A stretch of DNA of 64,000 nt. Source: an uncultured Rivularia sp. GTDB lineage: Bacteria > Cyanobacteriota > Cyanobacteriia > Cyanobacteriales > Nostocaceae. Where the stretch lies: NCBI GenBank assembly GCA_963665115.1, contig OY762007.1, positions 3,360,001 to 3,424,000 on the forward strand, read 5' to 3'. Both the position numbers and the translations under genes were made by a program. The notes below the pieces were generated by a model that saw only the letters and a program-made list of their open reading frames with translations, was not told where the DNA came from and searched no databases. Shown one piece after another: positions 1-64,000 of this stretch (within the stretch, counting starts at the first letter, position 1; the number at the start of each line of letters is the position of its first letter).

Positions 1-1
1 C

Positions 2-58
2 TCTTCTCACCTTACCGAGGAAAGCAATGTCTCTCAGGAAGAGTTTTCGATTCAGTAG
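2..58 (+). CDS. Possible 3' end of a gene entering from the left edge
   Basis: Open frame SSHLTEESNVSQEEFSIQ* ending TAG at 56-58, upstream of a bidirectional terminator. Confidence 0.3.
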   Translation, partial: SSHLTEESNVSQEEFSIQ

Positions 59-134
59 CCTTAACTACCATCGATTGAAACTTTATCTAAGATAACTATT
101 TATTGTTCTTAATCGCTGCATTTTATCTAACATT

Positions 135-177
135 AAAAAAAAACTCCCCACATAAATAATCATGTGGGGAGTTTTTT
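135..177. terminator. Bidirectional rho-independent terminator
   Basis: A9-CTCCCCACAT-8 nt loop-ATGTGGGGAG-T6, downstream of the DUF4912 gene. Confidence 0.85.
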
Positions 178-225
178 GATATTAATTTGAACTCAATCTA
201 AAATTCTATTTCCAGAATCTTAAAT

Positions 226-1464
226 TTAAGCAAACCATTCTAAAACGGCTTCATCCTTAGTATTGGTATTCCGTGATGGAGTTTCACGATTGAACTTCAT
301 CTGAATCGAGCGGGTTTGCTCGCCATCAACTGCAACTGCTTTAATTGGATAATCAATCAAACCATCTTGGAAGGACATTTGGAAGCGGAATGTACCGTCA
401 GGATTGAGTTGGATTTCGCGATCGCCAATTGTAACGGTAGCATCTGGTTCGGTTGCACCGTAAACAATCAACTCAGCGTCAGCAATTAACCAGAACTTGC
501 GAGGACGTTCCGGAGGTGCAGATGCTCCCATACCAACACCAGACATATTTACACCCGATGCTGTCGGAAGCGCCCACATACCTACGCCAGATGGGAAAAC
601 GTAGGAACTAATAGCTTGCTCTGGAGCCATCGAACCAGGAACTTGATGTTGAGAACCGAAGATAGAACCCGCTACCCGCATTGCTTCTGCGGATTCAGCC
701 ATGCCAAAGATTTGTTCGTAAATAGGATTACCATTACCGTTGCTTGCTGCTGCGGTTTCTGGCATTTTCTTAGCAGGTGGTACTAATTCGTACTTAGTTT
801 CACCGCGTAAATCTTCTTCAAAGTCAACTGTAATAAAGACATCTTCAATCCAGTCTGAAGGATACACCGGAGGAACGTGTACTTTCGCACTGCGAGCCAA
901 TACCAACCAACGACCATCAGCACAACGATAACCGATGTCTATTATATAATCGCGATCGCTAACAGGAATTGGTAAATACCATTCCCGTGCCATTTCGTCA
1001 GAGGGATACTCTTGCAGATTGTGAGCGCTTTGATTGTCTAAGTCGATGTCGGTGACATCATAAATTCTTAGTGCTAACTGTTGTCCGCCTTGTTTGCGTA
1101 AATCTTCCTTATGCTCGTTAGAAATATCCCAGTAAGCATAAGCCCATTGTGGATCGCGAGGCATTAATACAACGCGACTCTCGCCATAACCACTAGGTAA
1201 ATCAGCAAGTCCCTCGTCAACTGAAGCGAGATTGCCGCCAGTTTTATCTTCTTGTCCCAACTCGAATTTTGCTGCTTCCACTGTTTCCTGTGCCTCCAAT
1301 GAACGAGATTCCTGTCTGGATAATTTCTTACTTTCTGCTTCCTGAACTGCTGCGAGTAACTGAGATTTACGCATTCTGCTATAGCGAGATATGCTATATT
1401 CGCTGGCAACTTTACGTAGCTGCCGCAATGTCATTTCTTCTAACGGTGGGCGTTCTTTCGCCAT
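226..1464 (-). CDS. DUF4912 protein with N-terminal Rho_N-like domain
   Basis: N-terminal MTLRQLRKVASEYSISRYSRMRKSQL; LMPRDPQWAYAYWD; C-terminal ADAELIVYGATEPDA; GGAGG RBS upstream. Confidence 0.85.
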   Translation of the reverse strand: MAKERPPLEEMTLRQLRKVASEYSISRYSRMRKSQLLAAVQEAESKKLSRQESRSLEAQETVEAAKFELGQEDKTGGNLASVDEGLADLPSGYGESRVVLMPRDPQWAYAYWDISNEHKEDLRKQGGQQLALRIYDVTDIDLDNQSAHNLQEYPSDEMAREWYLPIPVSDRDYIIDIGYRCADGRWLVLARSAKVHVPPVYPSDWIEDVFITVDFEEDLRGETKYELVPPAKKMPETAAASNGNGNPIYEQIFGMAESAEAMRVAGSIFGSQHQVPGSMAPEQAISSYVFPSGVGMWALPTASGVNMSGVGMGASAPPERPRKFWLIADAELIVYGATEPDATVTIGDREIQLNPDGTFRFQMSFQDGLIDYPIKAVAVDGEQTRSIQMKFNRETPSRNTNTKDEAVLEWFA

Positions 1465-2142
1465 GAGTAAAGACCTCCTAAATTTTAATTAAGAAATTTC
1501 TTTTGTTTAAGGAGAGGTCGGTCTAATTACATCTACCCCAAATCTTTTTTAATCGAATTGTTAGGTTTATACCAAATATTCAATTTTCAATTGGTTCTAT
1601 TTCCACAAGGAATATTACCGTTTGGATATAGGGTTCAAGGTTTAACATTCTTTTTCACAACGAAAACTAAAATTGTTAACCCCTACCTTTTATTTCTTCT
1701 GCTCTAACAACTTTCACGCAAAGTAAAAGTTTTTCTAATGTCATTGATAAGAATTTATAACAACAGAAGAATTGCTTTACTTGTGATTCATATTAACTTT
1801 AATTCCTTGGTAGGGATCAAGGGGGTTAACCAGACTTTTTTGTCTCATTTACGAAGTTATAGGCTATTCGGGGATCTTAATGTCATTATTTCTTGACATT
1901 CGGGACTCGCACTACTTCTTAAAGACATCAAAAATACATTTATTGTCATTAAATCATGACAATTGAGTATTCATGCTCATAATAAAAAATACTTAAGAAT
2001 CTAAGTATTATGTAAAGTGCTTATATCTCTCGGCTCTCCAATCCAATAGCACGAGTTCATTGGAATTAACGTTTTATACCATTATCAACCAGCCCTTAGA
2101 AACCCGGTTTCTGGCAATGGTGCAAGATGTCAGCAACTGATT

Positions 2143-2264
2143 GGTATTCCACCATAGTCGGGCATGACAGAAAACACATTTGTAGTGGAAGCGTCTCGCT
2201 CCCTGGTAGCAACGAGCGAGACGCTCGCACTCCCCGAATCGCTTATAACTTATGTGGTGAAGTA
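2143..2264. mobile_element. Degenerate MITE/REP-like element
   Basis: Imperfect inverted ends (GTATTCCACCATA / TATGTGGTGAAGTAC) around an internal GCGTCTCGCTC...GAGCGAGACGC hairpin. Confidence 0.45.
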
Positions 2265-2375
2265 CTAGTAGCGATTGCATAAATTCTGAAGGGTTCGTTT
2301 TTCCCGTAACCTTCGGGAGACGTAGCACTGCTACGTCTCTACAACCCATCGGAACTAATGAAATGGACTACTAGT
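2264..2375. mobile_element. MITE-like element with internal REP-like palindrome; related to 50864-50990
   Basis: ~30-bp imperfect TIRs with CTAG at both ends; internal GAGACGTAGCACTGCTACGTCTCTAC at 2317-2342. Confidence 0.7.
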
Positions 2376-2467
2376 AGCGATCGCACTTCACAAAAAAGTA
2401 TAAGAAACACATTTTGATTTAATTTCTCTAACCTTTAGAGAGGACTAAAAAATTTATTTTCAATCTT

Positions 2468-2521
2468 CCCAATGCCCAATGCCCAATGCCCAATGCCCAA
2501 TGCCCAATGCCCAATGCCCAA
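2468..2521. repeat. STRR heptamer array (CCCAATG)7
   Basis: Perfect tandem heptamers next to the recQ stop. Confidence 0.95.
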
Positions 2522-4685
2522 CTATTTCTTCCCAGATTTATTTAATTGTTTTCTCCACTTACCTCTAACCAAACGGATTTCGTCAAAGCTATAACTCTCA
2601 CCCAAATATTCTTTAATAGGTGTTAAAGCTGTATCTCCTAATGCATCAAGCACTTGAATAATTTTTTTCTGCTTTTCAACTGTGACTAATAAATTCAAAT
2701 CTACAGGTTTATCTTTTTCAATTAAATCGGAAAGATGACGAGTAACTGTAGTGGAACGAAGATTGCGCTGTTGAGCAATTTCTTTGATACTCAATCCTTC
2801 TTTATGCAACTCAAAGGTTTGCAATTCTGTATATGAAACATCTCCACTAGAAGAATTAGATTTTTGTTTTTGCGAATCTTTTTCTTCTAAATAAGCTTTG
2901 ATTACTTTAATAAATTTATCGCCATATTGAGTAAGTTTGTGGCTACCAACTCCTGCGAGTTTGCTGAATTCATCTTTGGTTTTCGGCTTCATCTGCGTCA
3001 TCAGTTTTAAAGTTGAATCACCGAAAATTACGTAAGGTGGAACGGATTGAGCATCGGCAAGCTGTTTGCGAAGTTCGCGCAATTTTTGAAATAGTATATC
3101 TGCTTGCTCTGCCTTGTCGCTTCGCTCTTTCCCGATCGATTTTTCTTTAGGAGGAACAACAATCGAAACGGAAACGCTGTTTTTTCATCACCTCCAAACT
3201 AAAGGAATTGAGTTTTAATACCGCATAACCATCGGTAGTTTGTTCGAGTAAACCTTGGTGCAACAAAGAACGTCCTAAGTTTCGCCATTCATCAAGGGTT
3301 CGATCTTTACCAATACCGTAAGTAGAAAGTTTATCGTGCCCTTTGCTAAGAATTTTTTGAGTTTTTCTTCCTTGCAAAACATCTATAACGTGTTTCATGC
3401 CAAATCTTTGCTTGCAACGTGCCACGCAAGACAAAAATTTCATTGCTTCAATCGTCCAGTCTTCAACGGGTTTGGGATTGCAGCAGTTATCGCAATTACC
3501 ACAATTACCTACAAATCTTTCTCCAAAATAACTTAATTGAATTGCGCGACGGCAGTCTGTACCTTCTGCATAATCGATCATTTGACGCAGTTGGTGCTTA
3601 GCAATCATTTGCTCTTGCTCGTCAGTTTTTTGATCGATCAGCCATTCGATAGTTTTGACATCGCTATAACTCAAAAACAGCAAACAACGCGACGATTCAC
3701 TATCTCTACCCGCTCTTCCCGACTCTTGATAATAACTTTCTAAATTTCGTGAAATGTCAAAGTGAACAACGAAACGCACATCGGGTTTATTAATCCCCAT
3801 CCCAAAAGCAATAGTTGCGACTATTATCCTGGCATCATCCCGAATAAACTTAGTTTGATTTTCGCTACGTTCTATATCGCTCAAACCAGCATGATAGGGT
3901 AAAGCAGAAATGTTGTCGTGTTGTAATTTAAAAGCTAATTCTTCAACCTTTTTGCGCGTCAAACAATAAATTATTCCCGAATCTTCATTTTCTCGGATAA
4001 GTTCCAAAAGTTCGGCATAGGAATTTTTCTTTTTGGGACGAACTTCGTAATAAAGGTTTTGACGATTAAAACTTGCGATATGAACGCTGGGTTGATTTAA
4101 TCCCAACTGTTTAATGATATCGGCACGAACTCTTTCTGTAGCGGTAGCGGTAAGCCCCCAAATAGGTACATTGGGGTAACGCTGTCGCAGCGATATCATT
4201 TGTCGATACTCCGGACGAAAATCATGTCCCCATTCAGAAACACAGTGCGCTTCATCGATCGCAAAAGCAGAAATACCTATTTGATGGTGTACTAAATCGA
4301 GTAAAGGTAAAAATCTTTCACTGAGTAAACGTTCTGGTGCAACATAAAGTAATTTTATTTTGCCAGCTAGAATCGCTTGCTCGCGCATTCTGACTTTATG
4401 AGGGCTAACACTGCTATTAAGGAAAGTTGCCGGAATTCCGTTTTTTCGCAATCCATCTACTTGATCTTGCATCAAGGCAATCAACGGGGAAACTACTATA
4501 GTTAATCCTTCTTTCATTAACGCAGGCAGTTGAAAACACAGCGACTTACCCCCACCAGTGGGCATAATAACTAGTAAATCGCGATTTTCTAATGCCTCAG
4601 TAATGATTTCCCGTTGCGGGAAACGAAAGCTGTCATAACCGAAGTGATGTTTGAGGGCGTTTTCTAGATGGGGATACACAGACAT
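2522..4685 (-). CDS. recQ: DNA helicase RecQ (helicase-RQC-HRDC-HTH), split by one extra base at 3172-3174; ~720 aa repaired
   Basis: MPTGGGKS, DEAHC, QESGRAGRD, RQC cysteines; HRDC and HTH in ORF 2522-3082; deleting one base gives ..KQRSVSIVVPPKE..LFQKLRELRK. Confidence 0.93.
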
Positions 4686-5217
4686 ATTATCGGTCAGTTA
4701 TCTATTACTGGTAAGCTTTTTGAGGATACAAAAAATCCTATATTGTTTAAGGCTTACATATTTGCTTATTTTATCTATCTAAAGTTATTTTCCTTTAATA
4801 ATTACACTAAAGTTTAAATAAATTTTAATCTTTAAAATTATAATTTTCTAATCATAACTGCTATAAGTATTATTTTATATCATAAATATACGTTTTTTCA
4901 CTGAACTTATTTAATCCTGAAAGCGTGTTAAATATTGTTATATCAGGGAAAAATTGTTTATATCGCTGATTGCTATAAATTAGTCAACAATCGAAATGAT
5001 ACAGGTAAGCGAATGAGAAAAACAACTGATTCCAAATATGGTTAAAACTGCTGTTTTCTCATAAATCGGCAGAATATTTTTACTGCTCTGGCATAGATTC
5101 TATGTTTATTTTGACAGATACCGAGCGTAAAAGCATAAAACTCGCTATAGCCAAATACTTTTGACTAATTCAAATCCTTAACCCATTAAAACTGATTTTC
5201 AGATCGCATTCATATAT

Positions 5218-6519
5218 ATGACACAAACTCCACAGCGTCCGCCAACTAACACTGCTGCAAATCGTAGTGCAGCCCCAAGTGCCCCTCCGATGCCGCCCCC
5301 ACCACCGGCTCCAGCACCATTGACACAAAGCACTCAGCGCCAATCTAGTCAACAAACTATAGAAATGCCTCACGGTAGTCGTGGTTTAACGAATCCTGCC
5401 GCTCATCGTCCGGGAGCGCCACCACCGATGGCTCGTGATATACCCTCTACAAACAGTTCGCAGCCAACTTTTAAGCAATTAATTTTGGAAGCTAACGAAA
5501 AAGGGTTTTCCGATATTCACTTAGGAGTAGGTGAAATACCCCGCTTCCGCAACCGAGGAGAAATAGACACAACTGATTATCCAGAAACGGATAGAGAAAC
5601 CTTCATGAGTTGGTTGCGTGAAACGCTTACAGAAGAAGAAATTAAGCGTTTTCAAGAAACTCTAGATTTTGATGGAGCAACTCAGTTCGATTTTGCCCGC
5701 GTGCGGATTAATATTTTTGATTCTCTTAAAGGTTACGCGATGGTATTGCGATTGATTCCAGTGAAAATATTATCAATGGAACAGTTGAAATTACCTCCTG
5801 TATTTAGAGATATTTGCCATTACCACAAAGGTTTGGTTTTGGTTACAGGCCCCACTGGTTCGGGTAAATCAACTACAATGGCGGCGATGATTGACTATAT
5901 CAATCGAGAGATGAGTAAACACATTATTACTATCGAAGATCCGGTCGAATTCGTTCATCAAAGTCGAAAATCCTTGGTTAAACAGCGGGAAGTTGGAATG
6001 CACACCCGCAAATTTGACAATGCTTTGAAAGCAGCTTTGCGGGAAGATCCCGATCTGATTCTAGTGGGAGAAATGCGGGATAAAGAAACAGTTAACACCG
6101 CGATGAAAGCAGCCCAAACAGGTCACTTAGTAATGGGAACCCTCCACACCAACAGCGCGGTAAAAACCATCGAGCGTATTCTTAATCTTTTCCCCGGTGA
6201 AGAACAAGATCCGATGCGAGTCGCCATATCTGAATCTTTAGTGGCGGTTATTTCTCAAGGTTTGTGTCGCACGACAGATGGTAAACGTGCAGCTTTCCAC
6301 GATATTCTAATAAACACCGAAGCAGTTAAAGATTGGATTAAAGACTCGAAATACGATGAAATGAGCGAGTTGATGAAACAAGCGAGTTTCGACGGCATGA
6401 TTACCATGAATCAGTCTCTATTTAATCTTTACCAAGAAGGTAAGATTACAGAAGAAATTGCATTGGAAATGTCACCGACTCCTAACGAGATGGCGCAGAT
6501 GCTTCGAGGCAGAGTTTAA
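5218..6519 (+). CDS. pilT: Type IV pilus retraction ATPase with Pro-rich N-terminal extension (PilT2-like)
   Basis: GPTGSGKST, TIEDPVE, ALREDPD, GEMRD, TGHLVMGTLHT. Confidence 0.92.
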   Translation: MTQTPQRPPTNTAANRSAAPSAPPMPPPPPAPAPLTQSTQRQSSQQTIEMPHGSRGLTNPAAHRPGAPPPMARDIPSTNSSQPTFKQLILEANEKGFSDIHLGVGEIPRFRNRGEIDTTDYPETDRETFMSWLRETLTEEEIKRFQETLDFDGATQFDFARVRINIFDSLKGYAMVLRLIPVKILSMEQLKLPPVFRDICHYHKGLVLVTGPTGSGKSTTMAAMIDYINREMSKHIITIEDPVEFVHQSRKSLVKQREVGMHTRKFDNALKAALREDPDLILVGEMRDKETVNTAMKAAQTGHLVMGTLHTNSAVKTIERILNLFPGEEQDPMRVAISESLVAVISQGLCRTTDGKRAAFHDILINTEAVKDWIKDSKYDEMSELMKQASFDGMITMNQSLFNLYQEGKITEEIALEMSPTPNEMAQMLRGRV

Positions 6520-6570
6520 GTTTAAGTAGTAGGGAATAGGGAACGGGGAACAGATTTAAAAAGATAAATC

Positions 6571-6599
6571 TATTTATTTATTTATTTATTTATTTATTT
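6571..6599. repeat. (TATT)n microsatellite
   Basis: Seven tandem TATT units. Confidence 0.9.
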
Positions 6600-6771
6600 C
6601 ATTTGTCAGCCTCGTTCCCATACTGCCAGTTGTATCTGTTGTTGAATACCGAGGCATAGCATTTCTGTAAAAGGTTCTTAGCCGTCTTTGCGGGAAGTAA
6701 AATTAGCGAAGTCTAAAATCCAAAATCTAAAAAAATGCATTCGTTGTTAAAATATAAAATTCTATAAGCTG

Positions 6772-7530
6772 TTGAATTTAAATAAATCGCCTTTACCAGA
6801 GTTATTCAAAGGTATTGCATTATTTACACCAGGGGGAGATATGATTTACTGTATCGATCCCAGCAAAAAAGGTAGATGGCATTCACATTTATGCAGTGCT
6901 TTACAGGAAATTTTAGATTTACCGGAACCACCTCATTTTTTAGTACCGCTATATACGGCAACAATTGACCACTGGCTAGATCCACGCACGGAAAAAGTAA
7001 GAACTTTTGCAGAGGCTTATCCAGCCGTGATACGTTATCAAGCTTTATTGAATGCTGTATTTAATACTGGCAATTTAGCTTGGCAAACAACTCCTTGGAA
7101 TGATGAATTATGCGATAGCATAGTATTATCAACTTATCGTTCGAGCTTTGAGCAGTTATGGGTAAATCACGATTTAATAGTGCGTTTAGAAGTATCCGAA
7201 CAACCTCTTACTGATTCTCAACCATTATTAACTGCACCACAAATGCCGTCTCAAACTCAACCTTATATTCTTCGCTTGTTTGTTGCAGGACATACTCCCA
7301 ATACTGAAAATATACTTAAAAACCTGCATGAATTGTTAGAAAAATACTTGGGAAGCCCCTATACTCTGAGAATTGTTGATGTATTAACTCATCCCGAACA
7401 AGCAGAAATTCATCAAGTTAGTGCAACTCCTACTTTAGTTAGAGTTTTACCCAAACCAACAAAAAGAATTGTTGGAGATATGAATAATACAGAGAGAATT
7501 CTACATATGTTGGGCATATTGAATAAATAA
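6772..7530 (+). CDS. Long KaiB-family protein (N-terminal domain + C-terminal KaiB fold)
   Basis: YILRLFVAGHTP...LRIVDVLTHPEQAE..ATPTLVRVLPKPTKRIVGD. Confidence 0.85.
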   Translation: MNLNKSPLPELFKGIALFTPGGDMIYCIDPSKKGRWHSHLCSALQEILDLPEPPHFLVPLYTATIDHWLDPRTEKVRTFAEAYPAVIRYQALLNAVFNTGNLAWQTTPWNDELCDSIVLSTYRSSFEQLWVNHDLIVRLEVSEQPLTDSQPLLTAPQMPSQTQPYILRLFVAGHTPNTENILKNLHELLEKYLGSPYTLRIVDVLTHPEQAEIHQVSATPTLVRVLPKPTKRIVGDMNNTERILHMLGILNK

Positions 7531-7532
7531 AG

Positions 7533-7880
7533 TTATTCCGATTTAATTTCTGGTGGTAGTTCAAATAAACCGTTTTCAGCAGCTTCAAATTCGATTACTT
7601 TGAATACCGCATCATGATTCAAAGCACCATAAATATGGGGAAATGTTTCGTTTTCTGTGACAGCATCGTAACGAATTTCTGATTTTACTCTATCGGAATC
7701 TATGAAAAGAAGTAGTAAATCTGTTTGATTTTGGAAAAAATAATTTGCTACTTTTACAACTTGCGCTGATGTCGAACAATGGATAAATCCTTCAGTTTCT
7801 AGCGAGTCAGCACGGTAAATTCCTTTTTTTATAGCTTTTTCCCAGTCTTGACGGGGAGTAATATGAAAGATTGTTTTCAT
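7533..7880 (-). CDS. DUF952 family protein
   Basis: IFHI..W, SLETEGFIHCST, FPHIYGALN. Confidence 0.88.
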   Translation of the reverse strand: MKTIFHITPRQDWEKAIKKGIYRADSLETEGFIHCSTSAQVVKVANYFFQNQTDLLLLFIDSDRVKSEIRYDAVTENETFPHIYGALNHDAVFKVIEFEAAENGLFELPPEIKSE

Positions 7881-7940
7881 TTGTTGGTTGTTGGTTGTTA
7901 ATCCATTTCCGGCATAAGACTACCGATAAAAGAGTAGTTA

Positions 7941-8759
7941 TTAGTTGGTGGTTATTTCAGCAACTAGATTTGAAGCTTTGCGAATTAAAGAGGTATTAAG
8001 ATCAATTTGATAATTTTCTAAATTTGCAATTTGTCGTACAACTGCTTCTAAATCCGCATTACCTTTCCTCGCACCTAAACCGTTGACTGCACATTCTATT
8101 TGTCTAACTCCACAGTTTAAAGAGGTAATTGAATTTTCTACTGCTTTACCCAAATCATTGTGACAATGAACGGAAATTAGCGCTTTATCAATATTTGCGA
8201 CTCGATTGAAAATCATTTCTAAAAGTCGAGAAAACTCTTCTGGGGATGCTAAACCCAAACTATCGGGAATATTAATGGTTGTTGCACCACTGTTAATTGC
8301 TGTTTCAATGGCTTTACATAAAAAATCTGGTTCGCTTCTCGGTGCGTCAAAAGCACTCCATTCGACTTCTGCACAATGATTTCTTGCTAAAGATATATTA
8401 TTTTTGATGCAATAAAATTCTTGTTCTAATCTAAGTTTTTCTTTACCTTTTAAATTCACATTATTATAAGTATGAATTCTACCTCTTTTCGCTGGCTTAA
8501 TAGCTTGAGCAGCGCTGAGAATTTCTTCTTTTTTTGCACCTGCTAATCCGCAAATAGTAGAATCGTTAATTGCTTTAGATATCTGCAATACTTGCTCAAA
8601 ATCTGAAGGCGAATTAGCTGGATATCCAACTTCAATTACATCTACTTTTATTTCTTCTAATAATTTAGAAATGGAGATTTTTTGCTGTAAATTGAATTTA
8701 ATACCGGGCATTAACTCTCCATTCCGCATTGTCGTATCAAAAATTATGATTTTATTCAT
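7941..8759 (-). CDS. LeuA-like DRE-TIM barrel only; degenerate, no regulatory domain
   Basis: IIIFDTTMRNGE, DVIEVGYP, INIPDS, SVHCHNDLG, NGLGARKGNA; likely ATG at 8759. Confidence 0.8.
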   Translation of the reverse strand: MNKIIIFDTTMRNGELMPGIKFNLQQKISISKLLEEIKVDVIEVGYPANSPSDFEQVLQISKAINDSTICGLAGAKKEEILSAAQAIKPAKRGRIHTYNNVNLKGKEKLRLEQEFYCIKNNISLARNHCAEVEWSAFDAPRSEPDFLCKAIETAINSGATTINIPDSLGLASPEEFSRLLEMIFNRVANIDKALISVHCHNDLGKAVENSITSLNCGVRQIECAVNGLGARKGNADLEAVVRQIANLENYQIDLNTSLIRKASNLVAEITTN

Positions 8760-8939
8760 GAGGTTATCAATCAACAATGAACAATTATCAATTATCAAAA
8801 CATCAATGGATTGATTCTGATGGGTGACGGCAATTTCAGCAATTTTTTTTATTATCAATAATTTATAGAAGCCGTCACACACCCGACATAATTATCTGTC
8901 ACAATGCCCCACGCCCCATGCCCTATTCCCAATTATTAA

Positions 8940-10985
8940 TTAAGCTTCTTGATAAATTACCTCTTGAAACTGAATCACATCCTTTTGAGGATCTGCATGG
9001 GTAACTTTTACTAAAATTTCTTCACCTAAATCTACGGCACGTTTAAAGAACATGGGTAACTGCAAACCTAAATCTTCTAATAAAATTAGTGCTAAATTAC
9101 TATCTTCTCTCAACCACATCAAAACTGTTGTATCCCAAGCTTTATCTAAATGACGGCGCAAGTATTCAAGTGCCCAATATCGATTGGTTTGCCGTTCTAC
9201 CATTACCACTTCCTGAGTAATACTGGTAACGTTCATCATCACTTCTTTAAGTCCTTCTGCTGAGAAGGGCAAAACCTCACCTCGAAGATGAGCTTTGATT
9301 TGAAAATGAGTAAGTAAGTCGCTATAACGACGAATCGGAGAAGTTGCTTGTGTATAAGTTTCTAACCCTAAACCCGCATGGCGTAATGGATTGATGCTCA
9401 TTTCGCTCTTTGGCATACAGCGACGCATCGCACAGGATCGAACAAAACCTGCTGGTAATAGCAGCAATTCTTCTTCTGATGGTAATTCCGGTTGCGGCTG
9501 CCCTCGAAAAGGTAAAGGAATGCTATGAGTTTTACCATAACGAGCCGCGACTTCACCGGCAAGAATCATCATTTCGGCTACTAGTTTTCGCGAACGAGAA
9601 TCATCTAATAAATCGATATTAACTTCATCATCTTTAACCTTGATGGTAGCCTCGGGCATATTTATGCTGATGGCTCCTTGGTGGTAGCGCCAAGACTTAC
9701 GCTTTAAAGCCCATCTACCAAGGGCTGCGATTTCGGGTTCTTCTCGTACTCCCGATTCCAAAATATCGTTTACATCTTCATAAGTGAGACGATAAGTCGG
9801 TTTTATTAAACTTGCATGAATGCTATAATCTTCTACTCCACCAGTTTCATCTAAAATAATACCGAAACTTAAAGCACAACAGATTTCTCCCTGTATCAAG
9901 CTCATTGGTCCGGTTGCCAATATTTCGGGAAACATTGGAATCATTCCCGTGGGTAAATATACCGTACTACCGCGCTTTCTTGCATCCAAATCTAATTCAT
10001 CTTCAGGTACAAGCCATCGCGTGGGATCTGCAATGTGTACCCACAATTTTTCTCGATTATCGGGAAGCATTTCCCAACTTAAACCATCATCTATTTCGGT
10101 CGTCGTTTCATCATCAACCGTATAGACTTTTAAATGAGTTAAGTCCAAACGGTTACGATCTGGATCGGGAGGAAGAGAGTTTAAGCGTTCATGCGCCACA
10201 TCTGTTACCTTAGTAGGAAATTGAACCGGAATAGAGGAACGACGTAGAAACAGGTTTTCATTTGGACTCCACCAACCCAAATCAACGAGCAACCCAAACG
10301 CTCCTTGAGGAGTTGCGGTACGTCCGAGCATCGTCATAGTTTCTAAAACTTGTGCGGGTGGGGGATAAGCTTGAGCCAAAGAATCGTATTTCACGCCACC
10401 CCGCGTTACATCTGCTAGTAACGCCGCATATTTTTCTAAAGCTTCAAGCCTGTGGCGATCGTGTTTTTGCCATTCTACAACTTCACCATCAAGTGCCTGC
10501 TGTACCCTTGTTAAAAATTCCTGCTGTCCTTTAGCTTTAAGCGCTTCTACTTCTAATTGGTGCTTGCGTTCTGCAACAGCACTCGCACTTCGTGGTTCGT
10601 AACCGTCGCCTTTTTGCTTGAAATAAACTTTGTCATCCGATAACAAGCAGTGAGCTGCATAAACTTGAGGTGGTTCTGCTTGAGAAAACAGCAAATTCGC
10701 CATTTCTTCCGGAGTTGCAGACTCGCCATCTTCTACCAGTAATTCCCAAGCCACCTCTAAACTTGAAGGATCTAAATACGATTCTACCTGTTGCAGAAAA
10801 TCCGGTATTTCTGATGAATTGTAAGTTTGTCCGACAACTTTGTAGGTAAATTGTCTCGGCGCAAGACTGGTGGATTGTCCTCGTTCATCTAACACAATCA
10901 AACGGTTTTTCCCGTCTGGACGTTCTACCACACCCAAACGGCGATCGCCTTGATTTTTAAATTCTACCAGCGTCCCCTTTTCCAC
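8940..10985 (-). CDS. rnb: Exoribonuclease II/R family (RNB domain)
   Basis: TVDDETTTEIDDGLS, VHIADP, TSPIRRYSDL; GTG start. Confidence 0.9.
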   Translation of the reverse strand: MEKGTLVEFKNQGDRRLGVVERPDGKNRLIVLDERGQSTSLAPRQFTYKVVGQTYNSSEIPDFLQQVESYLDPSSLEVAWELLVEDGESATPEEMANLLFSQAEPPQVYAAHCLLSDDKVYFKQKGDGYEPRSASAVAERKHQLEVEALKAKGQQEFLTRVQQALDGEVVEWQKHDRHRLEALEKYAALLADVTRGGVKYDSLAQAYPPPAQVLETMTMLGRTATPQGAFGLLVDLGWWSPNENLFLRRSSIPVQFPTKVTDVAHERLNSLPPDPDRNRLDLTHLKVYTVDDETTTEIDDGLSWEMLPDNREKLWVHIADPTRWLVPEDELDLDARKRGSTVYLPTGMIPMFPEILATGPMSLIQGEICCALSFGIILDETGGVEDYSIHASLIKPTYRLTYEDVNDILESGVREEPEIAALGRWALKRKSWRYHQGAISINMPEATIKVKDDEVNIDLLDDSRSRKLVAEMMILAGEVAARYGKTHSIPLPFRGQPQPELPSEEELLLLPAGFVRSCAMRRCMPKSEMSINPLRHAGLGLETYTQATSPIRRYSDLLTHFQIKAHLRGEVLPFSAEGLKEVMMNVTSITQEVVMVERQTNRYWALEYLRRHLDKAWDTTVLMWLREDSNLALILLEDLGLQLPMFFKRAVDLGEEILVKVTHADPQKDVIQFQEVIYQEA

Positions 10986-11245
10986 AAGCCTTGTAATTCA
11001 TTCAAGTTTTCAGTGATCGGATTTCGGATTATCTAAATATCTAAATAATTAAATATAAATATTAAATCCTAAAATCCCGCTCATTTTTAATACAAAACAA
11101 TTCAAAAATATCCGATGCCTTTCACGGTGCAATCACCGCCGTTCTCAAAGTTGTAAAGCTAGACATAACAGTAGTCTGGGAGGCAACCGACCGCTGTGAT
11201 GCTCCGAATAGCCTCCCCTTTTACTTTGTCTTTGAAATACTCGAT

Positions 11246-11461
11246 TTAAGCTTCGGCATTCACAAAAGGCAATAAAGCTAAAATTCTGGCACGTTTGATT
11301 GATGCAGTTAAAGCTCTTTGTTGCTGAGAAGTCAGACCAGTAATCCGACGTGGTAGTATTTTACCGCGTTCTGTAATAAATTTACGCAATAAATCAACGT
11401 CTTTATAATCTATAGGTTCCCCAGGTTTGATGGGAGAAAGACGGCGACGATAATAAGCCAT
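11246..11461 (-). CDS. rpsR: 30S ribosomal protein S18
   Basis: [26 protein letters not shown]. Confidence 0.98.
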
Positions 11462-11463
11462 TT

Positions 11464-11658
11464 TTACTTAATTTCCTTGTGAACTGTATGCGTGTTGCAA
11501 TGCGTGCAGAACTTTTTCAATTCCAAACGACTTGTTGTATTTCTACGATTCTTAGTACTCGTATAACGAGAAACTCCAGGCGAACGCTTGTTAGCGTTGC
11601 TGCGACACTCAGTACATTCTAGTGTCACTATTATACGGACACCTTTACTTTTAGCCAT
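11464..11658 (-). CDS. rpmG: 50S ribosomal protein L33
   Basis: LECTEC...[28 protein letters not shown]. Confidence 0.98.
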
Positions 11659-11963
11659 AATAAGACAAACAATTTAAGCTAGCAGATAATAACACAAATA
11701 GCCATTCTCTCACATTCATTCGCCCAATTTCAACTATTTGCCAAATCAAGCATGAAAACAGAAATAGTTGTAGGGTGACGAAATTATAATAATTCCAGAA
11801 TCGCAGTGATGCAAACTCTGTACCACTATCAATTGCGTTTAGGAATCACGCTTAAGTATAGCAGTCGCTTTGCAAAAAATGTCGCTTAAAGCAGCTTATG
11901 TTAAAAGCGCTTTCATTTCCAAGACCTTATGTATTGAAAAAGCAAGACCATAAACGGGCGCGG

Positions 11964-12833
11964 CTACTTCTTGGACTGCGCCTGAATAACGTCGAACTTA
12001 CCATCCGTGCGTACATAGATGATGCTTTCCTCTCCCGCTTTAGACGAGACTTGATGTAGCGACTGTCCCTTAGAGCCGAAATAACTACCTGGCAGCAAAG
12101 TCTTAACGTCAGTCTCATTTGACACTTGGCACTGTGGTTGACCCTGGATTACTACAGCGCGGAACGTCGAGCCGTTGCTACGTATATTTCCAGTAAATCC
12201 AGCCGGTAACTTGACAAGAGTTCCGTTCAACTGACCCTCCTGCGGGCTGCCCCAAAGAAAGGCTACCTTTGCCTTATTTTTAGAAGCTGGCGTTCCTTCA
12301 CTATCGACCCAAACAATGTTCGATACGTCCACGTTAATCGGCTTGTCTTCGCTTTGAAACGCCTTCTCAGGAGGAAGGACGAGATACGGTCCCTCCTCAA
12401 TTTCTATGTACGCCAGGTTTTTGCTGCCCTCGGCAGCTGTAATATGTACACCTCCGGCTGGCTGAGTCCAAAAAGAACCCTTCGGCATCCACATCTTTTC
12501 GGCATTCGGGTCATCGTTGTGAATGGTACCGTTAATAGCCACTCCTCGGTAGGTGATATTGTGAATGTGAGGTGGCGATGAGAAGCCGTCTACAAACTCC
12601 ACGAGGAAACCTGACGCACCGGAGCCAGTGCGATCGCCCCAAAGATTACCAGCCCTCGGGCTATTGTCGCCGCGAGCGGGGTTGAGCGGTCCCCATTCTA
12701 CTTCGGACATCAAGACAACCTGGGAGGTTGTTTCGGCTTCGGGTTTGGGAGTGATGCTGTTGGATGCGACCTGCGAGCCAGTGCAGGCGGCGATTAGGAC
12801 GCTTATAAGTGCTAGTGCTAGAAACTTTCTCAT
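11964..12833 (-). CDS. DUF4437-like bicupin lipoprotein
   Basis: Lipobox LIAAC; LNPARGD.SPRAGNLWGD, SPPHIHNITYRGV, GSFWTQPAGG. Confidence 0.75.
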   Translation of the reverse strand: MRKFLALALISVLIAACTGSQVASNSITPKPEAETTSQVVLMSEVEWGPLNPARGDNSPRAGNLWGDRTGSGASGFLVEFVDGFSSPPHIHNITYRGVAINGTIHNDDPNAEKMWMPKGSFWTQPAGGVHITAAEGSKNLAYIEIEEGPYLVLPPEKAFQSEDKPINVDVSNIVWVDSEGTPASKNKAKVAFLWGSPQEGQLNGTLVKLPAGFTGNIRSNGSTFRAVVIQGQPQCQVSNETDVKTLLPGSYFGSKGQSLHQVSSKAGEESIIYVRTDGKFDVIQAQSKK

Positions 12834-13004
12834 ATTAAGTTTTCTATGTTGACTGCTAAATATTAAGTTAAACCTAATGCTTTCATAGATTTTCCCCTTA
12901 AAGAACAGTTTATTTATAAAAATTCAATGTTTTGATTATTCCTGCTATTTCATGCAATTACAATAGCTAAAAAAGCAAACTATTTTTGATATCGAGTAAA
13001 AAAA

Positions 13005-13026
13005 GAACGGGCAGAATGCCCGTTCC
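13005..13026. terminator. Hairpin downstream of typA
   Basis: GAACGGGCA-GAA-TGCCCGTTC preceded by an A-tract (U-tract on the minus strand). Confidence 0.6.
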
Positions 13027-13093
13027 ATAAAAAATTAATTTGATAATAAAAGCAAAGATCAAAGAAAAATTGACCTTTAACCTTTAACCTAAA

Positions 13094-14885
13094 TTACCGC
13101 TTCGCAAATCTCTTGGACATCTTCCGTAAACGAATTGATTCGGGTGTAATTTCCACCAATTCATCGGGGCCAATATATTCCAAAGCTCTTTCCAAACTCA
13201 TATCTGTAGGTGCTTGCAATTGAACCAATTCATCACCACTAGCAGCACGATGGTTTGTCAGCTGCTTGGTTTTACAAACGTTCAATTCCAAATCTTGAGG
13301 ACGATTATTTTCTCCAATAACCATGCCTTTATAAACTTTGGTGCCGGGAGTAATAAAGTAAGAACCTCTATCCTCAGCGTTTTTCAAAGCATAGAAAGTA
13401 GCAACACCTTCTTCAAAAGATATTAGTACGCCGTTGCGACGAGCAGAAATATCGCCCAAAATCGGACGGTAATCGAGGAAACTGTGGTTCATGATGCCGT
13501 CACCGCGAGTGATACGCATAAATTCACCACGGAAACCAATCAAACCACGAGCAGGAATGATGAATTCTAATTGAGAACGTCCGGTACCACCCATTTGCAT
13601 ATCTTGCATTTCACCTTTGCGCTGTCCGAGTCGTTCGATACAGCCACCAACGGCTTCTTCGGAAACGTCTAAAGCCAAGAGTTCGTAAGGTTCGCAAGGC
13701 TGCCCGTTGACTTCGCGGTAAATTACCTGTGGCTGGGATACCTGAAACTCATAACCTTCGCGGCGCATGGTTTCAATTAAAATACCCAAGTGAAGTTCAC
13801 CACGTCCGGAAACGCTAAAGCGATCGGGTGAATCGGTTTCTTCAACGCGCAAAGCTACATTAGTTTGCAACTCACGCATCAAACGATCTCTTATCTGCCG
13901 AGAAGTCACAAAATCCCCTTCCTGACCGCAAAATGGCGAATCGTTCACGGAGAAAGTCATTTGTAAAGTAGGTTCGTCCACTTTAATCAGTGGCAACGCA
14001 CGGGGTTCGTTGGGACAGGTAATGGTTTCTCCGATATTCGCATCAGCAAAACCTGCTACAGCAACAAGATTACCAGCGGATGATTTTTCTAATTCCACCC
14101 GTGCTAAACCTTCAAAACCAAGTAGCTTACTAATTTTGGATTTGACAACTTTACCGTCTTCTTTAACCAAAGCCGCTTGCTGTCCGGCGTTGATGGTACC
14201 GTTGTGAATTCTACCAATTACAATTCTTCCCAAGTACTCGGAATAATCCAGAGTTGTCACCTGTAATTGTAAAGGCTTTTCTGGGTCGCCAACTGGTGGG
14301 GGAACGTGACGTAAAATTCCCTCAAATAAAGGTTTCATATCACTGGATTCATCTTCGAGTTCTTTTTTAGCGAAACCTGCTAAACCAGAAGCGAACAAAT
14401 AAGGGAAATCGCATTGGTCATCATCTGCTCCTAATTCCAAGAACAAATCCAATACTTTATCAACTGCGACGTGGGGATCTGCTCGGGGACGGTCAATTTT
14501 GTTAACTACAACAATCGGACGTAATCCTTTTTCCAAAGCTTTCTTCAACACAAAGCGTGTTTGAGGCATGGGACCCTTCATTTGCATCCACGATCAGGAC
14601 GCAACCGTCCACCATACCCAATACCCGTTCAACTTCTCCACCGAAGTCAGCATGTCCGGGGGTATCAACAATATTAATTAAAGTTTCTTTGTAGCGAACG
14701 GCAGTATTTTTAGAAAGAATCGTAATTCCTCTTTCTCTTTCCAAATCGTTTGAATCCATAACGCAATCCGGAACGTCTTCCCCTTCACGGAAAATGCCAG
14801 ATTGTTTGAGCAGGGAATCAACGAGGGTTGTTTTGCCGTGGTCTACGTGAGCGATAATAGCGACGTTACGGATTGGGAGCGTCAT
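13094..14885 (-). CDS. typA: Translational GTPase TypA/BipA, split by one extra base at 14574-14576; ~596 aa repaired
   Basis: [36 protein letters not shown]; repair gives [13 protein letters not shown]. Confidence 0.96.
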
Positions 14886-15032
14886 AATTGCGTCCGATGT
14901 ACTGCGGGTTTTATATTTTAATCATGTGAAGGCTGTATTAACAGAATTCGGATAAAAATGGTAATTCTGTAAACATCCCTTAACAATTCTATCTTACTCT
15001 TTCCGTTTGAAGTGAGATTTGGTAATCGCGAA

Positions 15033-15074
15033 TTGGGCATTGGCAATTGGGCATTGGGCATTGGGCATTGGGCA
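15033..15074. repeat. STRR (TTGGGCA)n
   Basis: Tandem heptamers, reverse complement of the 2468 array. Confidence 0.9.
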
Positions 15075-15208
15075 TGGTACAAAGTTAGGAGTTAAGACGG
15101 GAGTAGTAAGTAGCAAGTAGAGAGTAGCGAGTAGCGAGTTATAAATTATTTTCTCCTTATCTTCCTATCCCCCATCCCTTCTCCCATTACCTATTACCAA
15201 CCTAAAAA

Positions 15209-15841
15209 ATGCCCCACATAGTTCTACTTGGTGATTCAATTTTTGATAATGCTGCTTATGTTGGAGAAAATCCTAATGTGATTAAGCAGTTACAGATGAA
15301 ACTTCCCAAGGATTGGAATACCAGCTTGAACGCGATTGATGGGAATAAAGTTGATGATGTTTATGCTCAATTGAAAAAATTACCCGAAGATACAACTCAT
15401 TTGGTTTTGAGTGTCGGAGGAAATGATGCGCTTAGTTGTATTGGTATTTTAAATGAGAAAGTAGCTTCTTCTGCTGAAGTTTTTATTAAACTAGCTAACT
15501 TAAGAGAAGACTTTGAAAACCAGTATCGCAAATTGTTACGAAGAACTTTAAGCCTCGGTATACCTACAGCTATTTGTACTATTTATAATCCGAATTATCC
15601 CGAATCAACTTATCAAAGAATTGGAGTTGCTGCTTTAGCTATTTTCAACGATGTAATTATTCGACAAGCTTTTCAAAATGGTATTCCGCTAATTGATTTG
15701 AGATTAACTTGTAATGAAGCTACCGATTACGCAAATCCAATTGAACCTTCAAGCGCTGGTGGTGAAAAAATAGTGAATGCGATTGTTAATGCTGTTTTTG
15801 AGCATAATTTTGAGAAGCATTATACTCAGGTTTTTTATTAA
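15209..15841 (+). CDS. SGNH/GDSL hydrolase
   Basis: LLGDSIFDN, SVGGND, NPIEPS. Confidence 0.85.
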   Translation: MPHIVLLGDSIFDNAAYVGENPNVIKQLQMKLPKDWNTSLNAIDGNKVDDVYAQLKKLPEDTTHLVLSVGGNDALSCIGILNEKVASSAEVFIKLANLREDFENQYRKLLRRTLSLGIPTAICTIYNPNYPESTYQRIGVAALAIFNDVIIRQAFQNGIPLIDLRLTCNEATDYANPIEPSSAGGEKIVNAIVNAVFEHNFEKHYTQVFY

Positions 15842-15872
15842 ATAGAAAACAGCATCTAAAATCTATGGAATT

Positions 15873-16370
15873 TTAATTAATAGATACAAAATTTATTAAT
15901 TCATTAGCGATACTTCTCCACCACCAGATATATTCATTTTCGGAAGTAGTCGCAGTATTAGTGACTAAATTTACTGCTCTTAAACCAGGACAAGAATTAA
16001 ATTCTATTTCCACAATCTTTCTATCAGATTTTGCACTTAAAGTATATTGTCCATCAGTTAAAAAAACATGGTGTTCGTAATTCTCTGGTTTTTGAATAAG
16101 TTCTTCAAGGTAGGTATAATAATCTATTAGGAATTCAGCATCGCTTTCAACATACAAGAACATTCCCCCACCATCAAAATACTTAGCCAAACCTCCATAT
16201 AAGTAGGTAGGCTAGAATAAACCAAACTATGTAAAGGAATGTAAAATCCTCAAAGTGCTTGTGATGATCCACACCTTCGGTGAATGCTTCGTTTCACTCC
16301 GTTCCACTCGCAATGACATAGTTATAAATTTTCCCACCCACCTACTTAGTGATATATATTCATATCCCAT
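15873..16370 (-). pseudogene. Hypothetical gene interrupted near its 5' end by a MITE (residual ORF 15873-16190)
   Basis: Removing the element plus one TA joins ATG 16370 in frame: MGYEYISLYGG-LAKYFDGGG. Confidence 0.6.
16200..16348. mobile_element. MITE with TA target duplication
   Basis: TA-AGTAGGTAGG...CCCACCTACT-TA inverted ends; no coding capacity. Confidence 0.8.
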
Positions 16371-16532
16371 GCTAAATATTTTTTCCTAAAGTCACGAGAA
16401 TCTAAGCCATTTAAATTTTGAACTGTTCGAGGTAAAATATTAGTTTAGTTGTTAATTCTGCTGTTTTTGCATTCATTAAATTTACATTTTGCGGTCAATA
16501 ATTATCAGTAGATGGACTTAGAATTCCTTGCT

Positions 16533-17165
16533 TCAATCATAATTCCGCATCCCCTGAGCCACAAATTTCACTAGGCGAGCTATCGCAATTTCTATCTCTT
16601 CCGAAGAATTTCCAGTAATCACTTTATCTGACTGACCAAATTGATTTACAGTACGAATTATTATGGCGATCGCTAAGTCTAATTTCCAAGTTAGTTCGGT
16701 ACGGGTTTGGTCGGGAAGCGCTCTTTGTAGAATATCTAAAAATCGTCGCTGGCTTTCATGAAATTCTTTGTCTGCAAGTTGCTGTATTGGCAAAGGTTCC
16801 GCACGACAACGACCCATAAATTGAGCGCGAACTATTCCTGGTTCTCCCATCTGGGTTATTACCCTCAAAGGAGGACCGTAAAATGCTTCTAGAATATTCT
16901 CTAGTGATGGTGGTTCTTCTAGATTTTCATATTCGGCAAGCTTCTCTAGCTGAGATGCTACTATCTGTTGAGCAGTTCTTCGCACAACTGCAATAAAAAG
17001 CTCTTCTTTTGAACCAAAATGGTAGTGAACGGCAGCAATATTAACTTCTGCTTCCCGAATCACGTTACGTAAACTTGTCCCAGCAAAACCTTTTTCTCCA
17101 AATAACCGCTCCGCAACGTTAATTATTTGTTCTTTTGTATCAACAGTTGTTACATTATTTTTCAT
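16533..17165 (-). CDS. TetR/AcrR family regulator
   Basis: AERLFGEKGFAGTSLRNVIREAEVNIAAVHYHFGSKEEL. Confidence 0.92.
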   Translation of the reverse strand: MKNNVTTVDTKEQIINVAERLFGEKGFAGTSLRNVIREAEVNIAAVHYHFGSKEELFIAVVRRTAQQIVASQLEKLAEYENLEEPPSLENILEAFYGPPLRVITQMGEPGIVRAQFMGRCRAEPLPIQQLADKEFHESQRRFLDILQRALPDQTRTELTWKLDLAIAIIIRTVNQFGQSDKVITGNSSEEIEIAIARLVKFVAQGMRNYD

Positions 17166-17170
17166 TTAAA

Positions 17171-17186
17171 TCAAACGTTTGAATGA
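17171..17186. promoter_or_regulatory. Putative TetR operator
   Basis: TCAAAC-GTTT-GAATGA immediately upstream of the tetR ATG; matches the two sites at 17575-17613. Confidence 0.6.
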
Positions 17187-17276
17187 TGCGTGATTTTAAT
17201 TAATTATAGTTGACTGACTTATAAACGTCCCGTTCCGATTTTACGGCATACAGGACAGGTATTGGGCAAAATATAT

Positions 17277-17416
17277 GGCGTTGCTGATTAAAAGTATGAT
17301 TTGCCCCCCAACCTCCAATTTTGGGAGAGCAAACTAATTTAAAGTTCCCCAGAATTGGGGAATTTAGGGGGCTAGTAAATATGAGAAAAAAATTTATACT
17401 TCAATTCAGCAATGCC
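17277..17416. mobile_element. 140-bp MITE with 8-bp target-site duplication
   Basis: TIRs GGCGTTGCTGATTAAAAGTATGA / GGCATTGCTGAATTGAAGTATAA; AAATATAT at 17269-17276 and 17417-17424. Confidence 0.9.
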
Positions 17417-17574
17417 AAATATATTAAATGATAACTGTGCTATCGGCTATGTAAATCTATAGAAAAGAAAGTAGAATGCCTTGCTTATGGTAATTGCATT
17501 ATAGCTGCAAAAGTGGTTATAAGAATTCGTGGTAATTGCCGGAAAGTATGTATGCAATTCAACAATTGTATCTA

Positions 17575-17613
17575 TCAAACGTATGATTGACGATTATTAA
17601 AACGTGTGTTTGA
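17575..17613. promoter_or_regulatory. Tandem putative TetR operators over the efflux promoter
   Basis: TCAAAC-GTAT-GATTGA and TAAAAC-GTGT-GTTTGA, overlapping -35-like TTGACG. Confidence 0.65.
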
Positions 17614-17669
17614 ATTGTATGCATGAGAAAACCTATTTCAGCAACTAAGCCCCACTGGAGGTAAATACC

Positions 17670-19064
17670 ATGAACCCAGATTTTACTCCGAATTCCCAGA
17701 TATCAGGTGATGAAACACTCTTAGATGGCGGATATTCTCAAGATATAGAAAATCAGCATCGAGATTATTCTAAGTTGCTTCGCTATGGAATGTTGGGTTT
17801 GCTGGGGTTGATGGTAGTAGTGGGTGCTGTGTTTGGTGCAAATAATTTAGTTAAAACAGAACCTGAAACAAAAGAAGTTGCTGTAGCGAAAGCTTTGCCA
17901 GTTATAACTTTACGAGCAAAACCTGTGGATTCCTATCAAGTGATGCGGACTTACACTGGTGAAATCGCTGCTATTCGGACTAGCGAGTTGGGGTTTGAAC
18001 GAGGTGGGAAGTTAGTTAACGTTTTTGTCAAAGAGGGCGATCGCCTTAAATCGGGACAGTCAATTGCAAAGCTTGATGTGAGTAATTTGCAGATGCAAAA
18101 GTTGCAATTAGAAGCTCAAAAAGCCCAAGCACAAGCTAGATTAGATGAATTTGTTGCAGGTCCTCGTCAGCAAGATATTGCAGCTGCTCGCGCAGCAGTT
18201 GATGATATTAAACAGCAGTTGCAGTTACAAAGAACTAAATTAAAAAGACGAAAGTATCTTTATGGTGAAGGAGCGATTGCGCGAGAACAACTTGATGAAA
18301 TTGCTTTTGGAGAAAATTCTTTAAACGCTCGTTTGAGACAAGCTCAAAGTAATTTAAATGAACTTTTAGCAGGAACTCGTACAGAGCAAATAGCCGCACA
18401 GCGAGCAGCTGTAAAACAATTAGAGGCAAGTATATCAGACTTAGAAATTAATATAGCTAAAAGTACAATCAAAGCACCATTTGCGGGTATTGTTTCCGCT
18501 CGTCAAATCGATGAAGGAACGGTAGTTAATACAGGTCAAGCAGTGGTGAGATTAGTAGAAAATACTAGTCCAGAAGCTAGAATTGGAATACCGACAACTG
18601 TAGTTAATAGATTGCGAGTTGGTAGTAATCAAAGAGTAGAAATTAATAATCAGAATTATTCAGCAATAATCGCTTCAATTTTGCCAGAAGTTAATCCCAA
18701 TACTCGCACTCAAGTAGTCGTATTAAAATTAGAATCTTCTTTAATATCTCAAATTAATCCCGGTCAAACAGTTAGATTAAAATTGACAGATACAATTCCT
18801 ACAGAAGGATTTTGGTTGCCAAATAAAGCTTTAACTCAAGGATTGCGAGGACTTTGGACTTGTTATGTTTTAATAAAGCCTTCTTCAGAAAATACCAATA
18901 CTCCTAGAGATGCTTTTGTGCTTGAACAGCGAACCGTAGAAGTATTGCATCAAGAAAGCGACAGAGTTTTGGTAAGAGGAACTTTGCAACCAGAAGACAA
19001 AATTGTTGCAAACGGTGTTCATCGATTAGTTCCCGGTCAGATTGTGCGTCCGATTGGGGAATAA
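17670..19064 (+). CDS. RND efflux periplasmic adaptor (membrane fusion protein)
   Basis: N-terminal TM helix, SELGFERGGKL..VKEGD, coiled coil, IKAPFAGIV; GGAGG RBS. Confidence 0.92.
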   Translation: MNPDFTPNSQISGDETLLDGGYSQDIENQHRDYSKLLRYGMLGLLGLMVVVGAVFGANNLVKTEPETKEVAVAKALPVITLRAKPVDSYQVMRTYTGEIAAIRTSELGFERGGKLVNVFVKEGDRLKSGQSIAKLDVSNLQMQKLQLEAQKAQAQARLDEFVAGPRQQDIAAARAAVDDIKQQLQLQRTKLKRRKYLYGEGAIAREQLDEIAFGENSLNARLRQAQSNLNELLAGTRTEQIAAQRAAVKQLEASISDLEINIAKSTIKAPFAGIVSARQIDEGTVVNTGQAVVRLVENTSPEARIGIPTTVVNRLRVGSNQRVEINNQNYSAIIASILPEVNPNTRTQVVVLKLESSLISQINPGQTVRLKLTDTIPTEGFWLPNKALTQGLRGLWTCYVLIKPSSENTNTPRDAFVLEQRTVEVLHQESDRVLVRGTLQPEDKIVANGVHRLVPGQIVRPIGE

Positions 19065-19065
19065 G

Positions 19066-19116
19066 AAGAGAGAGGGGGTAGAGGGGGAGAGGGGGTAGAG
19101 GGGGTAGAGGGGGTAG
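19066..19116. repeat. G-rich 9-mer tandem repeat (AGGGGGTAG)n
   Basis: Tandem units; reverse complement of the 62258-62293 array. Confidence 0.85.
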
Positions 19117-19176
19117 GAAAATTAATTTTTAACTCTTTTAATCCAAATGTAATTGACAGTTTTCTTAATACATAAT

Positions 19177-19240
19177 GGTGCGTTACGGCATTATCAAAGG
19201 AATAATCTTTCAATTGAATCACCTAGTACCGTAACACAAC
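19177..19240. repeat. Dispersed inverted-repeat element, family C
   Basis: GGTGCGTTACGGCA...TACCGTAACACAAC; related copies at 44990 and 53449. Confidence 0.7.
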
Positions 19241-19412
19241 GGCAATATTGCGGGAAGAGAATCTACACCCTCCGGGTTCAACAGTTGCACTCTGCGAGAA
19301 AGCCTCCGGCTTACATGGGGGAAACCCCCAAGACCGCAATTTGCCTCCCCTACAAACTCACTACTTTCTACTTGCTACTTACTACTCATAATTCCTAACT
19401 CCTAACTTAATC

Positions 19413-22400
19413 ATGGTTCTTCCTTTTTTTCGCAATGTCCGTTTGCTAATCCTAACTTTTGTATTAATCATATTCTGGGGACTTTCTGCGTTTCAATCTT
19501 TACCGCGTCAGGAAGATCCGCAGTTGGTAGCTCGGACTGCTATTGTTACTACTGTTTTTCCTGGAGCTAGTGCAGAACGGGTGGAAGCGCTGGTGACTGA
19601 AGTGATTGAATCGGAGATGTCTGAGATTGAGGAAATTGATACTATTACTTCTGATTCTCGGGTTGGTTTATCTACGGTTTCGATTGAATTAAAGCAGACT
19701 ATAAGTAAAGCGAAACCTATTTGGACGCGGGTAAGGGATAAGTTAGCGGATGCATCTCCACAGTTTCCACCGGGGGTGCTGGAACCGGATTTAAATGAAA
19801 CGGAGACGCGAGCTTATGCTGTGATTGCATCTTTGGTTTGGGAAGGAGACGAGCCTAATTATGCAATTTTACGGCGTTTTGCTGAGGAATTAGATGTTCA
19901 AATTCGAGGTGTGGGAGGAACGGAGAAGGTTGATACTTTTGGTTTTCCTTCGGAGGAAGTAACTGTTGAGATTAATCCATCGGATTTAGCAGCAGTTGGA
20001 TTAAATGCTCGTCAGTTATCGCAGCAAATATTGCAAAGTGATGCTAAAACTAGCGCTGGACAACTTCGTAGTCCGAATAATACTTTAGCTATTGAGGTGG
20101 AAGGGGAACTTAATTCTCTGGAACGAATTCGTCAAATTCCAATTTCTTCGACTAACAACGGACAGTTTACTCGTTTAGGTGATATTGCAAGAGTTACTAG
20201 AGGTATCAGAGAACCTGTATCTGAATTGGCTTTGATTGGTAGTAAACCAGGGGTTAGTTTGGGAGTGTTGATGGAGTCGGGAAACCGGATTGATTTATGG
20301 GCTAAAAGAATTCGCGAACAAATAGAAGATTTTCGTCAGCGTCTACCAAATGGGGTCAAGCTAGAAGTCCTTTTCGACCAAAGTAGTTATGTTGAAACCC
20401 GTTTGGATAATTTGATTTCAAATCTATTATTTAGTGCTTTTCTTGTAGTTGCTGTAACTTTTGTGGGGATGGGTTGGAGGTCTTCTATTATTGTTGGTGC
20501 AGCACTACCATTAACAGTATTTGCGGTATTTGGTGAATTGCAGATTTTCAATATTCCGATTCATCAAATGTCAGTTTCGGGATTGATTATTGCTTTAGGT
20601 TTGTTGATTGATAACGCAATTGTTGTTGTCGATGAAATTCAGGTCGAACTGGAACATGGATTAAAGCCAAAGGATGCTGTGGTGAAAACTGTTAATTATT
20701 TAACGGTTCCTTTGCTGACATCGAGTTTAACTACAATTCTTACCTTCTTACCAATTGGTTTATTACCGGGAGAAGCGGGAGAATTTGTTGGTTCCATCGC
20801 TTGGGGTGTAATTATGTCCCTGGTTTCTTCTCTGGTAATCTCTTTGACGGTGATTGCTGCTCTCTCAGGTCGTTTTTTGGCTAAAACTCAAGTTGATGAG
20901 GAAGATATTCGTCCAAAACGCAAATCTGCTAAATCTCGACTTTTAACAAAATTAAAAAATCCCGATGCTTGGTGGAATTCAGGCTTTTCTTCACCTTTTT
21001 TGGGTCGGATTTATCGCAAAACTTTAAACTGGGCTACAGCAAAACCTTTAATTGCGATTGTTTTAACAATGATATTACCCGTAATGGGTTTTATAAATGT
21101 TGGTTCTCTACCGACGCAGTTTTTTCCTTCTCTAGCTCGCGACCAGTTTCAAATTGAAGTCGAGTTTCCCGCTCAAACTTCTATTGCTCAAAGTCGCGAG
21201 GATGTATTATTGGCTCGTAAATTAATTCAAGAACATTCCGAGGTTGAGGAAGTTCACTGGTTTGTTGGAGAAAGCGCTCCCAAGTTTTACTACAACTTTA
21301 CTGGTGGAATCAAAAATGCTGCTTACTACGCTCAAGCAATGGTACAGCTAAATACAAATAAAGGGGTTCCGCAATTAATTCGGACTTTACAAGATGAGTT
21401 AGATTCAGCATTCCCTAGCGCTAGAGTTTTAGTTAAACAATTAGAGCAAGGACCACCATTTGAAGCTCCGGTGGAAATGAGAATTTTTGGCTCTGACATA
21501 CAACAATTACGAATATTGGGTAGTCAAGTAAGGGAAATTTTGACACAGATACCCGATGTTACCCATGTAAGAGATGATTTGACCGAAACTTTACCCAAGT
21601 TGGGATTAGAAGTAGACGAAGAACAAGCAAGATTAGTCGGACTTGATAATAGAGCGATCGCGCAACAGTTAGAAAGTTATTTGGAAGGTTCCGTTGGTGG
21701 TTCGATTCTGGAATCTACAGAGAATTTACCTGTAAGAGTAAGAATTGCTAATTCAAATCGAGGAGATTTATCTCAGATTGCTTCGCTTAATTTACAGCCA
21801 ACTCAACAAGGTGGTACCGAACCAAATTTACGTCCTTTATCAGCACTAGGGAAGTTTAATCTGGTTCCCCAATTAGCAAAAATTTCCCGACGTAACGAAC
21901 AAAGAGTTAACACCGTTCAAGCTTTTATTTCTGCTGGGGTTTTACCTTCAGTAGTTCTGGGAGAATTACAAGAACGTTTGGAAACACAGGAATTTGAATC
22001 CAAACTACCTCCTGGATACAGATATGAATTCGGTGGAGAACAAGCAGAAAGCGGAGAAGCTACGGGAAATCTCATGTCTACGGTGGGATTGCTGGGGTTA
22101 ATTATGGTAATTACCCTAGTGCTATCCTTGGGTTCCTTCCGAATGGCTGGAATTGTGTTTGCTGTTGGAGTGGGTTCGGTTGGTTTGGCTTTATTTGCTC
22201 TGTGGGTTTTTGGTTCGGTATTCGGATTTATGGCAATTGTCGGGACAATGGGTTTGATTGGGATTGCTATTAACGGTGCAATTATTATTTTGTCAGCCTT
22301 TAATGAAGATGAAGCAGCTAAGAATGGTGATGTTAAAGCAGTCCGGGAAGTTGTAGTTAAAGCAACACGTCACGTCTTAACTACAACTATTACTACAATG

Positions 22401-22592
22401 GTTGGTTTTATTCCCTTGATTGCCGATGGCGACCCTTTCTGGCTACCTTTGGCGATTGCGATCGCGGGTGGAATTGGTGGTTCTCCGCTACTGGCGCTTT
22501 ATTTTACCCCTGCTGCTTATTTATTAGTGAAAGGACGGAGGAAGAATACGAGGAAGCGGAAACAGCTTTTGCTTCCTCCGGCGGTTTCTTGA
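19413..22592 (+). CDS. RND efflux permease (AcrB/AcrD/AcrF family)
   Basis: LPRQEDP, FPGASAERVE, GLLIDNAIVV; two hydrophobic TM bundles; 1059 aa. Confidence 0.95.
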   Translation: MVLPFFRNVRLLILTFVLIIFWGLSAFQSLPRQEDPQLVARTAIVTTVFPGASAERVEALVTEVIESEMSEIEEIDTITSDSRVGLSTVSIELKQTISKAKPIWTRVRDKLADASPQFPPGVLEPDLNETETRAYAVIASLVWEGDEPNYAILRRFAEELDVQIRGVGGTEKVDTFGFPSEEVTVEINPSDLAAVGLNARQLSQQILQSDAKTSAGQLRSPNNTLAIEVEGELNSLERIRQIPISSTNNGQFTRLGDIARVTRGIREPVSELALIGSKPGVSLGVLMESGNRIDLWAKRIREQIEDFRQRLPNGVKLEVLFDQSSYVETRLDNLISNLLFSAFLVVAVTFVGMGWRSSIIVGAALPLTVFAVFGELQIFNIPIHQMSVSGLIIALGLLIDNAIVVVDEIQVELEHGLKPKDAVVKTVNYLTVPLLTSSLTTILTFLPIGLLPGEAGEFVGSIAWGVIMSLVSSLVISLTVIAALSGRFLAKTQVDEEDIRPKRKSAKSRLLTKLKNPDAWWNSGFSSPFLGRIYRKTLNWATAKPLIAIVLTMILPVMGFINVGSLPTQFFPSLARDQFQIEVEFPAQTSIAQSREDVLLARKLIQEHSEVEEVHWFVGESAPKFYYNFTGGIKNAAYYAQAMVQLNTNKGVPQLIRTLQDELDSAFPSARVLVKQLEQGPPFEAPVEMRIFGSDIQQLRILGSQVREILTQIPDVTHVRDDLTETLPKLGLEVDEEQARLVGLDNRAIAQQLESYLEGSVGGSILESTENLPVRVRIANSNRGDLSQIASLNLQPTQQGGTEPNLRPLSALGKFNLVPQLAKISRRNEQRVNTVQAFISAGVLPSVVLGELQERLETQEFESKLPPGYRYEFGGEQAESGEATGNLMSTVGLLGLIMVITLVLSLGSFRMAGIVFAVGVGSVGLALFALWVFGSVFGFMAIVGTMGLIGIAINGAIIILSAFNEDEAAKNGDVKAVREVVVKATRHVLTTTITTMVGFIPLIADGDPFWLPLAIAIAGGIGGSPLLALYFTPAAYLLVKGRRKNTRKRKQLLLPPAVS

Positions 22593-22972
22593 TCAAAAGT
22601 AAGTTAAAAGAAAGAAAGTCGTTTAGCAGCTATAAGCTTAACGTAAGAATCGCAATTATAGGGACTGTAACTGGATACCGCATCAAGTAGGCTGTAGCTA
22701 TATTAAGATTTGCGACACAAAAGTAAGAATGACCAACAAATATGCATTGCTTCTGCGATAAATATTTATCTATAAACCAGGAATTGTTGGAAATACAGGC
22801 AAGTTAAGTTTTGGGTATCTTCTATTAGTCTTAATGGTCTATAGCTTACAACAGTTTTACTTAAAGTATTTTATATTACATAAATCTACTAAAGAAGATT
22901 ATTATACTTTATTATTCTAAAAAGCAACGCTTGATACCCAAAATCAAGTTTTTTAGTCAACTAAATATCAGT

Positions 22973-24277
22973 ATGAGCAATACAAAATTTTGGCGAAATG
23001 CTTACCAGTTATTTAAACCAGAGGAACCTCTGGTAACGGCTGAAGACCTGAGAAATTTTTACGTACAAAGAGATAACAGTCCCTTGGATAAGCTGGTCAG
23101 TTTGCTAGAAATGGAGGATGATCCAGCAAAATTTTTATTGGCTGGTCATAGAGGTGGTGGAAAAACTACTGAGTTGCGACGGTTGCAACAAAAAGTAGCT
23201 GATTTTTACACTGTTATTTGGATTGATACGCAAAGTGCTTTAGACAGATACAATATTGGCTATGCGGAAGTGATAGTTTTAATTGGTTTAGAAATTGCAC
23301 GTCAAGCCATTCAATCTAATTGGTTATCTAATAGGAAAAATGAATTATTAAACGCTCTGCAAGATAGTCTTAAAGCTGTAGTTTATCAAGATAAAGATAG
23401 TGAAACTGATGGTTTGCAATTTCCAGAGTTTCTGACCAAGTTAGGATTAGTTCTTAAGCGTGGTTTAACTAGAGAGGTAACTAAAACTCTTAATGTTCGC
23501 CCTTTATTGAGCGAAATTATTGTTAGAGTTAATGATATTATCGAAGCTGCGGAAAAGGAAAGAGAGCAAAAATTAATGATAGTTGTTGATGGTTTGGATA
23601 GACATGACCAAGTAACTGCTTTGGAGATGTTTTCTAGTCCATTGTTAGTAGAATTAAACTCTCATATTATCTATTCAATTCCTATTTCTTTGCGATATTC
23701 TCCAAGTTTTCGTCAGCCAATGGAAAGTTTTCAAAAATGCTTAGATTTGAATAATCCTCCAGTGTTTGAATCTGACGACAATTTATGTCCGACTAATAAT
23801 CCCAATCAATATGGTCGAGAAATTTTAATTAAAGTAATAAATGCGCGTCTTGTTAAGTTGGGTGATAGTTATAAAGGTTTATTTAATCCCGATGCTTTGG
23901 AATTAATTTGTGAAAAAAGCGGTGGTGTGATGCGAGATTTAGTTAGGCTTGCACGTACTACCTGTGAAATTGGATTGCGAAATAAACTTTCGTTTATAGA
24001 TTTAAAAGCTGCACGAGAAGCAGTGCAAGAAGTACGTCGAGAGTATAATTTAAGTGACTACCACTATCCGGAACTTGATTCTATACACAAAAGTGGGAAG
24101 TTAACTACTAACACTCATAAATTACCTAACAAAGGTGAATTTATAATTGCTGACGAACTTTTACAGAATAAACTAGTTTTAGGTTATTACAACTCAAAAC
24201 AGGAGTCTTGGTTTGATATTAATCCTATTTTGATGGAAGATTTACAGCGTTGGCAAGCTACAACTAATATTTCATAA
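22973..24277 (+). CDS. P-loop ATPase (STAND/AAA-like), intact Walker motifs
   Basis: Walker A GHRGGGKT, Walker B IVVDGLD, SGGVMRDL; ATG at 22973 preferred over TTG 22931. Confidence 0.85.
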   Translation: MSNTKFWRNAYQLFKPEEPLVTAEDLRNFYVQRDNSPLDKLVSLLEMEDDPAKFLLAGHRGGGKTTELRRLQQKVADFYTVIWIDTQSALDRYNIGYAEVIVLIGLEIARQAIQSNWLSNRKNELLNALQDSLKAVVYQDKDSETDGLQFPEFLTKLGLVLKRGLTREVTKTLNVRPLLSEIIVRVNDIIEAAEKEREQKLMIVVDGLDRHDQVTALEMFSSPLLVELNSHIIYSIPISLRYSPSFRQPMESFQKCLDLNNPPVFESDDNLCPTNNPNQYGREILIKVINARLVKLGDSYKGLFNPDALELICEKSGGVMRDLVRLARTTCEIGLRNKLSFIDLKAAREAVQEVRREYNLSDYHYPELDSIHKSGKLTTNTHKLPNKGEFIIADELLQNKLVLGYYNSKQESWFDINPILMEDLQRWQATTNIS

Positions 24278-24330
24278 AAGTTTTTCATCCTCATTTTTAT
24301 CTATCAATATTAACTTTATCTGGTTGGTAT

Positions 24331-27300
24331 ATGCTTAATCAAGACACTAATTATTATTTAAGTGAAGTTGATAAGAAGGAATTAGATAAGTTAGTTGTTT
24401 TATTAGAACTTTCCAGTGGAACGACAATTATTTTTGGCATTACACCAGAAATTAGTCCCCAACATATAGTAGTCAAAAGTCTGAAGGAATCTTTAGAAAC
24501 AACTGAAGAAAGTTTTGAGTCTTATAACTTTTTTTATAGCGAAGATTCTTTTCATAATTTTCTTTATAGCTTGGATGATAATAAACAGCAGAATACCCAA
24601 GCTGAGCGCAAATTGGTGATGGCATTTGGAATTGACCAATTACCTACACCGCGCTTGGTTAAAGAAATGAAACAACTTAATTTAGGTAGAGAAGAGCTAT
24701 TTGGAAGAAATTTAGTATTAATTTTATGGCTCAATAAAGAACGGTTTTTAGATGAATTTCGTCAGCGTGCGCCAGATTTTTGGGATTGGCGAGAAAAGGT
24801 AGTAAAATTTGAAACACGCAATCCCTTACTTTATCCCTATTTAGAGTGGTTAATTGCTGAGAATTCTTATCTCAAAATGAGTGGCGTAATGCAGGTAAAT
24901 CGCCAAGTTGATATTTTTCTTGACCAAGTTTATGTATCCCTACAAGCACAATGGCGACAACATATTACCGAAACTTCTGAGGCTAATACAACAAAACCTA
25001 ATGCGGCGAGTGTATCGCAATCTCGAAGTGTTAAATTTGACGAGATGGATGTTGGTCAAGATGATTTGGATGAAGCCTACGATTACGAACCACTTCCTGA
25101 AGACTCAATAACTGTTTCTAGCACTGAAACCATTATCCGAAAAATCGCATTATCTCAGGCGGTACGAGAAAATCCTTATAGTGTGATTTTAGGCGCTCCA
25201 GGTGCAGGGAAGACTACTCTTCTACGTTATTTAGCGTTACATTTTGCAAGAACAAAAAGAGATAATAAGGAAACAGTAATTGTTGGCGAAGACAAGGAAG
25301 AATTAAGTAAAACTTTGTTACCAGTTTTCTTTCGGATTGCTGACTTTGCAGAGCAACTCGAACAACAGCCAAATTTAACTTTATTTGAATATCTACGTCA
25401 GTTTTACCGTCAGTGGGAAGCTCATTTTCAAACAGAAGAAGAAATGGGAACTCCGAAAGAGGTAGCAGAATTTCTTCTATTGAGGATGCGTCAAGGACAG
25501 TGCTTGATGTTGCTAGATGGTTTAGATGAGGTATTTGACCAAGAAAGTCGTAAACAAATTGTAAAACGTATTAATCAGTTTGTTGATAAGTTTCCTAACA
25601 ACAAATTTGTAATTACCAGTCGTATTGCTGGCTACCGCGATGTGCAATTAAGCGATAGGTTTGCAGAATTTACCATTGAAGACATGGATAGCGAACAGGT
25701 AGAACGATTCCTATCTCGCTGGTGTTATACAGTTGAAAAAGCGCAACAGCCAGATGCTAGTGAAGAGCAATGGCATAAGAGAGGAGATGAGCAAATACAA
25801 GACATTTTACAGTCAGTTGAAGACAATGAGGGCGTAAAGCGGTTAACAACAAACCCCCTACTGTTAACTATTTTGGCACTCATTCACCGAAATGGCGATC
25901 GCCTTCCCAATCGTCGAGTTAAACTCTATGAATTAGCAGTGCAAACTTTGACGGAAGATTGGCAACTTAGTAAGAAATTACCAGATGCACCAAAAGTAGT
26001 GTTAAAGGAAACAGAAGTAGTAGAACTTTTAGCACCTTTAGCATATTGGATGCATGAAGAAAAACCTTCTGGTGTAGTTAGTCAGCAAGAAGTTGAAGAA
26101 AATTTAGCACAAAAACTAGCGGAAACTGAATGATGATGAGCCAGAGTCAGAATCCGTGCTTCAAGCGGTAGGGGAGTTTTTGCGTAAAGTACGGGAAACC
26201 ACAGGTTTATTTGTGGAAAAAACACCAGGGTTTTACGGGTTTATGCATCTGACGTTTGAAGAATATTTTGCTGCTCGTTATATTGCGGATAACGACCTAA
26301 GTGATATTCTACAACTAATCCAGAACCATCTCCACGAACCGCGCTGGAATGAACCTATTTTATTAGCTTTAGGGTATTACGGAATTCATTTTCCTAGACA
26401 AGTTAAAAAATTAGTAGAAAGACTGTTCAAGAATTTAGAAGATTATCAACCGACTTTACAACATGGTGAGATACAAATTAAAAATTCTTCATCTGATGAT
26501 GCAATTATTTTTTACTTCAAAGCGGACGATGAATCAGAAAACAACTCCCAAGAAGTAGAATTCAAATTGAAGGATTTGTTGTTTGCTGGACAGGTAATTG
26601 CAGAAGTTGAAGTTAATAGTAATTTTCGGAAAAAGCTGATTCGTAAGTTAGTTATTACCTATCTTGGTATAGATACTGATGACTTTGGAGATGATACGAC
26701 TAAGCATTTATTAAGATTACTGCGTAAAATAGAACAGTTTTATAAAAAAAATGAAATCATAGATTTATTAAAAGAATTTGCTAATGAATCAACCCTGTCT
26801 GAAGAAATTCGTATTGTAGCAAAAACAGCCATTCTTTATATTGCTTGTAGTGATTCAGTAGAATTAGTTAATTTTGCGACAGAATTTGTTAATGAATTAG
26901 AGCCATTTTTATTTTTATATACTATTGGTTTTGTGCAAAATCTTGGTCAAGATATGACATCTGTTCTCGAAGCTAGTAGAAAGTATAACTTAGCTGAAGA
27001 ACGATGTCAAACAGCATTAACTTTTCTTACAGGAATATTTTACATTCGTAAAGATAAATATGATTTAGCTATATCTATTTTAGAAGATATTAATGAGCAA
27101 TATAATAGTAGTTTAGGAGCATTTATTGATTGGGCATTGGCATTTTGTTATCAAGAAAAAAAAGAATATGAAAAAGCTAATAAGTATTACAATAAGGCAA
27201 AAACATCTAATGACTTTATAAATAGCGCTTATTTCTGGCTTTCTTGGGGTAAATGTCAATCAGATTACAAAAAATATGAAGAATCATTAAACTATTATCA

Positions 27301-29752
27301 AAAAACATTATCTATAATAAAAAAATTAGGCGTTCCAAAATACGAAGCAAGTATTTTAAGCATTGTTGGTAGAGTATATCAATGTTGGGGTAAATACCAA
27401 CAAGCGATTAACTATCACCAACAAAGTAAAGATATTTATCAACAGTTAGATCGAGATAAAGATATTGCTAACCAGTGGACTTTGCTAGGTAACTGCTATC
27501 GTTCATGGGGTAAATACGACCAAGCTGTTGAATCTCAAAATAAAGATTTAGAAATTCATCAGCAATTGAATGACCAAGTTAATATTGCTAAAGCATACTA
27601 TCAACTAGGAATGATTTATCAAGACTGGGGTAAATATGAGCAAGCTGTTGATTACTATCAACAAAGCAAAGAACTTAATCAAAAATCAGGTCGTAATAAA
27701 TATGTTATTAACCACTGGTCTCGTCTGGGTGAATGCTATCATTCATGGGGTAAATATGAGCAAGCTGTTGAATGTAAAAATCAATGCTTAACAATTAGTC
27801 AACAGGTAGACGACCAAGCCGGTATTGCATTCGCATACTATGAATTAGGAACGATTTATCAAGATTGGAATAAATACGAACAAGCTGTTGAATATAAAAA
27901 TAAAGAATTAGAAATTTATCAGCGGTTGGATAACCAAGCCGATATTGCATTCGCATACTATCAAATAGGAGAGATTTATACTTATTGGGATAAATACGAA
28001 CAAGCTGTTGATTACTACCGACAAAGTAAAGATATTTATCAACAATTAGGTCTGAATAAAAAAGTTGCTGACCAGTGGAACAATCTTGCTGATTGCTATC
28101 ACTTATCAGGTCAATACGAAAAAGCTGTTGAATGTAAAAATCAATGCTTAAAAATTCGTCAGCAGTTAAATGACCAAATTAATATTGCTGACGCTTATCA
28201 TCAGCTAGGAAGGATTTATACTGATTGGAGTAAATACGAGCAAGCTGTTGATTACTACCAACAAAGTAAAGATATTTATCAACAATTAGGTCGAGATAAA
28301 AGTGTTGCTAGCCAGTGTAAAAATATAGCATACTGCTATCGGTTATGGGGTAAATACAAACAAGCTATTGAATATCAAAATCAATGCTTAGCAATTCGTC
28401 AACAATTGGATGAACAAGCAAATATTGCATTAGCATACGTTCACTTAGGATGGATTTATCAAGATTGGGGCAAATATGAACAAGCTACTAATTACTATCA
28501 AAAAAGTAAAGACATTTATCAACAATTAGAACGAAATAAAGATATTGCTAATCAATGGTATAATTTAGCTGATTGCTATCGCTTATGGAGTAAATACGAA
28601 CAAGCAATCGAATATCAAAGTAAATGCTTAAGAATTCGTCAGCAGATAAACGACCAAGCTGATATTGCATTAACTTACTATCAATTAGGAAGGATTTACA
28701 CTTACTGGGGTAAATACGAACAAGCTGTTAATTACTATCAACAAAGTAAAGAAATTTATAAACAGTTAGGTAGGGATAAAGATATTGTTAGACAGTGGAA
28801 TAGCTTAGCTTATTGCTATCGGTTATGGGATAAATACGAACAAGCTATTGAATATCAAAATCAAGCCTTAACAATTTGTCAGCAGTTGGATAAGCAAGCT
28901 GATATTGCACTCGCATATTTTGCATTAGGATGGATTTATCAAAGTTGGTGTAAATACCAACAAGCTATTGATTATTACCAACAAAGTAAAGATATTTATC
29001 AACAATTAGGTCGAGATAAAGATGTTGCTAGCCAAAGGTCTTTGCTAGGTAATTGCTATCGAAGTTCAAAAGACTATAAAAAAGCAATTGAGTGTTGTCA
29101 ACAAAGCCTTGCTTTGTACCAACAGTTAGGTCAGGATGAAAGCGTAGGTAGACAGTATCAAAAACTTGCTTACTCTCAAAGCCTATTAGCAAAACATACT
29201 TCAAATCAAATAGAAAGTTCTGAATTACTAACACAAGCAGAAGAAAACATAAATCAAGCCATAAAAATAAATACTACAGGCGAATATATAAAAAATCTTG
29301 CTTACGACTACATTGTTTTCAGTTTGCTCTGCTCAGAACGTTTACGCTGGATACCTAACGACTCATCAAAACAAGAAAAAATTCCCTTATTTGAAGAGTA
29401 TTACCATAAGGGTTTTACCCATTTTGATGAATTAGGACAAGCAATAAAAAAATCAGGACAAGCTCTTAATATTGCTCGTGCTTATTTAGAAGTGGAAGCT
29501 CTAGAAAATCTTGATAAAAGCGAAGAAATCGCCAAAGAATGTTTGCAAGTCTCTCAAGACTATAACCGCCGAAAATTAGAAGCCGCAGCACGCAAACTAT
29601 TAGGTGAAATTTACCAGAAACGCACTCAACAAAATCAGCCAGACGCAGAGTCAATTGCTACCCAGTTTTTATCAGAAAGTCTACAAATTTATCAAGATTT
29701 GGATTTACAAGAAAAAGCAGCCGAAGTAGAGCAGATTCTGTATCCTAACTAA
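24331..29752 (+). CDS. ~1806-aa NLR-like protein: degenerate ATPase-like domain, NACHT, TPR array; split by one extra A at 26123-26125
   Basis: RAPDFWDWR; GAPGAGKTT; LLDGLDEV; VITSR; NPLLL; FMHLTFEEYFAA in the second ORF; repair gives QKLAELNDDEPESESVLQ. Confidence 0.87.
27386..29185 (+). repeat. Intragenic 120-bp (40-aa TPR) tandem array, 14 conserved units + 1 degenerate
   Basis: W(G/S/D)KYEQA starts recur exactly every 120 bp from 27386. Confidence 0.93.
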
Positions 29753-29884
29753 ACGCTTAGAAGAGCCGGTGCTGTACAAGTCGGCTGCTCACTTGAGGTT
29801 AAGTTCGGATAAGCTAAAAGGTTTGGTTACTTGAAAAAAGCAATTTCTTAATTATCAACGGTAATTTTCAGTAAACTAAACTGC

Positions 29885-30790
29885 CTATTTCAAACAATAA
29901 TAACCCTGTTCAATTTCTTCCAATAATCCACGTCCAGTAGCATTCCATCCCAACAACTTACGAGCTTTAGTTGCCTTAACTCGGCTATTAGAGCCAAATG
30001 CAAAGTGAGCAAATTCGGGAGTCCATGTTTGAATCGCTTCGTCAATTGTTATGCTGCTAGTTAGTCCTTCCATACCTAACATTCGGCTAATCGCTTCCAC
30101 AACCGTTTTCATTGATGCTTCACCGTTCTCTACATAGAAGAAAGAGCCAGCAGGAGCATTTTCTATTGCTAATAGATATAGCTCTGCTACATCATCAATA
30201 TGAACGTGCGACCAAATATTTTCACCTTTGCCAATATAACTCGCTGTACCAGTTTTTTGAGCTAATTTAATCAGCCCAGGAACTTGAATGCTCTCCGCAT
30301 GAATTCCATGACCTTGACCATAAATTAAACTGTGACATAAAACTACAGAATGTACTTTTTGTTGAGCAGCACTTAAAACTTTTTTATCAATAGCAATACG
30401 TGCTACTTTTTCTATTTCTGGATGAAACGGCGTATCTTCGTTAAAGACTAATTCGCTTTTATTACCAGCCGCTTTATCTCCTACTAGGCTAGAACCGCTA
30501 GTTTGGATAAATAATTTATTAGTACCAGCTAGCACTGGCAAAATTGTTGTTACTATCCAAGGATTATCGGAATCCGCAGCATTAATTACAGCATCAGATT
30601 TTTGTGTTGTCTCAATTAGAAGTTTACTATCTGTAAGGCTACCAACAACAGGTTCGACACCCATTTTTTCAAGCTGCTGTGCCTTTTCTTTTGAACGTGT
30701 AAGCCCTAAAACTTGATGACCTGCATTAATTAATTTAACTGCAACAGAACCACCAATATACCCAGTCGCACCAGTTAGAAAAATCTTCAT
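29885..30790 (-). CDS. NAD-dependent epimerase/dehydratase (atypical SDR)
   Basis: KIFLTGATGYIGG, WSHVHIDDVA. Confidence 0.88.
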   Translation of the reverse strand: MKIFLTGATGYIGGSVAVKLINAGHQVLGLTRSKEKAQQLEKMGVEPVVGSLTDSKLLIETTQKSDAVINAADSDNPWIVTTILPVLAGTNKLFIQTSGSSLVGDKAAGNKSELVFNEDTPFHPEIEKVARIAIDKKVLSAAQQKVHSVVLCHSLIYGQGHGIHAESIQVPGLIKLAQKTGTASYIGKGENIWSHVHIDDVAELYLLAIENAPAGSFFYVENGEASMKTVVEAISRMLGMEGLTSSITIDEAIQTWTPEFAHFAFGSNSRVKATKARKLLGWNATGRGLLEEIEQGYYCLK

Positions 30791-30893
30791 GACTTTTTGT
30801 TGTAAATCTAATTTTTTACTATTAGTTAGTCTGACAAAAAGCCAATATTAGTACCAGAGTTTACCTATACTGGTATAGAGAGTAATACGTTAA

Positions 30894-31727
30894 ATGCAGT
30901 TAATGAACGAACAAGAGCGACTAAAAGAGCTAGCTGATTTTCTTCGCACCCGTAGAGCTAAACTATCACCCGCTCAAGTTGGTTTACCACCAGGATTGCG
31001 CCGTCGAGTTACTGGTTTGCGACGAGAGGAAGTAGCCGAACTAGCTGAAATCAGCGTTACTTGGTACACGTGGCTAGAACAAGCAAGGTCAGTTAAAGTA
31101 TCTCCCGAAACTCTTTTACGAATTACTCAAGCACTTCAATTAAATCGTCACGAACAAGAGCATTTATTTTTTTTAGCAGGACATTCTCCACCTCCTTCAC
31201 CTTTAGCTGAAAATCAGGTAACGGAATCAACCCGACAGGTGCTAGAAAGTTTGGAACCGAACCCTGCTTATCTTGTAGATTTACGTTGGAATTTAGTAGG
31301 TTGGAATCAAGCAGCTATAAAGGTTTTTGGAGATTTTACCGTATTTCCATCGTCAGAACGCAATCTTATGTGGTTGGCATTTACAAACTCAGCGATGAAG
31401 GAGCTTTTTGTAAACTGGGAAGAATTTGCACATTGTTTACTAGTTCACTTTCGAGCCGATTACGCCCAAAATACTAACGAGCAAAGTTGGACAGAATTAG
31501 CTGTAGCACTTCAAAAAATTAGTCCTGAGTTTCGCAAATGGTGGAAAAGTCATGACGTTGCTCGTCCCCATGAAGTACAAGAACTAAATCATCCTATTGT
31601 GGGAAAATTGGTGTTAGATTCTGTTACTTTTCAAGTTTATCCAGCAGCTAATCTGCGGCTGACTGCTTATACCCCGAAAACAAATATAGATACAGTAAAG
31701 TTACAAAAGCTTCATTCCCAAGCATGA
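30894..31727 (+). CDS. MmyB-family regulator (XRE HTH + ligand-binding domain)
   Basis: LADFLRTRRAKL, GLRREEVAELAEISVTWYTWLEQ, PAYLVDLRWNL, SPEFRKWW, HPIVG. Confidence 0.9.
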   Translation: MQLMNEQERLKELADFLRTRRAKLSPAQVGLPPGLRRRVTGLRREEVAELAEISVTWYTWLEQARSVKVSPETLLRITQALQLNRHEQEHLFFLAGHSPPPSPLAENQVTESTRQVLESLEPNPAYLVDLRWNLVGWNQAAIKVFGDFTVFPSSERNLMWLAFTNSAMKELFVNWEEFAHCLLVHFRADYAQNTNEQSWTELAVALQKISPEFRKWWKSHDVARPHEVQELNHPIVGKLVLDSVTFQVYPAANLRLTAYTPKTNIDTVKLQKLHSQA

Positions 31728-31730
31728 TAA

Positions 31731-32603
31731 TTATTCAAACTTCTCTCCTCGTGCTAAAAGTTCAATAAACTCGCTGCGAGTCAAATTATTTTGTTGAGCA
31801 ATTAAATCTAAATTTTCCCAAGCTGTATCGGTAAGTCGTAGCGATCGCACTTGTTTTGCTTCTTGATAATCCTGCTCAAACTTCCCGCTACTTGAACGCT
31901 TGCGTCGTGAAGCTTTTTCTCGAATTCCAGCATATTGATTCCCATCTGTTTTTTGCTCTGGAATAATCAATTTCACCAAGCAATCAATCAATCTTTCTCG
32001 CTCCATCGGCATAATTTCCCCAGACTGAAGCATATATTCAATCATGGTGTAGTGAACTAAAGCACCCAAAAATACTCTTGTCGTCGCTTCTGGATCGGAA
32101 ATTTGTAATTCGGGATGAGAACCCAAATACTCAGTCATGGTTTGAACAACATTTTTATCTATGCTGCGAACCATATGCTGCGCTAACATGGGAAACCTTC
32201 CAGATTCAGCAATCATTAAGCGGATTAAATCTAAGAATTCCGGCGCATTGCTAATATTTTCACCAAATTGATTTAATAAATTGTTTGCGAAATATTTTAA
32301 AACTTCCGCTGGCTCTCTTTTAAATATTTCCGGGCTTCGTTGACTTAAAGCACCACTATAAGTTGTAATTAACCGCTCAATTAAAGCGATAAATAATTTT
32401 TCTTTGTCTTGGAAATAGCTGTAAACAGTGGTTTTTGAAACTCCTGCGGCTGCGGTAACTTTGTCCATCGTGGTTGCAGCGAAGCCATGCGTTAGAAATT
32501 CCTGCATTGCACCTTGCAAAATAGCTTCAACTTTTTCTGATGATTGCGAAGCGTCTGTATTCCTGTTATCTACTTTTTTAATGATTTTTTTTCGAGCTTG
32601 CAT
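31731..32603 (-). CDS. TetR/AcrR regulator with an extra C-terminal ribbon-helix-helix-like domain
   Basis: GFAATTMDKVTAAAGVSKTTVYSYFQDKE; C-terminal VRSLRLTDTAWENLDLIAQQNNLTRSEFIELLARG. Confidence 0.85.
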   Translation of the reverse strand: MQARKKIIKKVDNRNTDASQSSEKVEAILQGAMQEFLTHGFAATTMDKVTAAAGVSKTTVYSYFQDKEKLFIALIERLITTYSGALSQRSPEIFKREPAEVLKYFANNLLNQFGENISNAPEFLDLIRLMIAESGRFPMLAQHMVRSIDKNVVQTMTEYLGSHPELQISDPEATTRVFLGALVHYTMIEYMLQSGEIMPMERERLIDCLVKLIIPEQKTDGNQYAGIREKASRRKRSSSGKFEQDYQEAKQVRSLRLTDTAWENLDLIAQQNNLTRSEFIELLARGEKFE

Positions 32604-32849
32604 ATTTAAGGTATTGAAAAAGAAAGTCTTGTTTGCAGTTGTCTTCTATTTACTCAGACAATTTCCATGTATTACATATCTATTTTAGCATTTTTCAGCT
32701 TTGGCTAGTAAATCAATAATCATAATATGAACCTAAAAATAGATTTATGCAACTTCTAAAAATCTTTCAAGCGTATATATATCAGTCTTAGATAGAACAA
32801 GTTTAACTCCTTATTAGCCGAACTTATCCCATATATGAAAATAAACACC

Positions 32850-32900
32850 TTGACAAAGAATACTAAACAGTTTAGTTTATATATAGCTGAACGATTTAGT
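32850..32900 (+). promoter_or_regulatory. Sigma70-type promoter overlapped by two TetR-type palindromes
   Basis: TTGACA (32850)-17 bp-TAGTTT; ACTAAAC-A-GTTTAGT (32862-32876) and GCTGAAC-G-ATTTAGT (32886-32900). Confidence 0.7.
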
Positions 32901-33127
32901 TCATTTTTTTTTAAGGGAAGTTATGCTAAGCAATAAGTTTTTAATATTACCTAAGTCTAGCCTATAAGGGTTATAGCAGTTGACCTTAGCGCCAGGATTG
33001 CGATCGGAATGTTAATATCTCCAGTCTTATCAACCATGTATTACAAAGGGGTATAAACAAGACTGTGAATTAAATAAAACCGTTATTTGAATGATAACTA
33101 GAAAATAAAATGCAAGGAGAAACAACC

Positions 33128-33280
33128 ATGAAAACTGACGTAATCATCATTGGAGCAGGGACAACTAGACTTCCTTATTATCCTAGACTTCCTTATTATC
33201 GAGAAAAACGAGGGTATTACCAATCTGTCAAAGGCTCTGGGCTTTCAGGCTCGGACTTTAGAGATTTACAAGCAAAGTAA
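33128..33280 (+). pseudogene. Remnant of an FAD-dependent monooxygenase
   Basis: GGAGA RBS, MKTDVIIIGAG, then in another frame DFLIIEKNEGITNLSKALGFQARTLEIY; 18-bp tandem duplication at 33165-33200. Confidence 0.75.
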
Positions 33281-33458
33281 AAATGAGGATTTGCTTTATA
33301 GATATATGCAACGCTAATTAATTCAAACGTTTGATGTGATAGCCCCAACACACTTTACAAACTTCTTGCAGAGGTAGAAAAAGAATAAAAGCTTATTTTT
33401 TATTCTCTTTCCTTTTTCAAAAACTGATTATCAATTACCAAATCTAAAGGAGACAAAA

Positions 33459-35081
33459 ATGTCACAATCTGAAGTTACTTTATTCAGCAAACCTAACTGT
33501 AACTATTGCGCTAAAGCCAAAGCCGTTTTTAAACGATTTAATATTAATTTTCAAGAATATGATGTTAAAGCCAATCAACGAAACGCAGACGCATCAGTTT
33601 ATTTAAGTGGTGCAACAACTGTACCGCAGATTTTCATCAGTAATTATCATATCAACGGCGCTGAAGATTTAGAAAAGCTCGAAAAATCGGGAAGACTTGC
33701 AAAACTCCTAGAGACAAATACAGGAGATTTATCCCTCGTTCAACTTTCAGATGCCGAATTACAAGAAGGCGCAAAAGACGTTTCTTTAAGTCAATATATT
33801 CCCCAAAGCGATGGTAGCCGTGATAAAGACGCAGAAATTTTACCAATTCTGCACTTTTACAAAGAATTCTTCGGATTTTGGCCCAACACCTTTGCTTATT
33901 TACATAACTGGATTGAAGCTTACAAACTCTTCGTTTACTGCCAAAACTTCTCCGCAGTTGGATACGCCAAACAAGCACTAGGCATGAAAAATATTAGTGC
34001 AGTTGGTTATTTGACTTCTAATGCACATGGCTGCTCATATTGTCAGGTACACAGTGTAGCGACAATGGGCGAACATTCCCTGGATATGGTAGGAAAATTT
34101 AAGCAAGCCAGTCAGGGAGAAGCATTAGAGAACAATCCATTTAATGATTTTGAAATGGCTTTAGCAAAACTTGCAGGTGATGCAACGTTAAATCAAGTTG
34201 AAGATAGTTTTTTAGAAGATATTCGACATTTAGCGAAAGATACTTCAAGAGAAATAAATGCCGATGCTTCTATCGAAGCGACATTACTTGTTACTGCTTC
34301 CTTCGGCTTTCTCAACGTTTTTAACGATTTGACTGGATTAGAAATAGAAGGAGATTGGGCGCGTCAAGCCAGCGAAAAAGTTGGTATAGAAGGGGGAAGA
34401 CATGGTACGGGAAATTCTAATCCATCTAATTTAGATTACGAAATACCGGAAGGTAATTTATCAATTCAAGATATGCTCGCAAAGTATAATTCAGCAATTG
34501 AGAATCTTGACAGCTATCTAGAGAAAGAATTAGGATTTTTTCCAGCCTGGATTAAGAAGTGGGTGCAGGCATTACAAAAGCACCACGCTTATATTTATGT
34601 CGAGCTAATGAGCGATCGCCATCATAGTTTAATTCCAGCAGAGCTTAAGCATTTGATGGCAAGGGTTTGTGCAATAGCCAAGAATCATGATTATCTGGCA
34701 GCAGCAGAAGGATATTTTGCTTATCACACAGCTACAGATAAAGAGCTTGCAGTTGAAAGGATTCGTCAATGTTATTTAGCTGCAACAAATCGAGGAGATA
34801 CTGACGAATTATTCAGCGAAAAAGAAAAAGCCGCACTTCAATTTGCTTGGGTATCGGCTCAAACTCCACTAACAACACCATATCGATTTGTAGAAGCTGT
34901 AATTAAAGAGTATCAGCCTAAAGAACTTGTTCATTTAATAGTAGTTTGTTCAATTGGATCGATGGTGCAGCGGTTTGTTGCAGCAGCTAAACCAGAAATT
35001 GAGCCGGTTGTGAATCAGTTTTTAGATAAATATTCTTTGGAGACAGATACGTTGATGCTTCGGTATCCTTTGTTTAAATAA
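33459..35081 (+). CDS. Glutaredoxin fused to two AhpD/CMD-like domains
   Basis: CNYC, TVPQIFI, INGAEDL; AHGCSYCQVH; duplicated GFWP/GFFP segments; GGAGA RBS. Confidence 0.75.
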   Translation: MSQSEVTLFSKPNCNYCAKAKAVFKRFNINFQEYDVKANQRNADASVYLSGATTVPQIFISNYHINGAEDLEKLEKSGRLAKLLETNTGDLSLVQLSDAELQEGAKDVSLSQYIPQSDGSRDKDAEILPILHFYKEFFGFWPNTFAYLHNWIEAYKLFVYCQNFSAVGYAKQALGMKNISAVGYLTSNAHGCSYCQVHSVATMGEHSLDMVGKFKQASQGEALENNPFNDFEMALAKLAGDATLNQVEDSFLEDIRHLAKDTSREINADASIEATLLVTASFGFLNVFNDLTGLEIEGDWARQASEKVGIEGGRHGTGNSNPSNLDYEIPEGNLSIQDMLAKYNSAIENLDSYLEKELGFFPAWIKKWVQALQKHHAYIYVELMSDRHHSLIPAELKHLMARVCAIAKNHDYLAAAEGYFAYHTATDKELAVERIRQCYLAATNRGDTDELFSEKEKAALQFAWVSAQTPLTTPYRFVEAVIKEYQPKELVHLIVVCSIGSMVQRFVAAAKPEIEPVVNQFLDKYSLETDTLMLRYPLFK

Positions 35082-35128
35082 TAGAGCGTTGCTGGCTCAA
35101 AATATCATGTAGTGGTTTTACATTGTTT

Positions 35129-35154
35129 GAGACGTAGCATTGCTACGTCTCTAC
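35129..35154. repeat. REP-like palindrome, family A
   Basis: GAGACGTAGCATTGCTACGTCTCTAC between convergent genes. Confidence 0.85.
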
Positions 35155-35164
35155 ATCGGTGTAA

Positions 35165-35533
35165 TTATTCTTCAGAATTGGCTTTTAATATACTTTCTTT
35201 CATTGGCTTATATGGAGTCAAAGTCATCCAAGGCTGAATTTCTAAATTACAAAACCAATCTTTAACAGTTGGAATCCAACCTAAATCATCTTGAATGTGC
35301 TGCTCTGCAATAATACGAACCGGAATCTTTTTATTAGCAGCATTTTCGATGGTGACTCCGAACAGTTTTTCGCACATAAAAATACCTTCTGCATGATGTC
35401 TAAGTGCGCGATGTCGGAAATCTGGTAAAAACGCTTTTGACTCATCAAACCAGTTGTGAATATCAAGATAATCTTCAGGAATGCCACCAAAGCTTTCTGC
35501 TGAGCGAACCGCATGATACCAAGAATGAGTCAT
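35165..35533 (-). CDS. DUF6915-like His-rich protein
   Basis: H..YHA.RS..SFGG.PEDY..IH.WFD.SK, RHRALRHHAEG, IAEQH..D.G.IP. Confidence 0.7.
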   Translation of the reverse strand: MTHSWYHAVRSAESFGGIPEDYLDIHNWFDESKAFLPDFRHRALRHHAEGIFMCEKLFGVTIENAANKKIPVRIIAEQHIQDDLGWIPTVKDWFCNLEIQPWMTLTPYKPMKESILKANSEE

Positions 35534-35538
35534 AATAA

Positions 35539-36022
35539 TTATCGATCCTGTTCGTCAACTATCTTTCCAGTCACCAAACTTGCTCTGAAAGAACCTTTCA
35601 TCGAGTACTCACCCGTACCGTAACCGCTACCAAGTAAATAAGTCGCTAACGAACGAGCAAATCCATCTAGATAAAATTCGACTCGTACTCGTGGAGATGG
35701 TTTCTGTATAACCGGCATAGTAACGAATTAGATTTTCAGATGTTTTGCTACCAAGTGAACTTTCTGCAAGTAATGATTTGAGTTCTTCAAATTCTACGGT
35801 TCTATCTTCAAGTTTTGCCCCGGTAAGATCGGCAAATCCCTCATCATGCCCACCGTTGTATCGACAATAAACGGTTTTTACGCCAATTTCATGCAATACA
35901 TCGAAGACTTGACGTGAATCGGAATCAAGATTTTCTGGACTAAATTTTAATTCTCCAATAGCTGGTTCGTATTCATACTTCCTTTTACCGGGCAATTTAA
36001 AGTACGGCATATTAAAGTTCAA
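35539..36022 (-). CDS. DUF6878-like protein, split by one extra base at 35701-35703; ~160 aa repaired
   Basis: VYCRYNGGHDEG; repaired C-terminus EPSPRVRVEF..GSGYGTGEYSMKGSF..GKIVDEQDR* ends 5 bp before the next ATG. Confidence 0.55.
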
Positions 36023-36133
36023 ATTCTACAAGAACAAAAATACTATATATAAGAATATATTCAAAGTTATTGCTTCGTCAAAGATCAAAAAATTCTGTCT
36101 AAAATTTAAATATGATTCCACTCCCCAAATCCT

Positions 36134-36709
36134 ATGAATATAACTACGGCTAAACGATTTAATATAGATGAATACAACCGTTTAGCAGAACTCGGATTTT
36201 TTCATGAAGATGAACGAGTTGAGCTAATTAGGGGAGAAATCATTCCGATGGCAGCCAAAGGAACGCTTCATTCAACTTTTAGCAGGAGATTGATAAGGCA
36301 ATTATCAAAATTGATTGCTAATCGAGGTACTTTACAAAGCCAAGATCCTATTAGTATAAGTCCAGATAGCGAACCCGAACCCGATGTCACAATTTTGAAA
36401 AACAAAGATGATGATTATCTAAATTCTCATCCCACTCCGCAAGATGTATTGCTTTTAATTGAAGTCGCCGATTCTTCTTTAAAATACGATCGAGAGGTGA
36501 AATTACCGCTTTATGCTGAAGCTGGTATTTCTGATTATTGGATATTTAATTCAATTGAAAACTGCTTAGAAACCTACAGCGAACCTTTTCGAGATTTTCA
36601 AGGTAAATTTGGCTATCGTCGCAAAGTTATTTATCTTCCGAATGAAACAGTTAATCTACCTTGTTTTTCAGAATTAACATTAGATTTATCAAAAGTTTTT
36701 CCTGAATAA
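36134..36709 (+). CDS. Uma2 (DUF820) family endonuclease-fold protein
   Basis: ERVELIRGEIIPM, SEPEPDV, LLIEVADSS, YAEAGISDYW. Confidence 0.92.
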   Translation: MNITTAKRFNIDEYNRLAELGFFHEDERVELIRGEIIPMAAKGTLHSTFSRRLIRQLSKLIANRGTLQSQDPISISPDSEPEPDVTILKNKDDDYLNSHPTPQDVLLLIEVADSSLKYDREVKLPLYAEAGISDYWIFNSIENCLETYSEPFRDFQGKFGYRRKVIYLPNETVNLPCFSELTLDLSKVFPE

Positions 36710-36743
36710 ATTCCTTCCTCCTCGTTTATAAACCCAAACTTTT

Positions 36744-38132
36744 TTATATCAACCCCTCCATAGCCTTTTCCAAATCCTTGGTAAAATCACCAACCGCAAT
36801 TCTCGCAGCTTTACGATTAACTTTGTAATTCTCAAATTTATCAGAGATAGATAGTGGCTCCCCGATAGTAATTTTCGCTTTTTGCTTACCCAATTTCGGA
36901 CGCTTAAATGGATTTCCACCTTTAATTCGAGCTACCACATCCCATAAAATTAAGGTAGTTTCAGCAAATCTTTCTGCTGTAGGTTTTTCCCGAACATATT
37001 TACCCGTCACCGCGACAAAGCTTTCTACCAAACGCATATGCCATATTCGTAAACTAGCTTCTTCGGCAACTCTATCAGCTAAACTTTTTTCGATGGTTGA
37101 TAATGCTTTAATATCTTTAAAATCTTCTCGAAAAATATAGTTCCAACCCGCTTGTTCTACTCGACGACAGCGGTCGTTAAAATTACCTTTTGGCAGTAAA
37201 TCAAAATAATCTTCGGATACTTTTAAGGCACTATCTAATAATGATTTTAAACGTGCGGCTATGGCTTCGTTACCGTCGCTAGTTTCTGTTTCTGCTATGT
37301 TTATTTCTGGTGAATGATGGTAAAAACGTTTATAAAAGTCTTCCATGACAAACAATAAATTTTCTGCCAAACGAATTAATCTCGGATAAAGCGTTTCTTG
37401 CGGCAAAGCTTTATCAAAACCAGTTTCATTTAGAGGTAAACCGCTAGCTTCTTCCAGTTCGCTTAATAATTTTTCTATCGACTCCCAAGGCGGATTTACA
37501 TAACTATATTTAATTCCTACTGGTAAAATAAAAACCTGCTCGCTGCGTCCGGCTTTTTGTAAATCTTCTGCACACCAAAAGCCTAATTGTGCGATTCCCG
37601 GTTCCAAAGGACTAATCATCTCAGAAAGTCCATTTGTTCCTCCTTCAGGTGCGGCACCAATAGGAAAATCTGCTTCTGCAAACAAATTACGAGCCGATCT
37701 TAACCCCGCCCAATCTGCTTTACCCCGCTGTATTGAGGTACCACCCATACGCGATAGAAACCAGCCAATATGGGAACCAGCCCAAAGAGGAATTCCTCTA
37801 TCGTAAATAAAATGGGCGTGAACTGGATAACTTAATTTAATTCCTTCTTGTCGAGCTACTTTCGGTACGATATGAGATAACAAGTAACCTAATGAAAAAG
37901 GATCTTCTACTTGAGGATGGCGGAATGCTATTAAAAAACGAATCTTTTTTTGCTGAAATTTGTCGATCAATTTTACTAAAGTTTTGACGTTTTCTGCTTC
38001 AATTTGACTAAGGATGGTTTGCGAACGTATCCATGCTGGTAATAGTAGCTGAGTAATTCGTAATACAGATGGGTTTAACGCTGGAGGAATAAATTCGAGA
38101 GGTGCCTGTGCTTGATTAGTATTGAGGGACAA
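36744..38132 (-). CDS. Phospholipid/glycerol acyltransferase family protein
   Basis: FRHPQVEDP (HxxxxD), AAPEGGTNG, ILPVGIKY. Confidence 0.85.
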   Translation of the reverse strand: MSLNTNQAQAPLEFIPPALNPSVLRITQLLLPAWIRSQTILSQIEAENVKTLVKLIDKFQQKKIRFLIAFRHPQVEDPFSLGYLLSHIVPKVARQEGIKLSYPVHAHFIYDRGIPLWAGSHIGWFLSRMGGTSIQRGKADWAGLRSARNLFAEADFPIGAAPEGGTNGLSEMISPLEPGIAQLGFWCAEDLQKAGRSEQVFILPVGIKYSYVNPPWESIEKLLSELEEASGLPLNETGFDKALPQETLYPRLIRLAENLLFVMEDFYKRFYHHSPEINIAETETSDGNEAIAARLKSLLDSALKVSEDYFDLLPKGNFNDRCRRVEQAGWNYIFREDFKDIKALSTIEKSLADRVAEEASLRIWHMRLVESFVAVTGKYVREKPTAERFAETTLILWDVVARIKGGNPFKRPKLGKQKAKITIGEPLSISDKFENYKVNRKAARIAVGDFTKDLEKAMEGLI

Positions 38133-38200
38133 AGTTAATTTTCTCCTTAAACAGTGAACAGTTAATTATTTATCCGGTTTGTCTGAGTTTCTCACCACTA

Positions 38201-38307
38201 TTAAGCTGATGTGCAGCTAAGTTGTATTAAAAAAAAAATTTGGAATTATTATAGTGCGCGCCGAACAGCCCGCTAGTACTATACAAATTAAGTGCGTAAC
38301 AGCTTAA
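38201..38307. mobile_element. MITE-like element
   Basis: 27-bp imperfect TIRs TTAAGCTGATGTGCAGCTAAGTTGTAT / TTAAGCTGTTACGCACTTAATTTGTAT. Confidence 0.7.
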
Positions 38308-38562
38308 CAGGTAAGACGGTAATTTAGTTCAAAAAGCAAAAATAGTGATAATTTTAAATTCTTGCTAAATATGGTAATTTTGCCAGTTTAGTAAAAAAAC
38401 AACTATAAACTAAAGCTTTTGTGAGATAGGTTAAGCCCTGCAAATTCTAAAAATTATATGCGAAACCGCGATTAAACTTAGGTTTACAGAAAAGTCACTT
38501 CCTGAGTATATTCGCCCTTGTGCATGAAATAAAAATTATCAAATCCGCAAACAGGAGACGCG

Positions 38563-40365
38563 ATGCGACTGTCAAAAATGTTATTTGTTACGCTTCGAGA
38601 CGATCCAGCAGATGCTGAAATTCCCAGTCATAAATTATTAATTCGCGCTGGTTATATTCGTCGCATCGGTAGCGGTGTATATGCTTATCTTCCTTTGATG
38701 TGGCGGGTTTTGCAAAAGGTTTCTCAGATTGTCCGCGAGGAAATGAACGCGACTGGGGCAATGGAATGTCTTTTACCTCAATTACAGCCTGCGGATTTAT
38801 GGAAGGAATCGGGACGCTGGGATACTTATACTAAGGCTGAAGGTATCATGTTTTCCCTTACCGATCGCCGCGAGCAAAATCTAGCACTCGGTCCCACTCA
38901 CGAGGAAGTAATTACCACAATTGCCCGAGATACAATTCGCTCTTATCGTCAGTTACCGCTGCATCTCTACCAAATTCAAACTAAATTCCGCGATGAAATT
39001 CGTCCCCGCTTCGGTTTAATGCGCGGCAGAGAATTTATTATGAAAGATGGCTATTCTTTCCACACGGATGAAGAAAGCCTGAAAGAAACTTACCAAGATA
39101 TGTACAAAGCCTATAGCAATATGCTGCGGCGTTGCGGGCTGGAATTTCGTCCTGTAGAAGCAGATTCCGGCGCAATTGGTGGTTCTGGTTCGACGGAATT
39201 CATGGTTTTGGCAGAAGCTGGAGAAGATGAAGTTCTCTACACTGATGATGGGAAATACGCTGCAAATGTAGAAAAGGCTGCTTCTTTACCTCCTGATGCA
39301 GAAGCTTCCAATTTTACTAACTACGAAAAAGTAGAAACTCCTGAAACTCAGACAATTGAGAAGCTTTGCAAAACCCTCAAATGTTCTTCTACCCAAGTTG
39401 TCAAAAACGTGCTTTATCAAGCTGTTTACGATAGCGGTACTACTGTATTAGTTTTAGTAAATATTCGCGGCGACCAAGATGTTAATGACGTTAAGTTATA
39501 TAACGAATTAACTAAATTAGCTTCTACTTATAAAGCAAATTCTATTCTTGGTTTGGAAGTACCCAGCCCGGAAGCACAGGAAAAATGGGCGGCTAAATCT
39601 TTACCTTTGGGTTATATCGCGCCCGATCTTGCTGACGACTATATCAAATCTTCCAAAGAAATTCACTCCAAATTTTTACGCTTTGTAGATAAAACCGCAG
39701 TCGATTTAAAGAACTTTGTCACTGGTGCCAACGAGTCTGGTTATCACGTAGTTGGGGCAAACTGGGGAGAACAATTTAAGCTACCAGAATTAGTCGTAGA
39801 TATACGTACCGCAAGAATTGGCGATCGCTCCGTCCACAATCCAGCCCAAACCCTTAATTCTGCTCGCGGTATCGAAGTGGGACACATCTTCCAATTGGGT
39901 AATAAATATTCCCAAGCGATGGGAGCAACTTATACCACCGAGCAAGGTAAAGATAAACCTTTAGAGATGGGTTGTTATGGTGTTGGTGTTTCGCGCATGG
40001 CTCAAGCTGCTGTAGAGCAATCCTACGACAAAGATGGAATTATTTGGCCACTAGCAATTGCTCCTTATCATGCAATTGTGACGATTCCCAATATTAAAGA
40101 TGATCTTCAAGTAGAAGTAGCCGAAAAACTTTACGCCGAATTAAATCAAGCAGGAATTGAAACCCTTCTCGACGATCGAACCGAGCGTGCGGGAGCTAAA
40201 TTTAAAGATGCCGACTTGATCGGTATTCCTTATCGGATTGTCACCGGAAGGGCGATCGCCAACGGCAAAGTCGAAGTTGTGGAGCGAAAAAGTAGCGACT
40301 CTTACGAAATTGCCATTGATGAAGTTGTATCTACTTTAATGCAGAAGATTAATGATGAAATCTGA
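38563..40365 (+). CDS. proS: Proline--tRNA ligase
   Basis: [54 protein letters not shown]. Confidence 0.98.
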
Positions 40366-40394
40366 ATTTTGAACGGTTCGTTTTTCCGCAACCG

Positions 40395-40424
40395 TGTAGA
40401 GACGTAAAATTTTACGTCTCTACA
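40395..40424. repeat. REP-like perfect 30-bp palindrome, family A variant
   Basis: TGTAGAGACGTAAAATTTTACGTCTCTACA. Confidence 0.85.
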
Positions 40425-40466
40425 TTATGAATGCGCCATATTGTTATATTCATCTTTGAACATTAA

Positions 40467-41334
40467 ATGGAATTTATTTCCTTTGTGCTGTCGGGGTTGC
40501 TGGGGTTTATTACCCACGCTGGAGTTGTTTTTGATACTGCTGCTGAAGATGCAATTCGCTCTCAATTGAGTAATGTAGAAAAATTACAGGTACGTGTAGA
40601 TAATCCACCCACTCATCAATTATTACAGGGAAAAATCAAAAAGATTAGAATTGCAGCACGCGGTTTGCACTTAAAACAGTACAACTTCCGGATTAATGCT
40701 TTGAAATTGGAAACTGATGAAATAACTTTATTACCCGGAAGCGTTCAAAAAGGAAAACATAAATAAAAAACCTTTACAAACTGCTATTCGTTTAGTTTTC
40801 ACTCAACCAAACATAAATAAACTATTACAATCGCCTGATATATTAGCTTTATTGTCAAAGCTAAACGTCAGTTCAAAAGATGACCTAAGTATAGATGAGG
40901 ATTCTGTAGATAAATTTGACTTACCCCAATTTAAAATTTTAGATAATAATCGCTCTCAATTTCAAATTGAATTACGTTCGGAAAATGAGCAAAAACCTTT
41001 GTTAATAAAGGTAGAAACCGTTAGGAATATTAACAAAGGCAGACAAATTAACCTAATTGAAACAGTGGTAACTGTAAATGAGGAACAAGTTGCGCCACAA
41101 TTCGTTAAAGGAATTATAAAAAACCTTAATCAAAGACTGGATTTACTTAAATTGGAAGGTGACGGAATTTTAATCCGAATTCTAGAATTGAATATAAAAC
41201 CGTCAGAATTAGAAATTGCGGCTTTTGTGCAAATAAAACCGTCTTCCTTTCTTAGTGAAAAAGCCCCTTTCCCCATCAGAGCGCGTTATCTACCAAGCCC
41301 CTCACACAGTTACAGGTACTATCTCAGCCCATAA
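40467..41334 (+). CDS. DUF2993/LmeA-like protein, frameshifted near 40750-40770
   Basis: AIRSQL..VEKLQVRVDNPPTHQLLQGK..RIAARG; the +1 frame is open from 40741 (KKPLQTAIRLVFTQ) into ORF 40852-41334. Confidence 0.65.
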
Positions 41335-41347
41335 GCGAAGGTGTCAG

Positions 41348-41974
41348 ATGACAGAACAAAGAAAAAGTAATGGTATATCTTCCGGTGTCGCAGCAGCAGT
41401 TGCAGCAGTAACAGTTGCAGTAGCTGGTGTTGCGGGTTATTTCGCGATGAATCAAAACCCTCCTGACATACAAAATCCAATACCAGGGAATGTTTCACCC
41501 GCACCAAATCCAGGAGAAACACCATCACCAGCAACTAACGATAAAAAAGCTACAGTCTACTGGCTTGAACCGAGCGGTACCAGCTTGAATTTGGTTCCTC
41601 AAGGTATTCAAGTTCAAGCGGATATTAATAAGCCTTCAGAGTTTTTAGAAGCTGCTTTTAACAGCTTATTAGCTGGACCAACAGAAGGAAGCGGTGGTTC
41701 TTCTGCGATACCTAAAGAAACTAAATTACTAGGTATTAAAGCCGAAGGAAATGAAGTAAGAGTTAATTTGTCGGATGATTTTCAGTTTGGAGGTGGTAGC
41801 GCTGGGATGATTGGACGTGTAGGACAAATTGTCTATACAGCTACAGCTTTGAATCCCAATGCTAAAGTTTATCTCGAATTAAACGGCGAACAAGTTGAAG
41901 TTCTTGGTGGTGAAGGCTTAGAGCTAGAGCAGCCGCTAACCCGCGATAATTTCACTAAAAACTTTGAACTTTAA
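41348..41974 (+). CDS. GerMN domain protein
   Basis: TM helix, Pro-rich linker, LLAGPT, SAIPKETKLL, FQFGGGS, QIVYTAT; ATG at 41348. Confidence 0.87.
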   Translation: MTEQRKSNGISSGVAAAVAAVTVAVAGVAGYFAMNQNPPDIQNPIPGNVSPAPNPGETPSPATNDKKATVYWLEPSGTSLNLVPQGIQVQADINKPSEFLEAAFNSLLAGPTEGSGGSSAIPKETKLLGIKAEGNEVRVNLSDDFQFGGGSAGMIGRVGQIVYTATALNPNAKVYLELNGEQVEVLGGEGLELEQPLTRDNFTKNFEL

Positions 41975-42010
41975 ACGTCGTTGACTTAAGTCTTATTTTT
42001 AAATTTTCCA

Positions 42011-42040
42011 AGCCCCCCTGATAAAAGGGGGGTTATTTAT
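42011..42040 (+). terminator. Probable rho-independent terminator
   Basis: AGCCCCCCT-GATAAA-AGGGGGGTT followed by an AT/T-rich tract. Confidence 0.65.
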
Positions 42041-42214
42041 TTGAAAGAATGGGGATAGGGAATAGGGAATAGGGGATGGGGGATTGGGTAATGGGAACAG
42101 AGGTAGCAGGAACAATAATTAATTACAATCCAAAATCCCGGACAGTTGCTACAACTCTGGGAACCAGAGCAACGCACTGTCCTCAAAATCTAAAATCCAA
42201 AATCCAAAATCGAG

Positions 42215-42562
42215 CTATCTGTCATTTAAAACCCGAAAACTGCGGGCTTGCTGTTCCAACCTAGTCGCGAGACGGTCGCAAACTTGGTTGCACAGTTCAA
42301 AAATCATGTGATCTTCAACTCGGTAGTAGGCACAAGTCCCTTCACTGCGACGACTAAGAATTCCCGCTTGCCACATTACCTTAAGGTGTTTTGATACATT
42401 AGCCTGAGAAGTATGGGTTGCCTCTACCAACTCTTGCACGCATTTTTCTTCTTGTCGAAGCAGATGCAGCAACCGTAGACGCATCGGTTCGCTCAACAGA
42501 CTGAAATATTCAGCTACTTGTTGCACCACTTCTGGATGGGGTACAGGCAACATTTGTTTCAT
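42215..42562 (-). CDS. ArsR/SmtB family regulator
   Basis: FSLLSEPMRLRLL, SQANVSKHLKV, RRSEGTCAYY. Confidence 0.9.
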   Translation of the reverse strand: MKQMLPVPHPEVVQQVAEYFSLLSEPMRLRLLHLLRQEEKCVQELVEATHTSQANVSKHLKVMWQAGILSRRSEGTCAYYRVEDHMIFELCNQVCDRLATRLEQQARSFRVLNDR

Positions 42563-42630
42563 CAGAATTCACCCGCCACGAATGGAACTAACTTTTTTAA
42601 CAATGACACATTCGTTATATAGATTAATAC

Positions 42631-43146
42631 TTAATCGGGGTTAATTCGCATCAAAGGTTGACCATATTCTACAGAAGCGCCATTTTCAACCAAAATTTCC
42701 ATCACTTGACCCGATAATTCGGCTTCGATTTCGTTCATCAACTTCATGGCTTCAATGATACATACCGTATCGCTTTTACGTATGCGATCGCCTACTTCTA
42801 CAAATGCCGATTCACCTGGTGCGGGGGCACGGTAAAAGGTTCCTACCATTGGCGAAAAAATTTCGATGAATTTCGATTCCTTGCTTGTAGAAGCTGCGTT
42901 ACCTTGCCCTCCACTTCCACTCTCCGAACCACCGCGATTGAGATTTTCTGCCGTTGAAGAAATATCTGGAGACGAAACACCAGTCGCAGATGGTAACGTT
43001 ACCACTTCTGGTGCAGCCTGATGAACAAAGTTAACACCCTTACGTACCGTTAGCTCAAAATTTTCGCTTTTAAGATTTACTTCTGAAATATCTGTTTGTG
43101 CAATAGTCGCCAACAGTTGGCGAATTTCGTTAAAGTCTAATGACAC
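42631..43146 (-). CDS. accB: Biotin carboxyl carrier protein of acetyl-CoA carboxylase
   Basis: [21 protein letters not shown]; follows efp. Confidence 0.97.
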
Positions 43147-43271
43147 AGTTAAAATGACCTCATGGGATTAGTTTATAGATAATCAATCGATATATTAGAA
43201 TTCCTTAAAACGGTAGGGATAAATATCCCCCCGTAGTAAGATGACAAAAGAGCGTTTTTTCAAGACGAAAT

Positions 43272-43838
43272 TTAACTTCCAGTTTCTCTACCTAGATATT
43301 TATCATCACGGGTATCGATCCGAATACGTTCTCCTTGAGAAATAAACAAAGGAACCATAACACTTGCTCCACTTTCGAGCTTTGCGGGTTTAGTACCACC
43401 TGTAGCAGTGTCACCTTTTACGCCGGGATCGGTTTCTACAACTTCCAATACCACAGCATTTGGCAATTCTACCTCTAGTACTTCTTCGTTCCAACGAATA
43501 ACGTTGACTTCCATACCTTCGTTAAGATACTTAACGCGATCGCCAATTTGTTGGGAACTCAAACGGCTCTCTTCATAGGTTTCCATATCCATAAAGACGA
43601 ACTCATCACCTTCTTTATAGGTATGTTGCATGGTACTTTTTTCCAAAGTAGCTTGAGGAACAGTTTCCCCAGCCCGGAAGGTTTTTTCTACAGTATTACC
43701 ACTCGTCACACTTTTCAGTTTCGTGCGTACAAAAGCAGAACCTTTACCCGGCTTAACGTGAAGGAATTCCACCACTCGCCACACCGTACCATCTAATACA
43801 ATCGAGACACCAGTACGAAAATCGTTACTCGAAATCAT
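43272..43838 (-). CDS. efp: Elongation factor P
   Basis: MISSNDFR (ATG 43838), [20 protein letters not shown]. Confidence 0.97.
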
Positions 43839-43917
43839 GAAATTTTCTATATATGGGAAGACAATCGGCATTTATTGTACCCCCCTATAGCAAAAATAGG
43901 ATAATTCGTAATTAAAT

Positions 43918-44185
43918 ATTGGGCATTGGGGGATTGGGGATTGGGGATTGGGTAATGGGTAATGGGTAATGGGTAATGGGGGATTAGAGATTTGGGATTA
44001 GATATAAAAAAAGGGAGCAAGAGGAGTAATGGGTAATGGGGGATTTGGGATGGGGCATTGGGGATTGGCAATGGGTAATGGGAATTGGAGATTTGGGATT
44101 AGATATAAAAAACGGGAGCAAGATGCTCCCACTACAGATAGTTATATAACTCCTAACTCCTAATTCCTAATTCCTAACTCCTAAC
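43918..44185. repeat. Mixed STRR region (TTGGGGA, ATGGGTA, TCCTAAC) with an internal duplication
   Basis: Heptamer runs; GAGATTTGGGATTAGATATAAAAAA..GGGAGCAAGA occurs twice. Confidence 0.9.
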
Positions 44186-44186
44186 T

Positions 44187-44215
44187 GTACAGACGTAGCA
44201 CTGCTACGTCTCTAC
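44187..44215. repeat. REP-like palindrome, family A
   Basis: GTACAGACGTAGCACTGCTACGTCTCTAC just after the purN stop. Confidence 0.85.
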
Positions 44216-44220
44216 ACTGC

Positions 44221-44859
44221 TTACTGCTCACCGATCACTGCCAAGGCGATCGCTGGGGGTAAAATTCGATGTTCTTGAATTTGAATTCTGGCGTGGAGTG
44301 TATCTGAGGTATCGTCGGGTAGTACTGGTACTGCTGCTTGCATGAGGATTTTACCGCTGTCCATTTCTAAGGAAACTAAATGTACGGTACAGCCAGTTAT
44401 TTTGACTTTGGCTTCTATTGCTTGTTCTATTGCTCGTACTCCTTTGAAGCTGGGTAATAAGCTGGGATGAATATTAATTATTTTTTGGGGAAATGCATCG
44501 ATCAGTATTTGAGTTACTAAGCGCATCCAGCCAGCCATTATTACCCACTCCACACCATGTTGATGCAGTGTTTGTACAATTTGCTTATCTAATTCTTCTC
44601 GGTGCTTGTAGTCGCGATGATTGATGAGTACGCTTTTGATTTTCCAGTTGTCTGCACGTACTGCGGCATAAGCATCTGGATTGTTGTAAATTAAAACTTG
44701 AATTTGAGCGTTTAATTGTCCGTTTTTAATAGCCTGGGCAACTGCTTCAAAATTACTACCGTTACCAGAAGCCATTATTCCCAATTTTATCGGCTTGCTT
44801 GATGCTTGTGAATTATTGGGGATATCGGGAGATACTAAACTTGGGGAAACGGAAGTCAT
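44221..44859 (-). CDS. purN: Phosphoribosylglycinamide formyltransferase
   Basis: ASGNGSNF, MAGWMRL, INIHPSLLPSFKG, TGCTVH, MDSG. Confidence 0.96.
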   Translation of the reverse strand: MTSVSPSLVSPDIPNNSQASSKPIKLGIMASGNGSNFEAVAQAIKNGQLNAQIQVLIYNNPDAYAAVRADNWKIKSVLINHRDYKHREELDKQIVQTLHQHGVEWVIMAGWMRLVTQILIDAFPQKIINIHPSLLPSFKGVRAIEQAIEAKVKITGCTVHLVSLEMDSGKILMQAAVPVLPDDTSDTLHARIQIQEHRILPPAIALAVIGEQ

Positions 44860-44989
44860 ATCGATATATAAATTGGTAGCAGAACAAATATTATCGCTTT
44901 TTCGGTGTTGCTACCAAAAGTATAAAAGTCGATTGAATGTCAAAGGTCAAAAATATAATTTTTTAGTAATCAATTAAATTTGTATTCTT

Positions 44990-45060
44990 GTAGGGTGTGT
45001 TACGGCAAAAAATAATTTTCTTGAAATACGACTATTATCATAATGCCGTAACGCACCATT
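44990..45060. repeat. Dispersed inverted-repeat element, family C
   Basis: GTAG-GGTGTGTTACGGCA...TGCCGTAACGCACC. Confidence 0.75.
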
Positions 45061-45080
45061 ATCTTAAATAATTTATTCAT

Positions 45081-45599
45081 CTATCTTGAAGCTTGAAAAC
45101 CAGATGGACATTTAATATCTTCCGATTTCGTTGCATTTTCAGGTAATTTCGGGATTTGAGGAAGTTTAGATAAAGGTAAAGACTTAATGCTTTGACACAT
45201 TTTCATAATAATATCCTTATCGTCTACTTTTATAACGTAAACCAATCCAATATAACTTTTAAGTCCTTTACGTCTAGCTGTACTTATATTCATTACTCTT
45301 TGAAGATTTGATTTGGAGACGAATTCAATAAAATAATTGTTTGTTTTATGAAAGTACTTATCGGTTTCTGGTTGAAAGCCAAAAAGCTCTTGTATTTCGT
45401 TAAGTGTAGCCAATCGATTATTTTCTTTAAAGAAAGCTTCTTGAGCGCGATTCATAGAAACAGCAAAAGTTTTACCTACATTTAACGCCAATTTTCCATC
45501 TCTTTGTAGAAAATTAGGTAGAAAAAATATGATTAAAACTAATAAGAATATAGGAGTTATTATATAAATATTTTTATTATGTTTCCAATTCATTTTCAT
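45081..45599 (-). CDS. Type IV pilin-like G/H family protein
   Basis: TM helix, GKTFAVSMNRAQEAFFKEN, GLKSYIG, terminal Cys pair (MCQS...KCPSG). Confidence 0.78.
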   Translation of the reverse strand: MKMNWKHNKNIYIITPIFLLVLIIFFLPNFLQRDGKLALNVGKTFAVSMNRAQEAFFKENNRLATLNEIQELFGFQPETDKYFHKTNNYFIEFVSKSNLQRVMNISTARRKGLKSYIGLVYVIKVDDKDIIMKMCQSIKSLPLSKLPQIPKLPENATKSEDIKCPSGFQASR

Positions 45600-45790
45600 T
45601 TTATTAATCGTAACTTACTATCTCTAGATTGTCACTATCTATACAATAGCTCTGAATATAGTTATCCGTAGGAGCGGTATTTGAAAATTGTTAGTGAGGT
45701 AATCAAAATGTTCAGGTTAAGATTGAAAATATTTTGTTGTTGCTAATTTTAAACGCAAAGGTACGCTGAGAGGAATATTGAAATTAAGTT

Positions 45791-46303
45791 TTAAATAATT
45801 GTTATTAAATAGCGAATTTCGCGGAGTTCAAAGTTTTGTCGGATATCAATTTTTGTTGCTCCATCTGGTTGAAGCCCCATTTTTTGATAGAAGCTACAAG
45901 CTGGTTGATTGGTGTCAAGAACCCACAATGTAACTTGGGTGAATTCTTGATTTTTCATATTTTCTAAAATAAATTCAAAAAGTTCTGTCCCCAAGCCTTT
46001 TCTCCTATCTTGGGGATTAAGATATATAGATGTTATTTCCCCGGTTACGGTAGAATCCTTATCTTCGTCGCGGGTGTTTCCGAAATTAGCAAAACCTACA
46101 ACCGTACCGTTAATTTCTTTTACTATAGTATGAGTTTTGGAATCAATTAAAATATTTCGCCAAGCTTGTTCGCGTTTTGCAATTGATAAGTTATCTAAGT
46201 AGCTTTGAGGAATTAAACCTTTATAAGCTACTTGCCAAGAGTTAACATGAATTGTGGCAATATCTTTGATATCTTCAAGAGTTGCGGTTCTAATAGTCAT
46301 CAA
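45791..46303 (-). CDS. GNAT acetyltransferase
   Basis: IATIHVNSWQVAY, RRKGLG, LWVLDTN, FYQKMG. Confidence 0.9.
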   Translation of the reverse strand: MMTIRTATLEDIKDIATIHVNSWQVAYKGLIPQSYLDNLSIAKREQAWRNILIDSKTHTIVKEINGTVVGFANFGNTRDEDKDSTVTGEITSIYLNPQDRRKGLGTELFEFILENMKNQEFTQVTLWVLDTNQPACSFYQKMGLQPDGATKIDIRQNFELREIRYLITII

Positions 46304-46353
46304 TAGAAGATAGTTTTAGTACCCAGATAAAAAAAGCTGGGTTTACTGTTTAA

Positions 46354-46548
46354 TCAAACATCAACATTTATCTGTTCTATCTGTCTAGCAGCTTTCTCCC
46401 AAAGTTTTGCTGAAGCTTCATCTTGCCAATGAGTCCTCAGATTTTCTGCTTTTTTATGACATATTCGCTCTAGCAATTCTAAAATTGTGGGTAATGTCAA
46501 TTTATCAACTAACCCTTCCACAATTTCCATATATTCTTTGTGTATCAT
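46354..46548 (-). CDS. Small hypothetical protein
   Basis: 64-aa ORF with AAGGAG RBS; LERICHKKAENLRTHWQD. Confidence 0.7.
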   Translation of the reverse strand: MIHKEYMEIVEGLVDKLTLPTILELLERICHKKAENLRTHWQDEASAKLWEKAARQIEQINVDV

Positions 46549-46830
46549 AATTAGCTCCTTAATGTCCGCTAATATCTTATGAAAAAACCATGCAAAATTA
46601 TTTTAACTTCGCAAATATTGTATTAAGTTTTATTACTCGTTTTGCTCGATATTTTATCAGTTTCTACACGTAGTTTAACATCTAATATAATATTTAATTT
46701 TTATGATTTATATAAATAAACAAAAAGTGTTTAAAGCTGGTTATGGAGCGAAACTTGATATAAACACATCAATATATCAAATAGTAAACTAACGGATATT
46801 GTTATTCGCAACTAAACCCGTCAGTTTGTT

Positions 46831-46946
46831 TATAGCGTTTCTCAATCTGGTGAAGTACAGCTTTCTTTATCTCCCCTCTCCTTAATAAGGAGAGGGGTTG
46901 GGGGTGAGGTTTTAAGATGTACCTCGATAGACCGGGAAGCGCTATA
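46831..46946. mobile_element. MITE with TA ends and internal GC-rich hairpin
   Basis: TATAGCGTTTCTCAATCT / AGACCGGGAAGCGCTATA; internal CCCCTCTCCTTA-A-TAAGGAGAGGGG. Confidence 0.8.
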
Positions 46947-46990
46947 TTAGTACTCCTTTTATTATTTAGAGTTGAATTTATAGATTAGAA

Positions 46991-47455
46991 TTACAGCTTG
47001 GCTTGGGCAAGTTTAAATAAATCCTCATTTCCATAAGACCACAAAACTCTAAATTTCCAGTGTTTAATTTTCCATTGAGATTCGCTACGCATCAGTTGAA
47101 CTGTATAGTAACCGCCCATTTCAAATACAGAATCGCCTCGATCGTTTGGTAGAAAATGCATGGCTCGTACATGAGCTTGACAAGTTGCCAAATCGCCTTC
47201 TACTTTTACTTGATGGTTGGTAATCTGGTGTTGAGTCGCTTGAAATCCCGACAAATCGTGACGAGCGGTGTTGGCAATTTCTTCGGGTGACAATTGCCCG
47301 GATTTGACTCCAATTGAAGAATAGTCGAATTCGGTGGGATTATGAAACAGGCTTTGCAACTTCTCCCAATCTCGCAAATCAATCGCTAATCCGAATGCGC
47401 TTACAAGTTCGATAATACTTAAGGTATCTGTCAATAATCTAATTTGTTCGTTCAT
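46991..47455 (-). CDS. SnoaL/NTF2-like protein
   Basis: IDLRDW, TQHQITN, GGYY, WKIK. Confidence 0.85.
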   Translation of the reverse strand: MNEQIRLLTDTLSIIELVSAFGLAIDLRDWEKLQSLFHNPTEFDYSSIGVKSGQLSPEEIANTARHDLSGFQATQHQITNHQVKVEGDLATCQAHVRAMHFLPNDRGDSVFEMGGYYTVQLMRSESQWKIKHWKFRVLWSYGNEDLFKLAQAKL

Positions 47456-48549
47456 TAGGATTCCCCAACTGATTCGCGGTTAAGAAATGGATAATCTGTG
47501 TAGCCACGCTCATCACCATCGTAAAATGTTGAACCATCCGGCTCATTCAAGGTTGCATTTAAAGCAAAACGTTTAGGTAAATCGGGATTGGCTATAAATA
47601 GTCTGCCAAAAGATATCAAATCCGCCATACCACTTTTCAAAATTTCATTGGCTTTCTCGCGGTTATAATCTCCATTTACCATCAGCACACCTTTAAAAAT
47701 AGAGCGGAAAAACGCTGCATCTAATCCAGTGTCAGTACCCCATTGATTGGGTTCCATTAGATGAAAATAAGCAAGGTCGAATGTATTCAAGGCATCGACG
47801 ACATACTTAAATGTTGTAGTGCGGTCTGAGTCCTCCATGCTGTAATTTGTACCGCTGGGTGAAAGTCTTACTCCTACTCGGTTTTTACCCCATACGGCTG
47901 TCACGGATTCTATAACTTCAAGCAGGAATCGAGCGCGATTTTCTACTGAACCACCATAATTATCGGTACGTTTATTAGAGCCATCTTGTAAAAATTCATC
48001 GATTAAATAGCCGTTTGCTCCGTGAATTTCCACACCATCAAACCCTGCCGTCAAAGCATTTTCTGCTCCTTGACGAAACTGCTCTACTATCCCCGTAATT
48101 TCTGCTGTTTCGAGCGCTCTGGGTGCAACCATTGACGGACGACCATCGGGTGTGTATGCGTGTCCTTCTGCTGCGATCGCACTCGGAGCAACTGGAAGTG
48201 CTTGGTTTTCCTGAAGTGCGGGATGAGAAGTACGTCCTGCGTGCCATAGCTGAAGAAAAATTTTCCCCCCTACTGCATGAACTACATTTGTGATTTTTTG
48301 CCACCCGGCGATTTGTTCGGGGGAATGAATTCCCGGACTGCGAGCGTATCCGCGAGCTTGCGGCGATATTTGAGTTGCTTCTGTGATGATTAGTCCGGCG
48401 GAAGCTCTTTGGGTGTAATAAGTTGCATTCATCTGAGTGGGAGCATTCCCGACTCCTGCCCGCATCCGGGTTAGAGGTGCCATAATTATTCGATTCGGTA
48501 AAGTGAGAGAACCGATTTGAATGGCCGTGAATATATCTGTATTTGTCAT
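47455..48549 (-). CDS. Old Yellow Enzyme family alkene reductase (NemA-like)
   Basis: NRIIMAPLTR, QLWHAGR, EIHGANGYL, GRLFIANPDLP, GYTDYP. Confidence 0.93.
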   Translation of the reverse strand: MTNTDIFTAIQIGSLTLPNRIIMAPLTRMRAGVGNAPTQMNATYYTQRASAGLIITEATQISPQARGYARSPGIHSPEQIAGWQKITNVVHAVGGKIFLQLWHAGRTSHPALQENQALPVAPSAIAAEGHAYTPDGRPSMVAPRALETAEITGIVEQFRQGAENALTAGFDGVEIHGANGYLIDEFLQDGSNKRTDNYGGSVENRARFLLEVIESVTAVWGKNRVGVRLSPSGTNYSMEDSDRTTTFKYVVDALNTFDLAYFHLMEPNQWGTDTGLDAAFFRSIFKGVLMVNGDYNREKANEILKSGMADLISFGRLFIANPDLPKRFALNATLNEPDGSTFYDGDERGYTDYPFLNRESVGES

Positions 48550-48616
48550 GTCTGGAATAATTGCGATACATAAAAGTTTCCTGTTTTCTGTTCCCTATTT
48601 CCCGTTCCCTTATTAT

Positions 48617-49390
48617 TCACAGCATTTGGCTGCCTCCATTCACCATTAAGTAAGTGCCAGTAATAAATCGCGCTGGCTCGGATGCCAATAGCAGAACACC
48701 ACCTGCAATGTCTTCAGGCTGGGCATTTCGCCGTAGGGGTGTTTGCTCTGCAATGCTATCTTTCCATTCCTGCGGTTGATCCGATAGGGCATCTGTAAGA
48801 GTAACACCAGGAGCAACAGCATTAACGCGAATTCCTTGGGGACCTAATTCTGTGGCAAGACTTTTTACAAAACCGTCAATTCCCGATTTTGCGGTTGTGT
48901 GAGCAGAAAAACCTGAATCTGCATGACGGGAGGTGATTGAACTAATAGCAATGATGCAACCGCTTTTATTTTCCACCATTGAAGGCACAACTGCTTTGCA
49001 GGGATAAAACGCTGACTTTAATTCTGCTGTTAACTTTGCTTCAAACTCTTCCCAAGATTGTTCCATCAACGGAGCAATTTTAAACGAAGCATTTGCATTC
49101 AAAACCAAGGTATCAACATCACCAAACGCTTCTTTAACTTGTTTAACCATCGATTCAACTTGCGTTTTATCTCGTACATCGGCTTGTACGGCAATTGCCT
49201 TACCACCACCAGACACAATATCGTCTACAACTTCTTGAGCAGCATCTTTACTGCTGTGATAGTTAATACCTACTGCTGCACCATGTTCAGCAAAAAGTTT
49301 CGCAATAGCAGCTCCAATACCTCGACTTGAACCAGTGACGATCGCCACTCGGTTTTGCAGCAGTTTTGCAGTTTGTGTAGTGCTTGTCAT
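48617..49390 (-). CDS. SDR oxidoreductase (HxxxK in place of YxxxK)
   Basis: TGSSRGIG, SAHTTAKSG, VNAVAPG. Confidence 0.9.
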   Translation of the reverse strand: MTSTTQTAKLLQNRVAIVTGSSRGIGAAIAKLFAEHGAAVGINYHSSKDAAQEVVDDIVSGGGKAIAVQADVRDKTQVESMVKQVKEAFGDVDTLVLNANASFKIAPLMEQSWEEFEAKLTAELKSAFYPCKAVVPSMVENKSGCIIAISSITSRHADSGFSAHTTAKSGIDGFVKSLATELGPQGIRVNAVAPGVTLTDALSDQPQEWKDSIAEQTPLRRNAQPEDIAGGVLLLASEPARFITGTYLMVNGGSQML

Positions 49391-49419
49391 TTCTGTTTCC
49401 TACTAAATAGTTGTGATAT

Positions 49420-49716
49420 TTATGCAATGGTTCGGTAAAATCGCACGTCGGGGGGAGTTTCGATTAAACTTTCCATTTTTGCTTCAGCAGTTTTGGTATG
49501 AGATGCACTGCTGTGATTGTCGAGAGCGGTTTGTGATTCCCATTCTTCAACCAGCACAAACTCGGCTGAATCGCTATGATTTTGCAGCAATTCGTAATGA
49601 AGGCAGCCAGATTCTTGATGAGTTGGTTTGACTATACCGCTCAAAACTGACTTAACTTCGTTTTCTTTTCCGGCTTTTGCAATGATTCGCGCTACAACTC
49701 GAATTGGTTCTTTCAC
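49420..49716 (-). CDS. ABM/quinol monooxygenase family protein
   Basis: ESGCLHYEL, FVLVEEWES..LDNH; GTG start with AGGAG RBS. Confidence 0.88.
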   Translation of the reverse strand: MKEPIRVVARIIAKAGKENEVKSVLSGIVKPTHQESGCLHYELLQNHSDSAEFVLVEEWESQTALDNHSSASHTKTAEAKMESLIETPPDVRFYRTIA

Positions 49717-49818
49717 GTCTTACTCCTATCTTGCTCTAACATTGTCTATCTCTCTTCCTTCCTCTACGGTTTTTTTCCTCAGTATCTGTCGTAAGGAAAT
49801 ATTACTTAGATTATTGAA

Positions 49819-50727
49819 TTACTTATTCGCTGCTTTCCAAGCTGCATAATAAGTTTCAATTTCATCGATAACCCCAATGTGACGCGGAACCCATCCCAGA
49901 AGACGACGCGCTTTTTGTGAGGTAATAAACTCATTTTGGTCAAACCATACGCTAGTTACATCATCTTCTTGAGGTTCGGCAAACTCAATTTCACCGCTGT
50001 AACCAGTCGCTTTGAGACAAGCTTGCATAATTTCAAGACATTTGGGACGCTGTTCGTCAGCAATACAAAACACTTCACCGTCGATCGCCTTACTACTTTC
50101 AACTACCCGCACGTAAGCTTCTGCTAAATCACGAACGTGTACCCAACTCCATCCCTTCTCTTTGTCACCACGGTAAATAGCTTTTTGTTGCTCTCCCATT
50201 TGAAACCACATCCCGGTAACGCTGGATTTTCCATCTAATCCGTACATAAAACCGGGACGCAATACGACTTTTTGACAGTTGGGAATCGACATTGCAAACA
50301 GCTTTTTCTCCATTTCCATGCGAAAAGCAAGCTTATGTTCGGGATTTGCAGGTGTGGTTTCATCCATAACACGCTCCGGACGTTTGCCGTAAATTGAGCA
50401 GCCTGTTGTATATACAAAGCAGCGATTTCGATTTGAAGATTCTGCAACCTGACGTAGCGTATCAAACAATGCTAAATCGGTACCTTGTGGATTTTCAAAA
50501 TCCATCATGGCGTGAACCACTGCATCACCATCTTCGATAAACCGACGATAAGTATCAGGTTTGCTGACATCACCAATCGCCAACTCTACTTCATGTTTTT
50601 GCAATTCACGAGCGCGGGGTTTACTGTCGTCTCGCGTTAATCCGTATACATGATGTCCCGCTTCACGAAGTGCAATGGCTGCGTAAAATCCGGCGTATCC
50701 AGTTGCACCTGTTACAAGTACTTTCAT
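49819..50727 (-). CDS. NAD-dependent epimerase/dehydratase
   Basis: KVLVTGATGYAG, VLRPGFMYG, WVHVRDLA. Confidence 0.88.
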   Translation of the reverse strand: MKVLVTGATGYAGFYAAIALREAGHHVYGLTRDDSKPRARELQKHEVELAIGDVSKPDTYRRFIEDGDAVVHAMMDFENPQGTDLALFDTLRQVAESSNRNRCFVYTTGCSIYGKRPERVMDETTPANPEHKLAFRMEMEKKLFAMSIPNCQKVVLRPGFMYGLDGKSSVTGMWFQMGEQQKAIYRGDKEKGWSWVHVRDLAEAYVRVVESSKAIDGEVFCIADEQRPKCLEIMQACLKATGYSGEIEFAEPQEDDVTSVWFDQNEFITSQKARRLLGWVPRHIGVIDEIETYYAAWKAANK

Positions 50728-50801
50728 TAATTTATTTTTTAGACTAGTAAGGCTAAATTGATGATAATTAGCGTAACGGTATTGCTCACAGCCCTCAATA
50801 A

Positions 50802-50831
50802 CAAATCTTGCTGATTGTTTTCAAATCTTGC
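50802..50831 (-). promoter_or_regulatory. Direct repeat, candidate AraC-family binding site
   Basis: GCAAGATTTG twice with a 20-bp period, between the AraC gene and the next ATG. Confidence 0.55.
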
Positions 50832-50863
50832 GATTAAGGTGAAATCTCTCACTTTAGATAGAC

Positions 50864-50990
50864 TTAGCGATCGACTGCATTAGTTTTGGATGGTTCATTT
50901 CTGCGTTTACCGTAGGTGCGGCTCAATGTCGGGAGACGTAGCACTGCTACGTCTCTACAATCCTGCGGAACTAATGCAATTGACGACTAA
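50864..50990. mobile_element. MITE-like element with internal REP-like palindrome
   Basis: TIRs ..TGCATTAGTT / AACTAATGCA..; family A palindrome at 50933-50958; similar to 2264-2375. Confidence 0.72.
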
Positions 50991-51883
50991 AGTTTTTGTC
51001 TGTATTTCGATGGAGTGATGCCGGTGTGCTTGCGAAAAAAGTTGGTAAACTGTGCCGGGGTTGAGTATCCCAATTGATAACTAATTTCTACGATTGATAA
51101 TTGCGGTATCTTTAGTAATTGTTTCGCTAATTCAATGCGTTTTTTGATTACATACTGCCAAGGTGTTAATCCGGTACTCTCTTTGAATACGCGGCAAAAG
51201 TGATACTGGCTCATAGCAATTGTTGCTGCAATTTCTTCTAGAGACAACTTTTCGTTTAAATGAGCGTGAATATAATCTTTTGCTTGTTTTATTTTTGCGT
51301 CTTCGGGTGGAATATTATTATCTTGAAGCGGGTATTTTTTATTAGTGTAAAACTGCATTAAATGGGCAACGAGAGCAATACCTAATGATTGTGCATAAAA
51401 ACGATTACCTGCCGAATCAGTTTGTAAAGCAGTTTTAAGGGACAATCCAATTTGGTGAATTAGTGGATCGGGTTGAGCAAAATGTGGTAACAGTTCGATG
51501 TTATTGGAATCAATAGATTCGGGAATAGTTCTTGCTAGGAAAGATGGTTCAAGGCTAATCATAATTAACCCTTGCTCACCTTTTGAATGAATCCAATGTC
51601 GGGTATAGGCAGGTACAACACAAACATCACCAGCGTGAATTTGTTCTTGTTGAAAACGATTTGCTAATTTGCGTTCAGCTTCAACAACTCCCTTAGTTTG
51701 AATTGCGATAACGTGCTGCGTGGGATAATGCTCTGGAGTTTCATGGGATGGAGAATCGTGATATTCGAGGTACATTCCATCCCAACCAGCTTGATGAGAA
51801 GACAGTCGGTTTGAATTGGAAATTACTTGCGAGGTTGCTGCTTCCTGACTAAAGTTGACTGCAATTAATTTGTCTGATGCCAT
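50987..51883 (-). CDS. AraC family regulator
   Basis: YIHAHLNEKLSL, MSQYHFCRVFK, IELAKQLL, FRKHTGITPSKYR. Confidence 0.93.
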   Translation of the reverse strand: MASDKLIAVNFSQEAATSQVISNSNRLSSHQAGWDGMYLEYHDSPSHETPEHYPTQHVIAIQTKGVVEAERKLANRFQQEQIHAGDVCVVPAYTRHWIHSKGEQGLIMISLEPSFLARTIPESIDSNNIELLPHFAQPDPLIHQIGLSLKTALQTDSAGNRFYAQSLGIALVAHLMQFYTNKKYPLQDNNIPPEDAKIKQAKDYIHAHLNEKLSLEEIAATIAMSQYHFCRVFKESTGLTPWQYVIKKRIELAKQLLKIPQLSIVEISYQLGYSTPAQFTNFFRKHTGITPSKYRQKL

Positions 51884-51885
51884 GA

Positions 51886-52473
51886 TTAATTCAAAAACTC
51901 AATCCCATTTTTCTTCGCAGCCGAGACAATTTTATTAATGTCCAATTCGCTAGTCTTATAAGTAATTTCTGATTCGTCTTTTAAGCGAATACCTACTGCC
52001 GATAACATCTTGGGTAAAGCATCACTTCGACTTACTACTAAAACTTTTCCTTCTCCCATGCCAATATGTTTAAAGCCAAAAGGAACACCCGAAGGAATGG
52101 AAACAATCTCACCTTGGGTTACTTGGGTATTTTGCTCTGGCTCGGAGAAAGCAAACTCAAAGTCTCCTTTAATAATGTATATTTCTTCTGGAGCCTGAAG
52201 AACGTGTTTTCTTAATAGCAACCCTCCATATTCAGGTGGCTGAGTTATTTCAGTTCTAGAGATAACTTGAGAAATATTGCTATTAAAAGGTTTATAGGTA
52301 TTAAAAGTTTTATAGGTAAATATTTCTCTTCCTACTGCTACAGTTTTACTATAGTTGGGATGAAAAACTGATATGTTTTGAGAGGTTAAGGCAGCGGCAT
52401 CTAAAGTCGGATAAATTGTGGCTGTTAAAGACACAAATAAAACGAAGAAAATAGAAATTATTGTTTTCATCAT
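51886..52473 (-). CDS. Cupin-fold protein with signal peptide
   Basis: Hydrophobic N-terminus; EEIYIIKG, GEIVSIPSGVPFGF. Confidence 0.7.
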   Translation of the reverse strand: MMKTIISIFFVLFVSLTATIYPTLDAAALTSQNISVFHPNYSKTVAVGREIFTYKTFNTYKPFNSNISQVISRTEITQPPEYGGLLLRKHVLQAPEEIYIIKGDFEFAFSEPEQNTQVTQGEIVSIPSGVPFGFKHIGMGEGKVLVVSRSDALPKMLSAVGIRLKDESEITYKTSELDINKIVSAAKKNGIEFLN

Positions 52474-52542
52474 AATTTTTGGCTGTTAGATTAGTTAATA
52501 CAGTGCGAGTCTTTTTTAATATCCTAATAAACGAACGATTGT

Positions 52543-53283
52543 TTATGCCAAACCACCATTAGCGCGAATATTTTGTCCTGTAATCCAGCGTGCATTATCG
52601 CTAGCTAAAAAAGCCACAACATCGGCGATATCTTCCGTTTCTCCAATTCTTCCCAACGCTGCCATATCACCAAATTTCTTGATTTGTTCTTCAGTTTTAC
52701 CTTCGCGAAACAAAGGAGTATCTGTAGGTCCCGGAGAGACAACGTTAACTGTTATACCGCGACTTCCCACTTCTTTCGCCAACACTCGCGTAACTTGTTC
52801 TACCGCTCCCTTGGTGGCAACATATGCGCTGTAAGTCGGCAGCATCATAGCCGTGGTAGTACTAGAAATATTAATTATTCGTCCCCCTTGATTCATCCGT
52901 TTAACCGCTTGCTGACAGGCAAAATAAGTACCTTTAATATTGACAGCAACAATTTTATCAAAGTCTGCTTCTGTTATTTCTACTAAGGGTTTGTTAATAA
53001 TAATTCCGGCACAATTAACTAAAATATCGACTTGTCCCAACTTATCAACAGTTTGCTCAAATAAACTTTCTATTTCAGCAACTTTACCCACATCAGCCTG
53101 TAGAGAAATTGCCTTCCCTCCCTGCTGTTTGATTTCTGCAACTGTTTCGTTGGCTTTGTCTGCACTATGGGAATAATTGATAACTACAGTTGCACCATCT
53201 TTAGCTAGTTTTGTGGCGATCGCCTTACCGATACCGCGAGATGAGCCTGTGATAATTGCAACTTTGTTGTTTAAGTTTGTCAT
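52543..53283 (-). CDS. SDR oxidoreductase
   Basis: TGSSRGIG, YVATK, SPGPTDT; ATG at 53283. Confidence 0.92.
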   Translation of the reverse strand: MTNLNNKVAIITGSSRGIGKAIATKLAKDGATVVINYSHSADKANETVAEIKQQGGKAISLQADVGKVAEIESLFEQTVDKLGQVDILVNCAGIIINKPLVEITEADFDKIVAVNIKGTYFACQQAVKRMNQGGRIINISSTTTAMMLPTYSAYVATKGAVEQVTRVLAKEVGSRGITVNVVSPGPTDTPLFREGKTEEQIKKFGDMAALGRIGETEDIADVVAFLASDNARWITGQNIRANGGLA

Positions 53284-53448
53284 TCTTCTTTTTTTGGAAT
53301 CAGAATTTGGGATATTGTTAAATCGAAGGAAGAGGGAAGAGGGAAGAAATTGTAATAGGGAATTCAATCCATATTTAGAGGTTAAAAATTTAGGTTGGTA
53401 CGTTAATCAAATATTACATTAAAGTAATTTGTTTGAGAATTAGATTCG

Positions 53449-53516
53449 ATGGTGCGTTAGAGCATTACCAAAGGTATTTATGAAATCGAAATTTTTTGCG
53501 CTCTAACACACCCTAT
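53449..53516. repeat. Dispersed inverted-repeat element, family C
   Basis: GGTGCGTTAGAGC...GCTCTAACACACC. Confidence 0.72.
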
Positions 53517-53534
53517 AAGGGAAATTATCAAGAA

Positions 53535-54245
53535 TTAAATCAGGAATTGACCACCGTTAACTTCGATTACGGTTCCGGTAATAAAGGAATTAGTCATCAA
53601 AAATACGGCAGCTTTACCGATATCTTCGGCTTGTCCAATTCTTCTAGCTGGAACTTCTGCTGCTTGTTGACGAAATTTTTCTCGTTCTTCTTCGGATAAA
53701 AAATCCCACATTTCGGTATCAATTGCACCAGGAATAATTGTGTTTACCCTGATTGGTGCTAGCTCTACTGCAAGTGCTTTAGCTAAACCTTCTGTTGCTG
53801 CTTGACTAGCCGTTACCATACTAGAACCTATTTCTGGTCTTCTACTTAATCCACCAGAAAGAAAGGTGATTGAGCCTTGCGATATTTTGGCAGCAGCATA
53901 ATAAGCACAAGTATAGGAACCCCAAAACTTACCATCCATGTATTTTCGAGCGTCATTGATAGATTGCTTGAGAAATTCACCTCTCGAACCCGGTGCAGCA
54001 GTAACGAATAGATGGTTTAGCTGTCCGACTTGCTCGAATAGTTGCTGTATGGATTGTTCGTTTAAGATATCGACTTGAATACCTTTTATTCCATCAATCT
54101 TAGATATAGCAGCGTCCATCTTTTCTTGCGAGTGGCTGGCAATAATTACCGATGCTCCCGCTTTGGCTGCAACTTGTGCTGCACCTAAGCCCATACCGCT
54201 GCTACCACCGACGATAACTACTGTTTGTCCTTCAAGTTCGCTCAT
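53535..54245 (-). CDS. Atypical SDR lacking YxxxK
   Basis: VGGSSGMG, KFWG, VTASQAA, ELAPIRVN; ATG at 54245. Confidence 0.87.
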   Translation of the reverse strand: MSELEGQTVVIVGGSSGMGLGAAQVAAKAGASVIIASHSQEKMDAAISKIDGIKGIQVDILNEQSIQQLFEQVGQLNHLFVTAAPGSRGEFLKQSINDARKYMDGKFWGSYTCAYYAAAKISQGSITFLSGGLSRRPEIGSSMVTASQAATEGLAKALAVELAPIRVNTIIPGAIDTEMWDFLSEEEREKFRQQAAEVPARRIGQAEDIGKAAVFLMTNSFITGTVIEVNGGQFLI

Positions 54246-54350
54246 TTTATTCAATTTTGGACTTACACAACATTAACGATAAAATTAGAATTCCAGACGT
54301 TTATAATCTCGCAATCCTACTTAAGCTCGTCCCAAAATATTCTCCTTTTT

Positions 54351-54397
54351 TACCTTTAACCTTTGACCTTTAACCTCTAACCTTTAACCTTTGACTT
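54351..54397. repeat. STRR (TAACCTT)n
   Basis: Imperfect tandem heptamers. Confidence 0.8.
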
Positions 54398-55135
54398 TTA
54401 AATATCGTATCCACCACCGACATGAAAAGTTTGTCCGGTCATCCAACGCGCATCTTTGCTGGCAACAAATGATACAACATCGGCGATGTCTTCCGGTTGT
54501 CCGATACGGTTAAAGGGAGATTGTGCGGCAGCAGCTTGGGTATCGTCACCGGAGCTTGCATACATTTCGGTTTCTGTGGGGCCAGGGGAAACTGTATTCA
54601 CGGTAATATTGCGATCGCCTAATTCCATCGCTAAAACTTTACTCATTGATTCGATAGCAGCTTTACTAGAAATGTATATACCGAAACCGGGTTGGGGACG
54701 AGGTACTAAACAGCTAGAAATATTAATGATACGTCCATTGTCGTTAAGTCTTTTTGCTGCTTCTTTCATGCAGAAAAAAGAACCTTTAGTATTGAGTCCG
54801 AAAGTTTTATCAAAATTAGTTTCGTCCATTTCCGCTATTTTACCGACATCTCCGGTACCAGCACAGTTAACAACAATATCTGGTTTACCAAACTGTTGCT
54901 CGGTAGATTCAAACAGTTTTACAACAGATTTGTAATTGCTTATATCTGCTTGAACGCTAATAGCTTCACCGTTTTTATCTTTGATTTGACCGACTACTTG
55001 ATTAGCTTTATCTTTACTACCACCGTAGTGGACGACAAGCTTTGCTCCATCTGCTGCTAAACGTATACAGATAGCGGAACCGATACCGCCAGAACCACCA
55101 GTTACAATTGCGATTTTTCCGTTTAGATTTGTCAT
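54398..55135 (-). CDS. SDR oxidoreductase
   Basis: TGGSGGIG, YISSK, SPGPTET. Confidence 0.92.
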   Translation of the reverse strand: MTNLNGKIAIVTGGSGGIGSAICIRLAADGAKLVVHYGGSKDKANQVVGQIKDKNGEAISVQADISNYKSVVKLFESTEQQFGKPDIVVNCAGTGDVGKIAEMDETNFDKTFGLNTKGSFFCMKEAAKRLNDNGRIINISSCLVPRPQPGFGIYISSKAAIESMSKVLAMELGDRNITVNTVSPGPTETEMYASSGDDTQAAAAQSPFNRIGQPEDIADVVSFVASKDARWMTGQTFHVGGGYDI

Positions 55136-55181
55136 GATTATGATTGAATTTAATTATAAGAAAGAAAATATTTTGACCGAT

Positions 55182-55811
55182 TTATTTAATCTCGCTCAAT
55201 AATTTTTCAGCTTCACTAATTTTGAGATTTTTGTTGTAAAGAGGAGCATTGGGTTCAAAAACAGTACTTTCGCTCAGATTCCCTATATCTTGAGGAGCAA
55301 ATCCAATTTCTTCAATTAGTTTTTTCAAAGTTTCTTTTGCTGAATCATCATCTCCAGCAATTTGAACCGCAATACGGTTTTCTCCCGATTGAAATGCTTG
55401 TTCTTCTAAAACTTTAAAGTAAATAGAATTGAAAGCTTTAACAGTTTTTGCTTTGGGAAACAAACTAGCAATATAACCTGTTGCAGTTTGTGATTCGTCA
55501 TCGATAACTTTTTGGGCTATATCTCCATCTCTTTGGGGATAAGGATTACCTGCATCGATAAGAATTTTATTATCCAAACCGCCAATTTGCTGCGCTACAT
55601 CGGGTACTTTTCCATAAGGAATTGCTAAGAGAATTACCTCACCAAAAGCAGCAGTTTCTGCTGTTGTGCCAACTTTTGCTCCTACTTGATCGGCCATCTG
55701 TTTGAGTTCTTCGGGATGTCGGGAACTAAACATTACTTCATGTCCAACTTTTGCCCAATGTTGTCCTAAAGTTCCGCCAATATTTCCAGAACCGATAATG
55801 CCGATTTTCAT
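55182..55811 (-). CDS. F420-dependent NADP oxidoreductase-like protein
   Basis: IGIIGSGNIG, LLAIPY, IDAGNP, VKAFN. Confidence 0.85.
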   Translation of the reverse strand: MKIGIIGSGNIGGTLGQHWAKVGHEVMFSSRHPEELKQMADQVGAKVGTTAETAAFGEVILLAIPYGKVPDVAQQIGGLDNKILIDAGNPYPQRDGDIAQKVIDDESQTATGYIASLFPKAKTVKAFNSIYFKVLEEQAFQSGENRIAVQIAGDDDSAKETLKKLIEEIGFAPQDIGNLSESTVFEPNAPLYNKNLKISEAEKLLSEIK

Positions 55812-55839
55812 GATTTTTATTGTTTTAATTTTATAGTTA

Positions 55840-56487
55840 TTACCCTTGATTCAGAAGACTGCAAATAGTATCAACATCAGTCATCACAGCATCAGCAGTA
55901 AATTTAATACTTTCCAAAGAACGCTTTCCGGCTTCATCATTTCCCGCTCCACAAGCATCCGTAACGATAACGGGAATGTAACCTCGATCCGCCCCATGAC
56001 GAATCGTTGGCTCGATACCAATTTCCGTAGCTATACCCATAACCGCAAAGGAATTAATACCGCAATCTTTTAAAGCAATATCTAAAAAAGTGCCCTCGAA
56101 AGCAGACATGGTAATCTTATCGAAAATAACTTCTGAGGGAAGAGGAGATAGTTCAGGTATCAGTTGAAAACGTTCGGAATCTCGTAAAAACCAAGGATTA
56201 ACTTTTTCAACTTTATCGGTTCCCTGCCAAGTCATTGCTTGACGCAGTTGAAAAACTCCCGCAACTTCTTTTGGTAACGACAAATGACGGCAGAAAAATA
56301 CTCGAAACCCTCCTTTACGTGCTGCTTCAAGGACTTTAAGAATATTATTTGTAATTAGTTCAGTTTTTTCTTTTGGTAGTTGGTTCATAATGCCAACCTG
56401 CATATCGTAAATTAAAAGCGCCATCTTTTCAGGATGACAAATTTCGGATAAATTTTGAGGTATTTCTAAACCAAAAGCACGTTCCAT
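55840..56487 (-). CDS. Isochorismatase-like hydrolase
   Basis: LLIYDMQ, FDKITMSAFEGT, GIATEIGIEPT, VTDACG; ATG at 56487. Confidence 0.87.
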   Translation of the reverse strand: MERAFGLEIPQNLSEICHPEKMALLIYDMQVGIMNQLPKEKTELITNNILKVLEAARKGGFRVFFCRHLSLPKEVAGVFQLRQAMTWQGTDKVEKVNPWFLRDSERFQLIPELSPLPSEVIFDKITMSAFEGTFLDIALKDCGINSFAVMGIATEIGIEPTIRHGADRGYIPVIVTDACGAGNDEAGKRSLESIKFTADAVMTDVDTICSLLNQG

Positions 56488-56538
56488 TTTATTACCCCGA
56501 TAATTTATAGTTGTACTAACGACGCACAATTTGCAAAT

Positions 56539-57306
56539 TTATTGTTCGCTATAATTCCACAACAATCCACCATCAACGTAGAAAGTTGAACCAGTAATGT
56601 ATTTAGCTTCATCGGAAGCCAGGAATGCAACTATTCCCGAAACGTCTTCCGGTTCCCCCAAACGTCCCAAAGGAATATTTTGAGTAACTTTTTTTAGCTG
56701 TTCGGGATTGTCAAGTAAACCTTGGTTGATAGGGGTTTTAATTGCTCCCGGTGCAACGTTATTAATTGTAATTCCTAAAGGTCCCAACTCTACCGCTAAA
56801 TTCCGCATAATCATTTTGACACCACCTTTACTCGCGCAATAGGAAGTAAAGTGAGGAAAAGGCAGTTCTTCATGGACGGAACTAATGTTAACAATTCTGC
56901 CTTTATTATCAGTTTCGCGAAAATGTTTAACTACTGCTTGAGTTGTAAAAAATACAGCTTTGAGATTAACATCTAATACCAAATCGTAATCATCTTCAGT
57001 GATATCCCAAAAATCGGCACGTTTTTCTAAACCTGCATTATTAACTAAAATATCAACCTTACCAAAATGACTAATGCTTTCTTGAACTAAGTTATTAATC
57101 TCCTCAACTTTACTTAAATCGGCTTTGACAATGTAACCTTCGCCACCAGCTTTTTCAACTTTTTCTTTAGTTTCTTTTGCTTCGTCGGGATGAGAACGGT
57201 AATTAACGACCACTTTCGCGCCTTCTTGCGCCAAACGTTCGCAAATCGCTTCACCGATTCCACCGCTACCACCAGTAACTATTGCAACTTTTCCTTCTAA
57301 TTTCAT
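56539..57306 (-). CDS. Glucose 1-dehydrogenase-like SDR
   Basis: VVVNY, NNAGLE, SSVHE, YCASKGG, APGAIKTPIN. Confidence 0.9.
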   Translation of the reverse strand: MKLEGKVAIVTGGSGGIGEAICERLAQEGAKVVVNYRSHPDEAKETKEKVEKAGGEGYIVKADLSKVEEINNLVQESISHFGKVDILVNNAGLEKRADFWDITEDDYDLVLDVNLKAVFFTTQAVVKHFRETDNKGRIVNISSVHEELPFPHFTSYCASKGGVKMIMRNLAVELGPLGITINNVAPGAIKTPINQGLLDNPEQLKKVTQNIPLGRLGEPEDVSGIVAFLASDEAKYITGSTFYVDGGLLWNYSEQ

Positions 57307-57418
57307 AGTTTTAGACCTTATGGTAAATCAAGATGAAAGCAACAAAATTAGATTTAACCCAAAATCATCTGTTTGTCTTTCACATTCTTGCTCAAATTCG
57401 TCAATTATTGCTTTTTTA

Positions 57419-57475
57419 GGTTCGTAATAAGGACTTCAGTCCTTAATAGAAGAGTTGAAACTCTTACTACGAACC
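57419..57475. repeat. REPIN-like double hairpin, family B
   Basis: GGTTCGTAATAAGGAC-TTCA-GTCC...GAGT-TGAA-ACTCTTACTACGAACC. Confidence 0.8.
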
Positions 57476-57521
57476 CTTTTAAATTTAAGTTGGTAATAAC
57501 AATCTAAAATCCAAAATTGGA

Positions 57522-58181
57522 TCACCAAGGCAATATTTCGCCGTTAGAATGCCAAAATGTTCCGGTATTATCCATATTCAATTCATCAATTCGAGCTAAT
57601 AATCCTTTCACCGACTCCTCGGTGGTAATTCCAGAAAAGCCAGTCATGCGGGTTTTTACTAATCCTGGATGCAGAATTGCTACGGGAATATTTTTTGATT
57701 TCAAGTCTTCGGATAATGATTTACCAGCCATTGATAAAGCAACTTTCGACATCCGATAACCGTAGGAGCCACCGGAAGTGTTGTCATCAATCGAACCCAT
57801 ACGGCTGGTCATTAAGATAATTTTAGAACCCGATTTTAAGTTATTTAATAAAGCCTGAGTTAATCTTAATGGCCCAACTGCATTAACTTCAAACTGCTTG
57901 CGGATACTGTCAAAATCTAAATTATCTAAGCTAACTCGCTCGACAATCCCGGCGTTATTAATTAAAACATCGAGGGTTTTGCCGTCAAGTTTTTTAACTA
58001 ATTGAGCTACAGAAGTATCAGAAGTAATATCAACATCTGTTTCAACTTGTACGTCTAAATCTTTTAATTCATCTGATAGCGATCGACATACAGCAATCAC
58101 ATTATCACCTCTTTCTTTAAGTTGGCGACAATATTCTAAGCCGATACCTCGATTTGCACCCGTTACTAAATAAGTTGTCAT
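57522..58181 (-). CDS. CsgA-like SDR oxidoreductase
   Basis: TGANRGIG, TSRMGSI.DN.SGGSYGYRMSK, HPGLVKT. Confidence 0.9.
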   Translation of the reverse strand: MTTYLVTGANRGIGLEYCRQLKERGDNVIAVCRSLSDELKDLDVQVETDVDITSDTSVAQLVKKLDGKTLDVLINNAGIVERVSLDNLDFDSIRKQFEVNAVGPLRLTQALLNNLKSGSKIILMTSRMGSIDDNTSGGSYGYRMSKVALSMAGKSLSEDLKSKNIPVAILHPGLVKTRMTGFSGITTEESVKGLLARIDELNMDNTGTFWHSNGEILPW

Positions 58182-58234
58182 ATTTTTTGAAGTTCACTTA
58201 CAGTTATTTTAGATCGCAATTATTCGTTTTCTTC

Positions 58235-58291
58235 GGTTCGTAGTTGCGCTTCAGCGCTTCCTATAAGATGCGCTAAAGCACAACTACAAAC
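58235..58291. repeat. REPIN-like double hairpin, family B
   Basis: GGTTCGTAGTTGCGC-TTCA-GCGC...GCGC-TAAA-GCACAACTACAAAC. Confidence 0.8.
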
Positions 58292-58340
58292 AAATATCTT
58301 TTTAAACAAGAACAGGAAGAAAGTAATTTCAGTTATTAAT

Positions 58341-59991
58341 TCACTCCTTCAGCACTTTATGCACAAACTTAACCGCCATCGAACCTTCACCAACAGCAGA
58401 AGCAACCCGTTTGATTGACTCACAACGAACATCTCCAGCAGCAAATATTCCTTCACAACTGGTTTCTAAGAAAAACGGCTGACGCTCTCCCGCCCATGAT
58501 GGAGAATCTTTTACTTCTAATCCCGTTTTGATAAATCCTTTTTCATCAGTTTCGATTTCTTTTGGCAGCCAATTTGTATGAGGTTTGGCACCAATAAAAA
58601 CGAAAATAGAACAAGCATCTATTTGCTGTTTATCCTGAGTTTTATTGTTGGTAATTTCAACCTTACTCAACATTCCATCGCCTTTTGCACCCGTTATTTC
58701 GGTATTAGTTAAAACTTCTACATTTTTTATTTGCTCTACTCTTTGCAATAGATATTGAGACATTTTTTGAGCTAAATCGTCACCGCGTATTAATATCAAG
58801 ACTTTATCAGCAAATTGAGATAAAAATACTGCCGCTTGACCCGCTGAATTACCGCCACCAACGATAATTACTGTAGAGTCTTGGCACATTTGCGCTTCTA
58901 CTTTGGTAGCGCTGTAGTAAACCCCGGTGCCTTCATAATTTTCGATTCCGTCAACGGGAAGCCTGCGATAGGAAACCCCGGTTGCGATTAACACCGATTG
59001 TGTATTTACTTGCTCTCCATCATCAAGTTTAAGAATATAATGTTCGTCTTTTTTTTCTAAGCTGACGATTTCAGAAGGAACTGAAAATTGACTGCCAAAT
59101 TTTTGCGCTTGAATTTGCGCCCGACAAGCTAATTCGTTTCCTGATAAACCCGTAGGAAATCCGGTATAATTTTCAATTTTGGAACTGCAACCGGCTTGTC
59201 CTCCCAAACCTTCTTTTTCTAATATTATCGTGTCCAGTCCTTCTGAGGAGCCGTAAACTGCTGCGGCTAAACCCGCAGGTCCCGCACCAATGACTGCTAA
59301 ATCGTATACTTTGTTTTCAATCGGTTTTTTCATGCCGAGACATTCAGCCATTTTCCGATTGGAAGGATTTTTGGTTATCCATTCACCACCATAGACTACC
59401 ACTGGGGTTTCTTCGTGTCCGACATCGAACTGCTGAAGAATTTGCGAAACTTCCTCTTGTTGTTCTAGATCGATCCACTCAAACTCGACATGATTTTTGC
59501 TGAGAAAATCGCGAATGCGGAAAGTATCGCTACAGCTAGCTGGCCCCAACAACGCGCAATCCTATGTAATCTGAGTCTTTGAGGGCTTGAGCGCGAGCAA
59601 TAAAAGTTTGCAAAATTAAATCGCTTAAACCGGATTTCTCGTTTAAAATTCTTCTTAATTTATCCGGTGGAATTGCATAAACTTCACAATCATTTTTAGC
59701 AACTACGTTGCCAGTTGCGGGACTACCTTTGAGGTTCGCCAAATCGCCAACAAATTCTCTAGCTCCTAAAGTAACTAAAGTTCTATTTTCGCCACTGGAA
59801 CTGTCGATAACCTCAACTTCTCCCGATTTTACGATATAAAAATCGAATTCCTTTTCCCCTGCTTTAACTAAAGTTTCTCCATCTTTAAAGCTTTGGCGAT
59901 CGCCGAATTCTGCCAACTCTGAGATTTTATCTTCACTGAGTTTGGGGAAAGCTTTTTTATTCTCATTTCTATCAATTAATTCTCCAACCAT
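58341..59991 (-). CDS. cNMP-binding domain fused to thioredoxin-reductase-like flavoprotein, split by one extra base at 59544-59547; ~549 aa repaired
   Basis: cNMP fold (FYIVKSGEVEV, EFVGDL); GAGPAG, IENYTGFPTG, GGGNSA, FAAGDVR, KRVASAVGEG; repair gives LRVVGPASCSD. Confidence 0.88.
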
Positions 59992-60051
59992 GTCTAATAC
60001 TTCCTTTAAACGAATAAATATTACTAATACTTAATTGCATTAATTTTCTCA

Positions 60052-60108
60052 GGTTCGTAGTAAGGGCTTTAGCCCTAAATCCGAGGGCTAAAGCCCTTAC
60101 TATGAAGC
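60052..60108. repeat. REPIN-like double hairpin, family B
   Basis: GGTTCGTAGTAAGGGC-TTTA-GCCC...GGGC-TAAA-GCCCTTACTATGAAGC. Confidence 0.8.
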
Positions 60109-60120
60109 CTATGAAAGAAA

Positions 60121-60756
60121 CTAATTGCTTGTCACAGAATCAACAAGCTCGTAAAGATGATGTTCGTTTTCTGCAATTCCTTCCCAGTAAGGAGATTCGC
60201 TACCGAATCCTGGCTGCTTCTTCAAATTTTCAATCGCTTCTTGATTGCTCCACTGTCCGTAATTAATCACGCGAGTCCCATCGAGACTGCGATGAAAATT
60301 AGCGGATACCAATCCCGGTAATTTCATTGCTTTACCAACATTCTCTTTCGCTAACTCCATCATTCGAGGTTGATTTTCGGGCTGCATTCTGAATTCAGCA
60401 AAATGGTAAATATATTTTTTATCTATTTCTGGTATACCTTCTTTCGATTCAGAAATAACTATTTCATAAACATGAATATCTGGTGGATTAAATTGTCTTA
60501 TTTTGACTGCCTTTTCTTGTACTTCGGCATTCTTGATAAAATTTTCAAAGTCTTTCGCGGTTTTCCACTGAGCGTAATTAGCAACTTTCAAACCATCTAA
60601 GCTTTTGTGAATATTGGCAGAAACAAAACCGGGCTGTTGTTTTACCGTATCGCCAAATTCAGCAATGTTATCTATTAATTCTTGCTGCTTTTCTGCTTCA
60701 ACATTAAAAATTATGATTACGGTCGCGATTTCATTTTTTGTAGCGATGGTAGGCAT
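60121..60756 (-). CDS. Tandem-domain ABM-family monooxygenase
   Basis: QPGFVSANIHKSLDGLKVANYAQW repeated as LPGLVSANFHRSLDGTRVINYGQW. Confidence 0.87.
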   Translation of the reverse strand: MPTIATKNEIATVIIIFNVEAEKQQELIDNIAEFGDTVKQQPGFVSANIHKSLDGLKVANYAQWKTAKDFENFIKNAEVQEKAVKIRQFNPPDIHVYEIVISESKEGIPEIDKKYIYHFAEFRMQPENQPRMMELAKENVGKAMKLPGLVSANFHRSLDGTRVINYGQWSNQEAIENLKKQPGFGSESPYWEGIAENEHHLYELVDSVTSN

Positions 60757-60858
60757 TGATATCTCCCGTTAGTTTATATCCTTCTTACCTATTTATTGAA
60801 ATTACGATAAAAAAGTGCATAAGTAAAATTGTTTTTATTAATGTACTCTGACTGAATA

Positions 60859-60880
60859 TGAACTGTATCGATACAGTTCA
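60859..60880. promoter_or_regulatory. Perfect 22-bp palindrome, candidate repressor operator
   Basis: TGAACTGTATCGATACAGTTCA about 100 bp upstream of the first gene of the redox cluster. Confidence 0.65.
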
Positions 60881-61179
60881 ATTAGAAAATGATGCCAATT
60901 TAATTAAGCTTAATTCTTACTATTGCTACTATAAATTAGATTACAAGTTTTAATCAACTTGAAAAATCATACTTTAGAAATAATTTTTTATATCAAACGA
61001 ACGAAGACTTTTTGTAAAAAAATAACTGAACAGTATATTTATTCTTTGATTGCTTAAAAGTAAAGTTTAGTATCAAAATTAACTTCATAGCAGTCAAAAG
61101 TATTAATTTAGAAATATCTTCTTTAAGTTAACAGCTTTTTAAATCAACTATCGATAATTTGAAATAGGTCAGCAATATC

Positions 61180-61497
61180 ATGTCACGTCTTCTGCAAATA
61201 GTTCAAAATACCTTTGTTCGCGTTATCGCTTTCTTCTCTGTAATATTTGGCTCCGTTTCTGGCTTTTTCGGAAAAATCTTTGGTGGTTTCGGTAAAAGTT
61301 TAGGATTTTCTGATTCTAATTCGGGATACTTCGTAGAATCCGACCAAAAACAAGCTACAGAGAAACCAGTAGAAAAAGCTAAAATACCCGTAGCAGCGGT
61401 AAAAACCCCCGAGCCTACTGTTAGCAGTAACCGCCGTCGTCCAAAAAAATCTAGTATGGACGATTTTATGAAAATGGCTAAAGAAATAAAAAAATAG
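61180..61497 (+). CDS. Small hypothetical, probably membrane-associated protein
   Basis: Amphipathic Phe/Gly-rich N-terminus, basic RRRPKK..MDDFMKMAKE C-terminus. Confidence 0.7.
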   Translation: MSRLLQIVQNTFVRVIAFFSVIFGSVSGFFGKIFGGFGKSLGFSDSNSGYFVESDQKQATEKPVEKAKIPVAAVKTPEPTVSSNRRRPKKSSMDDFMKMAKEIKK

Positions 61498-61632
61498 CCG
61501 TTAATTATCAACTGTCTGTGGAAAGGGAATAGGGAATAAGGAACAGAGAAAAGACGAATAAATAAACTTTATAACCCGGTTTTTCGATCGAATCGGGTTT
61601 CTTGATTTTGGCGTAATATAATTTGTCACAAA

Positions 61633-62241
61633 ATGTTAGAGAATGCAAAATTGGAAAAAGCAATTGAACAAGCAGCGGATTTTTTACAAAGCAAAATCAA
61701 AAAACCACCTGAATCAGAGGCTGTGGTTGAAGCTTTAATCGCAGCAGAAAAAGCGGCTAAACAAAATAAAGTAAACTATAGTTATTTGCAGTTAATCGGT
61801 GATTGGCGACTGGGGTTCATTACTGGAACTAAAAAAACTCGCAAGCGTGCGGGAGTGGTTTTAGGAGCAGGAAGATTTTTATCAAAGCTGGTAAAAATTC
61901 AACTTGCTTACAGTAAATCGGAATCGCAAGACAGGGGAAACGTTGAAAATTCCGTACAATTCGGTTTATTAAAGATAGTTTTAACTGGGCCAGTCAAATT
62001 TTGGAATAGTAAAAACATCCTCGCATTTGATTTTACCAAAATGCGGTTATCTTTATCGGGATTAAAATTATATCAAGGTTACATTCGCGGTGGAAAAGAT
62101 AGAGAAGAAAGTTTTTACCAGCAGACTTTGAAACAGCAAGCATTTTTTACCTACTTTTTAATAGAAGATAACTACATTGCAGCAAGAGGTAAAGGTGGTG
62201 GATTGGCTTTGTGGGTAAAAGAATTAGGATCTAGGAGTTAG
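61633..62241 (+). CDS. Hypothetical protein, possibly fibrillin/lipocalin-like
   Basis: LIGDWRLGFITGT, LAFDF, AARGKGGGLALW. Confidence 0.65.
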   Translation: MLENAKLEKAIEQAADFLQSKIKKPPESEAVVEALIAAEKAAKQNKVNYSYLQLIGDWRLGFITGTKKTRKRAGVVLGAGRFLSKLVKIQLAYSKSESQDRGNVENSVQFGLLKIVLTGPVKFWNSKNILAFDFTKMRLSLSGLKLYQGYIRGGKDREESFYQQTLKQQAFFTYFLIEDNYIAARGKGGGLALWVKELGSRS

Positions 62242-62257
62242 AAGTTAAGAATTATTT

Positions 62258-62293
62258 CTACCCCCTCTACCCCCTCTACCCCCTCTACCCCCT
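62258..62293. repeat. (CTACCCCCT)4
   Basis: Four tandem 9-mers. Confidence 0.9.
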
Positions 62294-62301
62294 CTCCATC
62301 T

Positions 62302-63128
62302 TCACTTCTTCGTCATTGCCCAAACACCGCACCAATCTTCGGGAATTCCATTACACTGCAATTCTTCAACCCTTTCTAAATATAGTGCTGCGGCTTTATC
62401 TTCAGGATTCACAACCAACACTTTTTCAAAATATTCCTTGGCTTTAAGGCAATCACGAATTACGAATTACGAATTACGAATTACGAATTATATTCACTAC
62501 AGCGATAACTTTCTAATCCGTTTTCAAAGTCTGCTAGAGTTTGTAACTTTAAATCGCGAATTTCTGGCAATTCCCCATCTAATATTTCATAAATGGCGAT
62601 CGCCTCGCTTCTTCCTTTAACTACAACTCGATCTAAAAAGCGCATTTTACTAGCTTCGGAGTACCACTTTTTGCTTCTTCGGCATTGCTATCATAAAATA
62701 AAAACTGACCTCCGGTAAAATTCTTAGTTATCGCAATTTTATTAAGTGGCTCCGCACCAACATATCCACCTTTTTTATTACCAAAATAAATTGCGTTGAC
62801 ATCAAATACTTGTTTCTGTTGCCAAAATTGCTGCGCCAGCGCATCTTGGCTATTTAAATTCATTAAACCAATCTGATGAGATAGAAGATTATTTTGATTA
62901 ATTGAATGCGGTTTCACTTCGTAACTGATAAACAACGTCACCTACTGCTTCACGGTAATTCTTAAATGAAAGATACTGAACTATTCCTACTGTTCCCATG
63001 ATTTGCAATACAAATGGAACAACTAATACGGTACGCAAGGGAATTCGTTTTCCGACTGTAGCTAATTTTTGAAAAAATCCTTTTTTATCCTTACCTGTTG
63101 CTCGATCGCCCAATTTCTCTGCAACCAT
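62302..63128 (-). pseudogene. Internally deleted membrane sensor class III adenylate/guanylate cyclase
   Basis: N-terminal PLRTVLVVPFVLQI..LSFKN; C-terminal RFLDRVVVKGRSEAIAIYEIL and YFEKVL..PEDKAA.LYLER..DW.GVW; frameshifts and an STRR insertion. Confidence 0.82.
62455..62489. repeat. STRR (ACGAATT)5 inside the cyclase pseudogene
   Basis: Five tandem heptamers. Confidence 0.92.
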
Positions 63129-63556
63129 AAGTTACTCTCCTGTTTCTACAGTCTGCTTGACTTATTTTTTTTACAATTTACGTTCCGGCTTTCTGCGATG
63201 ACCCTTTACTTGCTGTATATTTTACAGCCTATTTTTATTTATAAGTATTTTTTCTGAATAATTTCAATTAGACCAATATCTTTTATCTAAAATCATTTTT
63301 AACTGTTTATCGGAACTCCCATTAAAAATATTGTTCCAAAAATTTTATTTTTATTAAGGGAGTAGGCAACAGGCAACAGCGATCGAGAGATAGGGAGAAA
63401 TTTATTCAATTAACAATTAACAACGAACAAAAAACTCATCTAACACAAATCTTAACAAAACAATAAGTATTTTTAGTGGGGACAATATCCGCGAAATTAC
63501 TTTATTATATTATTCTAAAAGTCTTTCAAAAGGTTAGTTTAGTAAATAATAATACT

Positions 63557-64000
63557 ATGAGTAATAGTCAAGATAGCAAAAGTTCAAAAAATCGACAGAT
63601 TGAAAGTTCGCAGCTAATACCAATAAACTTTGAACAAGCTGTTCCGATGATTAAAGAATTTGCTTTTGCAGAGGTTGAAAAAGAAGCAAACAAAAAGCAA
63701 CTATACTTTCATAATTATGCTCATGCAGAAGCTGTTCGACGCAGAGCAGAAATTATATTTCATGCTATTGAACCTTTTTGGGATGACATTTGTCAGGAAA
63801 CCTGCTTTATTGGACAGCAAACGGGCTAAATATTTAATTGATATTTGTGCTGCAAGTCACGATATGGTTCAAGATTTTTTACCTTTAAAATCACCTCAAA
63901 CTGCTAGACAGCGAGAAAGTGGAGTCAGCGAAAATGCGACAATTGATAAGTTAATTGATTTTATAAAAGAGTTAAATAAAAAATATAAGACTCAAAACCC
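63557..64000 (+). CDS. HD-domain-like protein, partial; split by one extra A at 63798-63800
   Basis: LYFHNYAH...; repaired frame QEPALLDSKRAKYLIDICAASHDMVQ stays open to the window end. Confidence 0.7.

Follow-up and report, generated by a model that had tools for sequence, protein, structure and literature searches.

Introduction

In type I BREX, an inactive, lidless Orc/Cdc6-type AAA+ core (BrxB) works with an active Orc/Cdc6-type ATPase (BrxC) and supplies it with an arginine in trans, as described in PMC13326643 and PMC12839542. According to the former, donation of this arginine to the ATP pocket raises the ATPase activity of BrxC 2-6-fold. Orc1 is reported to be activated likewise by Orc4; in the ORC hetero-oligomer, adjacent subunits that are partly inactive complete the active sites in trans (PMC5291709). 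The nSTAND2 systems outlined in PMC8195603 are two-gene operons in which one STAND-like NTPase is active and the other eroded; the two should, by prediction, form a hetero-oligomer, and the inactive partner is fused to variable domains. Inactive STAND-like folds are also presented as iSTAND and iSTAND2 of the MoxR-vWA ternary systems, in modular use in multicellular bacteria (PMC7159879, PMC8195603). Proteins of the bNACHT/Avs type are described with the order effector slot-NACHT-TPR, a D[GAS]hDE signature and a diversifying sensor (10.1101/2022.07.19.500537, PMC13581612). In the TIR-ParA systems of 10.64898/2026.10.19.760177, a second NTPase module sits in the effector slot of NACHT or nSTAND1 proteins and is coupled to an upstream gene, for which a two-step NTP cascade was proposed.

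The locus analysed here lies in a window of 64,000 nucleotides from an uncultured Rivularia sp. (contig OY762007.1). An initial annotation, made from the letters alone, had described it as a free ATPase gene followed by an NLR-like gene, and had left room for the architecture being already catalogued. Profile and literature searches returned no catalogued family that fits. In the literature, mostly open-access, the pair was undescribed, and its clade may be classified in the STAND tables of PMC13581612.

Results

Gene 1 is followed, after a spacer of 53 bp, by gene 2 (Table 1). Both lie in a 7.26-kb insert which is missing from two complete genomes of the same genus (G254 and G258), and its edges were defined by comparing the junctions with these empty sites. 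In a third genome of the genus (G256), a pPIWI-RE island occupies the insert site. The G+C content of the insert is 34.1% against 37.9% for the genome, placing it in the lowest 2% among 1197 equal windows. Together with the empty sites, this bears out the earlier description as AT-rich accessory DNA. A promoter scan gave a signal no better than chance, and no phage homolog of gene 1 was found in the one collection searched.

Table 1. Features of the gene pair and its insert, in positions of the window.
Feature	Position	Strand	Remarks
Left TTTCTT direct repeat	22585..22590	.	Insert left edge; at stop codon of the efflux-transporter-like gene upstream
Gene 1 (434 aa)	22973..24277	+	Orc1/Cdc6/TnsC-type AAA+ ATPase by modelled fold: core, helical insert (aa 97-197), lid, winged helix
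Gene 1 Walker A, GHRGGGKT	23144..23167	+	G58, H59, G61, G63, K64 and T66 invariant in 20 diverse members
Gene 1 Walker B, IVVDGLD	23579..23599	+	Motif comparison
Gene 1 MESFQK segment before strand 5	23720..23737	+	Contains Ser252, putative arginine-finger position
Gene 1 sensor-2-like SGGVMR	23918..23935	+	Arg321 invariant
Gene 2 (1806 aa across the break)	24331..29752	+	Dead AAA+ module, then acidic linker and NACHT, followed by helical domains and TPR array
Inactive AAA+ core (aa 12-160)	24364..24810	+	Five-stranded sheet; P-loop lysine absent, first Walker B Asp replaced; AF2 pLDDT 84
Arg120	24688..24690	+	Helix end after Walker-B-like strand; invariant
APDFWDWR (aa 147)	24769..24792	+	Short helix preceding strand 5, with Arg154 as putative arginine finger
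NACHT NTPase core with GAPGAGKT and DGLDE	25180..25722	+	PF05729, 48.2 bits (cut-off 26.7)
AAA run with one extra base	26123..26125	+	Apparent frameshift; most likely homopolymer error
TPR array	27338..29017	+	Alternating pairs of regular 40-aa units, 14 units in all; variation in copy number and at set positions
Right TTTCTT direct repeat	29844..29849	.	Right edge of the insert

In this copy the frame of gene 2 is split at the AAA run into 600 aa and 1198 aa. The product of about 1806 aa, obtained on paper by removing one A, was matched by an ortholog (P0145) of 1806 aa with 93% identity over aa 1-598, which reads LAQKLAELNDDEPESESVLQAV across the break. A single open reading frame crosses the junction in 43 of the 54 related loci. 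Among the runs from the same organism, X1 (depth about 200) has the extra A, and X2 and X3 are without it. Were the base a real mutation of the lineage, the gene would be a pseudogene whose only product is a 600-aa stub without a sensor. The deep run X1 speaks for this, as do several related loci where partner genes are broken farther downstream. On the other side stand its absence from X2 and X3 and the outcome at an 11-kb test locus, where two further +1 bases occurred with the same run pattern (X3 covers only one) and zero substitutions. All three +1 bases sit in homopolymers; with no substitutions in 18.7 kb, they point to an error mode common to X1 and the assembly and not to mutation. 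The extra A is thus probably a homopolymer sequencing error, and a pseudogene is improbable.

The Walker motifs reported for gene 1 were confirmed as intact (GHRGGGKT at aa 58, IVVDGLD at aa 203). Its AF2 model (pLDDT 88) has an AAA+ core with an insert between Walker A and B, a lid with a sensor-2 arginine and a C-terminal winged helix, the arrangement of Orc1/Cdc6-STAND AAA+ proteins. The best structural matches were Cdc6 (7jgr_G, Z 16.9) and TnsC (7mbw_A, Z 16.1). Together with the archaeal ATPases 2qen/2fna they span Z 16.9-14.2, and the KAP-like RdrA scored lower (Z 11.8). A KAP profile gave a weak match of 21 bits (cut-off 20) over 172 of its 293 positions, and PADLOC gave none. By its modelled fold, gene 1 is an Orc1/Cdc6/TnsC-type AAA+ ATPase. 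Across 35 of these ATPases the only invariant arginines are R292 and R321 of the lid; the insert contains a conserved lysine and the winged helix is retained.

The first 165 or so residues of gene 2 had been read as a dead ATPase-like domain in the effector slot, and the model of aa 12-160 is in agreement: an AAA+ core without P-loop, with Orc3 (7jgr_C) as best structural match (Z 11.7, rmsd 3.3, 162 residues aligned). The stated motifs LVMAFGIDQL and APDFWDWR were located at aa 95 and aa 147, and there is no Walker A before aa 288. Orc3, Orc4 and Cdc6 were the best matches, and BrxC was among those of both the module and gene 1 (Z 10.2 and 12.1). A known effector, which would have overturned the reading, did not emerge from the structural comparison. 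In modelled structure the module is a degenerate AAA+ fold of the Orc1/Cdc6 group. In sequence it belongs to no Pfam family (the best matches, DUF6240 and ZUO1-like, are both weak), has no match among solved structures and only unnamed atlas matches, all below 0.9. Profile comparison of module and ATPase was not significant (probability 0.3%). Walker A is absent from all 151 homologous domains, and Arg120 is kept in all 151 and in 105/105 paired modules.

Downstream of the module, gene 2 has the acidic linker, NACHT (GAPGAGKT, DGLDE), helical domains and TPR array of the original description. Walker A and a Walker B of the D[GAS]hDE form are present in the NACHT; of 113 orthologs, 112 and 113, respectively, retain them. 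The C-terminal repeat sensor diversifies, as in bNACHT and Avs proteins, and diverges faster than the NACHT (median 50% versus 73%). No TIR, SIR2, nuclease, protease or transmembrane effector was found at the N-terminus, the place being taken by the AAA+ core. The module matched no effector family, in line with the reported lack of a recognisable effector, and neither gene contains a known toxic domain.

ATPase and module were coupled in 47 of 54 related loci, with further counts of 26/30 and 37/40, and all five ATPase paralogs in the Rivularia genome stand before such a module. Of the supported splits in the ATPase tree, 32/46 were also found in the module tree. The two genes are therefore seen to co-occur, as suspected, and to co-diverge, the latter being explicable by co-inheritance alone. 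Some modules have no adjoining ATPase, and free-standing modules of 165 aa are common. Module cargoes are TPR, TPR-nSTAND1(-WD40) or NACHT-TPR, and no conserved third or effector gene accompanies the pair. The relay of three NTPase domains put forward at first did not hold as a fixed arrangement: the constant unit is the ATPase with the dead module, the NACHT is one of several swappable cargoes, and a third NTPase is missing where the cargo is TPR alone. A MoxR-vWA operon contains a vWA protein that carries the ATPase at its effector end, and a vWA-fused copy of the ATPase (P0040) has lost the Walker A lysine.

The module family comprises 2968 clusters at 50% identity and is present in 45 of 151 genomes of the phylum. 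It occurs in 22/22 genomes of the same family, often in 2-9 copies, and in none of the 57 genomes of a small-genome family (f23). The NACHT clade is patchy (15/121 family genomes) and found at many different sites. One common housekeeping site holds 20 of the 54 loci, and the neighbours of the pair are mostly housekeeping genes. The flanks of 30 loci yielded 82 non-redundant proteins, and defence-like neighbours were seen at only about four loci (L008, L017, L019, L034). The two genes are a conserved, mobile pair. Hints of a defence role are the patchy NACHT clade, the empty sites, the pPIWI-RE exchange in G256, the fast-diverging sensor and the vWA-fused ATPase.

Complementarity of the arginine finger was scored in 103 classified pairs, equivalence to known finger residues being assigned from secondary-structure position, without coordinates. 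In clade A the module reads W-R in 44/44 pairs and the ATPase is without Arg in 39/44; the five exceptions carry Arg on both partners. Clade B, which is TPR-only, has W-R in 22/22 modules and Arg within the scored interval in two of 22 ATPases (three unparsed). In clade C the module is non-R in 37/37 and the ATPase has Arg in 35/37. At the position of Ser252 in gene 1, Arg is found in clade C ATPases and in 5/44 of clade A. Judged from these alignments, the finger appears to be complementary across the three clades, on the module or on the ATPase and mostly not on both. With three clades, this amounts to about three events and not 103.

Each of the described systems differs from the locus. The complementarity would fit arginine donation as in BrxB, and inactive core and active ATPase are of the same types as BrxB and BrxC. 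However, PglX, PglZ and BrxA are absent from the Rivularia locus, the module has no equivalent of the cap sheet that follows strand 4 in BrxB, TPR/STAND sensors are fused to it, and gene 1 has 434 aa versus 1200-1300 for BrxC. PF08747, the BrxB family, matches only C1:6194694 in the genome and not the module; PADLOC found no BREX, and there is no linked pglX/pglZ. As in nSTAND2, the operon has two genes, one for an active STAND-like NTPase and one for an eroded version. In nSTAND2 the cargo is GT4 or HEPN and, in the description of PMC8195603, both partners have the finger, whereas here it is mostly on one. GT4 and HEPN were not found on the inactive partner, which carries TPR, NACHT, nSTAND1 or WD40 instead. 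PF20702 had no match at E<=1 on either gene, nor at the locus in a genome scan. In contrast to the bNACHT/Avs proteins, the effector slot is filled by a dead AAA+ core, and an ATPase is almost always encoded separately upstream. Unlike iSTAND, the module retains strongly conserved surface residues and has neither MoxR nor vWA at the locus; PF19995 matches elsewhere in the genome, not here. The TIR-ParA systems, as described, have a ParA graft with an upstream TIR NADase, against a dead AAA+ graft with an upstream ATPase. ORC differs from this bacterial, two-gene, sensor-fused pair, which gave no sign of origin binding.

Discussion

The preferred reading, whose chances we consider even, is that the module docks on the Cdc6-like ATPase and completes its active site by an arginine finger, passing TPR sensing on to an ATPase output in an anti-invader response. 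By analogy with Avs and bNACHT biology, a foreign ligand would be bound by the variable TPR array and the NACHT would oligomerise. The clustered modules could then bind the gene 1 ATPase, as the folds, the motif complementarity and the BrxB-BrxC precedent suggest, and its ATP site would receive Arg154 and Arg120 from them in trans. With Ser at its own finger position, this ATPase would be weak alone. In the least certain step, the activated winged-helix ATPase might assemble on DNA in the manner of ORC or TnsC and bring replication or transcription to a halt, perhaps depleting ATP at the same time. The parts differ in strength. Binding of the module to the gene 1 ATPase is quite likely, judged from the known systems and the complementary motifs; a role of the pair in defence is slightly favoured; a DNA-engaging output is doubtful.

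The same docking could also serve the opposite direction, with the ATPase upstream, holding the NLR-like protein off or baiting phage inhibitors of ATPases. Once the ATPase is released or disturbed, the NACHT-TPR part would be set off, with its output elsewhere. According to PMC13326643, BrxC with BrxB bound does not oligomerise further at the face concerned, which shows that an interface of this kind can have a regulatory role, and the common free-standing modules and the P0040 copy without its Walker A lysine would suit a guard. Yet the TPR-only clade B has the same pair with no second NTPase to be guarded, the module occupies the usual slot of an effector, and no third gene accompanies the pair; we regard this reading as unlikely. 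Rather unlikely as well is a signalling role outside defence, in which the pair would be a split switch used in stress or development by mostly filamentous cyanobacteria with large genomes, and the winged-helix ATPase would regulate transcription much as MalT/AfsR do. This role would agree with the presence of the family throughout the same-family genomes and its absence from the small-genome family, with the housekeeping neighbours, and with the interspersed defence and non-defence clades of STAND proteins described in PMC13581612. The patchiness of the NACHT clade, its many sites, the pPIWI-RE island swapped in and the fast change of the sensor argue against it.

Returning to docking with the ATPase as output, a broader version may tentatively be put forward, at less than an even chance. 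The dead AAA+ core would be a portable plug for any sensor (TPR, WD40-nSTAND1 or NACHT-TPR), lending its finger to a Cdc6/TnsC-like ATPase which would be an unrecognised effector; free plugs would act as decoys or tuners.

Many cyanobacterial NLR-like proteins are without known effector, and the module family offers one answer in the form of a probable docking ATPase fold in the effector slot. The complementary arginine is a cheap and sharp handle for point mutants and for cognate versus non-cognate pairs, of which the Rivularia genome has five. If the free ATPase is indeed the output, it would be an effector of a new class, activated by a logic resembling that of ORC.

An active and an inactive AAA+ core encoded by adjacent genes

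Gene 1 gave only weak P-loop matches in Pfam. Its predicted model (pLDDT 88) was closest to Cdc6 (Z 16.9, rmsd 3.2, 248 residues aligned), with TnsC at Z 16.1, and also matched Orc1 of archaea and two further archaeal ATPases, 2qen and 2fna; the architecture predicted from it is an AAA+ core, a helical insert, a lid and a winged helix. A conserved lysine, K162, was located in this insert by ATPase alignment, and an invariant arginine was confined to the lid in the 35 ATPases compared. Relatives of one distant ATPase carry names from Bacteroidetes, Acidobacteriota and Desulfobacteraceae.

Gene 2 starts 53 bp past gene 1 and is read as 600 aa plus 1198 aa. Pfam returned a NACHT domain over cut-off and numerous TPRs, with no match for the first 170 residues; as the initial annotation had proposed for this NACHT-clade protein, no known effector family was matched N-terminally. 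PADLOC and NCBIfam gave no named system for the gene pair. The N-terminal module was modelled (pLDDT 84) as a five-stranded AAA+ core. In a structure search of 48,161 chains, Orc3, Orc4 and Orc1/Cdc6 were tied as best matches (Z 11.7–11.2) and the best 50 were, judged from titles, all AAA+-type ATPases; Foldseek led to the same outcome. Because of these matches, the label 'dead ATPase', first given from the sequence, is right. A module profile search yielded 2968 clusters; in the 151 domains of the best 150, the module started at most 40 residues from the N-terminus in 147, a Walker A pattern was found in none and Arg120 was invariant. Three proteins (P0243, P0249, P0277) appear to be variants: a tandem double module, a kinase-like domain ahead of the module, or some other additional domain at the N-terminus.

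Coordinates of the features discussed
Feature	Position	Size	Remark
Gene 1	window 22973–24277	434 aa	Walker A and B both intact
End of gene 2	window 29311–29752	last 440 bp	matched at 84–85% by lone stretches of G254 and G258, both without the pair
Presumed glutaredoxin-like fusion, then two small unannotated genes	window 33459–36022	540 aa; 122 and 131 aa	
pPIWI-RE island	L142:1546–9643 (G256:C2)	three genes	complete; ~118 bp of host gene 3' end duplicated
Free-standing module	L059:5424–5921		
Distant module-TPR gene	L060:4233–6468		no upstream ATPase; in two frames; adjoins a presumed thiO/thiG-like gene

The ATPase and the module form a constant unit

The expected co-occurrence of the partners was seen in a neighbourhood survey of 54 loci, 47 of which have the module gene after the gene 1 homolog; of the remaining seven, four come to an end within ~1 kb, and in three the copy is broken or deleted. 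The genome holds four distant gene 1 paralogs (22–24% identity), each directly before a module gene, the partners being TPR only, TPR-nSTAND1 and, twice, TPR-nSTAND1-WD40. An ATPase lay directly upstream of the module in 26 of the 30 top-scoring loci (of the 30, one belongs to this genome, one is too short and three have no ATPase within 12 kb). The same held for 37 of another 40 long genes with the module, hand-picked down the module listing. The ATPase and module trees, built from 105 de-duplicated pairs of 116, had 32/46 and 28/35 well-supported splits in common, which co-inheritance would suffice to give. The module was present in 45 of 151 genomes of the phylum, including 22/22 of the same family and 0/57 of one small-genome family.

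Free-standing modules of 164–175 aa without a neighbouring ATPase (L059, L094–L098) occur in many genomes and are possibly decoys or tuners. Long module genes of one genus (L091–L093) have an altered motif, TDIETW, and no ATPase within ~7 kb upstream; these modules may use an ATPase in trans.

Distribution of the putative arginine finger

The AAA+ arginine finger sits at the position ahead of strand 5, and its equivalence was judged here from the secondary structure of both models. Pairs were assigned to clades by Walker B, leaving 2 of 105 unclassified. In clade A, the type with NACHT found here, W-R (Arg154 of APDFWDWR at this locus) was present in 44/44 modules, and the ATPase position was Ser or Ala in 39 pairs, the other 5 having Arg there. 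Clade B modules (TPR only) had W-R in 22/22, with an ATPase arginine in the corresponding window in 2 and 3 unparsed. In clade C (nSTAND1) the arginine was missing from 37/37 modules and the ATPase carried an arginine in 35. This complementarity counts as three clades, not 103 events. As a sequence pattern it still fits two precedents with solved structures: the inactive AAA+ core BrxB donates an arginine to the BrxC ATP pocket and stimulates BrxC (PMC13326643), and Orc1 is activated by Orc4 (PMC5291709).

The interruption of gene 2

A full-length protein of ~1806 aa had been predicted after removal of one base, and it exists: the ortholog P0145 has 1806 aa, uninterrupted across the break, and the junction is read through in 43 of 54 related loci. 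Among three sequencing runs of one organism, the base at 26123 is missing in the X2 and X3 contigs; X1 equals the window sequence. At a second locus of 11 kb, X1 and the assembly have two further extra bases in common, both missing in X2, and no substitutions; X3 spans one of the two and also lacks it. All three sit in homopolymer runs. Because three insertions stand against zero substitutions in 18.7 kb, we infer an error mode and take X1 to depend on the assembly; it is improbable that this copy is a real pseudogene. The assembly is seemingly rich in +1 homopolymer errors, ~1 per 6 kb in two tested stretches (suspect sites L057:8283 and 10525, the L058:7187 region and L060), and other frameshifts in the genome are therefore doubtful.

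Genomic setting and possible function

The assignment of the pair to AT-rich accessory DNA was confirmed: it lies in a 7.26 kb, low-GC insert flanked by TTTCTT repeats, and is absent from the complete genomes G254 and G258, of the same genus, and from the contigs of run X4. The lone G254 stretch sits after a glutamine-synthetase-like gene, and an intact pair (L005) after a type III glutamine synthetase gene; the lone stretches probably remain from a deletion at another, second site.

In the most likely scheme, sensing would fall to the TPR array and the NACHT would then oligomerise; the clustered modules would dock the gene 1 ATPase and complete its site, and the ATPase output would then act, as a best guess, on DNA, because the ATPase retains a winged helix and K162. 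Binding of module and ATPase is probable; DNA as the target is a tentative suggestion. Alternatively, though less probably, the ATPase may be a guard or brake.

A defence role is slightly favoured. It is supported by the patchy occurrence of clade A (15 of 121 family genomes), the mobile insert, the pPIWI-RE island (family in PMC3702460) at the pair's insertion site in G256, and the fast-varying TPR array, which had a median identity of 50% versus 73% for the NACHT core (61 orthologs); the array also differs in length, and its changes fall on fixed positions within the repeats. Non-defence signalling is the rival reading. Against defence stand the few defence-like neighbours (~4 of 30 loci; 82 non-redundant flanking proteins), one housekeeping site common to 20 loci, the lack of a third gene constant with the pair among related loci, and a wider module family that is near-universal within this cyanobacterial family.

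Comparison with known systems

The pair would resemble BrxB-BrxC in working principle and resembles nSTAND2 in layout, but neither the BrxB nor the nSTAND2 profile matched at the locus, nor did that of iSTAND. No description of it was found in the open literature searched. The active-plus-inactive STAND pair is a real observation.
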